From a virus: a DNA stretch of 43,690 bases. Position numbers and translations under genes: made by a program. This document shows, piece after piece, positions 1-43,690 of this stretch; position 1 is the first letter of the stretch; every line of letters starts with the position of its first letter. The stretch is taken from positions 1 through 43,690 of IMG/VR virus record IMGVR_UViG_3300028830_000013; one strand, given 5' to 3'. The notes beneath the pieces are model-generated. The model was given only the letters and a program-made list of their open reading frames with translations. It searched no databases and was not told the DNA's origin.

Positions 1-141
1 CGGGAAATCCCGAGCGTTGTCGTTTTCAGAGCCCATTCCGGGCGGCTTTACACGTGGCAAACCCCGCAAACCCACGTTCTACAGGGAACCATACCGCCTG
101 CAAAGCCGTGTACGCCGGTTCGATTCCGACCCCCGCCTCCA
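1..141 (+). repeat. attL copy of a 141-bp perfect direct repeat carrying a tRNA/tmRNA-like 3' end
   Basis: Bases 1-141 are identical to 43550-43690. The repeat ends GCCGGTTCGATTCCGACCCCCGCCTCCA (T-loop-like GGTTCGATTCC, terminal CCA). The integrase start lies 138 bp further on. Confidence 0.85.
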
Positions 142-278
142 ATATAATCACCGACTTACGGCAACAAGCAGGCCACGGAAACGTGGCAGATCGCGGCGGT
201 TAATGGGCATAAACCACTCGGGCGAGTGGCAGAACCACGCGGTCATCTTGCGCGTTTGCCGTGGACGGGAGTCGCGGC

Positions 279-1409
279 ATGGCAACCAAGCGCGTGCGCA
301 ATGGCACGTGGCATTTCACGGTTCGGCGAAAAGGGCTGCTGCCGAAGCCGATCTATCTCAGTTTCGCCACCGAAGAGGAAGGCGACCGCTACTGCAAGCA
401 CCTGGAATCGCTGCTCGATCACGGCATCGTGCCGCGCGAGTTCGCCGAGAATCGCGGCAAGCCCAAGACCATCGCAAAGGCGATCGTCGAATACACCGAC
501 GCGGAGCACATATCGAAGCAGGATGCGCCAGTGCTCGAGTTATTGCGCGAGCGTGTGGGCAAGATCGAATTGACCGCCCTCACGTACGCATGGTGCTCTG
601 AATGGGTTTCCAGCATGAAGCGAAAGGATCATCTGGCGCCATCAACCATCCGGCACTACGTCGGCGCGCTGGCCCGATGCATCGATTGGTGTTGCCGGCA
701 CGAGTACATGCCCGGCAATCCACTGCGCGCGCTACCCAAGCGGTACGCCACCTACAACGAGAAGGACGCCTCATTCCTCCCGGAGGAAGCGGAAGTGCCA
801 GATGACGAGCCGAACGACCGGCGCCTCGAGCCCGGCGAGCACGAGCGCATCTTGCGCGTTCTGAAGACCGATTACGTGCCCGACGGGAAGCAACGCGGCC
901 TTGCCCTGGAACACCGCGAGGCGCTGACGCTGATGTATTGGTGGGCGATCCGCGCAGGCATGCGGCTCAGTGAGATGTACACACTGACGACGGATCAGGT
1001 GGATGCCGCGCGGCGCACAATCTTCCTCGATAGGACCAAGAACGGCAGCAAGCGCCAGGTGCCGATGTTTCCCGAGGCCGTAGCCGCGTGGGAGTCGTAC
1101 AGTTTGCCAAATGGTGCAAGTCGGGTGGAGTCGGAAAACTTCGTGTTCCCGTGGTGGTCCGGTGGTGACGAGGCCGAGCGGCGGCGCGTGACATCGTTAT
1201 TGTCACGGCAGTGGGCGCGAATCTTCGCCCAGGCAGGGTGCGCCGGGTTGACGTTCCATGCTCTGCGACACGAGGCGACGTGCTGGGTCTACCTGAACAC
1301 GCAGCTATCGGATGTGCAGATCGCCAAGATGATGGGCTGGAAGTCGCTGAAAATGGCGTTGCGCTACGCGAATCTCAGGGGCTCGGATCTGGCGATGCTG
1401 GCAGGGTAG
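279..1409 (+). CDS. int: Tyrosine recombinase / phage integrase
   Basis: The track ORF is 261..1409. ATG 279 is preceded by GGGAG. C-terminal catalytic-type motifs are AGMRLSEMYTL, HALRHEATCW and LRYANL. The gene is adjacent to attL. Confidence 0.9.
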   Translation: MATKRVRNGTWHFTVRRKGLLPKPIYLSFATEEEGDRYCKHLESLLDHGIVPREFAENRGKPKTIAKAIVEYTDAEHISKQDAPVLELLRERVGKIELTALTYAWCSEWVSSMKRKDHLAPSTIRHYVGALARCIDWCCRHEYMPGNPLRALPKRYATYNEKDASFLPEEAEVPDDEPNDRRLEPGEHERILRVLKTDYVPDGKQRGLALEHREALTLMYWWAIRAGMRLSEMYTLTTDQVDAARRTIFLDRTKNGSKRQVPMFPEAVAAWESYSLPNGASRVESENFVFPWWSGGDEAERRRVTSLLSRQWARIFAQAGCAGLTFHALRHEATCWVYLNTQLSDVQIAKMMGWKSLKMALRYANLRGSDLAMLAG

Positions 1410-1438
1410 GTGTGCTGCTGTAATTGTCGGCTTCGGCG

Positions 1439-1468
1439 GGAGTAGACGGCGGGGTTGCGGTCTACTCC
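1439..1468. terminator. Stem-loop between convergent int and the leftward operon (possible bidirectional terminator)
   Basis: Perfect 9-bp inverted repeat GGAGTAGAC (1439-1447) / GTCTACTCC (1460-1468) with a 12-nt loop. No clear T-tract follows. Confidence 0.35.
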
Positions 1469-1471
1469 ACG

Positions 1472-1837
1472 TTAGGCCTCAGAAACCAGCGCATTGCGAG
1501 CGGTCAGCACGTTGGTTTGGCAACGCTCGGGCCACTCGCTGCTGAAGTGCTGCGCTATGTGCTGCAACGCTTCACGCATGCGCTCGGTCTTGCGCTTCTC
1601 GCGGATCAGCAGGTTCAACACCGCCTCGGTGTCGCGCCGCTCGCGTTCAATCCGCTGGGCCGGCGTCTCTCCTTCCTTCAGGTACTGCTCGCAGTCGGCC
1701 AGCATCTGGCGCAGCTCGCGCACGTCGCCGGTCACGCTTCCATCTGCCATCGGCTTCTCCTTCTCGCAAAGTTGGCACCCCGGCACACGGTGCGGAATGC
1801 AGGTCATCGCGGGTATTCGGGTCACTTCGGTATCCAC
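1472..1837 (-). CDS. Hypothetical small helical protein
   Basis: ORF with high third-position GC. An internal ATG at 1750 has a strong GAAGGAGAA Shine-Dalgarno, so the product may be only 92 aa. No recognisable domain. Confidence 0.55.
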   Translation of the reverse strand: MDTEVTRIPAMTCIPHRVPGCQLCEKEKPMADGSVTGDVRELRQMLADCEQYLKEGETPAQRIERERRDTEAVLNLLIREKRKTERMREALQHIAQHFSSEWPERCQTNVLTARNALVSEA

Positions 1838-1904
1838 CCAGGCCTAACTGGGCGCTCAAGCGGGACCTTCGCCGGCAAGCCGGCTCGGCCCCTTAGCTTC
1901 GACG

Positions 1905-2144
1905 TTAGGCATCGAGTGCCAGCGCCGTGCGCATTTGTTGCACCGTCTTCCGCAAGCGATCGGCCTCGTCTTCTGCTTCGCGCACCCGCGCATGCAGTTC
2001 CAGCAACCGGTCAACTGTCAGCTCGTTGTGCATGGCAAGCAGCGCTTGCTGCATCGGGGTCTGTTTATCCGGCTCGGTCGGCCAGTCTTTGTCTTTGCGC
2101 CAGTGGTCCACCAACGCCATTGCTCTGCTCAGATCCATTTGCAA
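1905..2144 (-). CDS. Hypothetical protein (79 aa, coiled-coil-like C-terminus)
   Basis: ORF in the leftward operon with codon bias consistent with its neighbours. No recognised motif. Confidence 0.5.
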   Translation of the reverse strand: MQMDLSRAMALVDHWRKDKDWPTEPDKQTPMQQALLAMHNELTVDRLLELHARVREAEDEADRLRKTVQQMRTALALDA

Positions 2145-2422
2145 ATCCTTTCGCTGATAGTCCTGTTGATGCAGCCATTCCCAAAGAATCCGGTGAGTAG
2201 CAGAACGTCGCGGTTTTCCCGCAGCCAGCGGTATCGCGCCGCATCCTTATTCGCTTCGGTCAGCGCATCCTGCAAGTCTTCCGCCGCTCGGTCTCCTGAC
2301 TTAACGAGCGCGAGCAATGCGCCGGCAAGGCTGTCTGCGTCTTCGCGCCGAATGAATGACCCATCTTCGCGCTGCGACATGCTTCCTGGGTACGCGCTGT
2401 CGTATGCTTCAATCGCTTTCAT
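2129..2422 (-). CDS. Hypothetical protein (97 aa)
   Basis: The track ORF is 2129..2458. ATG 2422 is preceded by GGAAAGGAAG. It contains an ARYRWLR-type motif seen in small lambdoid early proteins. Confidence 0.5.
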   Translation of the reverse strand: MKAIEAYDSAYPGSMSQREDGSFIRREDADSLAGALLALVKSGDRAAEDLQDALTEANKDAARYRWLRENRDVLLLTGFFGNGCINRTISERICKWI

Positions 2423-2489
2423 GTCTTCCTTTCCGAGCCGAGAGGCCCAACCAATCATTCCACCGGACTGCCTCCGGCAGCCGGTGAAT

Positions 2490-2768
2490 TCAGACGTTCG
2501 GCGTCAGCACCGGGCACGATTCCATCTCGCACCACTCGCCATCGCGCGCATCAGCATGCGAGCACTGCATCACGCCGTCGTTTATCGAAAATCCCTCGTA
2601 GCAAGGGCACTGCTCCCGCATCGCCTCGAAGGCTTCCGGGTCACGGGGCATTTGCAGCCCAGCCGGTCGGCCCGGAATTACCAGCCGAGTGCCTTTGTTC
2701 TTGCACTTCCTGCACCCGCTGCCGCCACAGTCGCGGCAGTCGCGGCAGTCAATCAGTACCTTTTCCAT
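2490..2768 (-). CDS. Cys-rich small protein (zinc-ribbon / DnaJ-type CxxCxGxG-like)
   Basis: ATG 2768 is preceded by GGAGAGAGGA. The N-terminus is CRDCRDCGGSGCRKCKNKG, with further Cys/His downstream. Confidence 0.6.
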   Translation of the reverse strand: MEKVLIDCRDCRDCGGSGCRKCKNKGTRLVIPGRPAGLQMPRDPEAFEAMREQCPCYEGFSINDGVMQCSHADARDGEWCEMESCPVLTPNV

Positions 2769-2842
2769 CACCCTATCCTCTCTCCGAACAGACGCCGAAC
2801 AACCCATTCAACCCGGACGCCATGCAACTCCCGTCGGATTCC

Positions 2843-3379
2843 TCAATCGTTCTCGCGGGCCTGCCGCTGAACTTTGCCGTTGGGCACCTCAATGAACACT
2901 CCGCGATCGCCCAGTTTTCGCAGAGCTTTGGCACACTCGGCACCGAAGGCGAGCAGCACGGTACCGGCGCCGCATCGCGACTTTTTGTGCTGGTTTTCGT
3001 TGCCCGGCACGAATTCCACGCGCCCCGCCACAAACAGCATCGCGGTCGCGGATCTCATCGCCTCTTGGCACCAACTAGCGTCGGTGCGGCTGAACACCAG
3101 CGCAATGCCGTTGCCGTGCTGAGCCATCCGCCGCACCCACAGGCCAGTGCTCGGCCCATACGGCGGGTTCATCCAAACGCGCCCGAACCACGGTTTTTTC
3201 AAGCCGTCGTCGAACACCGTGTATTTGGTGGCGGCCGGCACCGCCGTTTCGTGGTCGTGTGGACTCGCTGGGTCGAGGTCGAACTCAAGCCCGAGCGCAT
3301 CGAACACCCACGCCGGCGTGTACCACTCCACGCTTTTGTGTTTCGGTGCCTCCCGCCGTTCGCCAAATATTCCGCTCAT
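2843..3379 (-). CDS. Phage Dam-type DNA N6-adenine methyltransferase (orphan)
   Basis: Contains WYTPAWVFD near the N-terminus and the catalytic NPPY motif (VWMNPPYG). The size (~178 aa from ATG 3379) fits the phage Dam family. No restriction partner is seen. Confidence 0.8.
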   Translation of the reverse strand: MSGIFGERREAPKHKSVEWYTPAWVFDALGLEFDLDPASPHDHETAVPAATKYTVFDDGLKKPWFGRVWMNPPYGPSTGLWVRRMAQHGNGIALVFSRTDASWCQEAMRSATAMLFVAGRVEFVPGNENQHKKSRCGAGTVLLAFGAECAKALRKLGDRGVFIEVPNGKVQRQAREND

Positions 3380-3519
3380 CTCAACCCCCGGTGCCCAACC
3401 CTGCGGTCGTGCGGTAGCGCCCGGTGTGTTCGCCGTTCGGCCCTGCAATTTCCATCGGTTGTATCCACCACATTTCGTTTCTCCTGTCCTACCGGTCTTC
3501 ATGGGTAGCCGGTAGGAAT

Positions 3520-3828
3520 TCATGGGTTTCCCACGGATCTCGACGCCCTCGGCATCGGCAGCAGCTTCGGCGGCTCTCGACGCCGGGTACCCCGCCCCTC
3601 GCGCGCTGCAATGACGGGCTCGCCGCGCTTGGCCTCTTTGCGCCGCGATTGCGTTTGCGCATCGGTCTGCTCGTGGATGTATGCGTCGATGTCGGCTTGG
3701 GTGAACCGCCAGCGCCCGAGCTTGACGGCGCGGATCTTCCCCGCACGCGCCTGATCGAGCAGCCAGTCGACAGAGACGCTCAGCCGCTCGGCGGCTTTCT
3801 TGGCGGTGAGTAGGCAGGGATCTGTCAC
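3520..3828 (-). CDS. Excisionase-family HTH DNA-binding protein
   Basis: LLTAKKAAERLSVSVDWLLDQARAGKIRAVKLGRWRFTQADIDAYI resembles the MerR-superfamily excisionase (HTH_17-type) fold. Confidence 0.6.
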   Translation of the reverse strand: MTDPCLLTAKKAAERLSVSVDWLLDQARAGKIRAVKLGRWRFTQADIDAYIHEQTDAQTQSRRKEAKRGEPVIAAREGRGTRRREPPKLLPMPRASRSVGNP

Positions 3829-3829
3829 G

Positions 3830-4276
3830 CTATCTACCCTTCTTTAGAACGCCCAAGGCGTTGACACCCATGCCGGTGCCAACATCCAGTCGGCTGGCAA
3901 TCTTGACGGCGGCAACAGCGTCGGCGCCGGCTGCCATGGCGCCTAGGGCGTAGTCGCAACCCGTGCCGATCGCCCACTTGCGCGCATGCACTTGCTCGTA
4001 GCCATGCGTCTTGTCGGTGTAAAGCCAGATACGACGATCATCGTCGATGAGCATCACCGATAGATCGACAAACGTGGGGCGCTCCGCAATCTCACCACGT
4101 ATCCACTGCAGGTAGGCGCGCGCATCGGCCGCGAGTCCCGCCGTGCCTACGATGTAGCGCCGGCCGTCTGGCGCAGAGACGCGGTGCACCTTTGGCCCGG
4201 TTCTGACCGGCGTATTGCCGTAGGTGCACTGCCGGTCGCCGGCAAGGGTGAGGCCATCGAATGCGATTGTCGTGAT
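3830..4276 (-). CDS. HslV / proteasome-beta-like Ntn hydrolase, apparent non-canonical ATC start
   Basis: The frame is open upstream of the track start (GTG 4189) and encodes I-TTIAFDGLTLAGDRQCTYGNT...KVHRV...GTAGLAADA...AIGTGCDYALGA. This parallels HslV (M-TTIVSV..AGDGQATLGNT..KVRRL..GFAGGTADA..AIGSGGPYA). GGAGG lies 6 nt before ATC 4276-4274. Confidence 0.6.
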   Translation of the reverse strand: MTTIAFDGLTLAGDRQCTYGNTPVRTGPKVHRVSAPDGRRYIVGTAGLAADARAYLQWIRGEIAERPTFVDLSVMLIDDDRRIWLYTDKTHGYEQVHARKWAIGTGCDYALGAMAAGADAVAAVKIASRLDVGTGMGVNALGVLKKGR

Positions 4277-4348
4277 AGGCCGCCTCCGTTTAGATGTGTG
4301 TCCAACCCTGTCTCATGCGGATGGAGCGTGCCCAGCGAATCGCTACCG

Positions 4349-5137
4349 TCATGGCGCGATCCTGCGGAAACAGATGACAAAGACCCATGGATTCGCGTCC
4401 CACGAGCCCTTGCCGTTGATCGATTCCCATAGGCTTGCGTAGGAGTTGCACGCGAACTCCCATGCCGCGCTGTCGTCGTTCGGGAAGAAGTAGTGACGCC
4501 AGCGGCTACCGACCGGCTCGATTCCTTCGGCAACCGCATCGCGCCCGCTGATGTCGTTCAGCCGTTCGACCCTGATCTCGTCGATCTCGAGCAGGATGCG
4601 CGAGGCCCATCGCGGCATGAACATGCCCGGGCGCAGCCGGCCCGCCCAGTTAGGCATCGAGGTCGGATAGTCATCGTCATTGACGTACTGGCCGCTGTCG
4701 TCGTGCGCGCGCGAGCCTCCCGCGGCATACATCACGGTGAGGCCGCGCTCGTGCGGTAGATTGGCAGGCGCTGTCAGGTCGTGTGCCCTGGAAACGCGCC
4801 ACGCCTCGCGCACCCATAGTTTGTCGCCGGGCTCGCCGTATGGGCAGGCGATGCGTTCGCCCGTATGCGTATGCCAGATGCAGCTCTGCTCAGGAATCGT
4901 GTCGCCCGCGTTGGTTCGCCCGCCGTTGGGGCCACCGATAGGCATCGGCTCCCACGTGCCGAGCGGGTTGCCGTGTGGCACCTTCACCTCTCGCCGCGTC
5001 TGCGTCTTGGTGCCGGCGAGTAGGGCGCAAACCATCGGCGCGCTGAACAGGATCGGACGCTCCCGCACACACCGGCATGCCTCGCCTCTGGTGCACGTGT
5101 CCTGCTCGCGGCACAGTGACTTGGCGCAGGCGATCAT
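4349..5137 (-). CDS. ASCH-like domain phage protein with Cys-rich N-terminus
   Basis: ILFSAPMVCALLAGTKTQTRR followed by YGEPGDKLWVREAW is the signature I associate with ASCH-fold phage proteins. Confidence 0.55.
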   Translation of the reverse strand: MIACAKSLCREQDTCTRGEACRCVRERPILFSAPMVCALLAGTKTQTRREVKVPHGNPLGTWEPMPIGGPNGGRTNAGDTIPEQSCIWHTHTGERIACPYGEPGDKLWVREAWRVSRAHDLTAPANLPHERGLTVMYAAGGSRAHDDSGQYVNDDDYPTSMPNWAGRLRPGMFMPRWASRILLEIDEIRVERLNDISGRDAVAEGIEPVGSRWRHYFFPNDDSAAWEFACNSYASLWESINGKGSWDANPWVFVICFRRIAP

Positions 5138-5295
5138 GGCTGGGGCTCCGGATACCCGTCATGGACGACCCCGGATGGAATGACAACCCGTCGAGAAAAC
5201 GTATGGATTAGGTTGATGGAAGCGCTAATCGCGATCTTGTGTTCCAACTCGCGCCGCCGGGCTTCGCGGTCGATTTTGTCGCGGGGGGTGGTCAT
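5134..5295 (-). CDS. Small ORF (53 aa) not in the supplied track
   Basis: MTTPRDKIDREARRRELEHKIAIS... It has ATGA stop/start overlaps with both flanking genes (5292-5295 and 5134-5137), which indicates translational coupling. Confidence 0.4.
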   Translation of the reverse strand: MTTPRDKIDREARRRELEHKIAISASINLIHTFSRRVVIPSGVVHDGYPEPQP

Positions 5296-5753
5296 GCCAC
5301 CTCCCTCGGTGCCGGCAGCAGTTTCGCGTCGGTCGCGTGCTCGAGCACGGTCTTTCCGCTCGGCAGCAGCAATTGCCCGAGGAACGCGCCCTCGAACGAC
5401 AGCACGCCGGTCTCGATCGCGGTGATCTGCCCCTTTATCCAGTCGCGCAGGATCGAGTAGACGGCGATGCTTGCAATGTCCATTGCCTTGCGCTCGTGCT
5501 GGGCCTTCGTCATGCGCTGACGCGGCCCGATCGGATGGGCCTTGAGCCAGGCCATCGCGTAGCCCTTGGTGGAGGCTTTCACGCTGACCGGACGGCCGCG
5601 ATATTCGAATTGCACAAGCAGTTCGCCCGCCTCGTCGTCGATCATGCTGCCGAACTTGGAGCAGCCGAACGCGCGCAAGAGCTTCTGCATGTCGCCGAGC
5701 GCGCGTTCGCCGCTGGTGGCGGATTCGTAGGGTAGAGTCATATGGCGCGTCAT
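5292..5753 (-). CDS. Hypothetical protein (153 aa)
   Basis: ORF tightly packed in the recombination module, 3 nt after the upstream stop. No recognised domain. Confidence 0.6.
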   Translation of the reverse strand: MTRHMTLPYESATSGERALGDMQKLLRAFGCSKFGSMIDDEAGELLVQFEYRGRPVSVKASTKGYAMAWLKAHPIGPRQRMTKAQHERKAMDIASIAVYSILRDWIKGQITAIETGVLSFEGAFLGQLLLPSGKTVLEHATDAKLLPAPREVA

Positions 5754-5756
5754 TGA

Positions 5757-6431
5757 TCAGTTGAGCGCGGCACCATCGCGCGGCTTGCGCACGCCGCGCT
5801 TCTTTTCGCCTTCCGGGAACGGCCAGCCGTCGGCTGATCCAACACTGTTCTTCGTCGGATCGCCGGCCTTGTCGAACGCCGGAGTGTCGCCGACGGACTC
5901 CGCTTCCGGCGGCGACAGCGTGACCTCGATCTCAGATTGAATCAGCGAGCACAACCGGCCGTTCTGCTCCTCGGTCGGATGCGCCATCGCACGGAACGTG
6001 ATAACCACTGTGCCGCCCTCCTGACAATCGAGACGGATTTCGTCAATGTCGACCTTGAGCACGATATCCGCCTTGCCGCTTACGCCGTAGGGAATTTCGA
6101 TGTCGTAGCCGACACCCTTCCAGTCCCATTTGAGCGGACCGCCGAGCGCCGAGAAGCGCAGCGCCGTCAAACCGTCCGCAGGTGCCGCGGCCTCGGTCGG
6201 CTTGCCATCGATCAGTTCGCCCTGCTCGGGTTGCTTCGGGCGCACGTTCGAGGCGTTGTCGTTGCGCACGTAGAGGGCGGACTTAAGCGACGGATGGAAG
6301 AACGCCAGGCAGTCGTTCGACAGATTGGCGGTGATCTTCATGTAGCTCACCGGCACGCGATCTTCGCCGTGGCATTCCGCATTGGGCGAGAACGAGATGA
6401 GCTTGGCGCGCTGCTTCCAGAGTTCGAACAT
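5757..6431 (-). CDS. Hypothetical protein (224 aa) downstream of recT
   Basis: Long ORF with consistent codon bias. No recognised motif. Confidence 0.6.
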   Translation of the reverse strand: MFELWKQRAKLISFSPNAECHGEDRVPVSYMKITANLSNDCLAFFHPSLKSALYVRNDNASNVRPKQPEQGELIDGKPTEAAAPADGLTALRFSALGGPLKWDWKGVGYDIEIPYGVSGKADIVLKVDIDEIRLDCQEGGTVVITFRAMAHPTEEQNGRLCSLIQSEIEVTLSPPEAESVGDTPAFDKAGDPTKNSVGSADGWPFPEGEKKRGVRKPRDGAALN

Positions 6432-6455
6432 TGCGGCTCTTTGTGTGATTGGTTG

Positions 6456-7484
6456 TTATTCGCCCGCCAGTTGCGCGCGGCGGTCACGGTACTGCTCGGT
6501 CAGTTCGGCGCGCTGCGTGGCGTCCTCGATTTCACCGAGCAGGTCGGCAACGATATCGAGCACGTCAACGTCTTTGGCCTTCTGGATCTGATCGGCGATC
6601 TTGGCGTAGGTAGGGCGGTCGTCTGCGGGCTGCGCAGCGGCCTTGAGGGCGGCGAGCCGCGCTTTATAGGCATCACCAGCCGCCGCCTTGTCGGCATCGT
6701 TGAGGCGCGCAGCGTGTGCCGCCGCTTCCTCCATCTGTTCGCGCGTCGATGCTTCTGCAATCGCCTGTAGCACAACATCGAGCGATACCGGTTTTTGCTC
6801 CGCGTCCTTGCGCTTACCTGCCCCAACACGATCCTTGAATGCGGCCGTCTTGCTGGCGGACTTCTCCTGCTGCGGCTTTTCGATCACTTCGGCGTCGCCC
6901 ATGAATCGCTCACGCGGCGGCTCGATGCTTTCCAGCTCATCCGTGGTGTAGACGCCGAGGATTGCGCCGGGGCAGTACATGCGCGCCCAGTTCTTGACCT
7001 GCAGATAGGCCAGCTGCTGCTTCGGGTTGGTTGCCCACAGCGGGGAGTTTTTTACCTTGACGCTGGCGGCACTCAGCCATTCACCCCACGTGATGTCCGT
7101 TTCGCCCTTGAGGACGGCACCGGCGCGGCACTCGACGTTTGCGCCTTCGCCGCGGTATTCGTAGTGGAAACGCCCGGCGATCGCGCCAGACTCCTGGGCA
7201 ACGGCATTGACCAGTTGGGCCTCATAGCCCAGCGTGCCGTTGACCAGGTGCGTTTTCTGCCCCACGGCGAACGGGTCCATTCGCCAGCGCATCGCCTGCA
7301 TGCTGACTGCCAGGCAGTCGCCGACGTTGCCCTGCAGGTGCTTGGGCACCGTGGCGCGGCCGGATGCCATCATTTCGGCAAACTTCACGACGCGGGAGAA
7401 ATTGGCGTCGTTCAGGATCATGGCGGTGCTGCTGACGGATTCGTCGGACTGTTCTGCTGTCTGCAAAGCGGTGACGTTACTCAT
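6456..7484 (-). CDS. recT: RecT-family single-strand annealing protein
   Basis: ATG 7484 is preceded by AAGGAG. The core (CLAVSMQAMRWRMDPFAVGQKTHLVNGTLGYEAQL...NSPLWATNPKQQLAYLQVKNWARMY) resembles RecT. It is paired with an upstream exonuclease. Confidence 0.8.
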   Translation of the reverse strand: MSNVTALQTAEQSDESVSSTAMILNDANFSRVVKFAEMMASGRATVPKHLQGNVGDCLAVSMQAMRWRMDPFAVGQKTHLVNGTLGYEAQLVNAVAQESGAIAGRFHYEYRGEGANVECRAGAVLKGETDITWGEWLSAASVKVKNSPLWATNPKQQLAYLQVKNWARMYCPGAILGVYTTDELESIEPPRERFMGDAEVIEKPQQEKSASKTAAFKDRVGAGKRKDAEQKPVSLDVVLQAIAEASTREQMEEAAAHAARLNDADKAAAGDAYKARLAALKAAAQPADDRPTYAKIADQIQKAKDVDVLDIVADLLGEIEDATQRAELTEQYRDRRAQLAGE

Positions 7485-8385
7485 CGTTCGACTCCTTCTT
7501 GGTGCGCGGTTTGACGTGCTTGAGTTGGACATAGGTCGAGTCCTCGACCGTGTAGCCCTTGCGGGTGATCTCGCGGCGCTCGTAGCGGCTGCCGTCAGGT
7601 AGCGTCAGCGTGCCGGCGTCGCCAAACGCTTTGAGCAGTTGCGCGTCGGCCGCATCAGTGACGCATTGGAGTTGCGCGATTTGGTCTTTCGCGTCCATGC
7701 GCACCTTGTGCCAGTGCAAGATGCGGTCATCGCCCTGCACCTCGATCTTGTTGATGGCCTTGTGGATCACCTTGAGCGCGTCGAGCGCGTGCGGATGATT
7801 GGGGTCAATCTCGGGCAGATCCGGCCCGGCGATGTAGCGGTCGTAGAAATCCTTCGTCGTGTCGACGATCCATTCACGGATGTCGGCATCGTGCTCGAGC
7901 GGGTATAGGCGCAGGTCGTCGCCGCCGAAAAAAGCCGCAACGTCCCACAGCGCATAGCCGCTGAGCAGCATGTAGCCGTGCGGCTGCGGCAGATACCAGT
8001 CGGGCACGCCGTCGCTGCCGTCTTCGCCCCAGGCGCCACGGAAGTAGTAGGCCGGGCCGACGTTTTTGATTTCCAGCCCTCTGGCGAGCCCTTCATATTT
8101 GCGGTCGATGTGGCCGACGAGCCAGGGGTACATGTCGTTCGTCAGCGTGACATTGGAGCGACGCAAGCGCGTGCCGGTACGCTCGGCAACCATGTGCGCG
8201 ATGACGCTCTCGAATGCGTGGCCGGCGCGCGTCTTGGCGTTGCCCTCGAATGCATGCAAGGCATTGCGCTTGCGCAGCACCAGCTCGGTTGGCGTCTCGT
8301 AGCGGTTGAGGCCGGCGATCGTGGCGATCTCGGAGACCGAGACGTGCGCCTTGCGTGCCTCGATCTGTTCAGCGGTCAATGACAT
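7477..8385 (-). CDS. YqaJ-type (lambda Exo-like) recombination exonuclease
   Basis: N-terminal VSVSEIATIAGLNRYETPTEL plus PD-(D/E)xK-like GHID...GLEIKN. Its end overlaps the recT start by 8 nt. Confidence 0.8.
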   Translation of the reverse strand: MSLTAEQIEARKAHVSVSEIATIAGLNRYETPTELVLRKRNALHAFEGNAKTRAGHAFESVIAHMVAERTGTRLRRSNVTLTNDMYPWLVGHIDRKYEGLARGLEIKNVGPAYYFRGAWGEDGSDGVPDWYLPQPHGYMLLSGYALWDVAAFFGGDDLRLYPLEHDADIREWIVDTTKDFYDRYIAGPDLPEIDPNHPHALDALKVIHKAINKIEVQGDDRILHWHKVRMDAKDQIAQLQCVTDAADAQLLKAFGDAGTLTLPDGSRYERREITRKGYTVEDSTYVQLKHVKPRTKKESNDE

Positions 8386-8386
8386 G

Positions 8387-8470
8387 TCACCTCCAAAACA
8401 GCCACCACGCGAGCGGCAGCCAGAAACAGAACACGGAAACGCAGGCGGCGTAGCAGGCGGCGCGGATCAC
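8387..8470 (-). CDS. Micro-ORF, 27-aa hydrophobic peptide
   Basis: The GTG start overlaps the upstream stop (GTGA), and GAGG lies 5 nt upstream. The peptide is MIRAACYAACVSVFCFWLPLAWWLFWR, with high GC3. Confidence 0.3.
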   Translation of the reverse strand: MIRAACYAACVSVFCFWLPLAWWLFWR

Positions 8471-8580
8471 GTCGCCCTCGTAATCGTCTCGATCAGGTCC
8501 GTTCCGATCAGGATCACCAACAGGACCGCCGAGACGATCGCAATCAGGCGGTCCATCTGTTCCGGGGTAGGGCGCGTCAT
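8467..8580 (-). CDS. Micro-ORF, 37-aa single-TM peptide
   Basis: ATG 8580 is preceded by GGAGA with a 6-nt spacer. The peptide is MTRPTPEQMDRLIAIVSAVLLVILIGTDLIETITRAT, with very high GC3. Confidence 0.4.
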   Translation of the reverse strand: MTRPTPEQMDRLIAIVSAVLLVILIGTDLIETITRAT

Positions 8581-8592
8581 GCGTTGTCTCCA

Positions 8593-8928
8593 TCAGAAGT
8601 TCCTCACGCCGCTGGGTGGGGTGGGGCGGTTGCCGGGTGGTTCCTTGAAGTCGGCCGACGGGTAGCTGTACAACTGCCCGCCGCTCCACTTGATCCACAC
8701 GAAGTCGCCTTTGATGAACCAGCAGCCGAATACCGTGTGACCTTCGGTGTTGCGACCGTAGGCCAAGCGAAGCTGCTCGCTCGACGGGCAGGTTTCTGAG
8801 GTGATGTAGATGCCGCCGCCGCCCTTGTTGGGCACCATCAATTCGATAGCGAACACTTCGCTCGAGGCCAATGCGCCGAGGAGCAGGACAGTCGCTGCGG
8901 CGCCGGCAACGCTGGCGGTCATCTTCAT
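8593..8928 (-). CDS. Small secreted protein (signal peptide, 111 aa)
   Basis: MKMTASVAGAAATVLLLGALASSEVFA looks like a signal peptide. The start overlaps the upstream stop (ATGA). This is the C-terminal part of track ORF 8593..9342. Confidence 0.6.
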   Translation of the reverse strand: MKMTASVAGAAATVLLLGALASSEVFAIELMVPNKGGGGIYITSETCPSSEQLRLAYGRNTEGHTVFGCWFIKGDFVWIKWSGGQLYSYPSADFKEPPGNRPTPPSGVRNF

Positions 8929-9158
8929 TGCGGCACCTCCAGTGCGCGGACATGCGTGATCGCGGCCGACAACTGGACGGTGTTGATGATGTTGCCAATG
9001 CGGGCCAGCTTGTCGTCGGCCGGCGCCGTGCCGCGCAACACCGCCTGGATGTCGAACAGCGCGGCGGCATTGGCGTTGTCGTCGTGCCGGGTCCAGTCGT
9101 CGTCGACGCCGCTGTTGGCGTCGCGCAGATAACCGGCGAGTTCGAGATCGGCGTTCAT
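8925..9158 (-). CDS. Hypothetical protein (77 aa)
   Basis: MNADLELAGYLRDANSG... It has ATGA overlaps at both ends. Confidence 0.5.
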   Translation of the reverse strand: MNADLELAGYLRDANSGVDDDWTRHDDNANAAALFDIQAVLRGTAPADDKLARIGNIINTVQLSAAITHVRALEVPQ

Positions 9159-9466
9159 GCCGCCCCTCCCGTTTCCGCCACCCAGCCGGTGGCGTCGGTA
9201 TGTTCGTAGACGTCTGCGATGCTGCTGTCGGCCAGTTTGGTGCCTTCGATGACGCGCAGATCGGCGCGACGACGCGCACTGCGCCAGATGGCGTCGCGCA
9301 CGCGCTGCTCGGCGGTTTTGTCGGCCGGTGGTAGTTCGGCAAGGGCTGCGGCGAGTTCGGTGATGCGATCGTGCTCGGGGTCGGGTGCGAGCCCGCAGGA
9401 GGCCCGAACGGCGATGTAGACCTGCGCTTCGTGCAGCAGGGCGATGAGTTCGGGTGCGGATTTCAT
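9155..9466 (-). CDS. Hypothetical protein (103 aa)
   Basis: Track ORF with ATGA overlaps to both the upstream and downstream genes. Confidence 0.55.
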   Translation of the reverse strand: MKSAPELIALLHEAQVYIAVRASCGLAPDPEHDRITELAAALAELPPADKTAEQRVRDAIWRSARRRADLRVIEGTKLADSSIADVYEHTDATGWVAETGGAA

Positions 9467-10248
9467 TGGGGCGCCTCGACAAACTCACCGCTCGCGTCGA
9501 GCGAATACCAAACCATCGGCTTGAGTCCGTTGTCTCCGATTTTGCTCGCACGGATGTGCACGATTGCTCCTTTGTCATCGCGATGCGTCAGCACGATGGC
9601 GCTCCCGAGTGGGGCGCGTGCCGTGCTGTCGCTGCCTAGCGCGATTGCCACGGCATACAGGAGCGCGCCATCCTCGGCGGGCAGGATCTGACTGGTTGAG
9701 TTATCCCCGGTCGTCAGGCTGGCCGAGCTGTCGCCCGTGGCACTGCTGGCCGAGCTGTCGCCCGTGGCACTGCTGGCCGATCTGTCGCCCGTGGCACTGC
9801 TGGCCGAGCTGTCGCCCGTGGCACTGCTGGCCGAGCTGTAGCCCGTGGCACTGCTGGCCGAGCTGTCGCCCGTGTCGTGAGCATCTTTTGCCGGCTCGCA
9901 CCGGGATTTGACAAACTCAAACGCCGCGGTGATCAACGCGGGGATGCCGATTTCGGCTTTAATCGCGATGCGGCTGCTGGCAATCTTCGTATCTTCGTCG
10001 TGGCGACTGAGCGCACCAGACTGCTCGACTACAGCGAACCTATTTCCGACCGGGCTGTAGTAGCTAAACACATCGAGCGGATGTTCGCAGGCGTGGAAGC
10101 CATTTCTGCAAGCCTCGACCGCCCCTGTGTGTTCATACGACTGGCCGACTGCGTACTGAAAACCGCGGCATTTCCAGTTGGCATCAAAACCTTTGTAGGC
10201 CGTGACGACCTCAGCGGCTGCCTCTTCTTGCTGCACTTGTTTGTCCAT
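9463..10248 (-). CDS. Phage protein with a conserved Cys/His N-domain and 9-aa tandem repeats (I recall the family as DUF7666-like; the name is uncertain)
   Basis: The start is at MDKQVQ (ATG 10248). The N-domain is YKGFDANWKCRGFQYAVGQSYEHTG..CRNGFHACEHPLDVFSYY, followed by roughly 5.5 SATGDSSAS-type repeats. The track ORF extends falsely through the tRNA. Confidence 0.7.
   Translation of the reverse strand: MDKQVQQEEAAAEVVTAYKGFDANWKCRGFQYAVGQSYEHTGAVEACRNGFHACEHPLDVFSYYSPVGNRFAVVEQSGALSRHDEDTKIASSRIAIKAEIGIPALITAAFEFVKSRCEPAKDAHDTGDSSASSATGYSSASSATGDSSASSATGDRSASSATGDSSASSATGDSSASLTTGDNSTSQILPAEDGALLYAVAIALGSDSTARAPLGSAIVLTHRDDKGAIVHIRASKIGDNGLKPMVWYSLDASGEFVEAPQ
9718..9875. repeat. 27-bp tandem repeat, about 5.5 units, in frame inside the CDS
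   Basis: The unit GCTGGCCGAGCTGTCGCCCGTGGCACT starts at 9718, 9745, 9772, 9799 and 9826, with a partial unit at 9853. Units differ by single-base changes. Confidence 0.9.
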
Positions 10249-10266
10249 GCGTCCCCCGTGCGTTTC

Positions 10267-10341
10267 TGGTTGCAGGGGCAGGATTCGAACCTGCGACCTG
10301 CGGGTTATGAGCCCGCCGCGCTGCCGCTGCGCCACCCTGCT
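10267..10341 (-). tRNA. tRNA-Met (anticodon CAU) with bacterial initiator (fMet) signatures
   Basis: The minus-strand sequence is AGCAGGG TG GCGC AGCGGCA GCGC G GCGGG CTCATAA CCCGC AGGTC GCAGG TTCGAAT CCTGC CCCTGCA A CCA, which folds as a cloverleaf by hand. It has GGG/CCC at the bottom of the anticodon stem, unpaired 1:72 (A x A), G2:C71, C3:G70, A73 and an encoded CCA. Confidence 0.85.
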
Positions 10342-10429
10342 GCTGTCGTTACCCACCGGTCCCTGATCCGTCCGCCTCGGTCCTGTCGCGGAGCGGGTGC
10401 CGAGGGGCGGGGGGAGAGGTGATGGGGTA

Positions 10430-10458
10430 AGTATCAGATAACTGATAGTCCGTGTCAA
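10430..10458 (-). promoter_or_regulatory. PL-like early leftward promoter
   Basis: On the minus strand: TTGACA (10458-10453), a 17-nt spacer, then GATACT (10435-10430). Two operator sites overlap it, in the same geometry as PR. Confidence 0.7.
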
Positions 10459-10470
10459 CAGAATCCTGAT
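10432..10470. promoter_or_regulatory. OL-like operators (2 sites, ATCAG-N4-CTGAT family)
   Basis: TATCAGATAACTGATA (10432-10447) and AACAGAATCCTGAT (10457-10470). Their centres are 24 bp apart, and the half-sites match the three sites between the repressor and cro. Confidence 0.7.
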
Positions 10471-10480
10471 TAATTCAGGC

Positions 10481-10506
10481 AAAATAAAACCCGCACGGGG
10501 CGGATT
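10481..10506 (-). terminator. Intrinsic terminator ending the repressor operon (tIMM-like)
   Basis: On the minus strand: AATCCGC-CCCGT-GCGGGTT followed by TTTTATTTT. It lies after the last cassette gene and just before OL/PL. Confidence 0.6.
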
Positions 10507-10573
10507 GCCCGACTACGACGAGGAGAGGATCAGATGGAGAAGATCGGGATTCGAATGACGCTGGCGAGCGGAG

Positions 10574-10867
10574 TCAGTGCGCCGTTCCAGAATCCGGCGC
10601 GGCCGTGGTTTCGACTGTCTTCCACTTGCGCAGGGTCGCGAAGAACTGATGAACCTGATTGCCGGCGATCTGGCGATATTCAGGACCACGATTCGCCAAC
10701 GAGTGAAGGCTTTGCTGCTCGATCGCAGCAATCAGGGCCAGCCAGTCGCCGTCGCTTGCTGACAGACGGGCAATGACGCTCTGGAGTATGGCCTCCTGCG
10801 CGAAGGCGCGCGCCTGCATTTCGTCGATGAACGGCTGCAACTGGGCGATGAGGTCTTCTACTTTCAT
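10574..10867 (-). CDS. Orphan helical protein (97 aa), last gene of the repressor operon
   Basis: ATG 10867 is preceded by GGAGA. The upstream in-frame extension of track ORF 10574..11089 is Arg-rich and low-complexity and was not accepted. Confidence 0.55.
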   Translation of the reverse strand: MKVEDLIAQLQPFIDEMQARAFAQEAILQSVIARLSASDGDWLALIAAIEQQSLHSLANRGPEYRQIAGNQVHQFFATLRKWKTVETTAAPDSGTAH

Positions 10868-11045
10868 GGGAGTCTCCGCGCAGAGGTAATCCACATCCGC
10901 CCGCAGCGGCCGCAGACGAAGACCTTGTCGCGCTCGGCGTTGATTGTCCGGAAGCGCCAGCGGTGGCCGGCGATGCGACAAAGCAAGGAGTTGAAAATGG
11001 ACACAGGAACGAAGCCCCGGATCATCGAGGAGGTGCTGCGCGATG

Positions 11046-11312
11046 TCAGTGTTGTGCGGGACCGGATACGGAGCGAATTTTTTCAGCATCTCGGGCTGCT
11101 TTTAGCGCAGCAAGCACGGGCTGCTCGACACTCAGCAGCCCCTGTTCGAACGGTACCAGCGCTTCGCCTCGGTCCGCTTTCTCGTGCAGCGCTTGGCATT
11201 GAGCGAGCAGCAACCCGGCTGTGGCGGGCGATAGCACGGCAAGGCCCGAGGTAAGCAGTTCAAGCGCTTCGAGCTTGCCGAGCAGATATTGAAGGGTCTC
11301 GTTGTCGCTCAT
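11046..11312 (-). CDS. Orphan helical protein (88 aa); strand assignment uncertain
   Basis: Co-oriented with the operon, but it has no clear Shine-Dalgarno. A competing plus-strand ORF (10997..11254) has an AAGGAG SD. Confidence 0.4.
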   Translation of the reverse strand: MSDNETLQYLLGKLEALELLTSGLAVLSPATAGLLLAQCQALHEKADRGEALVPFEQGLLSVEQPVLAALKAARDAEKIRSVSGPAQH

Positions 11313-11388
11313 GTCGACTGCGTCTGATCCAAGGAAGGTGCGCAGCGGTGGCCGGGGAGGAGGCAGGTCAAGCGCTTGAGGTGTGTGC

Positions 11389-11619
11389 TCAGCGCTTCAG
11401 GCACTCGGCTGCCTCGTCAGCGGCGTTTTCAGCATATTGCGCTGCGTTCTTGGCTGCTTCAGTCGCATAGCCGGCTTGATTCGCGGCATCAATCGCGTGC
11501 CGCCTTGCGTCATCGGCTAACGATTCTATTTCGGAGAGTTGCCAAGCAATGAGAGAGAGGGCGATCAGAACGGTAATCCGGTAGCAAACGAGCAAGGCGG
11601 CTTTAGCGTCGGTGTTCAT
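11389..11619 (-). CDS. Orphan small membrane-anchored protein (76 aa)
   Basis: N-terminal TM segment (ALLVCYRITVLIALSLIAW) followed by an Ala-rich helix. GC is lower than the flanks by eye. A hairpin follows the stop. Confidence 0.55.
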   Translation of the reverse strand: MNTDAKAALLVCYRITVLIALSLIAWQLSEIESLADDARRHAIDAANQAGYATEAAKNAAQYAENAADEAAECLKR

Positions 11620-11654
11620 CACGATTCAGATCTATGGAAAAGGAAGCGGCCGCT

Positions 11655-12041
11655 CTAGATCTGAGCGAGCAAAACTGATGCCGCTATGCTGATAGAAAAG
11701 CACGCAGCATTGAACGAGCTGATGCGCAAATCCGAGTAAAGAACCCTATTTGTGAAGACTTGCGACAGACGCGGCGGTTGACCTGTAGCGCGCCACGCGT
11801 TGGTGATGGACCAAGCGTCGACGAGCTTCCACATTGCGGCGACGAAAGTGAACGAAGAGGCGGCGGATGTTATTCCTGCTGCCCAAGAGATTGCTTCGTT
11901 TGTGTCGATCCTCGACCAACGGAACAAGAGCGCGCCACCTAACAACAGGACAAGGCATAGCCCGGTGAGCCGCCAGGTTTTCGCTTCGTGTGCGAGTAGA
12001 CCGGAAGAGGCGGATCCTGTTTCAGGCTGGTAATTGTTCAC
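11655..12041 (-). CDS. Orphan integral membrane protein (128 aa, about 3 TM)
   Basis: GTG start with AAGG 8 nt upstream. TM candidates are WRLTGLCLVLLLGGALLF, AISWAAGITSAASSFTFVAAMW and ISSFNAACFSISIAASVLLAQI. It lies directly downstream of the repressor, and GC is lower by eye. Confidence 0.6.
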   Translation of the reverse strand: MNNYQPETGSASSGLLAHEAKTWRLTGLCLVLLLGGALLFRWSRIDTNEAISWAAGITSAASSFTFVAAMWKLVDAWSITNAWRATGQPPRLSQVFTNRVLYSDLRISSFNAACFSISIAASVLLAQI

Positions 12042-12116
12042 GGTTATGACCTTCGGCCTAATTTCTCGGTGGATGGCGTGGTGGTACGGTCCGCGTGCGC
12101 CAGTCTGGGAAGGCGA

Positions 12117-12476
12117 TCACGCGCGCTTTTGCTTGGGCGGCGCCGCTGACTGTTTGGCCCATTCTTCTACCTTCGCCTTCACGGTTATCCGCCCCTCGAG
12201 ATCGAGAGACTCCATGATCTCTATGACGGCTGCGATGTGCTTGTCGTAGAGAGAGTCGAACGCGACGCCGCGCTTGTTGCCCTTCCCCGTCTTCAGCCAG
12301 TAGGCGTCTACTCCAAGGGCGTGAGCCATTTCTGGCAGGAATTTGGAGTTCTGCTGCCCTCTGCTCTCGAGGGCGCCTACGAATGATTGCGCGATCTTGC
12401 ATTGACGTGCCAGTTCGGCACCGGTCCAGCCCTTGGCCTCGCGCTCGGCAATGAGTCTGTCTCTTAGCGTAGTCAT
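12117..12476 (-). CDS. cI-like XRE-family HTH repressor (119 aa, no S24 peptidase domain)
   Basis: Starts at MTTLRDRL. The HTH is WTGAELARQCKIAQSFVGALESRGQ. It is divergent from the cro-like gene across a three-operator region. The track ORF 12117..12659 over-extends it. Confidence 0.8.
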   Translation of the reverse strand: MTTLRDRLIAEREAKGWTGAELARQCKIAQSFVGALESRGQQNSKFLPEMAHALGVDAYWLKTGKGNKRGVAFDSLYDKHIAAVIEIMESLDLEGRITVKAKVEEWAKQSAAPPKQKRA

Positions 12477-12541
12477 ATCAGTATTGTGATTGCTTGTGCT
12501 ATCAGACTGCTGTTGACTTGAGTAATCAGAATTCTGATAAT
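12477..12541. promoter_or_regulatory. OR-like region: three operators plus the PR promoter
   Basis: The operators are ATCAGTATTGTGAT (12477-12490), ATCAGACTGCTGTT (12501-12514) and the perfect palindrome ATCAGAATTCTGAT (12525-12538), with centres 24 bp apart. PR is TTGACT (12513-12518), 17 nt, then GATAAT (12536-12541). Confidence 0.75.
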
Positions 12542-12546
12542 CGCGC

Positions 12547-12747
12547 ATGGACTGGAAAAAACTCATTGATGAGCTGCGGCAGAGCGGGCTGACCCAGGCA
12601 AAAGTAGGGGCCTCGATCGGGAAGTCGCAAGCGTGGGTTGCGGCTGTCTGCGCCGGCAAATACGACGACCTGAAGTGGTGCGATGGTGAGGCGCTGAGGC
12701 GACTTCACGCTGAGCACTGCGACATCGCCAAGGACGAAGCCGCCTGA
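12547..12747 (+). CDS. Cro-like small HTH regulator
   Basis: 66 aa with HTH-like LTQAKVGASIGKSQAWVAAVCAG. It is the first rightward gene, divergent from the repressor. No SD is present, and the ATG lies 6 nt after the -10. Confidence 0.7.
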   Translation: MDWKKLIDELRQSGLTQAKVGASIGKSQAWVAAVCAGKYDDLKWCDGEALRRLHAEHCDIAKDEAA

Positions 12748-12818
12748 CATGCCTGCCGAAACCGCAACGCAGTGGGCTGACGCGTACCGCGAAATGCTAG
12801 GCATCCCGCGGGTGGATG

Positions 12819-13064
12819 TCAGGCGCTTTTCGGCTTCAGCAGCACTCGGTCTCGCACCGACTGCATCCCGGCGAGAAATTCGTCTGGCAGTGGCCGCGGC
12901 AAGGCTTCCGAGACTGCGCGCTCGTATTCGGCGTGGAAGCATGCCGCAGCGCTTTTCCGGTCTGGGTGCGTGATGAACAGCGCACGTACCGCCAGGCCGA
13001 GCGCGGCGACTTCGCCGATGAGCCGGTCGATGTTCGGCTCGCGATCGCTCTTCACATCGTTCAT
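12819..13064 (-). CDS. Orphan 81-aa protein, convergent with cro
   Basis: AGGAG lies 6 nt upstream of ATG 13064. GC3 is high and the protein is predicted all-helical. The plus-strand ORFs that overlap it look like shadows. Confidence 0.65.
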   Translation of the reverse strand: MNDVKSDREPNIDRLIGEVAALGLAVRALFITHPDRKSAAACFHAEYERAVSEALPRPLPDEFLAGMQSVRDRVLLKPKSA

Positions 13065-13248
13065 TGGATGCTCCTTTCTCAGGGGAAATTGAGACTAGGC
13101 ATCCCGATTTTCCCATGACAGGAGTATCCGCCCCCTCCATGCCGACCAGATCCATCCTCCTCCCTCGAATCGGGCTACTCGCAAGGTCAAGCCCGGGATC
13201 GGGTCGGCGCCCCTCTGACCTCCGCGGGCTCATCGGCCTGCGGTCTTG

Positions 13249-13283
13249 CCGCCCGGCGAACTGTGACCGCCGGGTGGTTTTTT
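13249..13283 (+). terminator. Strong intrinsic terminator upstream of the rightward delayed-early genes (tR1-like)
   Basis: CCGCCCGGCG (13249-13258) pairs with CGCCGGGTGG (13268-13277) across the 9-nt loop AACTGTGAC, followed by TTTTTT (13278-13283). The next gene's GAGG SD starts at 13284. Confidence 0.7.
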
Positions 13284-13293
13284 GAGGCTTGCG

Positions 13294-13521
13294 ATGGCGC
13301 TTGAACGCAAGGATTTGAGACTCAAGCTCGACGCCGACACGCACGCCGGCTTGAGCCTGATCGCCGATGTGACCGATCGCGACATGGCCGACATCGTCGA
13401 GCAACTCGTCAATGAGTACGTGAAGCGGCGCATCCATGAGGCGAGTCTGATCGCCGATCGGGCGCGCCGCTTGGGCATTGCCGGGAACGGCGGGGAGTCC
13501 GTGGGGAAGATCGGGGAGTGA
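13294..13521 (+). CDS. Ribbon-helix-helix (CopG/Arc-like) protein
   Basis: KDLRLKLDADTHAGLSLIADVTDRDMADIVEQLVNEYVKRR fits a beta-strand plus two-helix RHH pattern. GAGG lies 6 nt upstream of the ATG. Confidence 0.55.
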   Translation: MALERKDLRLKLDADTHAGLSLIADVTDRDMADIVEQLVNEYVKRRIHEASLIADRARRLGIAGNGGESVGKIGE

Positions 13522-13527
13522 CCGGGA

Positions 13528-13737
13528 ATGAGCGAGCCCCACACCTTCACGCCGGCCGCGGAGATCTACGCGGATTCGCTGCGCCGGATACGCACGGAGT
13601 TTCGGCGCTCGGAGGTGATCTGGATGAGCAAGAACCTCGATCGGGATACGACCTTGAAGGCCGTCGAGCGCTATGCCAAAGGCGGGGCGAAGGACGGAAA
13701 CGAACTCATGGAATTTGCGAAGGTGATGACATCATGA
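13528..13737 (+). CDS. Hypothetical protein (69 aa)
   Basis: Track ORF. Its stop overlaps the next start (ATGA). Confidence 0.5.
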   Translation: MSEPHTFTPAAEIYADSLRRIRTEFRRSEVIWMSKNLDRDTTLKAVERYAKGGAKDGNELMEFAKVMTS

Positions 13738-13913
13738 AATGGCTATTGGTGATCTGGTTCGCGTCGGGCGCTGTCGCGACACGCGAGATGCCGGATCGGG
13801 ATCAATGCGAGATCGCGCGCTCGATCGTCGTCAAGCGGATCGACATCATGATCTGGATGAATCCTGAGCATCGAACAGCGCAGGTCGCATACTCGGCGTG
13901 CGTGCCGCGATGA
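13734..13913 (+). CDS. Small protein with hydrophobic N-terminus (59 aa)
   Basis: MKWLLVIWFASGAVATRE... It has ATGA overlaps at both ends. Confidence 0.45.
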   Translation: MKWLLVIWFASGAVATREMPDRDQCEIARSIVVKRIDIMIWMNPEHRTAQVAYSACVPR

Positions 13914-14206
13914 GTCACGCCGTCATGACCGTCGAGCAGGTGCGGGCGCATCAGCAGCGCATTGGCCGGCGTTCGCCCCCGAATCTGATTTCCATGGTCG
14001 GCCGAAAATTCGGGAACTATGAACCTGGCAATTGCCGCTGGGCAACCATGCCGGAGCAGCAACGTAATAGGCGTAGCACGATTCTCGTTGAGCGCAACGG
14101 TGTAACGAAATGCGTGAAGGACTGGTGCGAGGAACTCGGCCTCAACGTTGATCGCATCTATGGGCGCATTCGTCGCGGCGAATCACCAGACGAGGCGCTC
14201 CGATGA
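13910..14206 (+). CDS. HNH_3-like endonuclease remnant / DNA-binding protein (98 aa)
   Basis: GNCRWATMPEQQRNRR resembles the C-terminal HNH_3 motif, followed by the HTH-like VTKCVKDWCEELGLNVDRIYGRIRRGESPDEAL. The N-terminal catalytic part appears to be missing. Confidence 0.4.
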   Translation: MSHAVMTVEQVRAHQQRIGRRSPPNLISMVGRKFGNYEPGNCRWATMPEQQRNRRSTILVERNGVTKCVKDWCEELGLNVDRIYGRIRRGESPDEALR

Positions 14207-14760
14207 CTATGGTCCGCTTCACCGAAGAGCAACTTACGGCACACAGAGAACGCCTGAGAGTGTCGATGGAGCAGGCCGGCGCTCGGCAGGAAAGTGGGGG
14301 TAGCGAAGCTATCACGCTGCTGCTTCCTTGGCCTGTTTCGGCCAATAAATACTGGCGATCGTTCGTCCCGAAGGGGCAAACACGTGCTCTTGTGGTGCTG
14401 TCGGACGAAGCGAAGGCGTACAAGGTCAAGGTCAAGGCAATTGCGCGTGCGGCAGGGATTTCTACGCCGATCACCGGCCGTGTGGAGCTTGACGTTCGGT
14501 TGTACCCGGCGCGACCTAAGGATTGGGTCAAGCGCGCTCAACGCGATCCGGGCGGGTGGGACAACACGGTGCAGTCGATCGATCTGGACAACGCGTTGAA
14601 GGTCACGATCGACGCGCTCAAGGACAACGTGATCGAGGACGACAGGTTCGTCTGGCGCATCGAGGCCGAACGCATGGAGCCGTCCGGCGAGGCGCGCATG
14701 GTCGTCACGGTACGCTCGCTCGCGCCGCGTGACGTGCCGCAGCTCGGGTTGGGGTTCTGA
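14203..14760 (+). CDS. rusA: RusA-family Holliday junction resolvase
   Basis: LLLPWPVSANKYW, RVELDVRLY, DLDNALKVTIDALKDNVIEDD and RMVVTV are typical RusA blocks. Confidence 0.8.
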   Translation: MTMVRFTEEQLTAHRERLRVSMEQAGARQESGGSEAITLLLPWPVSANKYWRSFVPKGQTRALVVLSDEAKAYKVKVKAIARAAGISTPITGRVELDVRLYPARPKDWVKRAQRDPGGWDNTVQSIDLDNALKVTIDALKDNVIEDDRFVWRIEAERMEPSGEARMVVTVRSLAPRDVPQLGLGF

Positions 14761-14763
14761 GCC

Positions 14764-15558
14764 ATGGCCAGAATCCGCTCAATCAAGCCTGATTTCTGGA
14801 CAGACGAGAAGATAGTCGAGCTTGATTTCGCGACGCGCTTGTTCTTCATCGGCTCATGGAATTACGCGGACGACAACGGAAACCTGCAGCGCTCTGCGAA
14901 GAAATTGAAGATGCAGATTTTCCCGGCCGACGCGATCGACTGCGAGCCGCTGATTCTTGAACTGATTGCTCACGGATTATTCACTGAGTACTCAGTGAGC
15001 GGAGAAAAATATCTTCATATCAACAACTTCCGAAAGCATCAGGTCATCAACCGACCATCCAGGTCGCACATTCCGTCGTGTGAAATGCCTGTGGATAACT
15101 CAACGCTCACTGAGGACTCATTGACGGAGGGGAAGGGAAGGGAAGGGAAGGGAGTAAACCAAACTGCTGCTTCAAGCGGCGAAGGTGCACCAGAAGACCC
15201 GCCGCCGCGAACAGCAGCCGATCCGATCCAGTCCCGAGCGATCGAGCTTACCGCCTTGCTCCGACAGCGAGGCGCCTCGCTGCAAGCCAGCGACCCACGC
15301 GTCATCGCATGGGCCGAGCGAGGGGTATCCGATGCCGCAGCACTGAGCGCCCTGGAGGTCGCTCTGTCCCGACGGGCGGAGGCAGGCGATCCGAAGCCGG
15401 TCAACGCCGGCTACCTCGATTCGATCATCGGAGGCAATGGCAATGGCATCAGTACTCGAAAATCCGCAGCGGAACGCAGGGCCGATCATCTCGCCGAACT
15501 CGGCGGCTACGGTCCGGGTTCGCGAGCTATCGCCGGATCGGCAAAGCGCGTGGGTTGA
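14764..15558 (+). CDS. Replication initiator / organiser (lambda O-like role)
   Basis: The N-terminus IRSIKPDFWTDEKIVELDFATRLFFIGSWNYADDNGN is a widespread phage replication-module motif. The gene lies directly upstream of a lambda-P-like gene and has internal palindromes and an AT-rich tract. Confidence 0.55.
   Translation: MARIRSIKPDFWTDEKIVELDFATRLFFIGSWNYADDNGNLQRSAKKLKMQIFPADAIDCEPLILELIAHGLFTEYSVSGEKYLHINNFRKHQVINRPSRSHIPSCEMPVDNSTLTEDSLTEGKGREGKGVNQTAASSGEGAPEDPPPRTAADPIQSRAIELTALLRQRGASLQASDPRVIAWAERGVSDAAALSALEVALSRRAEAGDPKPVNAGYLDSIIGGNGNGISTRKSAAERRADHLAELGGYGPGSRAIAGSAKRVG
14981..15154. repeat. ori-like cluster inside the initiator gene
   Basis: Four elements: a perfect 18-bp palindrome TCACTGAGTACTCAGTGA (14981-14998); a near copy TCACTGAGGACTCATTGA (15107-15124); an AT-rich stretch at about 15001-15043; and (GGGAA)4GGGAG at 15130-15154. 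Confidence 0.5.
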
Positions 15559-16072
15559 TGCCCTGTTCGGCAAGTTCGCCCGGACCTACGGCAGCACGTT
15601 CGCGAGCCTCTGGGCGGGGGTGCCGGTCGAGGAGGTGAAGGCCGAGTGGGGCGCTTCGCTGGGCCCCTACACCGGAGCGCAGATCGCGTGGGCCGTTGAG
15701 GCCTGCAAGCGCGAGCACGACGCAGCGCCGACGCTGCCGAAGTTCATTCGGCTCTGTCAGCAGGCACCGCGGGCAGAGCGGATGCCATTGCTGCCGGACA
15801 ATGGCGTGCCGATCCCACCGGGGGTAGCCGCGAGGCTTAACACGGTGAGCCACAAGCCGCCACCGCAGAGCCTAGAGCAGCGCGCGGCATGGGCGGTACG
15901 CTTCCTGGAGCGTGTGGCCAGCGGAGAGACTTACCGTGGCGCTCCCCTGCCGTTGTCGTGTGAGCGCAACGCGTGCGAGGCGCTGACGGCCATCGGTGCG
16001 CGGCATCTTGCGCCGCCGGCCTACGTGGCGATGCATCGGCCGGTGTGGGCCGCTGGGCAGGGGTCGAAATGA
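15437..16072 (+). CDS. Lambda P-like replication protein (helicase-loader role)
   Basis: LFGKFARTYGSTFASLW...EEVKAEW...TGAQIAWAVEACKRE...PTLPKFIRLCQQ parallels lambda P (FSQLLATFPASL..NEIRRQW..TMEQVNAGMRVARR..PSPGQFVAWCRE). The start is uncertain: the only ATG or GTG codons I found lie 116-122 nt inside the upstream gene. Confidence 0.6.
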   Translation: MAMASVLENPQRNAGPIISPNSAATVRVRELSPDRQSAWVDALFGKFARTYGSTFASLWAGVPVEEVKAEWGASLGPYTGAQIAWAVEACKREHDAAPTLPKFIRLCQQAPRAERMPLLPDNGVPIPPGVAARLNTVSHKPPPQSLEQRAAWAVRFLERVASGETYRGAPLPLSCERNACEALTAIGARHLAPPAYVAMHRPVWAAGQGSK

Positions 16073-16458
16073 GCCGGCTGCACGACGCATGCCACGCGCC
16101 GGGCTGCCCGCTGCCTGGTGCGCTGTCCGACGCAACCAACGGCGCCGGACCGTTCGCGTGCTACCTGCACTTCGGCAAGCCACGCGATCAGCATGACGCG
16201 ATCACCGGCAAGATCCGCCAGCGCGATGCCGTGTGGCGGGCGATGCGCGACGCTGCCGCGATGGATCCGTGGCTCGAGTGGCAGCCTGTCGCGCGCCACG
16301 CGCTACGCGATCACCCGGATCTGCAACCGGGCGCCGACGAGGGCCGCACGGCATGGCTCATGCGCGTGCGTGGAGTCATGACGCGCCAATGCGCCGTGAC
16401 GCAGGCCGATGTCGATGCGCAGATGAGACTCGATGACGAACAGGTGCCCGATCTCTGA
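16069..16458 (+). CDS. Hypothetical Cys/His-containing protein (129 aa)
   Basis: Starts at MSRLHDACHAPGCPLPG, with an ATGA overlap to the upstream stop. Confidence 0.55.
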   Translation: MSRLHDACHAPGCPLPGALSDATNGAGPFACYLHFGKPRDQHDAITGKIRQRDAVWRAMRDAAAMDPWLEWQPVARHALRDHPDLQPGADEGRTAWLMRVRGVMTRQCAVTQADVDAQMRLDDEQVPDL

Positions 16459-16724
16459 TGGCGCACTACATCATCGTTCGGCTTAATGATAAAAATCGCC
16501 GCATCGGGCAGGGCCATCATCGTGCGCGGCTGTCGGATGCCGATGTGGATCTGATGCGCGACCTGCACGAGCTGAACGGCAAGCCGTATCGCGAGCTGGC
16601 TGGGCAGTTCAGGGTGAGTTTCTGGACGGTTCGGGCGATTTGTCAGTATCGGCGCAGGGCGCAGACGGTTGTGATGGTCAAAGCGGTTATGGTTAAGAAA
16701 GTCGATGATGGTAGCGAAAAGTAG
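16458..16724 (+). CDS. Small HTH DNA-binding protein upstream of terminase (possible late regulator)
   Basis: HHRARLSDADVDLMRDLHELNGKPYRELAGQFRVSFWTVRAICQYRR is an HTH-like pattern. Confidence 0.5.
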   Translation: MAHYIIVRLNDKNRRIGQGHHRARLSDADVDLMRDLHELNGKPYRELAGQFRVSFWTVRAICQYRRRAQTVVMVKAVMVKKVDDGSEK

Positions 16725-17232
16725 AGGGCTGACTGCCAAGCAGGCGCGCTTTATCGACGAGTACCTGACGGATCTCAATGCGACGCAGGCAGCGATTCGC
16801 GCGGGGTACAGCGCGAGAACGGCTGACAAAATCGGCCCGGAATTGCTAGGGAAAACCAGAGTTTCAGAGACGCTCGCTGCCCGCATGCAGGCACGCGAGA
16901 GGCGAACCGAGATTACACAGGATCGCGTGCTGCTCGAACTGTCTCGATTGGCTTTCTTCGACATCAGGAAAATATACGAGCCGGACGGGTCGCTGAAGAA
17001 GGTCACGGATCTCGACGATGACACCGCGGCTGCGATCGCCGGCATCGAGGCGATCGAAGTTGATACAGACGGTCGCCTCGTCGTCACGAAGAAGTTCAAG
17101 TTTTCAGACAAGAACGCTGCGCTGACCAACGCGATGCGCCACCTCGGGATGTTCGACGACAAGCTGAACCTGAACGTCACGGGTTCTTTGGCCGAAAGGC
17201 TGGCGCGGGCGCGGGCGCGGAACGGGGCGTAG
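16705..17232 (+). CDS. terS: Terminase small subunit (Terminase_2 / P27 type)
   Basis: LTAKQARFIDEYLTDLNATQAAIRAGYSARTA... is the family's N-terminal signature. It lies upstream of terL. Confidence 0.85.
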   Translation: MMVAKSRGLTAKQARFIDEYLTDLNATQAAIRAGYSARTADKIGPELLGKTRVSETLAARMQARERRTEITQDRVLLELSRLAFFDIRKIYEPDGSLKKVTDLDDDTAAAIAGIEAIEVDTDGRLVVTKKFKFSDKNAALTNAMRHLGMFDDKLNLNVTGSLAERLARARARNGA

Positions 17233-17236
17233 AGAA

Positions 17237-18718
17237 ATGACTAGCCGTGACAGCGTTGTTGAGGACGATCTGGTCGACCTCGCCGGAGAGTCTGCCCTAG
17301 ACCCGCTGCACTGGGTCAATCACGCCTACGATTGGGGCGTCGGAGAACTCGCCGACCATTCCGGCCCGCGCGTCTGGCAATCCGAGATCCTGGCCTATAT
17401 ACGCGATCACATGAGCAATCCGGCGACGCGTCATCAGCCGTGCATGGTCTCGGTCGCGTCAGGCCACGGGATCGGGAAATCATCGCTGATCGGAATGATT
17501 GCGAACTGGGCGCTCTCGACGTGCGAGGATGCGCGCGTCGTCATCACGGCCAACACCGACACGCAGTTGCGCACCAAGACCAGCCCCGAGGTCGGTAAGT
17601 GGCAACGCCTGTCGATCACCGGATACTGGTTTGATGTACAGGCGACGAGTATATCGGCACGCGCCAAGGACCACGCGAAGACTTGGCGCGTCGACTTCGT
17701 CCCTTGGAGCGAGAACAATACCGAGGCGTTCGCCGGCCTGCACAACAAGGGCAAGCGCATCGTGCTCGTGTTCGATGAGGCCTCCGCCATCGCCGACAAG
17801 GTGTGGGAGGTCGCCGAGGGAGCGCTGACAGACGAGGATACCGAGATCATCTGGATCGCATTCGGCAACCCGACGCGCAACACCGGGCGGTTCCGCGAGT
17901 GCTTCCGGCGATTCAAGCACCGCTGGCACGTCCGGCAGATCGACAGCCGTTCGGTCGAGGGGACAAACAAAGAGCAGATGGCTGCGTGGGTCAATGATTA
18001 CGGCGAGGACTCCGACTTTGTGAAAGTGCGTGTCCGCGGCATGTTTCCGGCTATGTCTGCGAAGCAGTTCATCAGCGTCGCCGACGTGGATGCCGCGTTC
18101 GGTAGGTCGTTGCGAAAAGAGCAGGTCGATTTTGCGCCGAAGATACTTACTCTCGATCCTGCTTGGGAAGGTGATGACGAACTGGTGATCGGGCTGCGGC
18201 AAGGGCTTCTGTTTCAGGTGCTGCGCACGATACCGAAAAACGATAACGACGTGACAGTAGCTACGCTACTTGCCAATCTCGAGGATTCCCACGAGGCCGA
18301 TGCTGTTTTCGTCGATGCCGGCTATGGCACAGGGATCGTCTCGGCCGGAACGACAATGGGGCGTACGTGGCAACTGGTCTGGTTCGCTGGCGAGTCTACG
18401 GATAGGGGCTGTCTCAACAAGCGCGCCGAAATGTGGAAGTTGATGCGCGACTGGCTCAAGGCAGGCGGGGCGATACCAAAAGACCAAGTGCTGTATGACG
18501 ATCTGATCGGACCGGAAACCGTGGCGAGGCTGGACGGGAAAATACAGATAGAGTCCAAGGCCGACATGAAGCGGCGCGGCCTGACATCACCAAACCGTGG
18601 CGACGCGTTGGCGCTTTCGTTCGCGTTCCCCGTTGTCAAGCGGGCAGACGCCGTTCTGCGCGGTCGTCCCGGCCAGCGCCGCGAGTACGACCCTTTCGCC
18701 GATTTGCAGGGCACATAA
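17237..18718 (+). CDS. terL: Terminase large subunit
   Basis: 493 aa with a Walker-A-like VASGHGIGKSS and VLVFDEASAI (Walker B). Its position is between terS and the portal gene. Confidence 0.85.
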   Translation: MTSRDSVVEDDLVDLAGESALDPLHWVNHAYDWGVGELADHSGPRVWQSEILAYIRDHMSNPATRHQPCMVSVASGHGIGKSSLIGMIANWALSTCEDARVVITANTDTQLRTKTSPEVGKWQRLSITGYWFDVQATSISARAKDHAKTWRVDFVPWSENNTEAFAGLHNKGKRIVLVFDEASAIADKVWEVAEGALTDEDTEIIWIAFGNPTRNTGRFRECFRRFKHRWHVRQIDSRSVEGTNKEQMAAWVNDYGEDSDFVKVRVRGMFPAMSAKQFISVADVDAAFGRSLRKEQVDFAPKILTLDPAWEGDDELVIGLRQGLLFQVLRTIPKNDNDVTVATLLANLEDSHEADAVFVDAGYGTGIVSAGTTMGRTWQLVWFAGESTDRGCLNKRAEMWKLMRDWLKAGGAIPKDQVLYDDLIGPETVARLDGKIQIESKADMKRRGLTSPNRGDALALSFAFPVVKRADAVLRGRPGQRREYDPFADLQGT

Positions 18719-18721
18719 CGC
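18709..18721 (+). repeat. Copy 1 of the conserved 13-mer GGGCACATAACGC
   Basis: The exact 13-mer is also found at 23516-23528 and 39478-39490. All three copies are on the plus strand, 25-51 nt upstream of late gene starts. Confidence 0.8.
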
Positions 18722-18736
18722 CGCGCCTCGCCTAGA

Positions 18737-18763
18737 CAATCCGATCGGAATCAATCCGATCGG
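18737..18763. repeat. Direct repeat CAATCCGATCGG x2 (each contains the palindrome CCGATCGG)
   Basis: Copies at 18737-18748 and 18752-18763, in the terL-downstream intergenic region. Confidence 0.8.
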
Positions 18764-18772
18764 GCTATTGCC

Positions 18773-20116
18773 ATGGCGTCTGCGCTCGACTCAATCCTAC
18801 AATACCTGCCTGCCAACGTCAGGGCTGCGGCTCTCGCCAATGAGGCGCTAGCACTGCGGTCCATCACTCCGTCTGCGTCGCGGGCCTCGGGCCTGGCCAT
18901 CGACATGGGCGGCGATGACGCCGGACTCGGCGTGCTGTCCGGATTCGACGGCCAGAAGACCGGCAACCAGTTCACGCGCGACATCGGATCGACGTTTCAG
19001 GGGCAGGCTCTGTGGGATGCGAACAATGCGGGTAACGCACGGCAGCCGTTCGACATCAACACCGACTTCAACGACCGGAAACTCTGGAAACCCGGCGCGC
19101 GTGAAGCGGTGCTTGGCTCGGCCACGTTTGATGACAAGCTGGGCCTGACGGTCGATCCGTCCGTCGTGCAGAAGTTCGGGCTTTCGCCCAAGGCCACGTT
19201 CATGGACCGCCTCGTACCGGCGCTGATTCTGGCTGCGGCCGGCATGGGCGCGGGGCAAATGTTCAGCGCGGCGACATCTGGCAGCGGATTCCTGCCTGCC
19301 GGCGGCGCTGGATTCGATTCGGCGACGATGTTCAGCGGCGGCGCTGGTGGCACGACTGGCGGGGCGGGCGGCGCTGTTGCGGGCGGCGGTGGCGGGGGCA
19401 ATGTGGCTGGGCGGGTTGCCGGGAATTCTGTTGGCTCAATTGTTCCCGGTGGCGCTTCAGTACCAACCGCGATTGGCGCGGCGAACCCCGCGATTCTTGC
19501 CGAGACTGCAGCCGAAGCAGCATTCCTTGATGGGCTGTCTGGCGCTGCTGCTGGCGCCCATGTCAATGCTGGTTCTCCGAAAAGCGCGGTTGATACGCTC
19601 CGCGATCTGTACCAGACCGTCAAACCCGTCAAAGACGTGCTGTCCATCGGCCAAACCGTCGGCTCTCTGGTGCAAGGTGCGAACGCATCGGCCAACGCCA
19701 AGGACGCGGCAGCCAATCAGGAGCGCGTAGCTGAGGAGCAGTTGCGCCAGCAGCAGACCGCGTTGCAGGAGCAGCTTCGCGTCGCACAGCAGGCCCAGTT
19801 GCAGCAACAGGCCGCGCAGGAGGCGCAACTCAAGGCGCAACAGGCAGCCTATGCCGAGCAGTTGCGCCAGACGCAGGCGATGGCGGCGTACCAACAGCAG
19901 GTGCAGGCGCAACAGTTGGCGCAGCAGCAGGCCAATTTGCGATTGCAAGAGGAGGCGCTGCGCCGGAACAACCAGCGCCAGCCTGATTTCGCGTCGATCC
20001 TCGACAGCAATCGCCGCAGCGGCGCGCAGGGGCAGGCTGGCACCATGCTGACCGGGGCAGGCGGCATCGACCCACTGACGCTGCTGCTCGGGCGCTCGAC
20101 TCTGTTGGGCGCGTGA
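18773..20116 (+). CDS. Gly-rich / Gln-Ala coiled-coil protein of unknown function (447 aa)
   Basis: Good coding bias. It has a poly-Gly tract (GGAGGTTGGAGGAVAGGGGGG) and a long Q/A-rich heptad-like region. It sits between terL and the portal gene. Confidence 0.7.
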   Translation: MASALDSILQYLPANVRAAALANEALALRSITPSASRASGLAIDMGGDDAGLGVLSGFDGQKTGNQFTRDIGSTFQGQALWDANNAGNARQPFDINTDFNDRKLWKPGAREAVLGSATFDDKLGLTVDPSVVQKFGLSPKATFMDRLVPALILAAAGMGAGQMFSAATSGSGFLPAGGAGFDSATMFSGGAGGTTGGAGGAVAGGGGGGNVAGRVAGNSVGSIVPGGASVPTAIGAANPAILAETAAEAAFLDGLSGAAAGAHVNAGSPKSAVDTLRDLYQTVKPVKDVLSIGQTVGSLVQGANASANAKDAAANQERVAEEQLRQQQTALQEQLRVAQQAQLQQQAAQEAQLKAQQAAYAEQLRQTQAMAAYQQQVQAQQLAQQQANLRLQEEALRRNNQRQPDFASILDSNRRSGAQGQAGTMLTGAGGIDPLTLLLGRSTLLGA

Positions 20117-21792
20117 CGATGGCCGATACCAGCACGACCGATCTGCGCCGGCTGTACCTGCAACGATGGGCGGCGCTCAAGCAGGAGCGCGCCTCGTTCG
20201 ACTCGCACTGGCGCGAGATTGCGCAGTTCCTGTTGCCGCGCTCCGGGCGCTTCTTCACGCAGGACCGCAATCGCGGCGACAAGAAGCACAACAACATCTA
20301 CGACTCGACCGGTACGCGCTCGCTGGAAATCCTGTCGGCCGGCATGATGTCCGGCATGACCAGTCCGGCGCGGCCGTGGTTCAAGCTCGCCACGCCGGAT
20401 CAGGATCTGAACCGCTACGGCCCGGTGAAAATCTGGCTCGAGGAGCAGACGCGGCTCATGCGCGACGTGTTCATGCGCTCGAACACCTACCGCGCGCTGC
20501 ATTCGATGTACAAGGAACTCGGCGCGTTCGGCACCGCAACCAGTCTGGTTGTCGAGGATTTCGAGGATGTGATTCGCCACTACCCGCAGACGGTCGGCGA
20601 GTATGCGATTGCGACCGACTTCCGTGGCAACGTCTCGGCGCTCGGCCGGGAACTCCAAATGACCGTGGGAAACATGGTGGCGCAGTTCGGCAAGGACGCC
20701 TGTTCGCTGACCGTGCAGCGGCTGTGGGATGACGGCAAGGTGGATGCGTGGGTCGATGTCGTGCACCTGATCGAGCCGCGCACTGACCGTGACATCCGCC
20801 GCAAGGACAGCCGCAACATGCCGTTTCGCTCATGCTATTTCGAGCCCGGCAGCGATTCCGAAAAGGTGCTGCGCGAGTCCGGCTTCGAACTGTTCCCGGC
20901 CATTTGCCCGCGGTGGGATGTAATCGGCAGCGACATCTATGGATCGTCGCCCGCAATGGAAGCCCTCGGCGCCGTCAAGGGATTGCAGCAGGAGCAGTTG
21001 CGCAAGGCGCAGAGCATCGACTACATGACCAAGCCGCCGTTGCAGGCGCCGACCAGCATGCGCAACATCGGCGTCGATTCGCTGCCGGGCGGTATCAGCT
21101 ACTACGATGCGGCCACTCCGCAGGGTGGCATTCGCACGCAGTTCGAGGTGCGGATTGACCTGAGCCATCTGCTAGCTGACATTCAGGACGTTCGGCAGGG
21201 GGTGCGCTCGGCGTTCTATGCCGATCTGTTCCTGATGCTTGCCAATCAGACCGATGCACGCATGACCGCGACAGAGGTCGCCGAGCGGCACGAAGAGAAG
21301 CTGTTGATGCTCGGCCCGGTTCTTGAGCGGCTGCATAACGAGATGTTGGACCCGAAGATCGACATCACCTTCGCGCGCATGCTCAAGTCCGGTATCGTCA
21401 AGCCGCCGCCCGAAGAACTGCGCGGCATGGATCTGAACGTCGAGTACGTCTCGATGCTGGCGCAGGCGCAGCGCGCGGTCGGCACCAATTCCGTGGATCG
21501 ATTTGTCGGCAATCTCGGCGTGGTCGCGCAAATGAAACCCGACGTGCTGGACAAGTTCGATGCCGACGAATGGGCCGAAGCCTATAGCGACATGCTAGGC
21601 GTTGATCCAAAGTTGATCATCGGTGGCGAGCAGGTCGCGCTGGTGCGACAGCAGCGTGCGCAAGCACAGCAGCAGGCGGCGCAAGCCGAACAGGCCAATA
21701 TCCAGTCTCAGACCGCGCGTAACCTCGGCAGTGTTGATCAGCAGGCCATGGGTGACGTGATGCAGATGTTCAGCGGCTACTCGACGCAATAG
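20113..21792 (+). CDS. Portal protein (T7/BPP-1-type head-to-tail connector)
   Basis: 559 aa with the N-terminus LQRWAALKQERASFDSHWREIAQFLLPR...YDSTGTRSLEILSAGMMSGMTSPARPWF, typical of podovirus connectors. It starts at a GTGA overlap (20113) or at ATG 20119. Confidence 0.75.
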   Translation: MTMADTSTTDLRRLYLQRWAALKQERASFDSHWREIAQFLLPRSGRFFTQDRNRGDKKHNNIYDSTGTRSLEILSAGMMSGMTSPARPWFKLATPDQDLNRYGPVKIWLEEQTRLMRDVFMRSNTYRALHSMYKELGAFGTATSLVVEDFEDVIRHYPQTVGEYAIATDFRGNVSALGRELQMTVGNMVAQFGKDACSLTVQRLWDDGKVDAWVDVVHLIEPRTDRDIRRKDSRNMPFRSCYFEPGSDSEKVLRESGFELFPAICPRWDVIGSDIYGSSPAMEALGAVKGLQQEQLRKAQSIDYMTKPPLQAPTSMRNIGVDSLPGGISYYDAATPQGGIRTQFEVRIDLSHLLADIQDVRQGVRSAFYADLFLMLANQTDARMTATEVAERHEEKLLMLGPVLERLHNEMLDPKIDITFARMLKSGIVKPPPEELRGMDLNVEYVSMLAQAQRAVGTNSVDRFVGNLGVVAQMKPDVLDKFDADEWAEAYSDMLGVDPKLIIGGEQVALVRQQRAQAQQQAAQAEQANIQSQTARNLGSVDQQAMGDVMQMFSGYSTQ

Positions 21793-21804
21793 GGGTGAGA
21801 TGAC

Positions 21805-23475
21805 ATGAGCGGGTACAGGATCGACAAAGGCGTTCCGTTTCTCGTCAATGAGGCGGGGCAGATCGTCGGTTATGTGGATGAGCGCGGCATCGAGCGGTCG
21901 TCATGGCTCAGCGACGGAAACGCAGGCGATGTTCTTGATCATCGCGTAATTGGCGACGTGCAATCCGTCAGCACCGCAGACCTAATGTTGCAGCCGATCA
22001 ACTCAAATGTGATTGAAGTCGTTCCACCAAATCCGTACCCATCCCAAGCAAACGCACCGGTACATCCATCTTTGCTGTACTTCAAGAGAGGATGGAACGG
22101 ATATCGTTACTGGATGGCTTTCACACCCTATCCTGGCAGCGACAGCCAGTATGAGAATCCGAGCGTGGTTGCATCAAATGACCTGCAGACGTGGGTTGCA
22201 CCGGCAATAAACCCGCTTGTACAAAAGCCGTCTGGCGCCAGCAACTACAACGCCGATCCGCACCTCTTCATGTCTGCGGACAATGCGGTCATGTACTTGG
22301 CGTTCCGTGAGCGGATCATCGGCGGCAACAACAACGTCAAGATGATGCACACCTCTGACGGCGTGAACTGGACGCAACCGGTCACGATCATTTCAGGCGC
22401 GCAGGGTTCCGTGGATTACGGCAGCCCGTCAATCTGGTGGAATGGGACAGGCTGGACGATGATTTCGCATCAACTCGATGCCAGCGCACCGTGGCCCGTG
22501 CGTCGCAACGTGTCAAGTACGTCAGATATTTACGGCGCTTGGGGGGCAGCAACGACCGTCACGATTCCTGCGTTCAGCGGGCAGGCTTGGTGGCACAGCT
22601 TCCATGCTCGTATGCCAAGCGGACAGATTGTCGCGCTGTTCCAGGACAACAACCAGAGCGCTGGCGCTGCCGGTTCGCTTTATATGGCGGAGAGCGGCGA
22701 CGATGGCGCGACGTATTCGCTGACGGGCCCTGTTTATTCTGCCGTGACGAAATACAGGTCGTGTTTCGCTGTTCGCATGGATTCCTCTGGCCCCGTGCTG
22801 GACATCATTGCCGGCGATCTGAGTGTGTTCAAACTGTATTCTTTCGCCGCCAAGAGTGGCGCTCGTGCGCTGCGGTCTTCGGGGCTGGCGCGGCATTCAT
22901 CCGCCTTGCTCGCGCCGACGAACCTTCAGCCAGGCGTGCTGTGGGCCGACACATGTACTCGCGCTGATTCGGCGGTGTCGCCCGGCACAGCGGACAGCGG
23001 CGGCACCTACACCGTATCCAGCGGAACGTGGGGCATCAGCACGAACAGACTATATCCGGTTGCAACGGGCCGGCTGCTGGCCTCTGCTGGAACCGCAAAT
23101 CATGCTGCTTCTGTCGCGTTCGTCGACATGACGACATCAATCCAGCAATGGCTTATCTGTCGAGCAGTCGACGGGTCTAACTACTGGCGCGTTGGATCAC
23201 TTAGCCCGAGGGCTGCCGGCGCTTCGCTTGTTACGTTGCAAAACATCGTTAGCGGGTCCGTTGGCACTGTCAGCAAAAGCATTGGATCGATCCAGCGTGG
23301 CGACGTGCTGACTGCCGAGGGTGTTGGCGGCCTGATCAGAATCTACGTCAATGGCGTTCCGATTCACGAGGAGGTTTGCATCACGTCCGCAGCCGGGACG
23401 AGCTTCGGCATTCAGGCCAACGCCGGTGCAAATACGTTCTACCGGAACCTGACCTGCATTCGGTCGGATCAGTAA
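21805..23475 (+). CDS. BNR/Asp-box beta-propeller glycosidase-like protein with a lectin-like C-terminal domain
   Basis: Asp-box-like SGDDGATY and TSDGVNWT, plus HPSLLYFKRGWNGYRYWMAFTPYPG. GC is visibly lower than in the flanking head genes. Confidence 0.55.
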   Translation: MSGYRIDKGVPFLVNEAGQIVGYVDERGIERSSWLSDGNAGDVLDHRVIGDVQSVSTADLMLQPINSNVIEVVPPNPYPSQANAPVHPSLLYFKRGWNGYRYWMAFTPYPGSDSQYENPSVVASNDLQTWVAPAINPLVQKPSGASNYNADPHLFMSADNAVMYLAFRERIIGGNNNVKMMHTSDGVNWTQPVTIISGAQGSVDYGSPSIWWNGTGWTMISHQLDASAPWPVRRNVSSTSDIYGAWGAATTVTIPAFSGQAWWHSFHARMPSGQIVALFQDNNQSAGAAGSLYMAESGDDGATYSLTGPVYSAVTKYRSCFAVRMDSSGPVLDIIAGDLSVFKLYSFAAKSGARALRSSGLARHSSALLAPTNLQPGVLWADTCTRADSAVSPGTADSGGTYTVSSGTWGISTNRLYPVATGRLLASAGTANHAASVAFVDMTTSIQQWLICRAVDGSNYWRVGSLSPRAAGASLVTLQNIVSGSVGTVSKSIGSIQRGDVLTAEGVGGLIRIYVNGVPIHEEVCITSAAGTSFGIQANAGANTFYRNLTCIRSDQ

Positions 23476-23515
23476 CAGATCGGTCCGCATTGCTTCGTTT
23501 TGCATCTGGGTGGAT

Positions 23516-23528
23516 GGGCACATAACGC
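23516..23528 (+). repeat. Copy 2 of the 13-mer GGGCACATAACGC
   Basis: Exact match, 25 nt upstream of ATG 23554. Confidence 0.8.
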
Positions 23529-23553
23529 CCCTGTCCTGCCGTATTTTCCGCGC

Positions 23554-23907
23554 ATGCAGGATTACGACCCGTTCGATCTGGAAGGACAGGCGGCATCAGC
23601 CGCTCAGCGCAAAAAGCAGGACGAACAGCGGCGCAAGGTGTTCGTCGAGGATTTGCGATGGCTGATGGGTGGCGGTCCGCGCGGCCGGCGCATCGTGCAT
23701 TTCATCCTGTCGATGTGCGGCGTATGGCGAACGAGTTTCACGGGGAACAGCGAAACGTTCTTCCGCGAGGGTGCCCGTAACGTGGGCCTCGCACTGCTGC
23801 ACCCTATTACTGCGCACTGTCCCGACGACATGGCGCTGATGCTAAAAGAGGCCCGAGAGAATGAGCGAAACGGCAGCAACGGAAACAACGGCGACGCCAC
23901 AGACTGA
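23554..23907 (+). CDS. Conserved podophage head-module protein (Bbp19-like by recollection)
   Basis: MQDYDPFDLEGQAA...FVEDLRWLMGGGPRGRRIVHFILSMCGVWRTSFTGNSETFFREGARNVGL. It lies upstream of the scaffold gene. Confidence 0.5.
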   Translation: MQDYDPFDLEGQAASAAQRKKQDEQRRKVFVEDLRWLMGGGPRGRRIVHFILSMCGVWRTSFTGNSETFFREGARNVGLALLHPITAHCPDDMALMLKEARENERNGSNGNNGDATD

Positions 23908-24466
23908 CACGGCAGCGGCGCCTTCGTCTGCGCTCGAATCCGTCACCGCGACGGCAAGCGAGACGCAGCAGCAGCAATCCGCAAACCCGGAGGGCGAGGC
24001 CGAGGCCAAGCCTGCCGAGTACGCGGAGTTCAAGCTACCCGATGGCATGGCGAAGGATTCGAAGGACTTCACGGATCTGGTTGCCGTAGCCAAGGACATG
24101 GGCCTCTCGCAAGAGGCGGCACAGAAGTTCATCGACCGGGAAGCGGCGGGCAAGCGTGCGCAGTCGAACGCGGTCTATGAAGCCGGTAAGGCATGGGCGG
24201 AACAGAGCGCGCAAGACAAGGAATTCGGCGGCGATGGCTACAAGGAGAATCTGTCCTTCGTGGCCAAGGCGCTCGACACGTTCGGCACCCCCGAGCTTGG
24301 GCAGTTGCTGAAGAACACTGGTCTGATCAACCACCCCGAGGTGCTGCGGGTGTTCTTCCGGGCCGGCAAGGCAATCAGCGAGGACAAGGTGCTGACCGGC
24401 GCGGCGGCTTCCAAGGAAGCCCCCAAATCCGCGGCGCAGCGCATGTACCCGAACATGAACCCCTGA
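23861..24466 (+). CDS. Scaffolding protein
   Basis: An acidic, Ala/Glu-rich 201-aa protein directly upstream of the major capsid gene. Confidence 0.6.
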   Translation: MSETAATETTATPQTDTAAAPSSALESVTATASETQQQQSANPEGEAEAKPAEYAEFKLPDGMAKDSKDFTDLVAVAKDMGLSQEAAQKFIDREAAGKRAQSNAVYEAGKAWAEQSAQDKEFGGDGYKENLSFVAKALDTFGTPELGQLLKNTGLINHPEVLRVFFRAGKAISEDKVLTGAAASKEAPKSAAQRMYPNMNP

Positions 24467-24482
24467 TCCGTGAGGTAGTCAA

Positions 24483-25502
24483 ATGGCAACTCTTTCCACC
24501 GGCCAGCTTACCCTGGCAGACGTATCCAAGCGAACCGACCCGAACGGGAAGGTTTCCCCGATTGCTGAGCTGCTTTCGCAGCGTAACGACATCTTGGAAG
24601 ATGCGGTCATGGTCGAGGCCAACCAGCCGACCAGCCACGTCGTCACGATCCGCACCGGCCTGCCGTCCGTCTATTGGCGCCAATACAACGCGGGCGTCCC
24701 GTCCAGCAAGTCCACCACCGCGCAGGTGACGGAGCCGTGCGCGATGATGGAAGCGCGCTCCCACATCGACGCCAAGCTGCTCAAGCTCAACGGCAACAGC
24801 GCGGCCTATCGCTTGTCGGAAGAAACCCCGTTCATCGAGGCGATGAATCAGGAAATGACCGACAAGGTTTTCAACGGCAACGTTGGCGTCGATCAGAAGA
24901 CGTTTTCTGGCCTGGCTACCCGCTACTCTTTGACGACGGCCGGCAACGGTCAGAACGTCATTCTGGCGGGCGGCTCCGGTTCGGACAACGCCTCCGTGTA
25001 CCTGATCGGTTGGTCTCCGGAAACCGTCTTCATGACCTACCCGAAAGGCTCGCAAGGCGGTCTGGCCTCGCGCGACCTCGGCGAAGAGTCGGTTCAGGAC
25101 GCCAGCGGAAACTGGTATCAGGCTGCGCGCTCGCTGTTCCAGTGGGATTGCGGCCTCGTGGTCAAGGACTGGCGCTATGCGGTGCGCATCGCCAACATCG
25201 ACATGTCGGACTGGATCGCCGTTTCCGGCACGCAGGCATCGACCGCGACGACCAACGTCATGCGGCAGATGGTCAAGGCGCTGGCGCGGATTCCAAACCC
25301 GGCCTCGGCGCGGCTCGCGTTCTACGCCAACCGCTCTGTCGGTGAGGGCTTGATGATTCAGGCGCTTGAGAAGTCCAGCGCAGCCCTGTCGATTCAGGAA
25401 TCGCTGACGCAATTCGGCCAGTCCGTCCAGCAACTGAAATTCCTCGGCGTGCCGGTCCGCATCGTGGACAAGCTCGGCGTTGCCGAAACCCTCGTATCGT
25501 AA
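24483..25502 (+). CDS. Major capsid protein
   Basis: 339 aa, positioned after the scaffold gene. The N-terminus MATLSTGQLTLADVSKRTDPNGKVSPIAELL resembles BPP-1-like capsid proteins. Confidence 0.75.
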   Translation: MATLSTGQLTLADVSKRTDPNGKVSPIAELLSQRNDILEDAVMVEANQPTSHVVTIRTGLPSVYWRQYNAGVPSSKSTTAQVTEPCAMMEARSHIDAKLLKLNGNSAAYRLSEETPFIEAMNQEMTDKVFNGNVGVDQKTFSGLATRYSLTTAGNGQNVILAGGSGSDNASVYLIGWSPETVFMTYPKGSQGGLASRDLGEESVQDASGNWYQAARSLFQWDCGLVVKDWRYAVRIANIDMSDWIAVSGTQASTATTNVMRQMVKALARIPNPASARLAFYANRSVGEGLMIQALEKSSAALSIQESLTQFGQSVQQLKFLGVPVRIVDKLGVAETLVS

Positions 25503-25514
25503 GGAGCCGATGCC

Positions 25515-25964
25515 ATGATGACCGATGCACTTCTCCAACTGTCGTCCGCACAGGCGGTAACGGCTTCTGCGGTTTCGACCAACACCGTCGATCTTTCCGT
25601 GGCGCGCGACATGGCGCCCGGCAAGCAGTTGTATGCCGTGTTCACCGTCGATACCACCGTGACGGCAGCGGGCGCGGCAACCGTCAATTTCCAGATCATC
25701 AGTTCGGCAGCCGCCGCGCTGTCTTCGCCGACCGTTCTGGCGCAGACCGACGCGATCGGCAAGGCTGAACTGACCGCAGGGCGCAAGCCCATCGTGGTGG
25801 CGCTCAACCCGTCCGTGCTGGCAGCCCAGCCGAACGGTCAGCGTTACCTCGGCGTGCAGTACACGGTCGGCACCGGCCCGCTGACGGCAGGGGCTTTCAC
25901 TTGCACGATCACCGACAGCTATCCGGCAGACAAGGCATATGCCTCCGGCTTCACTGTCCTCTGA
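25515..25964 (+). CDS. Head decoration / cement protein (Bbp16-like)
   Basis: A 149-aa Ala/Thr/Val-rich beta-type protein immediately after the capsid gene. Confidence 0.5.
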   Translation: MMTDALLQLSSAQAVTASAVSTNTVDLSVARDMAPGKQLYAVFTVDTTVTAAGAATVNFQIISSAAAALSSPTVLAQTDAIGKAELTAGRKPIVVALNPSVLAAQPNGQRYLGVQYTVGTGPLTAGAFTCTITDSYPADKAYASGFTVL

Positions 25965-25990
25965 TCGTAATCATGACAGGAGCATTGACC

Positions 25991-26179
25991 ATGGCAGAAC
26001 AGAAGAAGTACCGCGCCCTGCGCGAAACGTGGCTTTCGCACGAATGCCGCAAGGTCGCGGAAGGCGAGGAATTCACGACCGCATTCCCGGATGGCATGAA
26101 GCTTTCCGCCAACCTGGAATTGATCAAGGATCAGGCGGAAGCCAAAACCAAGGGCAAGGACAAGGATCCCGCAGCCTGA
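25991..26179 (+). CDS. Small hypothetical protein (62 aa)
   Basis: MAEQKKYRALRETW... An intrinsic terminator follows it. Confidence 0.45.
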   Translation: MAEQKKYRALRETWLSHECRKVAEGEEFTTAFPDGMKLSANLELIKDQAEAKTKGKDKDPAA

Positions 26180-26210
26180 TTGTGCAGTCTCCTTCTGGCG
26201 TGTAGGCATT

Positions 26211-26237
26211 GCGGGGGCCCTGTGCCCCCGTTTTTCT
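26211..26237 (+). terminator. Intrinsic terminator after the head genes
   Basis: GGGGGC (26213-26218), loop CCTGT, GCCCCC (26224-26229), then G TTTTT C T. Confidence 0.7.
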
Positions 26238-26248
26238 AGGGTGGCGAA

Positions 26249-26893
26249 ATGAGTACCGCAGTCGATATCTGCAACCTTGCATTGTCCAACCTCGGCGACG
26301 AAGCCAATGTTGCCGCCATCGATCCGCCTGACGGCTCGGTGCAGGCATCGCACTGCGCCCGATACTATCCGATCGTGCGTGATGCCGTGTTGGCGCTTGG
26401 CTGGTCGTTCAACTTGCGGCGTGGAATGCTGGCGCAGCATGATGAGGCGCCGGAATTCGGGTGGCAATACGCCTACCCATTGCCGGCCGATGCGCTGTCC
26501 GTCCTGTCCGTGCATTCCGCTGGGTCGAGCAATGACAACGACCCGCGCGAGTTCGTCACCGAAACCGCATCCGACGGCACGGTGGTTGTCATGACCAACG
26601 AAGCCGATGCGCTGGTGCGCTATACCGTGCGCATCACAGACACACAGAAATTCCCGCCGCTGGTCGTCGTCTCGATGGGCTGGCTGCTGGCCTCTTACCT
26701 TGCAGGCCCGATCATCAAGGGCGAGTCAGGGCGCAAGGCAGCGAAGGACTCGATGGCGGAATACCTGCTGTGGATCGGAAAGGCGGGCGTGGCCGATGCC
26801 CGGCAGGTCCGCATCCGTCCTGAGCACATGCCGGAGTGGGTGGCAGCGCGCGACTTCAACGCGCAATCTGCATCTGACGCCTGGGGGCGCTGA
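26249..26893 (+). CDS. Tail tubular protein A-like / adaptor
   Basis: 214 aa with the N-terminus MSTAVDICNLALSNLGDEA. Its size and position ahead of a ~725-aa protein resemble T7 gp11/gp12. Confidence 0.5.
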   Translation: MSTAVDICNLALSNLGDEANVAAIDPPDGSVQASHCARYYPIVRDAVLALGWSFNLRRGMLAQHDEAPEFGWQYAYPLPADALSVLSVHSAGSSNDNDPREFVTETASDGTVVVMTNEADALVRYTVRITDTQKFPPLVVVSMGWLLASYLAGPIIKGESGRKAAKDSMAEYLLWIGKAGVADARQVRIRPEHMPEWVAARDFNAQSASDAWGR

Positions 26894-29070
26894 TGGCGGC
26901 GAACATCCGCAGCCTGCAAAAGAGTTTCACTGGCGGCGAGGTGTCGCCCGAATTCTGGAGCCGCGCCGACGACGCCAAGTATCAGGCCGGTTTGGCGCGT
27001 TGCCGCAACTTCATTGCCAAGCCGCAAGGCCCGGTCGAGAACCGGCCAGGCACGCAATTCGTGCGTGCCACCAAGAGCGCCGCGAACAAGTCGCGGGTGA
27101 TCCCATTCACCTATTCGACCACGCAGACCATGGCGATCGAGTTGGGCGCGGGCTATTTCCGCTTCCACACAGGCGGCGCCACGCTGTTGCCCGGCTCTCC
27201 GGCGGCATGGTCCAACGTGACCGCCTACGTGATCGGCGATCTGGTCACGCAGGCCGGGACGATTTACTACTGCATCCTCGGACACACCAACCAGGTGCCG
27301 CCGAACGCGACCTACTGGTATGCGCTGCCGGCCTCCGGCGAGTACGAGATCCCCAACCCCTACGCTGCGGCCGATCTGTTCGACATTCATTATGTCCAGT
27401 CTTCCGACGTGCTGACGCTGGTTCATCCCGGCTATGCCGTTCGAGAACTGCGCCGCGTCGGCGCCACCAACTGGCAGCTATCGTCTGTCTCGTTTGCCTC
27501 GCAGCAGGTTGCGCCGGGCGGCGTGGCGGCGGTGGCCTCTGGTGGAACCGGCACGACCTACAGCTACGTCGTGACATCAGTCGACGCGCAGGGCTTCGAC
27601 GAGTCCGTTGCGTCGACTGCGGCAACATGCAACGGCAACCTGTTCGCCTCGGGCGGCAAGAACACGATTACCTGGTCGGTCGCGGCTGGAGCCTCACGCT
27701 ACCGCGTCTATCGCCTGTCGGGCGGGCTCTACGGCTACATCGGGCAGGCCGATGCTCTCACCTTCACGGACGACAACATCGCGCCGGACATGAGCCGCAC
27801 GCCGCCGATCGCGCAGACCGTCTTTGCCGCTGCCGACGAGTATCCGGCCGCCGTGTCCTACTTCGAACAGCGGCGCGTGTTTGCCGGGTCGAACAACAAG
27901 CCGCAGAACGTGTGGATGACCAAGACCGGCACCGAATCCAACATGGATTACTCGCTGCCGATCAAGGACGACGATTCGATCCAGTTTCGCATCGCGGCGC
28001 GCGAGGCGAACACGATCCGCCACATCATCCCGCTGGATAACCTGCTGCTGCTCACCAGTGCGGCGGAATGGCGCCTGACCTCGATCAACTCGGACGCCAT
28101 CACACCCAGCACGGTCAGTATGAAGCCGCAGAGCTATATCGGCGCCAACAACGTACAGCCTGCCATCATCGGCAACAACGTCCTATACTGCGCCGCACGT
28201 GGCGGGCATGTGCGCGAAATGGCCTATAGCTGGCAGTCGAGCAGCTACATTTCCGGGGACTTGTCGCTGCGAGCGCCGCATCTGTTCGACACCTACCAGA
28301 TCAGCGACATGGCCTATGGCAAGGCGCCCTATCCGGTCGTCTGGTTCGTCTCATCGACTGGCGATCTGCTCGGCTTCACCTACGTGCCCGAACAGCAGGT
28401 TGGCGCCTGGCACTGGCACGATACTGACGGCACGTTTGAATCCGTCTGTGTCGTGGCGGAAGGCGAAGAGGATGCGGTCTATTTTATCGTCAAGCGGCAC
28501 ATCGACGGCGCTGACGTGCGCTATGTCGAGCGGCTGCACTCGCGCCAGTTCGTCGAGCAGGCCGACGCGTTCTTCGTCGACTGCGGCCTGACCTACGACG
28601 GCGCGGCTACCGCCACGCTGACCGGGCTCGATCACCTCGAGGGGGAGACCGTTTCCATCCTCGGCGACGGTGCGGTGATGCCGCAGCAGGTCGTGACGGG
28701 CGGGCAGATCACGCTGCCGGTTTCCGTCGAAAAAGCGCAGATCGGACTTCCGATCGAGGCGGATATCCAGACGCTGCCGCTGTGGATCGAGGCCGACGCC
28801 TTCGGGCAGGGGCGCAACAAGAACGTCAACCGCGCGCATCTGCGCATCTATCGGTCGTCTGGCATCTTCGCCGGACCGGCGTTCGACAAGCTGACCGAAT
28901 TCAAGCAGCGCACGACGGAACCGTATGGCAGCCCGCCGAGCTTGCGTACCGAGGAAATCACGATCGACATATCCCCATCATGGGGAACCAACGCACAAGT
29001 CTGCGTGCGGCAAAGCGACCCGTTGCCACTTACGGTGACAGGCATGACTCTGGAAGTGACGGTGGCCTAA
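26893..29070 (+). CDS. Tail tubular protein B-like / nozzle
   Basis: 725 aa with the N-terminus SLQKSFTGGEVSPEFWSRADDAKYQAGLARCRNF. A TGATG overlap joins it to the upstream gene. Confidence 0.5.
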   Translation: MAANIRSLQKSFTGGEVSPEFWSRADDAKYQAGLARCRNFIAKPQGPVENRPGTQFVRATKSAANKSRVIPFTYSTTQTMAIELGAGYFRFHTGGATLLPGSPAAWSNVTAYVIGDLVTQAGTIYYCILGHTNQVPPNATYWYALPASGEYEIPNPYAAADLFDIHYVQSSDVLTLVHPGYAVRELRRVGATNWQLSSVSFASQQVAPGGVAAVASGGTGTTYSYVVTSVDAQGFDESVASTAATCNGNLFASGGKNTITWSVAAGASRYRVYRLSGGLYGYIGQADALTFTDDNIAPDMSRTPPIAQTVFAAADEYPAAVSYFEQRRVFAGSNNKPQNVWMTKTGTESNMDYSLPIKDDDSIQFRIAAREANTIRHIIPLDNLLLLTSAAEWRLTSINSDAITPSTVSMKPQSYIGANNVQPAIIGNNVLYCAARGGHVREMAYSWQSSSYISGDLSLRAPHLFDTYQISDMAYGKAPYPVVWFVSSTGDLLGFTYVPEQQVGAWHWHDTDGTFESVCVVAEGEEDAVYFIVKRHIDGADVRYVERLHSRQFVEQADAFFVDCGLTYDGAATATLTGLDHLEGETVSILGDGAVMPQQVVTGGQITLPVSVEKAQIGLPIEADIQTLPLWIEADAFGQGRNKNVNRAHLRIYRSSGIFAGPAFDKLTEFKQRTTEPYGSPPSLRTEEITIDISPSWGTNAQVCVRQSDPLPLTVTGMTLEVTVA

Positions 29071-30051
29071 ATGGACTTCGATATCGGCTCGTGGTTCGAC
29101 GATTTTAGCCTCGATGATTTCGGCAAAGCCGCGCAGGTGGCCGGCGTGGCAACATCGACTATCGGCGCCTTCTACTCGACGCTTGGCCAGAAGAACGCGC
29201 TGGCGAGCCAGTCCGCGCTGGATGTAATCAACGCCCGATCCGTGTTCGCGGCGTCAGAGCAGCAACTCGGGCTTGACTGGATCAATGCGCAGCTCGGCTT
29301 CTCGTCGGTCGTCCATAACGCCAACATGGACGTTCTTGGCGCACAGATGAAAGCCGACATGATGCGCGGCGAGTCCGAAATCTCGCTGATCCGCGCCGGG
29401 GCATCGGCATCCTCCGCGATGGCGGCAGCGCAGATCGACGACAACGAAGCCTACATGGCCGAACTGCGTGCGCAGTCGTCCCTGCTGCATGGGCAGTGGG
29501 ATGAACAGGATGTGCGCATGAAGTCCGCGCAGGTCAAGTCGAAGCGGCGCACGCGTCTTGCCGCGAGCGGAATCGACCTCGGCGCCGGCACTACGGCAGC
29601 CGTGCTGACCTCCGATGAGGTGATTGCAGAAACCGAAGTCACGAAGGTGCGGGAGAAGGCGCTGCTGGCTGCTTTGGGCTATCGGCAAGCGGCCGTCAAC
29701 GCCGGCATTTCGGCCAACGCCAAGCGCGCACAGGCTGGCGCCACCATGGCAGCTGCGAGCCTGTCCGCCGCGCTTACCGAGTCACAGGCCACGTCGCTGA
29801 CCGCCATGGCGATTGCGGATGCCGACTACAAGAAGGCCATGGCCGATGCCGGGCTAGCGAACAGCAAAGCGGCCGTCGACCTGCGCCGCGTGCTGGCCGA
29901 AGGCAACCTCGCCAACGCCGAGGCGTCCGCTGAAAGCCGTCGCACCACGGCGGACAACATGAGCCCGTGGCTGTCGGCGACTTCCTCGCTGATTTCCGGT
30001 GCCGGCAAGGTGGCCGAAAGCTGGTATCGCTACAACCGGACGCAATACTGA
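29071..30051 (+). CDS. Internal virion / core protein (Ala-rich helical)
   Basis: 326 aa, low-complexity and helical. Its position ahead of the other ejection-type proteins supports the call. Confidence 0.45.
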   Translation: MDFDIGSWFDDFSLDDFGKAAQVAGVATSTIGAFYSTLGQKNALASQSALDVINARSVFAASEQQLGLDWINAQLGFSSVVHNANMDVLGAQMKADMMRGESEISLIRAGASASSAMAAAQIDDNEAYMAELRAQSSLLHGQWDEQDVRMKSAQVKSKRRTRLAASGIDLGAGTTAAVLTSDEVIAETEVTKVREKALLAALGYRQAAVNAGISANAKRAQAGATMAAASLSAALTESQATSLTAMAIADADYKKAMADAGLANSKAAVDLRRVLAEGNLANAEASAESRRTTADNMSPWLSATSSLISGAGKVAESWYRYNRTQY

Positions 30052-31127
30052 TGGCCGGCAACCAGAACGCATCGAGGGCGCAAGCACCTGTTGCTGTGCC
30101 GCAGCGCGATTTCTACGCCATGTTGCGCCGTGCGTTGGCGGACATGGGCATCTCGGGCGGCGGCGGGGGCGGCGGCGTGACCGATCACGGTGCACTGACC
30201 GGTCTGGCTGACGATGACCACGCGCAGTACCACAACAACTCCCGCGGCGATGCGCGCTATTCGTTGCTGGCGCACAACCATGCCGGCACCTACGATCCGA
30301 CCGGCACCGCAGCGGCAGCCGTGGCGTCGCACGAAGGCGCGGCGAACCCGCACCCGGTCTATCTCACGCAGGCCGAAGCGGACGCGCTCTATTCGTTGCT
30401 GGCACACGTTCACGCCAATGCGACAGGCTCGGTTGCCGGTTTCATGTCGGCGGCGGACAAGTCGAAACTGGACGGCGTAGCGTCAGGCGCGACGGCCAAC
30501 AGCGCGGATGCAACCTTGCTGGCGCGGGGCAACCATACCGGCACGCAGGCGGCATCGACCATCAGCGATTTCGCCGAGGCCGTCGATGATCGGGTCGGCG
30601 CACTGCTGGTGCAGGGATCTAACATCACCCTGACCTACAACGATGCGGCGGGCACGCTGACAATTTCCGCATCGGGCGGTGGCGGTGCCGATCCCTGGAC
30701 ATGGGTCAAGCTCGCGTCGAACTCGACGGTGTCAACAACCGCCTTTGCCAACGTCAGCGGCATGTCATTCACGGCGCTTGCCAATACGACCTACCTGGTC
30801 GAACTGGCTGGCGCCTATCAGGCGGCGGCAACCACGACTGGTATTGCGCTGGCGCTCGACATCCCGAGCGGGACGGTGATCGGCATCAATCAGGTTGCGA
30901 CCAGCGCCACGGCGGCCGGCGCTGCTGAACAGATTGCCGATGCTACGACGACCGGCGCCACGACCGGTGTTCGCGCCGCCAACACAAACACACCAATTGT
31001 GGCTCGGTGGGTCGTCGCTATCGGCGCAACGGGCGGAACGGTGCAACTGATGCAGCGGTCCGAGGTGGCGGCCTCGAACACGGTTCTGCAAGCCGGTCTG
31101 ACCATCATGGGAAAAAGGGTGATCTAG
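30051..31127 (+). CDS. Tail fibre protein
   Basis: DHGALTGLADDDHAQYH and repeated YSLLAHxHA motifs (HxH), as in phage fibres. The start is at MAGNQN. Confidence 0.65.
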   Translation: MAGNQNASRAQAPVAVPQRDFYAMLRRALADMGISGGGGGGGVTDHGALTGLADDDHAQYHNNSRGDARYSLLAHNHAGTYDPTGTAAAAVASHEGAANPHPVYLTQAEADALYSLLAHVHANATGSVAGFMSAADKSKLDGVASGATANSADATLLARGNHTGTQAASTISDFAEAVDDRVGALLVQGSNITLTYNDAAGTLTISASGGGGADPWTWVKLASNSTVSTTAFANVSGMSFTALANTTYLVELAGAYQAAATTTGIALALDIPSGTVIGINQVATSATAAGAAEQIADATTTGATTGVRAANTNTPIVARWVVAIGATGGTVQLMQRSEVAASNTVLQAGLTIMGKRVI

Positions 31128-31128
31128 C

Positions 31129-33288
31129 ATGCCGCGCATTCCATCAGACGGCTTCTATGCCGACTCCAGCGCCTCGGTGGCGCTTAATCCGGTCCGCGGC
31201 ATGTCGCCCGCCGAGGCTGCGCTGCCGGGGCAGCAGTTGCAGGAGTTCGGCGACGCGCTGACAGGCGCCGGAACGCAGGCGATGCGGATTGCCACGGACA
31301 TGCAGGAGCATGTCAATCAAGTCGCGCTCATGGATGCAATGAACAAGGCGCGGGCCTCGGCGCTGGACCTGACCTACAACACCCAGACCGGTTACGAGGC
31401 GATCAAGGGCGAAGCGGCACTCAAGCGGCCGGAAGGCGCCTCTCTGCCAGACGAGTTCGCCGGCAAGCTGGAAAAATCCATCGGCGAAATCAGTGCCGGC
31501 CTGGGCAACGAACGCCAGCGGCTCGACTTCCAATTGCGCGCCAATGAAATGGTGACATCGTTTCGCGGGCAGGTGGCGTCTCACCTTGAGCGCGAGTTTC
31601 AGTCGCACGCGCTGTCCGTGGCGGATGGCACGCTGAAGCTGTCAGCCGACGATGCAAAGCGCAACTGGAATGACCCGGAGAAGGTTGCCGTCAACGTGCT
31701 GCAGGCCAAGGCTGCCGTGGTGCGCGCCGGCCAGATTCGCGGCGAATCGGCAACCGAAATCGAGGCCAAGACGCGCCTTGCCACGAGCAACGTGCATGCC
31801 GGCGTGATCGGCGCGGCGCTCGAGTCGAACAACCCGAGCTATGCGGTGCGCTACCTGCAGAAGTATTCCGGCGAGATGACGGCTGACGATCTGCTCAAGG
31901 CGAACGGCATCATTACCAGAACGATGGACTCGGCGCAGGCGAGGCAGGCCGTCGATCAGACCACCCGGCAATTCGCGGCGGACCTGCAGCCGACCGAAAA
32001 GGATCGCGCCTTCCGCATCCTGATCGGCACCGAATCGCGCGGGCGGCAATTCGACAAGTACGGCCAGCCACTTGCCAGCCCCACGGGGGCAATCGGCATT
32101 GCGCAGGTGATGCCGAAGACAGCGCCGGAAGCGGCCCGGCTCGCTGGGCTGCCGTGGGATGAAGAGCGTTACCGCACCGATGCGAAGTACAACATGGCGT
32201 TGGGCGCGGCGTACTTCGAAAAGCAGCTGCAGACCTTCGGCGGCAATCTGCCGATGGCCTATGCCGCCTACAACGCCGGGCCGGGCGCGCTCAAGACCGC
32301 GATGAAGGTCGCCAGCGCGGCCGGAAAGCCTGAGCAATGGCTATCGCTGATGCCGAATGAGACACAGGACTATGTGCGCAAGAACATGAAGGAGTACGAG
32401 GCCGGCACAAGCGCAGATTCCATGCCTTCCATGTTGACCTTCGTCAATAACGCGCTGGATCGTCTTGGGGCGAATCCGCGTCCCGAGGTGGCGCAGCTCA
32501 CACGGCAGGCGGCGGAGCATCAATACCGGCTGATCGAGCAGGACCAGAAAGACCGCAAGGAAGCCGTCATAGCCAACACTATGCGGGAACTCGAGAAGAA
32601 CGGCGGGCGCTATTCAGAACTTCCGGCATCTCTGCTCTCTCATATCCCGCCCGACAAGCGCGACGACATGCGCAATTACGGCAGTCGCGTCTCCAAGGGA
32701 GACGACGTGACCGCCCCGGCCGTGTATCTGAAACTGGTCGATGACAATTACCTCAAAGGGTTGTCCGACAACGCCTTCTATGCGCTGCGCGGCGAACTGT
32801 CCGAATCGGATTTCAAGCACTTCGCCAAGGCGCGCGAAACACTTCGCAGCGGGAAAGAGAAAGCGAACACGGCAGGCGATCTGAATACCGGCGCCATCAA
32901 TGCCGTGCTGTCTGACCGGCTGCGAATGATGGGGCGCGACCCGACGCCGAAGGAGGGCAGCAGAGAAGCGCAGTTGATCGGGGCCATGCACAAGACGATC
33001 CGCGAGTCGATCCTGAACGCGCAGGCTGCGACCGGCAAGAAAATGACCGACGACGAGGTCGAGAAGCACGTCGACGGACTGTTTGCAAAGTCGGCGAGCT
33101 TCCGATCGACATTCCTCGGCATGCCTTATGGTGACGTGAAGTCTCAGCAGCTTTTCGGCATGACGCCGGGAGATATCCCGTCTGATGTGCGCGAGAAACT
33201 GAAGGCCGATTTCGCGGCGCGCGGCATCAAGCCGACCGAAGCCGACTATCTCGGCGCCTACTGGAAAGCCAAACTCGCATCCCGCTGA
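31129..33288 (+). CDS. Internal virion protein with lytic transglycosylase (SLT) domain
   Basis: LIGTESRGRQ...GAIGIAQVMPKTA...AAYNAGPGAL is the SLT signature. Confidence 0.75.
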   Translation: MPRIPSDGFYADSSASVALNPVRGMSPAEAALPGQQLQEFGDALTGAGTQAMRIATDMQEHVNQVALMDAMNKARASALDLTYNTQTGYEAIKGEAALKRPEGASLPDEFAGKLEKSIGEISAGLGNERQRLDFQLRANEMVTSFRGQVASHLEREFQSHALSVADGTLKLSADDAKRNWNDPEKVAVNVLQAKAAVVRAGQIRGESATEIEAKTRLATSNVHAGVIGAALESNNPSYAVRYLQKYSGEMTADDLLKANGIITRTMDSAQARQAVDQTTRQFAADLQPTEKDRAFRILIGTESRGRQFDKYGQPLASPTGAIGIAQVMPKTAPEAARLAGLPWDEERYRTDAKYNMALGAAYFEKQLQTFGGNLPMAYAAYNAGPGALKTAMKVASAAGKPEQWLSLMPNETQDYVRKNMKEYEAGTSADSMPSMLTFVNNALDRLGANPRPEVAQLTRQAAEHQYRLIEQDQKDRKEAVIANTMRELEKNGGRYSELPASLLSHIPPDKRDDMRNYGSRVSKGDDVTAPAVYLKLVDDNYLKGLSDNAFYALRGELSESDFKHFAKARETLRSGKEKANTAGDLNTGAINAVLSDRLRMMGRDPTPKEGSREAQLIGAMHKTIRESILNAQAATGKKMTDDEVEKHVDGLFAKSASFRSTFLGMPYGDVKSQQLFGMTPGDIPSDVREKLKADFAARGIKPTEADYLGAYWKAKLASR

Positions 33289-33291
33289 CAC

Positions 33292-36200
33292 ATGAACGAA
33301 ATCGATACCGGCGCTGCCGTTGATTCCTGGTTGAACGAACGCATTGACCCGGCATTCGGTGCGCGCATCAACTACGCCTTGTCGCTGGACGCGAAGCCCG
33401 ATTACGAGGCCGATTTGCGTCGCGCGGCCGAGAAAACCGGCGTGCCGCTGGACTCGGCGCGCAGTTTCCCGGACGACGTGAAGAAGCAAGCGCAGATCGA
33501 GGCGATAGACTGGCAGTCGCTCGCGCAGGAATTCCCGCATACCGCGCGCTACCTCAACAACCTGGACAATGCGCGTCTGTCGCACGACGACATCGGCAAT
33601 CTGACTGAGATAGAACGGGGCGTGCTCGGCATGGTGACAGAGCCGATCGCGCGAGGGCTTGCGTCCGGCAAGCGTGGCATCTCGCTGGCGATCAGCAACA
33701 TGGGCTTGCTCCGAGGGCTGGATGAACAGCGGCAAGCCGCAGCGGCAGCGCACGGGCTTCGCTACGATCCGGGCATCGATTCTGCGATTCTGCTCGCGCA
33801 GCAGCAGCGCGGGGTCGAGCGCTATCCGGTCCCGCCGGCCATCGCTGAAGGCATGCAGAAGATTGGTCAGGCCAAAGGCATGGTGGAAGCCCTTGGCGCA
33901 ATATTTGAGCATCCTTCTGCCGTTGCAGAGACAGCGCTGCAATCCATGGGGTCAAGCGCTCCGGCGCTGGTTGGCGCGGTCGCCGGGTCGTCGATGGGAC
34001 CGGTTGGCACAGGGGCGGGCGCGGGAGCCGGCAGTTTCGCTGTCGAGTATGGCAACACCTTGCAGGAGGTGATGGCCGATCACGGTGTCGATTCGAGCGA
34101 CCCCTATGCGATCTATGCCGCGCTGAACAATCCGCGCCTGATGGCGATTGCGCGCGACAAGGCGGGCAAGCGCGCGGTATCGGTGGCGACGTTCGACGCG
34201 CTGACGGCAGGGCTTGCAGGGCGCATCCTCGCAGCGGCGCGGCCTGGCGCGATGGGCGTGACGAAGGCGGTCGGCGGTGAACTTGGGCTGCAGGCCGGCG
34301 GTGGCGCCGCTGGCGAAGCGGTCGCGCAGCTCGGTACCGATGAGTACAAGCCGGGCGACATCCTGATGGAAGCGATCGCGGAGATCCCGTCTGGTGTCGT
34401 GGAAGTACCGGCGAACGTGCGCCATGCGATCGAGAACGGCCAATGGAACCAGCGGCGGGCAGAGATTGCCCATCAGGACGCACAAGCCATCGCCGCGCTA
34501 TCCCAGATTGCCGCCGCCTCCAAGGTGCGCCAGCGCGATGCGGCGACGTTCGAGGCGTTCGTCAAGGGCGTGACCGAGGATGGCCCGGTCGAAAATCTGT
34601 ACATCGACGCCAATGCGCTGATGCAGTCGGGTGTGGCCGAGCAGGTCGCGCAAGCCTCGCCGGCCGTGGCCGAGCAGCTTGAGATGGCGGCAGCCACGGG
34701 CGGGCAGATCCGCATCCCGCTGGCAGAATACGCTGCCACGCTGGCCGGGCAGTTCGATGCGCAGCTGATCCCGAACCTCAAGACCGACCCGCAGGGCTTC
34801 AGTCAGGCCGAAGCGGTCGAGTACATGCAGACGCAGGGCGAAACGCTGCGGCAGGAATTCCAGCGCGTGCTGGCCGAGCAGCAGGACGACGCGACATTCA
34901 AGGCCTCGGCCGAGACGGTCAAGGCCGGCGTGCTTGGGCAACTGGACGCAACCGGCCGGTTCACCGGCGAGGTGCGCGACGCCTATGCCTCGTTCGTGTC
35001 GAACTATTACGCCGTCACGGCCGCGAAGCTCGGCACGACACCGGACGCGCTGTTCGCGCAGTATCCGCTGCGGGTCGTGGCGGAGGGCGTTGAGTGGGCG
35101 CAATTCGAGCAGGCGGCGAATACAGCCACACAGCAGGCCATGGAGAAATGGAAGGCGTCACTGTCGAACGTCTCGCAGCAGCGTTTGAACTACGCTCCGG
35201 CGCTTGAAACACCGACAGTCCTGCGCTCGATGGGGGTGAAGGAATCGAAGCTCTCGTTTCCGACGCGCATCATCCAGGAAAACCATCTGCGGCATCCGGA
35301 CGTGCCGATGTCTGTCTATGAGAACCTGCCGGCGCTGCTGGCTGACCCCTTGTTCATCTACACGCACAAGGACGGCGGGCTGCGGGCGATCATCGACGCA
35401 ACGACGGAGAACGGAGAACCCATCGCTGTCGGTATAGGGCAGCGCATCCAGACGATAACGCCGATCCACGACAGCGATACCGAGACCGGAGTGCAGCGCG
35501 TTCATGCCGCAGTTGCGCGTGCGGCTCAGCAACCTGGCACAAAGGTCTACGCCAGAAACGAAGAAGCCCTCGTAAAGACGAGGGCTTCGGTTGGGGCGCC
35601 TTCTGGCACGATTCCATTACGGCGGGATTCCCACAACAGAGCCACTATATTCACCCGCCAGCATCTTGTCAAACGGCTCGGGGATGACTTCTACCAGGGC
35701 GGTGGCGCCCGCGGCTCTTTCAGCCCGTCGACCAACACCATCGCGCTGCTGAAGAACGCCGACCTCTCGACATTCCTGCACGAAACCGGGCATTTCTTCC
35801 TCGAAATGACCGCCGACCTCGCGGACCGGACCGACGCGCCGGCTGCGCTGCGGCAGGACATGCAGACCCTGCTCGACTGGTTCGGCGTCAAGGATCTCGC
35901 CGAGTGGTCCGCGCTGTCGATGGACGAGAAGCGCGCCTACCACGAGAAATGGGCCGAAGGGTTCGAGAAATACCTGTTCGAGGGCAAGGCGCCGTCGCTC
36001 GAAATGCAGGGACTGTTCCAGCGCTTCCGCGCGTGGATGCTCAACGTCTACAAGTCGCTCAAGGCGATGCGCGTCGAACTGACCGACGAAGTGCGCGGCG
36101 TGATGGACCGCATGCTGGCGACGACCGAGCAGATCCAGTCCGCCGAGATGGCGCGCTCGATGCTGCCGCTGTTCCAGACGCCCGAGCAGGCCGGCATGAC

Positions 36201-39200
36201 GCCGGAGGAATTCAAGGCGTACCACGACCAGGCGCTGCAGGCCACGCAGGATGCCATCGAGGAACTGCAAAGCCGCGGGCTGCGCGACATGCAGTGGCTG
36301 GCGGGGGCGAAGTCGCGCGAGTTGCGGCGGCTGCAGGCCGGGGCGAAGAACCTGCGCGCCGAGGTGCGCCGGGAGGTGGCGGCCGAGGTTGGCGCCCAGC
36401 CGGTCTATCGAGCTATGCGCTTCCTTCGCTACGGCGAGTTGGAGATTCCGCCGGATTCCAACCGCACACAGCGACGCATCGCCCAGGAGGCAAACCTCAG
36501 CGGTACCAAGCTCTCCCTGCCCGCGCTCAAAAAAATGTACGGAGAAGAAGGCAACGCGATCTGGCGCAACCTCTCTACCGGCAAGACGGGGCTTGCCGCA
36601 ACCGAAGGCATGCACCCTGACATGGTGGCGGAGCTATTCGGCTTCACCTCGGGGGATCACCTGGTGCGCGAGCTGCTCGCCGCCGACCCGATGAAGGATG
36701 TCGTCGAGGCCATCACCGACCAACACATGCTGGAACGCCATGGTGACCTTGCCACACCGCAGGCACTGGAACGCGCGGCCGATGCCGCGATCCACAATGC
36801 GGCCCGTGCCCGCTTCGTGACGACCGAATACAACGCGCTCGCGCAGGCCACGGGACAGCCCAGGATCATTGCCGAAGCGGCGCGGCAACTCGCCGGCGAC
36901 ATGATCGCGCGCCAGCGCTTGCGCGACCTGAGGTCCGGGCAATATACCGGGGCCGAGGCGAAGGCTGCCCGTGCGGCGCAGAAGGCCATGAATGCCGGCG
37001 ACCTTGCCGGCGCGGCCGCACAGCAGCGCAACCGGGTGCTGAACCTGAATCTGGCCCGCGCGGTGCATCAGGCGCAGAACGAGGAGCAGGTCGGCGTGCG
37101 CTACCTGCGGAAGTTCGGCAAGGCGTCCGTGCGCAGGAACATCGACGCCGACTATACCGACCAGATCGATGCGCTGCTGGAACGCTACGACCTCGGCACA
37201 CTCAGCAACAAGGCGGCGGACAAGCGCGCCCGGCTGGCCGACTGGATCGAGTCGCAGAAGAAGCAGGGCATCGAGCCCGACCTGCCGGCGCATCTGCTGG
37301 ATGAAGCGCAGCGCAAGCCGTACCGGGATATGACGGTCGAGGAGTTTCGCGGGCTGGTGGCAGCCGTGAAGAAGATTGAACACCTCGGCCGGCTGAAGAA
37401 CCGCCTGCTGACGGCCCGCGATCAGCAGAACTACGAGGCGGCGCGTGACGAGATCGTGGCCAGCATCATCGAACATGCTGGGGACCGCAAAGCAGACACC
37501 CGAGAACCCGTCACGGCGATGGGGCGGTCCACGAAGGGGCTGCGCCAGTTCTTTGCCTCGCACCTGCGCGCCTCGTCGATCGCGCGCATTCTCGATGGCG
37601 GCAGGGATGGCGGGCCGGTGTGGGAATACCTGATCCGCCCGGCGAACGATCGCGCAGACATGGAAACCGTGATGCGCCAGCAGGCCACGGAACAACTGAC
37701 GGCAATCCTGAAGCCGGTCCTCGCACTCGGCAAGATGGAAGGCAAGGGAACGTTCTTTCCGTCGCTGAAGACCAGCCTGAACCGCGAACAGCGCATTGCC
37801 ATCGCGCTGAACACGGGCAACGTCGGCAATATGCAGAGGCTGTTAGACGGCGAGGGGTGGTCACGCGAGCAGATCGCGCCGGTTCTGCAAAGCCTGAGCG
37901 TCGAGGAGTGGCGCGCGGTGCAGGCGATATGGGACCACTTCGAGCAGTACCGTCCGCTGATCGCGGAAAAGGAACGGCGCGTTTATGGCGTCGAGCCAGA
38001 GTGGGTGCAGCCGGTTCCGTTTGTGGCGCTCGCTGCGGATGGTTCGCAGGTTGCTATGCGCGGCGGTTACTACCCGGTCAAGTACGACCCGAATGCGTCG
38101 ATGCGTGCCGAGGAGCACGCCGACGCCGAGGACGCCAAGGCTATGATGCAGGCCGGATACACGTCCGCCACGACGCGGCGCAGTTTCACCAAGGCACGTG
38201 TCGAGGAGGTCAAGGGGCGCCCGCTGCTCTACTCGCTGGCCGGGCTGTATTCCGGGGTCAATGAGGTCATCCACGACTTGAGTTGGCACGAGTTCCTGAT
38301 CGATGCCAACAAGCTGATGCGATCCGACTCGATCGACGAAGCAATCCGAGAAGCCTATGGGCCAGAGTGGAAGGAGCAGTTCAAAACCTGGCTGCGCGAC
38401 GTGGCGCAGGGCGACCGGCAAATCCTGCACCCGATGGAGCGCGCGGTTGGCCGCTTGCGTCATGGCGTGTCCATTGCAGGGCTGGGCTTCAACGTCATGT
38501 CGGCAGCCATCCAGCCGCTTGGTTTCACGCAATCAATCGTCAGGATCGGCCCAAAATACGCCGCGCAGGGGTTGGGCCGCCTGTTCGCCAACCCGCTGCA
38601 ACTGTCGCGCGACATCAACGCGAAGTCCATATTCATGGAAGAGCGGGCGCGTACCCGATTCCGCGAGTTGAACGAGTTGCGCAACCAGGTGCAGGGCAAG
38701 ACGACCGCCATGCAGCAGATGGAACGTTACGCCTACAGCATGATGCTGACCATGCAGCGCGCGGTGGACCTGCCGACATGGTGGGGCGCCTACGAAAAGG
38801 CGCAGGCGGAAGGCAACGACGAAGCACGATCCGTCGCCCTGGCGGATCAGGCCGTGAAGGATTCGCAGGGGTCGGGCATGACGATGGACCTGTCCGCCAT
38901 CGAGCGCGGCGGGCCGTTCGTCAAGCTGTTTACGACCTTCTACACCTTCATGGGGTCCGCCTTCAATCTCGGCGTGACGCAGACCATGGCGGCCGACACG
39001 GCGGCAAAACGGGCAAAGCTTACCTCCGATTACCTGCTGATCTATGTCCTGCCGCCCGCCATGGGACTGGCGCTCAAGGCCGCATTGACTCCTGGCGATT
39101 CAGGCGACGACGATCCGGAGAAGCTGGCGAAAAAGCTGGCGGCAGAGCAGGTGAGTTTCCTGATGGGCATGATGGTCGGACTGCGCGAGTTCTCCAACGT

Positions 39201-39465
39201 CTCGAGTGTGATCACTGGCAAGCCGAACGACTACGCCGGACCGGCAGGGCTGCGTGCGGTGTCGGATTCGATCAAGCTATCGCAGCAGACGGCGCAAGGC
39301 GAGTTCGATACCGCTTTCCGCAAGGCATTTGTCAACACGGCCGGCGACTTCTTCGGTCTGCCGTCTGCCCAACTCAATCGCTCGATCACCGGCATCGAAG
39401 CGCTCAGTGAGGGCAAGACCGACAACCCGGCTGCTGTCATTTTTGGTTATCAGGAACCCCGCTGA
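33292..39465 (+). CDS. Giant (2057 aa) polyvalent virion / ejection protein with a zincin-like HExxH module
   Basis: One uninterrupted ORF. It has an N-terminal Gly/Ala-rich hydrophobic region and a block containing FLHETGHFFLE...YHEKWAEGFEKYLFEG that resembles polyvalent-protein metallopeptidase modules. All antisense ORFs across it are shadows. Confidence 0.75.
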   Translation: MNEIDTGAAVDSWLNERIDPAFGARINYALSLDAKPDYEADLRRAAEKTGVPLDSARSFPDDVKKQAQIEAIDWQSLAQEFPHTARYLNNLDNARLSHDDIGNLTEIERGVLGMVTEPIARGLASGKRGISLAISNMGLLRGLDEQRQAAAAAHGLRYDPGIDSAILLAQQQRGVERYPVPPAIAEGMQKIGQAKGMVEALGAIFEHPSAVAETALQSMGSSAPALVGAVAGSSMGPVGTGAGAGAGSFAVEYGNTLQEVMADHGVDSSDPYAIYAALNNPRLMAIARDKAGKRAVSVATFDALTAGLAGRILAAARPGAMGVTKAVGGELGLQAGGGAAGEAVAQLGTDEYKPGDILMEAIAEIPSGVVEVPANVRHAIENGQWNQRRAEIAHQDAQAIAALSQIAAASKVRQRDAATFEAFVKGVTEDGPVENLYIDANALMQSGVAEQVAQASPAVAEQLEMAAATGGQIRIPLAEYAATLAGQFDAQLIPNLKTDPQGFSQAEAVEYMQTQGETLRQEFQRVLAEQQDDATFKASAETVKAGVLGQLDATGRFTGEVRDAYASFVSNYYAVTAAKLGTTPDALFAQYPLRVVAEGVEWAQFEQAANTATQQAMEKWKASLSNVSQQRLNYAPALETPTVLRSMGVKESKLSFPTRIIQENHLRHPDVPMSVYENLPALLADPLFIYTHKDGGLRAIIDATTENGEPIAVGIGQRIQTITPIHDSDTETGVQRVHAAVARAAQQPGTKVYARNEEALVKTRASVGAPSGTIPLRRDSHNRATIFTRQHLVKRLGDDFYQGGGARGSFSPSTNTIALLKNADLSTFLHETGHFFLEMTADLADRTDAPAALRQDMQTLLDWFGVKDLAEWSALSMDEKRAYHEKWAEGFEKYLFEGKAPSLEMQGLFQRFRAWMLNVYKSLKAMRVELTDEVRGVMDRMLATTEQIQSAEMARSMLPLFQTPEQAGMTPEEFKAYHDQALQATQDAIEELQSRGLRDMQWLAGAKSRELRRLQAGAKNLRAEVRREVAAEVGAQPVYRAMRFLRYGELEIPPDSNRTQRRIAQEANLSGTKLSLPALKKMYGEEGNAIWRNLSTGKTGLAATEGMHPDMVAELFGFTSGDHLVRELLAADPMKDVVEAITDQHMLERHGDLATPQALERAADAAIHNAARARFVTTEYNALAQATGQPRIIAEAARQLAGDMIARQRLRDLRSGQYTGAEAKAARAAQKAMNAGDLAGAAAQQRNRVLNLNLARAVHQAQNEEQVGVRYLRKFGKASVRRNIDADYTDQIDALLERYDLGTLSNKAADKRARLADWIESQKKQGIEPDLPAHLLDEAQRKPYRDMTVEEFRGLVAAVKKIEHLGRLKNRLLTARDQQNYEAARDEIVASIIEHAGDRKADTREPVTAMGRSTKGLRQFFASHLRASSIARILDGGRDGGPVWEYLIRPANDRADMETVMRQQATEQLTAILKPVLALGKMEGKGTFFPSLKTSLNREQRIAIALNTGNVGNMQRLLDGEGWSREQIAPVLQSLSVEEWRAVQAIWDHFEQYRPLIAEKERRVYGVEPEWVQPVPFVALAADGSQVAMRGGYYPVKYDPNASMRAEEHADAEDAKAMMQAGYTSATTRRSFTKARVEEVKGRPLLYSLAGLYSGVNEVIHDLSWHEFLIDANKLMRSDSIDEAIREAYGPEWKEQFKTWLRDVAQGDRQILHPMERAVGRLRHGVSIAGLGFNVMSAAIQPLGFTQSIVRIGPKYAAQGLGRLFANPLQLSRDINAKSIFMEERARTRFRELNELRNQVQGKTTAMQQMERYAYSMMLTMQRAVDLPTWWGAYEKAQAEGNDEARSVALADQAVKDSQGSGMTMDLSAIERGGPFVKLFTTFYTFMGSAFNLGVTQTMAADTAAKRAKLTSDYLLIYVLPPAMGLALKAALTPGDSGDDDPEKLAKKLAAEQVSFLMGMMVGLREFSNVSSVITGKPNDYAGPAGLRAVSDSIKLSQQTAQGEFDTAFRKAFVNTAGDFFGLPSAQLNRSITGIEALSEGKTDNPAAVIFGYQEPR

Positions 39466-39477
39466 CGCCGGCATGGC

Positions 39478-39490
39478 GGGCACATAACGC
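39478..39490 (+). repeat. Copy 3 of the 13-mer GGGCACATAACGC
   Basis: Exact match, 47 nt upstream of ATG 39538. Confidence 0.8.
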
Positions 39491-39537
39491 GGGAATCGGC
39501 AGGGACAATTGCGGCGTTCTCTGAGAGGGCACCACGC

Positions 39538-41502
39538 ATGACCATTTCCTCCGAAGACCGCGTTGCCGGTCCCTTTGCCGGCAACGGCATCACCGTTGCA
39601 TTCCCCTTTGCGTTCAAGGTTTTCTCCGGCGCCGATCTGCGGGTGATCCACACCGACGTGGATGGGGTCGAGTCAGACCAAACGCTGACGACGCATTACA
39701 CGGTATCGCTCAACGCCGATCAGGATGTGTCACCGGGCGGCACGGTCACGATGGTAACGGCGCCGGCTTCGGGGACGAAACTGACCGTGACGACGGATAT
39801 TGACTCGCTGCAGACAGCCGACCTGACCAACGGTGGCGGCTTCTATCCGCAGGTGATTGAAAACGCGCTAGACCGTAGCGTGATGCTGATCCAGCAGATC
39901 GAAGAGCAGGTAGGCCGTGCCGTTACGGTGCCGATTTCGTCGGGGCTCGGCGCGGGCGCGTTGCCGTCTCCGCTCGCCTCCGCGCTGCTCGGGTGGAATG
40001 CAATCGGCAACGGACTGCAGAACTACCCGCCCTCGGACCCGTCCGCCTTCTCGGCTGCGTTTGGTTCGACAGCGGGCGCCGGTCTTGTCGGGTTTTCGCA
40101 CGCGTCGAGCTATCCGGCATCGACCGTCGGAGCGACCCTGCGGGCTCGCGGCATCTGTGTCAAGGACGCGCCCTACAACGCGACCGGCGACGGTTCGACG
40201 GACGATCAGGCCGCGATTCAGGCCGCGATCGACGCGGCATCCGCAACCGGCGGTGCGGTCTACTTCCCGGCAGGAACCTATCTCGTTGCGTCATCCCTGA
40301 CGCTCAAACCGCGCGTGATCCTGCTTGGCGATGCCGATGCGCAAATCAAATGGGTCGGCGGCGCGGGAACGGTCATCACCAGCGGCACAACGACGCTACT
40401 GTACGAATCCGGCATCTGCGGCATCGACATCGATTCGAACACCGCGACGACCGCGCTGCTGCTCAACTCGCCGACGTTCTGCCGCTTCGAAAACATTCGC
40501 ATCTCGGCCAATTCGGCCGCGCAGGTCTGTATCGATATACAGTGCAACGGCTCTGGCGAAACCAACGCATGGGGCAACCGCAACGCCTGGGCCAACCGCT
40601 TCGACGCGATCTGGCAAGACGGCACCTGCGGCACCGGCCTGCGCATGCAGGGCGACGGCCCGACCGGCGGGCCGCCCACGGCTGTCGTCACGCTGAACAC
40701 CTTCCGCCACGTGCTGTTCACCGGCATTGCGGTGCGCGGATTCGACTTCGCGGAATGGGTGGATTCGAACTACTTCGATGGCATCAGCTACGCCTATCTG
40801 ATCGCAAACAACGCGGTCGGCGCCGAGTTCAACACGGCAAACCCGACCGGCAATCACGGGGTCTATGCGAACAACTTTTCGCACCTTGCCGTGGATTCCT
40901 TCGGCGTCTATACCGGTCGCGTCGCGCTGAAGCTGAACTACTGCAAGAACATCCTGATAGACAACTTCTTCAACGACCCGATAGCCGAGGGCGGGGATAT
41001 CGTGGTGTCGGCGACGGATACCTACTCGTATCGCATCGGGCACCATAAAGGCGGCACGAACGAGGTGCGCATTCTCGAGAAAGGGATGGTCCACTACGGT
41101 GGCGCGGTATTCCGCGGCGTCTCGACCGAGACGGTCGGCATCGAGGTCGGGAACGGGCGGACGGGAGACGGCGTTTCGAACATCGATCTGGTCGGCGACG
41201 CGACTTACACCGATTTTGGTCTGCGCATCGTCCGCAATGCCGGGGCGAACGCGAATTCTCAAGTCATTCATCGCGGCACAGGCGTGTTGTCGCTGTACAT
41301 GCAGGATGCCGGCAGCGCATTCAACCTATACAACTCGGCAGGGACGGTGCTGATTGCTGCAAACGATACCGGGATCGGCTTCCACGGCACGGCGCCAATC
41401 GCCAAGCCTACCGTCACCGGATCAAAGGCCAGCAACGCGGCGCTTGCCTCGCTATGCACAGCACTGGCCAACCTTGGCTGGATTACCAATAGCACAACGT
41501 AA
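39538..41502 (+). CDS. Tailspike with a pectate-lyase-type right-handed beta-helix (depolymerase)
   Basis: YNATGDGSTDDQAAIQAAIDAASATGGAVYFPAGTYLV is the Pectate_lyase_3-type N-terminal motif. Confidence 0.75.
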   Translation: MTISSEDRVAGPFAGNGITVAFPFAFKVFSGADLRVIHTDVDGVESDQTLTTHYTVSLNADQDVSPGGTVTMVTAPASGTKLTVTTDIDSLQTADLTNGGGFYPQVIENALDRSVMLIQQIEEQVGRAVTVPISSGLGAGALPSPLASALLGWNAIGNGLQNYPPSDPSAFSAAFGSTAGAGLVGFSHASSYPASTVGATLRARGICVKDAPYNATGDGSTDDQAAIQAAIDAASATGGAVYFPAGTYLVASSLTLKPRVILLGDADAQIKWVGGAGTVITSGTTTLLYESGICGIDIDSNTATTALLLNSPTFCRFENIRISANSAAQVCIDIQCNGSGETNAWGNRNAWANRFDAIWQDGTCGTGLRMQGDGPTGGPPTAVVTLNTFRHVLFTGIAVRGFDFAEWVDSNYFDGISYAYLIANNAVGAEFNTANPTGNHGVYANNFSHLAVDSFGVYTGRVALKLNYCKNILIDNFFNDPIAEGGDIVVSATDTYSYRIGHHKGGTNEVRILEKGMVHYGGAVFRGVSTETVGIEVGNGRTGDGVSNIDLVGDATYTDFGLRIVRNAGANANSQVIHRGTGVLSLYMQDAGSAFNLYNSAGTVLIAANDTGIGFHGTAPIAKPTVTGSKASNAALASLCTALANLGWITNSTT

Positions 41503-41509
41503 CCGTGCC

Positions 41510-41785
41510 ATGACAGACTGGAAAACCTTTGTACCCTTCGTGCTCGCCACCGGACAGCACCCGCCGCTGAACATGACCCGCGTGATCGAGAGTCTGATCA
41601 TCGCGGCCGTGACAGGCGCAATCACCATGTGGGGCGTGCAGCAGCAGGTGCAGGTAGAAATCAATGCGCTCAAGGTGCAGAACGTTCGCATCGAGGCAGC
41701 GTTGGCGGAGTTGCAGAATGGCGTGCATCGCATCGACGTAGCGCAGGCGCGCGCCGAGGCGCGGCAGGATGGGGCGCGCAAGTGA
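41510..41785 (+). CDS. Lysis-associated membrane protein (1 TM plus coiled coil; holin or i-spanin-like)
   Basis: TM segment LIIAAVTGAITMWGV followed by a heptad region. It overlaps the endolysin start (GTGA). Confidence 0.45.
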   Translation: MTDWKTFVPFVLATGQHPPLNMTRVIESLIIAAVTGAITMWGVQQQVQVEINALKVQNVRIEAALAELQNGVHRIDVAQARAEARQDGARK

Positions 41786-42306
41786 CGCCCAGCCGATTCC
41801 AGCGCTCCATGGCCTTCGCCTTTCACGTCGAGGGCGGGCATGCGCATCACCCGCTCGACCGTGGGGGGGAGACGCATTATGGCATTACCCAATCGACTTA
41901 TGCGCTCTGGCGCGCGGCACAGAAGTTGCCACAGCAGCCGGTCAAGTTAATCACGCGCGATGAGGCGGAATCGATCTACCGCGATTTCTACTGGATCGCG
42001 GGAAACTGCGACGAGTTGCCGGCGCCGGTCGATATGGTGCATTTCGACGCCTGCGTCAATCACGGCGTGGGCAAGGCGGCGCGCATGCTGCAGTCCGTCG
42101 CCGCCGTGATGCCTGATGGCGACATCGGCCCGGTCACGCTGGCGGCCGTGCGCGCGGCAGACCCCGACTTGCTCGCGCGACGTTACGTCGAGCGGCGGCG
42201 CAAGTTCTACGGCGAGATCGTCGCCGCAATCCCGAGCCAGGCCGTGTTTCAGCGCGGCTGGCTCAATCGCATGGATGCACTGACCAAGGAGATTCAAATT
42301 GCGTAA
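41782..42306 (+). CDS. Endolysin, GH108 N-domain plus PG_binding_3 C-domain
   Basis: HVEGGHAHHPLDRGGETHYGIT fits the GH108 EGG...GG.T.YGIT pattern, and DGDIGPVTLAA is a PG-binding motif. Confidence 0.8.
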   Translation: MTPSRFQRSMAFAFHVEGGHAHHPLDRGGETHYGITQSTYALWRAAQKLPQQPVKLITRDEAESIYRDFYWIAGNCDELPAPVDMVHFDACVNHGVGKAARMLQSVAAVMPDGDIGPVTLAAVRAADPDLLARRYVERRRKFYGEIVAAIPSQAVFQRGWLNRMDALTKEIQIA

Positions 42307-42661
42307 ATTGATTGTTGCCGCGGCGCTCGGCGTCGCGGCGTCGTCCACCTTCGCCGGCTCGGCGAATCTCGCGTGGAACGCCAGCGCAACGACCGGGCAA
42401 AACGCACCGACCGGCTATAACGTCTATTTCGGCACCACCAAGGGCGGTCCGTACCCGACCAAGCAGGCGGCGGGACTGAACCTGACCGCGACCGTGCCGA
42501 ACCTGACGGGCGGCTTGCAATACTGCTTTGTCGTGACCGCCTTCAACACGGCCGGCGAAAGCGGCTTCAGCAATGAGGCGTGCGCAGCGATCCCTTTTCC
42601 GCCAGCCGACAGCGCACCGAGCGCGCCTGCAGCAGCGCCGAGCGTAACCGCGACGCCTTGA
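42299..42661 (+). CDS. Secreted fibronectin type III-like protein
   Basis: TTG start with AAGGAG 8 nt upstream. The signal peptide is MRKLIVAAALGVAASSTFA with no lipobox Cys. It has the FN3-like NLAWNAS...GYNVYFGT...YCFVVTAFNTAGES. Confidence 0.6.
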   Translation: MRKLIVAAALGVAASSTFAGSANLAWNASATTGQNAPTGYNVYFGTTKGGPYPTKQAAGLNLTATVPNLTGGLQYCFVVTAFNTAGESGFSNEACAAIPFPPADSAPSAPAAAPSVTATP

Positions 42662-42717
42662 GCTGTTGGCTACTCGATCAACTATTCCGGCGCGGATTCT
42701 TGAAACAGGAGTGAGCC

Positions 42718-43026
42718 ATGACGCGACTTTGGGCGATCATCACCGCGCTGCAGGCCGGGCGCGAGCTGGGCAACGTCGAGCGGTGGAAGAACGTTCAGGC
42801 CGTCACGGCTGCGCTCGTGGCGCTGCTTTCGGCGCTGTCGGCGTTCCTGCCGCCGGAGCTGCGGCCCGATGATGCGCAAGTCGCGTCGCTTGCTGGCGGC
42901 GCCGCTACTCTCGGCAGCCTGCTCGTCGTGTATTGGACCTACGCCACAAGCAAGCGCGTGGGACTGCCGCCCGGCGGGGCTGAGCCTCTTGACCCGCCCG
43001 ACCTCGGCATCCCCCGCGCCGACTGA
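42718..43026 (+). CDS. Small membrane protein (holin/antiholin candidate)
   Basis: 102 aa with two hydrophobic segments (AVTAALVALLSALSAFL and AGGAATLGSLLVVYWTY). Confidence 0.5.
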   Translation: MTRLWAIITALQAGRELGNVERWKNVQAVTAALVALLSALSAFLPPELRPDDAQVASLAGGAATLGSLLVVYWTYATSKRVGLPPGGAEPLDPPDLGIPRAD

Positions 43027-43096
43027 TCTGCCGGGACTCGTCGCGCGCATCGAGGGCGCGATGATCTACGGCCGTTGCACTTTTTGACAGAGGAGC

Positions 43097-43387
43097 ATGA
43101 CCATGCAATACATCACCATCCTGCGCACGATCCTCGCGCTGCTGCCGACCATCATCGAGGTAATCAAGGCGATCGAAGCCGCGATTCCCGGCACAGGGCA
43201 GGGCAAAGCCAAACTGGAGGCGGTGCGCCAGATCCTCGAAGCGAGCAGCGCGGTGGCCGGCGAGACGGCCAATCAGTTTGCGGCGCTGTGGCCCGCACTG
43301 CAGGTGAGCATCGGCGCGATCGTGGCGCTGTTCAATTCGTCCGGCGTGTTCAGGTCGCGCAACTCGGACACTGACGCGCAGACGTGA
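43097..43387 (+). CDS. Holin-like protein (LL-H-type pattern)
   Basis: N-terminal TM segment ILRTILALLPTIIEVIKAIE followed by PGTGQGKAKLEAV, as in LL-H-family holins. GAGGAG lies upstream. Confidence 0.5.
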   Translation: MTMQYITILRTILALLPTIIEVIKAIEAAIPGTGQGKAKLEAVRQILEASSAVAGETANQFAALWPALQVSIGAIVALFNSSGVFRSRNSDTDAQT

Positions 43388-43544
43388 CCCTAATCCGCAC
43401 CTACATCCTGGGGCTGCGCCTGCGCGCCGATGCGCCGTGGCCGAGCCAGATCAAGGGGCGGGCTGGTCGGTGGTTGAGGTTGCGGGTGATACAATTGCTG
43501 CAGGCTTAGCCCTACGAGGTCATCGACGAGGATGGCCGCCTTCG

Positions 43545-43578
43545 ACGCTCGGGAAATCCCGAGCGTTGTCGTTTTCAG
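43545..43578 (+). terminator. Terminator-like hairpin straddling the left edge of the attR repeat
   Basis: ACGCTCGGG-AAAT-CCCGAGCGT (43545-43566) followed by TGTCGTTTTC. The first 5 nt lie outside the 141-bp repeat. Confidence 0.5.
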
Positions 43579-43690
43579 AGCCCATTCCGGGCGGCTTTAC
43601 ACGTGGCAAACCCCGCAAACCCACGTTCTACAGGGAACCATACCGCCTGCAAAGCCGTGTACGCCGGTTCGATTCCGACCCCCGCCTCCA
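43550..43690 (+). repeat. attR copy of the 141-bp direct repeat
   Basis: Identical to 1-141. The window ends exactly at the terminal CCA. Confidence 0.85.

Follow-up and report, generated by a model that had tools for sequence, protein, structure and literature searches.

An ATC codon at the start position of a phage PPH-type Ntn hydrolase gene: a candidate case of near-cognate initiation

[quoted passage not shown] The start of an N-terminal-nucleophile (Ntn) hydrolase is pinned to the codon before its catalytic Thr1, so that near-cognate starts in such genes become visible from sequence alone. Here we ask how such a gene is expressed, if it is, when the codon in question is ATC. The gene lies in IMG/VR virus record IMGVR_UViG_3300028830_000013 (positions 1 to 43,690; this whole 43,690-nt stretch is called the window), for which an earlier note had offered three readings: AUC-initiated translation, recent inactivation by an ATG-to-ATC change or a truncated product that lacks Thr1. 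The best of these appears to be weak translation from AUC, yielding a full-length protease that exposes Thr1, with a probability that we put at about 0.6; inactivation retains some plausibility, and the truncated product is disfavoured. The ATC start is most likely a genuine, if modest, oddity, mis-annotated by gene callers, at which low-level initiation would persist.

TGA 4315-4313 and TAG 3832-3830 bound an open frame on the minus strand; positions 4315-3830 translate as stop-DRVGHTSKRRRP-ITTIAFDGLTLAGDRQCTYGNTPVRTGPK-VHRV...KKGR-stop (Table 1). Sequence and translation confirmed the earlier observation that this frame reaches back to the TGA with no ATG, GTG or TTG before GTG 4189, its first canonical start, and that GGAGG sits 6 nt 5' of the ATC. 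A mechanical ORF list therefore begins at GTG 4189 and gives a 119-aa product. The 12 codons from the TGA to the ATC hold neither ATG, GTG or TTG nor any other near-cognate (CTG, ACG or ATH, that is, ATC, ATA or ATT), and the predicted anti-Shine–Dalgarno (anti-SD) duplex at GGAGG 4287-4283 reaches -9.5 kcal/mol, ranking 11th among 75 family members (top 15%). Contigs of JGI samples 3300028902 and 3300024274 match the window at 100% identity; one from sample 3300028841, with 2 mismatches over 9779 nt, encodes the identical 119-aa call, so its start region is likewise kept. Because the same sequence recurs in the assemblies of at least three JGI samples, the ATC is no assembly error.

Table 1. 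Features at and around the ATC codon (window coordinates)
Feature	Position	Strand	Basis
Full-length PPH-type proteasome-like Ntn hydrolase CDS (putative), from ATC, 148 codons in total, then TAG	3830..4276	-	Translation, PHROG 1040, PF00227, alignment, AF2, Foldseek
ATC, proposed near-cognate initiation codon, homologous to the ATG/GTG/TTG of relatives	4274..4276	-	Homologue alignment
ACG, codon of the catalytic Thr (residue 1 after Met removal), followed by ACA (Thr-Thr)	4271..4273	-	T2 nearly invariant in alignment
Shine–Dalgarno GGAGG, 6-nt spacer CGGCCT to ATC	4283..4287	-	Sequence
In-frame TGA, closing the frame 5' of ATC	4313..4315	-	Sequence
GTG taken by gene callers and ORF finders as the start of the 119-aa product P0002; judged mis-annotated	4187..4189	-	No SD, core lost
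Upstream gene, 262 aa, phrog_874, function unknown	4349..5137	-	ORF list, PHROG
20-codon uORF MTVAIRWARSIRMRQGWTHI, then stop; ATGA overlap between its ATG and the upstream gene's TGA	4290..4352	-	Sequence
HTH_17 (excisionase-like) gene, downstream	3520..3828	-	ORF list, Pfam

The downstream HTH_17 gene begins 1 nt past the stop of the hydrolase gene, which places both in the same leftward early operon. The window further encodes an integrase, Dam, RecT, a RecE-like exonuclease and RusA, together with a large terminase, a major head protein, tail proteins and an endolysin; the gene is thus carried by a tailed prophage, which is integrated at tRNA-Cys beside pgsA, and homologues lie on IMG/VR contigs too. 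No promoter-like site was found in 3500-5400, and PADLOC, which we ran for membership of a defence system, gave no match for the gene or its neighbours. A nucleotide similarity search of deposited phages gave no match, and a protein search returned distant matches only, in Erwinia jumbo phages ('peptidase HslV family') and Ralstonia phages.

We are confident that the predicted product is a proteasome-fold Ntn hydrolase, as the earlier note had proposed in calling it HslV-like. It matches PHROG 1040 'peptidase HslV family' (1.7e-29) and Pfam Proteasome PF00227 (26.6 bits against a cut-off of 22.4, passed only when the 29-codon extension upstream of GTG 4189 is included), so that the profile searches do carry an Ntn/HslV signal. 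The AlphaFold2 (AF2) model (pLDDT 93.4, pTM 0.88) finds HslV, 20S beta subunits and the beta-proteobacteria proteasome homologue (BPH) as its best PDB matches in Foldseek, with probability 1.00. Residues 1-29 form four core beta-strands of the model and contain T2, D14 and K29, which are, with G44, nearly invariant across an alignment of 26 sequences in which G47 is invariant; D14, K29 and G44 correspond to HslV Asp17, the Lys33 equivalent and Gly45, respectively. From established knowledge of Ntn hydrolases and HslV, we take the product of ACG 4273-4271 to serve as Thr1. DSSP places a single helix (49-59) between strands 40-47 and 72-77, with H2 absent, and later helices at 107-115 and 120-130 before a final strand at 138-142. 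At 148 codons the gene falls among the complete homologues recovered in a sample drawn by a C-terminal motif (139-185 codons, mostly 139-152).

These features identify the gene as a PPH-type family member, not HslV proper, by match to the published description of that family: a compact subunit of ~140 residues that has neither insertions nor a C-terminal S12/H5 extension, and, in the AF2 model and the alignment, a proteasome-like Ntn fold with equivalents of Thr1, Asp17, Lys33 and Gly47. In the passages of Fuchs et al. (2021; PMC8665760) that describe them, PPH proteins are ~140 aa long, occur in Caudovirales and prophages, lack H2 and are represented by WP_042125023.1; the same passages report no partner ATPase, no propeptide and no biochemical function. 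The earlier view that it is unusual in itself for a phage to carry a protease subunit standing alone is not supported: the PPH family had already been described without a partner ATPase and a profile search retrieved 6155 PPH-like cluster representatives at E<=1e-10.

Does the ATC stand where relatives start? The codon aligned to it is the start codon in ~250 distinct PPH-like ORFs, and in the 26-sequence alignment the window's Ile falls exactly on the initiator column (M/V/L-TT...). Among 75 distinct loci, recovered by a C-terminal motif and hence without reference to the N-terminus, ATG stands at the aligned position in 54, GTG in 14, TTG in 3, ATC in 2 and ATA in 2, so that the agreement in position goes beyond coincidence. 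ATG is also what the closest homologue, L003 (82% identical), carries at this position, the junction reading GCGGCC-ATGAC there and GCGGCCTATCAC in the window; its SD at the homologous site is GGGTG, weaker than the window's GGAGG. Relatives therefore do carry ATG here, as the earlier note had asked, and none starts at the equivalent of GTG 4189. The window thus combines an AUH codon at the homologous start, without an in-frame canonical alternative, and an SD at functional spacing. Between the window and L003, dN/dS over codons 2-29 is 0.10 (10 synonymous and 4 non-synonymous changes), against 0.083 in the rest of the gene, and third-position GC of the 29 upstream codons is 22/29 by hand count, typical of coding sequence in the window. 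The upstream codons thus appear to be under purifying selection, but a dN/dS of 0.10 fits a recent ATG-to-ATC change equally well.

The substitution is not confined to the window. At least 11 independent PPH-like genes have ATC, ATA or ATT before Thr1: the window lineage, L004/L063 (ATC) and L075/L077 (ATA), and, in IMG/VR, L173, L177 and L182 (ATC), L174 and L185 (ATA), L176 and L186 (ATT) and L184 (ATT, at a contig edge). Those uncut by a contig end are intact ORFs of 137-152 codons, and one more representative reads MEWRTT-I-TTIAFDG. The nearest relative of each ATH gene has a canonical start at 35-83% identity (mostly 35-66%), so we regard the origins as independent. As a control, searches with AAG, ACG or AGG before the pattern yielded 31 matches, and with CTG 6, with no PPH-like gene among them; under equal odds for each of the seven non-canonical codons one step from ATG, P would be 0.003 for 7 of 7 cases being ATH and 9e-5 for 11 of 11. 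The ribosome-binding sites of the ATH genes are also stronger: the median anti-SD energy is -7.7 kcal/mol in 10 ATH members versus -6.0 in 235 canonical ones (Mann-Whitney p=0.008), and an SD core lies at 4-10 nt in 82% of 11 ATH ORFs (L077 counted) versus 52% of canonical ones. Two ATH members, L173 and L185, have no well-placed SD. In frequency, ATH accounts for 3 lineages per 75 distinct genes in the unbiased C-terminal-motif sample and for less than ~4% in IMG/VR, the latter an upper bound only, as canonical counts there are 'at least' values.

Under this sparse sampling we found no diverged clade that retains ATH; every ATH lineage is a singleton, and AUH is not conserved across diverged orthologues as the infC AUU is. 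The state may therefore be short-lived, being either slightly deleterious or the beginning of gene loss, and we advance only tentatively the idea that ATH starts are a recurrent, selected feature of phage PPH proteases and not merely tolerated.

In the reading that we prefer, a gene in the temperate phage's leftward early operon would encode a 148-codon PPH-type Ntn threonine hydrolase whose ribosomes are recruited by the strong, optimally spaced SD (GGAGG, 6 nt). Initiator fMet-tRNA would read AUC 4276-4274 despite the third-position mismatch, and deformylase and methionine aminopeptidase, which allows Thr as the next residue, would cut off the Met and bare the Thr1 nucleophile. With the Met removed, the mature protein would be identical to an AUG-started one, with the expected N-terminus TTIAFDGLTLAGDR and a free Thr, and could assemble into a ring and act in proteolysis. 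For AUC, AUA, AUU and CUG in E. coli, initiation runs at ~1-2% of AUG (range 0.02-3%), and near-cognate starts give an N-terminal Met by mass spectrometry (Hecht et al., bioRxiv 10.1101/063800). Output here would probably be a few percent of that of an AUG gene, a figure that rests on E. coli efficiencies and may differ in the host, a proteobacterium. Because the need for Thr1 pins the start to one codon, an ATG-to-ATH change could not be rescued by a neighbouring start, and near-cognate ATH would be both tolerated and visible in the PPH family. Initiation at the next codon, ACG 4273, was considered and is unlikely: it would move Thr1 one residue off the conserved strand, and ACG is absent from the four stronger near-cognates of Hecht et al. 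(AUA, AUC, AUU and CUG).

It is possible, though doubtful, that the gene has instead been inactivated recently, an ATG-to-ATC change and remodelling of the junction having silenced it, with residual AUC initiation irrelevant and the ORF intact for lack of time. Prophage accessory early genes are often dispensable, and the ATH lineages, the window's with its ATG-bearing nearest relative included, are isolated tips among canonical-start neighbours. The copies of the window lineage are essentially identical and give no sign that the ATC has persisted, and its junction is altered relative to L003, with a 72-nt spacer, one extra T and loss of the ATGA overlap with the upstream gene. Disrupted members of the family do exist, such as P0233 (frameshifted) and P0088 (internal deletion), and 3 of the 121 pattern-matched IMG/VR ORFs listed stop after 20-61 codons. 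Yet the target for ATH is tiny, three single-base changes compared with nonsense and frameshift mutations over ~440 nt, and ATH is about as frequent as all other disruptions combined. Silencing would also have to accommodate the absence of the remaining four non-canonical codons one step from ATG, SD sites that are better than average in ATH members and better in the window than in L003, and catalytic and nearly invariant N-terminal residues that are all intact.

A variant of AUC initiation would have translation coupled: ribosomes leaving the 262-aa gene would restart at ATG 4352, translate the uORF, stop at TAA 4292-4290, which ends 2 nt before the SD, and re-initiate 13 nt on at the SD-ATC. 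This geometry is read straight from the sequence, and many members, including L003, L005 and L166, are coupled with the gene before them through an ATGA or GTGA overlap; in L003 the homologue of the 262-aa gene overlaps the PPH ATG directly (ATGA). We nevertheless consider coupling unlikely, because the uORF is present in the window lineage only, RNA structure of the spacer is not significant (fold of 4236-4365, z = 0.22), the strong SD would permit independent initiation and re-initiation at a non-canonical codon is an assumption. The uORF could be either a coupling element or a remnant of the junction. An origin of the 72-nt spacer as a degenerate duplicate of the junction (end of the upstream gene, ATGA and PPH start) was not significant in shuffles (p ~0.14-0.19). 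At the protein level, FRRIAP-stop and SKRRRP-I in the window both resemble FNRVRP-stop of L003.

That the true product is the annotated 119-aa protein from GTG 4189, a Thr1-less, non-catalytic fragment with another role, is very improbable. GTG 4189 is the first canonical start and is chosen by gene callers in every contig, but it has no SD (anti-SD energy only -2.5 kcal/mol versus -9.5 at the ATC), and a protein begun there would be without the four core beta-strands and the Thr1, Asp17 and Lys33 equivalents (T2, D14 and K29). The selection and codon composition of the 29 codons upstream of it (dN/dS 0.10; third-position GC 22/29) and the start positions of homologues likewise count against it. 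Two other short calls, P0003 and P0079, proved to be mis-called: their real starts are ATGA and GTGA overlaps, and we rejected them as further non-canonical cases. Scarcely credible, finally, is a sequencing or assembly error, or a read-through or frameshift from the upstream ORF or the uORF: the 262-aa ORF is in the frame of the PPH gene, but the ATC recurs in the independent assemblies, three in-frame stops (TGA 4351, TAG 4345 and TGA 4315) separate the two ORFs, no slippery heptamer was seen in the sequence, and an N-terminal extension with Ile as its last residue (-1) would leave Thr1 blocked in a family described without propeptides in the relevant passages of PMC8665760.

No new class of system is involved, as both the PPH family and near-cognate initiation were already known; the start codon is the new point. 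The deposited 119-aa product would be a mis-call that strips all three catalytic residues, and up to a few percent of the PPH family is probably mis-called likewise. The recurrence of at least 11 ATH cases, with no ACG, AAG, AGG or CTG and with stronger SDs, provides comparative evidence for AUH initiation beyond infC, pcnB and ebpA. If ATH starts are indeed a selected feature of the family, an ATG-to-ATH change behind a strong SD could act as an evolutionary dial that lowers the output of a potentially harmful protease to a few percent, PPH genes could naturally report near-cognate initiation in uncultured phages whatever the annotation, and gene callers would systematically truncate or mis-extend a few percent of the family. 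The prophage also carries an initiator-type tRNA(CAU) on the same strand (10270-10341); speculatively, it might modulate near-cognate initiation, and a search for such a link in the available flanks of other ATH loci found no tRNA.

Among known systems, the PPH family is the closest match: the window protein shares its ~140-150 residues, proteasome-like beta-sandwich, Thr1/Asp17/Lys33/Gly47 equivalents, single helix where HslV and the proteasome carry H1 plus H2, absence of a propeptide, location in the early region of a tailed phage or prophage and lack of a partner ATPase, and differs in having ATC in place of ATG, GTG or TTG. HslV (ClpQ) has the same fold (top Foldseek matches 6kui, 1m4y and 1g3i, TM ~0.7 normalised to the query), a Thr1 exposed by removal of the initiator Met alone and the motifs AGD...K...GxAG...GSGxxYA in common with it, whereas identity is only ~20%, the window protein is ~30 residues shorter and lacks H2, and no hslU lies adjacent. 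The NCBIfam HslV equivalogs are not reached (NF003964, 20.1 bits versus 137; TIGR03692, 18.9 versus 157.75), and the earlier statement that no HslU-type ATPase is present was borne out by Pfam and PHROGs, which detected no AAA+/HslU ATPase among the 38 window proteins scanned, every ORF above 300 aa included. Of the solved structures, BPH (5ovs, 5ovt and 5ovu) gives the best sequence-profile match (2.6e-7, with the alignment significant in the C-terminal half only) and, like PPH, is a proteasome homologue that stands alone, with no ATPase dedicated to it; unlike the window protein, it is ~190-200 aa long, chromosomal and not phage-borne, and keeps H2. In the passages of Fuchs et al. (PMC8665760) on group I families, BPH is the central node from which PPH radiates.

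The closest parallels for the start codon are infC and pcnB (AUU, E. coli) and ebpA (ATT, E. faecalis), whose starts are experimentally verified, whereas AUC initiation in the window is a conclusion drawn from comparison. The AUU of infC is conserved and serves as an autoregulatory sensor of IF3; ATH in PPH genes, unlike it, is not conserved among relatives and arises repeatedly. With all three genes the window gene would share an AUH codon at a functional start behind an SD, a Met N-terminus and an expected lowering of output, as described for ebpA, where a rare ATT start is reported to attenuate expression (PMC4447247).

Upstream of the GTG at which the annotated PPH reading frame begins, that frame is open as far as TGA 4315-4313, and minus-strand translation from this stop reads DRVGHTSKRRRP-ITTIAFDGLTLAGDRQCTYGNTPVRTGPK-VHRV.... 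The ATC codon and Shine-Dalgarno (SD) sequence that the earlier note had described here are exact in position and detail when the minus strand is re-read (see table). The 12 codons separating TGA from ATC are without ATG, GTG and TTG, and also without CTG, ACG and the ATA/ATC/ATT group (ATH). The window is 100% identical in contigs of JGI samples 3300028902 and 3300024274, and a contig of JGI 3300028841 has 2 mismatches in 9779 nt, with the called product unchanged. A 72-nt spacer uncouples the gene from its upstream neighbor; we found no significant RNA structure or promoter in it, and we rejected its origin as a duplicated junction, as the similarity was not significant. Judging by geometry, termination-reinitiation after the small upstream ORF (uORF) in this spacer could supply ribosomes to the ATC.

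Coordinates of features in the window
Feature	Position	Strand	Basis or remark
Annotated ORF, 119 aa	GTG 4189 to TAG 3832-3830	minus	mechanical ORF list
ATC, then ACG ACA (Thr-Thr)	4276-4274	minus	sequence
SD GGAGG	4287-4283	minus	sequence; 6-nt spacer to ATC
uORF, 20 codons	ATG 4352 to TAA 4292-4290	minus	sequence; ATG overlaps upstream TGA, TAA ends 2 nt before SD
phrog_874 gene	4349-5137	minus	
HTH_17 gene	3520-3828	minus	
Leftward early operon		minus	RecE-like exonuclease, RecT, three unknown genes, phrog_874, PPH, HTH_17, Dam
Integrase	261-1409	+	
RusA, large terminase, major head protein, tail proteins, SLT protein, GH108 endolysin			
2057-aa ORF, N-terminal LPD22 (large polyvalent protein-associated domain)	33292-39465	+	after SLT-domain protein, tail/injection module
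tRNA, anticodon CAU, encoded CCA	10270-10341	minus	ARAGORN; Rfam tRNA 65 bits
339-aa ORF (phrog_4433; DUF7666 in contig annotation)	9463-10482	minus	mechanical ORF; spans tRNA gene
27-nt tandem repeat GCTGGCCGAGCTGTCGCCCGTGGCACT	9718-9874		5.8 copies, 96% identity; in frame inside phrog_4433/DUF7666 gene

The protein exceeds the Pfam Proteasome cut-off of 22.4 bits when the 29-codon extension is included (26.6 bits) and falls below it when the extension is left off (18.8 bits). Its PHROG match is 1040, 'peptidase HslV family' (1.7e-29), and an AlphaFold2 model from 26 homologues (pLDDT 93.4, pTM 0.88) has HslV (6kui, 1m4y, 1g3i), 20S beta subunits and the beta-proteobacteria proteasome homologue BPH as top PDB matches, each at probability 1.00; among solved proteins, sequence profiles place BPH (2.6e-7) and HslV (6e-5) nearest. 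In the family alignment G47 is invariant and T2, D14, K29 and G44 are nearly so; paired with HslV, D14 is Asp17, K29 the Lys33 equivalent and G44 Gly45. The proposal of an HslV-like Ntn hydrolase therefore stands, but not as HslV proper, which we rejected at about 20 bits against NCBIfam equivalog cut-offs of 137-158. HslV is about 30 residues longer, and the model of the window protein has one helix (49-59) where HslV has H1 and H2. PPH proteins are described as having about 140 residues, without H2 or propeptide, and as occurring in Caudovirales and prophage regions of their hosts (PMC8665760). Size, fold with catalytic residues, absence of H2 and phage location, four of the defining features, make the protein a PPH member. 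Its fold and catalytic residues suggest that, in the manner of HslV or BPH, it is a self-compartmentalising Thr protease.

Among 1.84 billion cluster representatives, 6155 are PPH relatives by profile search at E<=1e-10, which together with the published family makes a stand-alone phage copy already known and common, not unusual as had been supposed; an HslU-type or other AAA+ ATPase is indeed absent among the 38 window proteins scanned, every ORF >300 aa included. Distant PPH-like homologues (35-37% identity) come first among the genes in the deposited records of Erwinia jumbo phages (bases 1-465; genomes of ~240 kb), namely MW384823.1, NC_031126.1 and their relatives, where the annotation is 'peptidase HslV family' or 'putative ATP-dependent protease, HslV subunit'. 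Among database representatives, P0088 is missing about 33 internal residues (H1 region), P0233 has an apparently frameshifted N-terminus, P0025 (252 aa) is extended at the C-terminus in the manner of the published 'RPC' relatives of PPH, and the call of P0171 places 111 residues ahead of a GTG-Thr start. In each of two large IMG/VR phage contigs (L203 6342-6953 and L233 2061-2613; 219 kb and 126 kb) the PPH N-terminal pattern occurs twice on one strand, ~530-590 nt apart, which suggests tandem paralogues that might build hetero-oligomeric rings.

The ATC occupies the position at which relatives start, as anticipated. In a 26-sequence alignment the window's Ile falls in the initiator column, where other sequences start M-, V- or L-TT, and the closest relative (P0001, locus L003; 82% identity) has GCGGCC-ATGACT aligned with GCGGCCTATCACG; in L003 this ATG shares bases with the stop codon of the upstream gene's homologue (ATGA), and GGGTG stands where the window has GGAGG. 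When loci were recovered by the C-terminal motif GxDYALGAM, a selection thus independent of the N-terminus, the aligned codon in 75 distinct genes was ATG in 54, GTG in 14, TTG in 3, ATC in 2 and ATA in 2 (three ATH lineages), all ORFs being intact at 139-185 codons. SD motifs precede the codon at L004/L063 (ATC, GGAG 6 nt upstream) and L075/L077 (ATA, AGGAG). P0003 (from an NCBI MAG) and P0079, called as N-truncated proteins of 110-119 aa without Thr1, were rejected as further truncated or non-canonical members, their overlapping ATGA and GTGA starts having been mis-called. The loci concerned are L005 (1247-1678) and L166 (525-953); gene callers misplace PPH starts of this kind, in which the genuine start codon and the stop of the preceding gene overlap.

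Scanning IMG/VR for ATH before TT[IV]A[WFYC]DG gave 20 matches, seven of them full-length and PPH-like: L173, L177 and L182 (ATC), L174 and L185 (ATA), and L176 and L186 (ATT). An eighth PPH-like gene, L184 with ATT, sits at the edge of its contig, and one further representative reads MEWRTT-I-TTIAFDG. Every ATH gene has a canonical-start nearest relative (35-83% identity), which implies at least 10-11 independent origins. Control scans of IMG/VR with AAG, ACG or AGG (31 matches) and with CTG (6 matches) before the same pattern returned no PPH-like gene. Starts lost by neutral decay should include these other four one-step neighbors of ATG; if all seven non-canonical neighbors are equally likely, the chance of finding only ATH is 0.003 for 7/7 and 9e-5 for 11/11. 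In IMG/VR the ATH frequency is below ~4%, a loose upper bound because the canonical count is that of the matches listed. ATH genes have stronger SD pairing than canonical ones (median -7.7 kcal/mol, n=10, versus -6.0, n=235; p=0.008), and an SD core at 4-10 nt in 82% of 11 ORFs (L077 included) versus 52%.

We favor a functional PPH made at low level from the AUC, at a probability of roughly 0.6. Recurrence, clean controls and the stronger SD all argue for a working weak start, as does mutational target size: ATH changes are a far smaller target than nonsense or frameshift mutations, but they turn up roughly as often as every other visible disruption put together (3 short ORFs among the 121 IMG/VR matches listed, a representative with a frameshift and another with an internal deletion). 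Relative to L003, dN/dS is 0.10 for codons 2-29 and 0.083 for the rest (dS ~0.7-1.2), so the extension is as constrained as the remaining gene; this excludes long-term non-translation and is compatible with a recent change. Once deformylase and methionine aminopeptidase had processed the initiator Met, the mature protein would begin at Thr1, the same as from AUG. For AUC, AUA, AUU and CUG, initiation in E. coli reaches ~1-2% of the AUG level (range 0.02-3%), and protein made from AUC has Met at its N-terminus (Hecht et al., bioRxiv 10.1101/063800).

Recent inactivation of the gene by the start-codon change is, in our view, the less likely reading. No diverged clade keeping ATH was found among the family loci compared, so the state may be transient, and the near-identical copies of the window lineage leave post-change selection unmeasurable; however, decay explains poorly why ATH alone recurs, and with stronger SDs. 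Weak synthesis and inactivation partly overlap, since some AUC initiation is expected under both, and what separates them is its importance to the phage, which low PPH expression may profit. The annotated 119-aa product can be set aside: its GTG is effectively without SD (-2.5 kcal/mol, against -9.5 before the ATC), and it would be missing four core strands, Thr1, Asp17 and Lys33.

The temperate phage (62.5% GC) lies as a prophage in a 170-kb metagenome contig, integrated at tRNA-Cys. The host flank runs lepA-lepB-DUF4845-rnc-era-recO-pdxJ-acpS-nagZ-udg-uvrC-pgsA-tRNA-Gly, an order that we take to be proteobacterial. The attachment region lies at window 1-141 and L418 9652-9863. In contig Ga0310363_1140738 the tRNA-Cys is downstream of uvrC-pgsA-tRNA-Gly, and its 3' 46 nt recur at window 96-141 as attachment core. 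Window 1-95 has no match to the host flank, so the window may represent the excised or circular form (attP) or the other junction. The phage tRNA(CAU) looks like an initiator, with positions 1 and 72 mismatched (A1 x A72) and three G:C pairs beside the loop CUCAUAA; it is much nearer E. coli tRNA-fMet than elongator tRNA-Met. Its 11:24 pair is C:G, not A:U. A promoter-like TTGACA-17-GATACT lies just upstream, on the strand of the PPH operon. In the 339-aa ORF that spans this tRNA gene, the phrog_4433 match covers nothing before residue 84, and the product annotated in the contig has 261 aa, so the true start of that gene is probably the ATG near 10247. Prophage-encoded tRNA-fMet is known from S. 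meliloti phiLM21-like prophages (PMC12429752). A connection with the ATC start is speculative, as no tRNA was found in the available flanks of other ATH-start loci.

Overall, the protease family and its stand-alone phage copy were already known, and what is added is the ATH start, an observation that is real and of modest importance; the annotated start of the window gene needs correction. We found no mention of ATH recurrence in PPH in the start-codon literature searched or the consulted portion of PMC8665760. Such recurrence follows naturally from the Thr1 constraint, which fixes the start site and makes these starts detectable. Judged by sequence, the PPH ATC would belong with the AUH starts of infC, pcnB and ebpA, which form a small natural class; the infC AUU is conserved, whereas ATH in PPH is recurrent, not conserved.

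Follow-up and report, generated by a model that had tools for sequence, protein, structure and literature searches.

The window analyzed in this study, that is, the whole stretch of 43,690 bp, is a complete virus record of IMG/VR from a bioreactor metagenome, and this DNA is contained in four sequencing runs, all of them DNA runs and all from one bioreactor study. ARAGORN calls a single tRNA in the window, a tRNA-Met(CAT) on the minus strand, which lies between a predicted promoter and the first protein gene of the early-left operon (Table 1). The −10 hexamer of this promoter ends at 10430, which places the predicted start near 10423; the distance of about 82 nt from there to the 5′ end of the tRNA at 10341, as given in the original prediction, is arithmetically right. 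On the other side, 18 nt containing a Shine-Dalgarno sequence separate the 3′ end of the tRNA from the ATG of the DUF7666 gene, and a YqaJ/RecE-like exonuclease gene lies further downstream in the same unit. Several small genes without known function lie between the cI-like repressor gene and the terminator-like hairpin, which comes immediately before the promoter and ends the operon on the repressor side.

Table 1. Positions of the tRNA gene and of the regulatory, protein-coding, and attachment features of the phage genome
Feature	Position	Strand	Basis
attP core, 3′ 46 nt of betaproteobacterial tRNA-Cys(GCA)	96..141	+	Exact 44-mer match
Tyrosine integrase gene	261..1409	+	PF00589 (1.5e-20), phrog_1
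YqaJ/RecE-like exonuclease gene	7480-8385	−	Domain and PHROG matches
First early-left protein gene, DUF7666 with nonapeptide repeat	9463..10248	−	Pfam PF24703 (6.5e-37), phrog_4433
Initiator-type tRNA-Met(CAU), 75 nt, CCA encoded, A1×A72	10267..10341	−	ARAGORN, Rfam RF00005, MFE fold
Predicted GC-rich leader, 82 nt, with hairpin	10342..10423	−	Fold
σ70-like promoter, TTGACA, 17-nt spacer, GATACT	10430..10458	−	Consensus scan, 10/12 matches, prediction
Two repressor-operator-like sites over the −10 and −35 hexamers	10433-10446, 10457-10470	.	ATCAG-N4-CTGAT pattern
Terminator-like hairpin with T-run	10488..10506	−	
cI-like HTH repressor gene	12120..12476	−	HTH_3/Phage_CI_repr, phrog_4
Three operator sites between the repressor and cro-like genes	12477..12538	.	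ATCAG-N4-CTGAT pattern
cro-like regulator gene	12547..12747	+	phrog_6831 (2.4e-12)

The pattern ATCAG-N4-CTGAT occurs at five sites in the window, compared with an expectation of 0.95, and shuffled sequences always gave fewer than five. Judged by these pattern matches and consensus predictions, the region has the layout of a lambda-like PL, with operators both at cI/cro and at the promoter, and with the promoter leading into recombination genes. The claim that the tRNA is the first product of a PL transcript is thus supported by the predicted promoter, the terminator upstream of it, and the two operators that overlap it, and the tRNA would be the 5′-most product of a repressor-controlled, PL-like promoter that should be silent in the lysogen. 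The repressor itself is listed as an ORF of 180 amino acids (12120-12659), and the ATG at 12476 gives a protein of 119 amino acids with the HTH only and no peptidase domain; from the positions of the operators, this ATG is probably the start of the repressor.

The genome carries a 141-bp terminal repeat (1-141 and 43550-43690). A commonly used metagenome assembler has 141 as its top k-mer length, and the repeat therefore probably reflects the overlap of a circular assembly, broken at host-shared sequence, and not an att duplication. The exact 44-mer of the attP core is found in at least 120 betaproteobacterial contigs and in every case forms the 3′ end of a tRNA-Cys gene, including contigs of Cupriavidus, Ralstonia, Bordetella, Paludibacterium, and Crenobacter. 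From these matches we conclude that attP lies beside the integrase gene, that the phage integrates into tRNA-Cys, and that its host is a betaproteobacterium. Two other assignments were rejected, namely, (i) the end of the terminal repeat as a tmRNA, for which Rfam found nothing and the sequence of which is the 3′ end of tRNA-Cys, and (ii) the tRNA-Met as the att site, given that it is a complete gene at 9 kb from attP and integrase and that attP corresponds to tRNA-Cys.

Identity of the tRNA and its bacterial counterparts

The tRNA scores 65 bits against Rfam RF00005 (gathering score, 29; E value, 5e-12), and its cloverleaf is retained in the MFE fold. In the acceptor stem, an unpaired A1 opposite A72 is followed by G2:C71, C3:G70, A4:U69, and G5-7:C66-68. 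The D stem is GCGC/GCGC, so that 11:24 is C:G, and closes a D loop of 7 nt, whereas the anticodon stem, GCGGG/CCCGC, provides G:C pairs at 29:41, 30:40, and 31:39 beneath a 7-nt loop, CUCAUAA, with the anticodon CAU. A variable loop of 5 nt, a T stem of GCAGG/CCUGC, and A73 followed by an encoded CCA complete the molecule. Every initiator hallmark named in the original prediction (CAU, the three G:C pairs, A×A at 1:72, G2:C71, C3:G70, and A73) is found in the gene.

The two major determinants of initiators are the 1×72 mismatch and the three G:C pairs (PMC7949028), with G2:C71, C3:G70, and A11:U24 acting as formylation helpers (PMC7949028, PMC3017606), and the unpaired 1×72 blocks EF-Tu binding (PMC3017606, PMC7949028). 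The phage tRNA has the mismatch and the three G:C pairs, and of the helpers it has G2:C71 and C3:G70. The tRNA departs from the bacterial consensus in having C11:G24 for A11:U24 and A4:U69 for G4:C69, and with C11:G24 it lacks the purine11:pyrimidine24 pair used as a criterion for bacterial initiators. We nevertheless file it as an initiator-type variant because the 11:24 pair assists formylation as an auxiliary determinant and lies outside the two major features (PMC7949028). Judged from its sequence, the gene encodes a complete, phage-encoded, initiator-type tRNA. As to the software check proposed earlier, the tRNA call held, with tRNA-Met(CAT) from ARAGORN and the Rfam score given above for the general tRNA model, and the assignment to the initiator class rests on similarity ranking and identity positions.

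In five betaproteobacterial genomes, the best matches are their canonical initiators, at 84 to 87% identity and E values of 1e-17 to 1e-19, and the next CAU tRNA reaches only 1e-4. Matches in E. coli, at 83 to 84% identity, fall at a median of four places per genome, in line with the four initiator genes reported for this species (PMC3017606), and the one match that was inspected is metY, upstream of rimP. The tRNA is therefore close to E. coli tRNA-fMet, as had been claimed, with the betaproteobacterial initiators nearer still. An elongator tRNA-Met, a lysidine-type tRNA-Ile2, or a complementing tRNA of tRNA-dependent lysogeny could share some of these traits, as CAU is common to all three tRNA classes, C11:G24 is an elongator-type arrangement, and the integration site of the phage is itself a tRNA gene; we regard any of these identities as extremely improbable, since the unpaired 1×72 together with the three G:C pairs is initiator specific (PMC3017606, PMC7949028) and the top matches in six bacterial genomes are initiators. 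In tRNA-dependent lysogeny, the phage tRNA has the isotype of the disrupted attB tRNA, which a short core fails to rebuild (PMC10865867). This mechanism was rejected for the present phage, in which the isotypes differ (Met versus Cys) and the 46 nt of the 3′ part supplied by attP would rebuild tRNA-Cys.

Overall, the initiators of E. coli (metY/metZWV), Ralstonia, Cupriavidus, Paludibacterium, and Crenobacter are 83 to 87% identical to the phage tRNA and share with it CAU, the anticodon loop, the three G:C pairs, the unpaired 1×72, G2:C71, C3:G70, A73, and the variable loop; the T stem is that of the betaproteobacterial initiators. Alignment with the host-lineage (betaproteobacterial) copies, a comparison that the original prediction had proposed, shows the differences to cluster in the acceptor and D stems, with the VapC cleavage site unchanged. 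The phage tRNA has A1 for C1, A:U for G:C at 4:69, C:G for A:U at 11:24, G:C for U:A at 27:43, G57 for A57, and a D loop of 7 nt versus 8 to 9 nt, and it is identical to the host-lineage initiators at positions 28 to 42, including A38/C39. Because the three stem differences (4:69, 11:24, and 27:43) are compensatory double changes, selection has acted on the fold, and the gene is no decaying copy.

Of 301 sampled genomes of the host order (one of them, G299, is unpublished and makes no difference to the counts), none combines a GCAGGG-type acceptor with a CAU arm of three G:C pairs, versus 230 genomes with the canonical GCGGGG type. Most of these 230 genomes have a single match, and 11:24 is A:U in all the host-order initiators listed. 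The combination of acceptor and anticodon arm in the phage tRNA, unseen in the sampled host chromosomes, is mildly new.

Occurrence among relatives and in other viruses

Near-identical DNA had no match among GenBank phages. A tRNA-Met was found at none of the 80 loci with the closest terminases (57 to 75% identical) and at none of the 54 loci with DUF7666 homologues, and linkage to the downstream gene was thus rejected. Its absence from both sets indicates that the tRNA-Met is dispensable for this type of phage, and by its distribution in these sequences it behaves like a moron-type accessory gene and not like a lineage trait. The same absence, together with the sporadic occurrence of tRNAs in the phage group (13 in total, in 9 of the 80 terminase-selected loci), would also suit a neutral passenger, picked up by chance from a host, for example, through imprecise excision or recombination, or left over from a former att site, that selection does not maintain. 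We find this quite improbable: the gene is complete and not a 3′ fragment, it lies far from an integrase and attP that use tRNA-Cys, its position is exact, with a promoter under operator control on one side and the first early gene on the other, and it has diverged by 13 to 16% from host initiators with every stem kept through compensatory changes.

Two further observations concern the DUF7666 homologues. Many IMG/VR contigs end inside them, at the nonapeptide repeat, the near-perfect 27-bp array of which evidently breaks short-read assemblies. In addition, an unusually long “tRNA-Cys(GCA)” of 82 nt is called (288-369) in three related viral contigs (L063, L065, and L077), 2.7 kb upstream of the homologues, and may represent an att-site tRNA, an intron-containing tRNA, or an odd one.

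Beyond these relatives, blastn of the 75 nt retrieved similar tRNAs from 129 INPHARED phage records, 72 of which cover at least 80% of the query, and an unselected pattern found similar CAU tRNAs with three G:C pairs in at least 116 IMG/VR contigs. The earlier suggestion that such a tRNA is a rarity in phages does not survive these numbers, which include the temperate phage D3. Parsing by T-loop anchoring gave, among the matches listed, 75 distinct, well-formed viral tRNAs of this kind, from a sample that includes giant-virus bins (GVMAG) and hence mixed host domains. Position 1:72 is unpaired in 56 of the 75, most often as C×A (20), followed by C×U (9), U×U (9), A×A (7), and A×C (6); A4:U69 occurs in 10, C11:G24 in 7, and A73 in 67. 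Because all of them recur among these 75 viral genes, each of the odd features of the phage tRNA falls within the viral spectrum. Within the same listed matches, 12 of 75 have a U1:A72 pair in place of the mismatch, and CCA is unencoded in 44 of 75.

When initiator-like tRNAs from phages (14) and bacteria (4) are aligned, the cloverleaf is 93.4% paired, compared with about 40% in slid controls, and 10 pairs change on both sides, a number reached by none of 500 shuffles. Position 1:72 is unpaired in all 18, with A, C, or G at position 1, in a set in which 9 of the 14 phage tRNAs came from a pattern fixing A72 and U69. This suggests that non-pairing at 1:72 may itself be under selection.

Proposed role and its alternatives

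We favor, with modest confidence, a working initiator tRNA that is made first after derepression and enlarges or protects the supply of initiators on which phage translation draws. In the lysogen, the repressor is predicted to occupy the early-left promoter, and at the onset of lytic growth the tRNA would form the 5′ end of the transcript. By analogy with established tRNA biology, RNase P, removing the leader, and 3′ processing would excise the tRNA; host MetRS would charge it via CAU and A73; host formyltransferase would formylate it via the 1×72 mismatch, 2:71, and 3:70; and the three G:C pairs would give it entry to the ribosomal P site. The phage copy would be expressed from a near-consensus promoter on a replicating genome, versus a mostly single chromosomal initiator gene in the host order. 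We infer that a raised or safeguarded initiator-tRNA pool would benefit phage protein synthesis, because most matching host-order genomes have this single gene and because the amount of initiator tRNA has been shown to limit how efficiently and how accurately translation starts (PMC3017606).

A private start-codon system was rejected, as the tRNA keeps the canonical anticodon, CAU, and the start-codon census of the phage is ordinary, with 36 ATG, 12 TTG, and 11 GTG starts and no excess of others. Few open stretches lie upstream of these starts, and they are mostly antisense shadows.

The benefit could also lie in counter-defense by resupply, with the phage copy replacing a host initiator destroyed or blocked by a toxin that infection or induction sets off. 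Such a toxin could be a VapC-type PIN nuclease, an AtaT-type acetyltransferase, or one that reads the acceptor stem, and escape from acceptor-reading toxins would be included. The tRNA would then work exactly as proposed above, and the selective benefit alone would differ. Being the first predicted product after derepression would suit this role; a function of phage tRNAs against defenses that attack tRNAs has been proposed (PMC10264068), and VapC of enteric bacteria and Leptospira cleaves initiator tRNA (PMC4105405). Enteric VapC cuts between A38 and C39 (PMC4105405), and a changed anticodon loop is the proposed sign of a phage tRNA that is insensitive to such nucleases (PMC10264068). Here the loop, the G:C pairs that close it, and with them the A38/C39 site match the host's, so that by this published criterion the phage tRNA is not an insensitive variant. 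Moreover, where tRNA-fMet is a target of VapC, phages are reported as a rule not to carry it (PMC10264068). The VapC counter-defense put forward in the original prediction thus gains no positive support from an anticodon stem-loop that matches the host's throughout positions 28 to 42.

Resupply would fit the way in which the changes relative to the host copies cluster in the acceptor and D stems (1, 4:69, and 11:24), the absence of the GCAGGG-type acceptor from the 301 host-order genomes, and the recurrence of A4:U69 in phage tRNAs with hosts from three proteobacterial classes. This recurrence may simply mean that the tRNAs share an ancestor within one mobile lineage, and the first IMG/VR pattern itself selected for A4:U69, which the unselected viral sample has in only 10 of 75 among the matches listed. 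We know of no initiator-directed toxin for the uncultured host of this phage, which also counts against resupply. All in all, we consider resupply possible, if unlikely.

The shared features could also mark a phage-borne initiator lineage, diverged in acceptor and D stem and conserved in the anticodon arm, that frees phage initiation from the host pool. Such a lineage, which we judge distinctly unlikely, would be recognized by A or G1 opposite A72, A4:U69, a short D loop, and sometimes C11:G24, and in temperate phages the tRNA would be the leading gene of the earliest or the principal transcripts. If it existed, it could mean escape from acceptor-reading toxins or regulators, or a changed formylation gating of initiation.

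A different kind of explanation would make the tRNA a cis-acting RNA processing element, the fold of which would recruit RNase P and 3′ enzymes to remove the leader and so set the 5′ end, stability, or ribosome access of the early-left mRNA, any translational use being incidental. The short spacer to the ATG holds the Shine-Dalgarno sequence, and in the MFE fold (10249-10425, minus strand) it is paired, across the tRNA, with the C-rich start of the leader, so that tRNA excision could unmask the ribosome site of the DUF7666 gene. A precedent exists in E. coli metY upstream of rimP, where an initiator tRNA comes first in an mRNA operon. The fold of the leader/tRNA region is no stabler than that of shuffled sequence (z = 0.77), which led us to reject a structured regulatory leader, and relatives of the DUF7666 gene have no tRNA upstream. 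Furthermore, CAU, A73, the three G:C pairs, the unpaired 1×72, and the encoded CCA are needless for processing and yet are kept, also in related phage tRNAs. These points make a purely cis-acting role improbable.

Why phages carry tRNAs is debated, and codon-usage compensation cannot explain an initiator tRNA. With a single initiator tRNA wired to the lysis-lysogeny switch, defined differences from the host copy (A1, A4:U69, and C11:G24), and parallels in other temperate phages, the locus offers a clean natural test case for two questions, namely, if phage genes are expressed under a limiting supply of initiator tRNA and if acceptor- and D-stem variants alter formylation or toxin sensitivity.

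Comparison with known systems

The closest parallel is a tRNA of Mesorhizobium phage vB_MseS-P1 (PP232116, 6210-6284), likewise of 75 nt and from a temperate phage of about 41 kb, with an identical acceptor, including A1×A72 and A4:U69, a 7-nt D loop, and an encoded CCA. It lies in the immediate-early region, directly 3′ of a cro-like gene and ahead of cII, and differs from our case in being on the rightward (PR-like) side, in having only two G:C pairs (U29:A41), and in having G:C at 11:24. This tRNA is unannotated in GenBank, where a 166-amino-acid CDS, “transcriptional repressor” (gp13), is drawn over it, probably a mis-annotation. More generally, phage tRNAs with the same acceptor tend to head transcription units: in one group (L082) the tRNA lies between CI-like and CII-like genes, in L092 it lies 3′ of a Q-like antiterminator, and in L085 and L094 it lies just upstream of terminase.

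The tRNA-Met of the temperate Pseudomonas phage D3 (AF165214, 53398-53473) and that of the D3-like BUCT566 also combine three G:C pairs with an encoded CCA, G2:C71, C3:G70, and A4:U69, with C×U at 1:72. They differ in position, coming behind NinG toward the end of the early-right region; the D3 gene is followed by three more tRNAs, and the record labels it simply as tRNA-Met. Both have C33 for the near-universal U33 (loop CCCAUAA), an anticodon-adjacent change of the kind discussed for nuclease evasion. Among the other phages checked, Komagataeibacter phiKX1 has C×A and Sinorhizobium phiLM21 has G×A at 1:72, and Pseudomonas phage Y6 has a host-like canonical initiator. The phiLM21-like prophages of Sinorhizobium meliloti are 50-kb temperate phages with a lone tRNA(CAU) that integrate into a different tRNA gene; in a 2025 survey, 15 of 25 had a single tRNA, four of which were called tRNA-fMet, and the authors ruled out tRNA-dependent lysogeny and assigned no function to the tRNA (PMC12429752). 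Unlike the phage studied here, phiLM21 has an alphaproteobacterial host, and its tRNA lies upstream of the terminase genes and not at an early promoter.

With phage tRNAs proposed or shown to act against tRNA-targeting defenses (PMC10264068), our tRNA shares the status of a phage copy of a toxin-attacked tRNA and an early expression, predicted here; those tRNAs have anticodon-loop variants, whereas the present loop is unchanged relative to the host. A more distant likeness is to the human cytoplasmic initiator tRNA (PMC12775451), which is identical at 22 of the first 25 nt and at 59 of 75 nt overall (hand count, ungapped) and shares the length of 75 nt, A1, A4:U69, C11:G24, and the 7-nt D loop. 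The human initiator has a paired A1:U72 and the eukaryotic T loop with A54 and A60, in contrast to the bacterial mismatch and T loop of the phage tRNA, and we regard the likeness as probably convergent because the shared features recur separately among viral tRNAs. The discovery is a modest one, since initiator-type tRNAs of phages had been recorded before; against this background, the initiator tRNA of this phage is a clean example of an already known kind, in an unusually clean regulatory placement.
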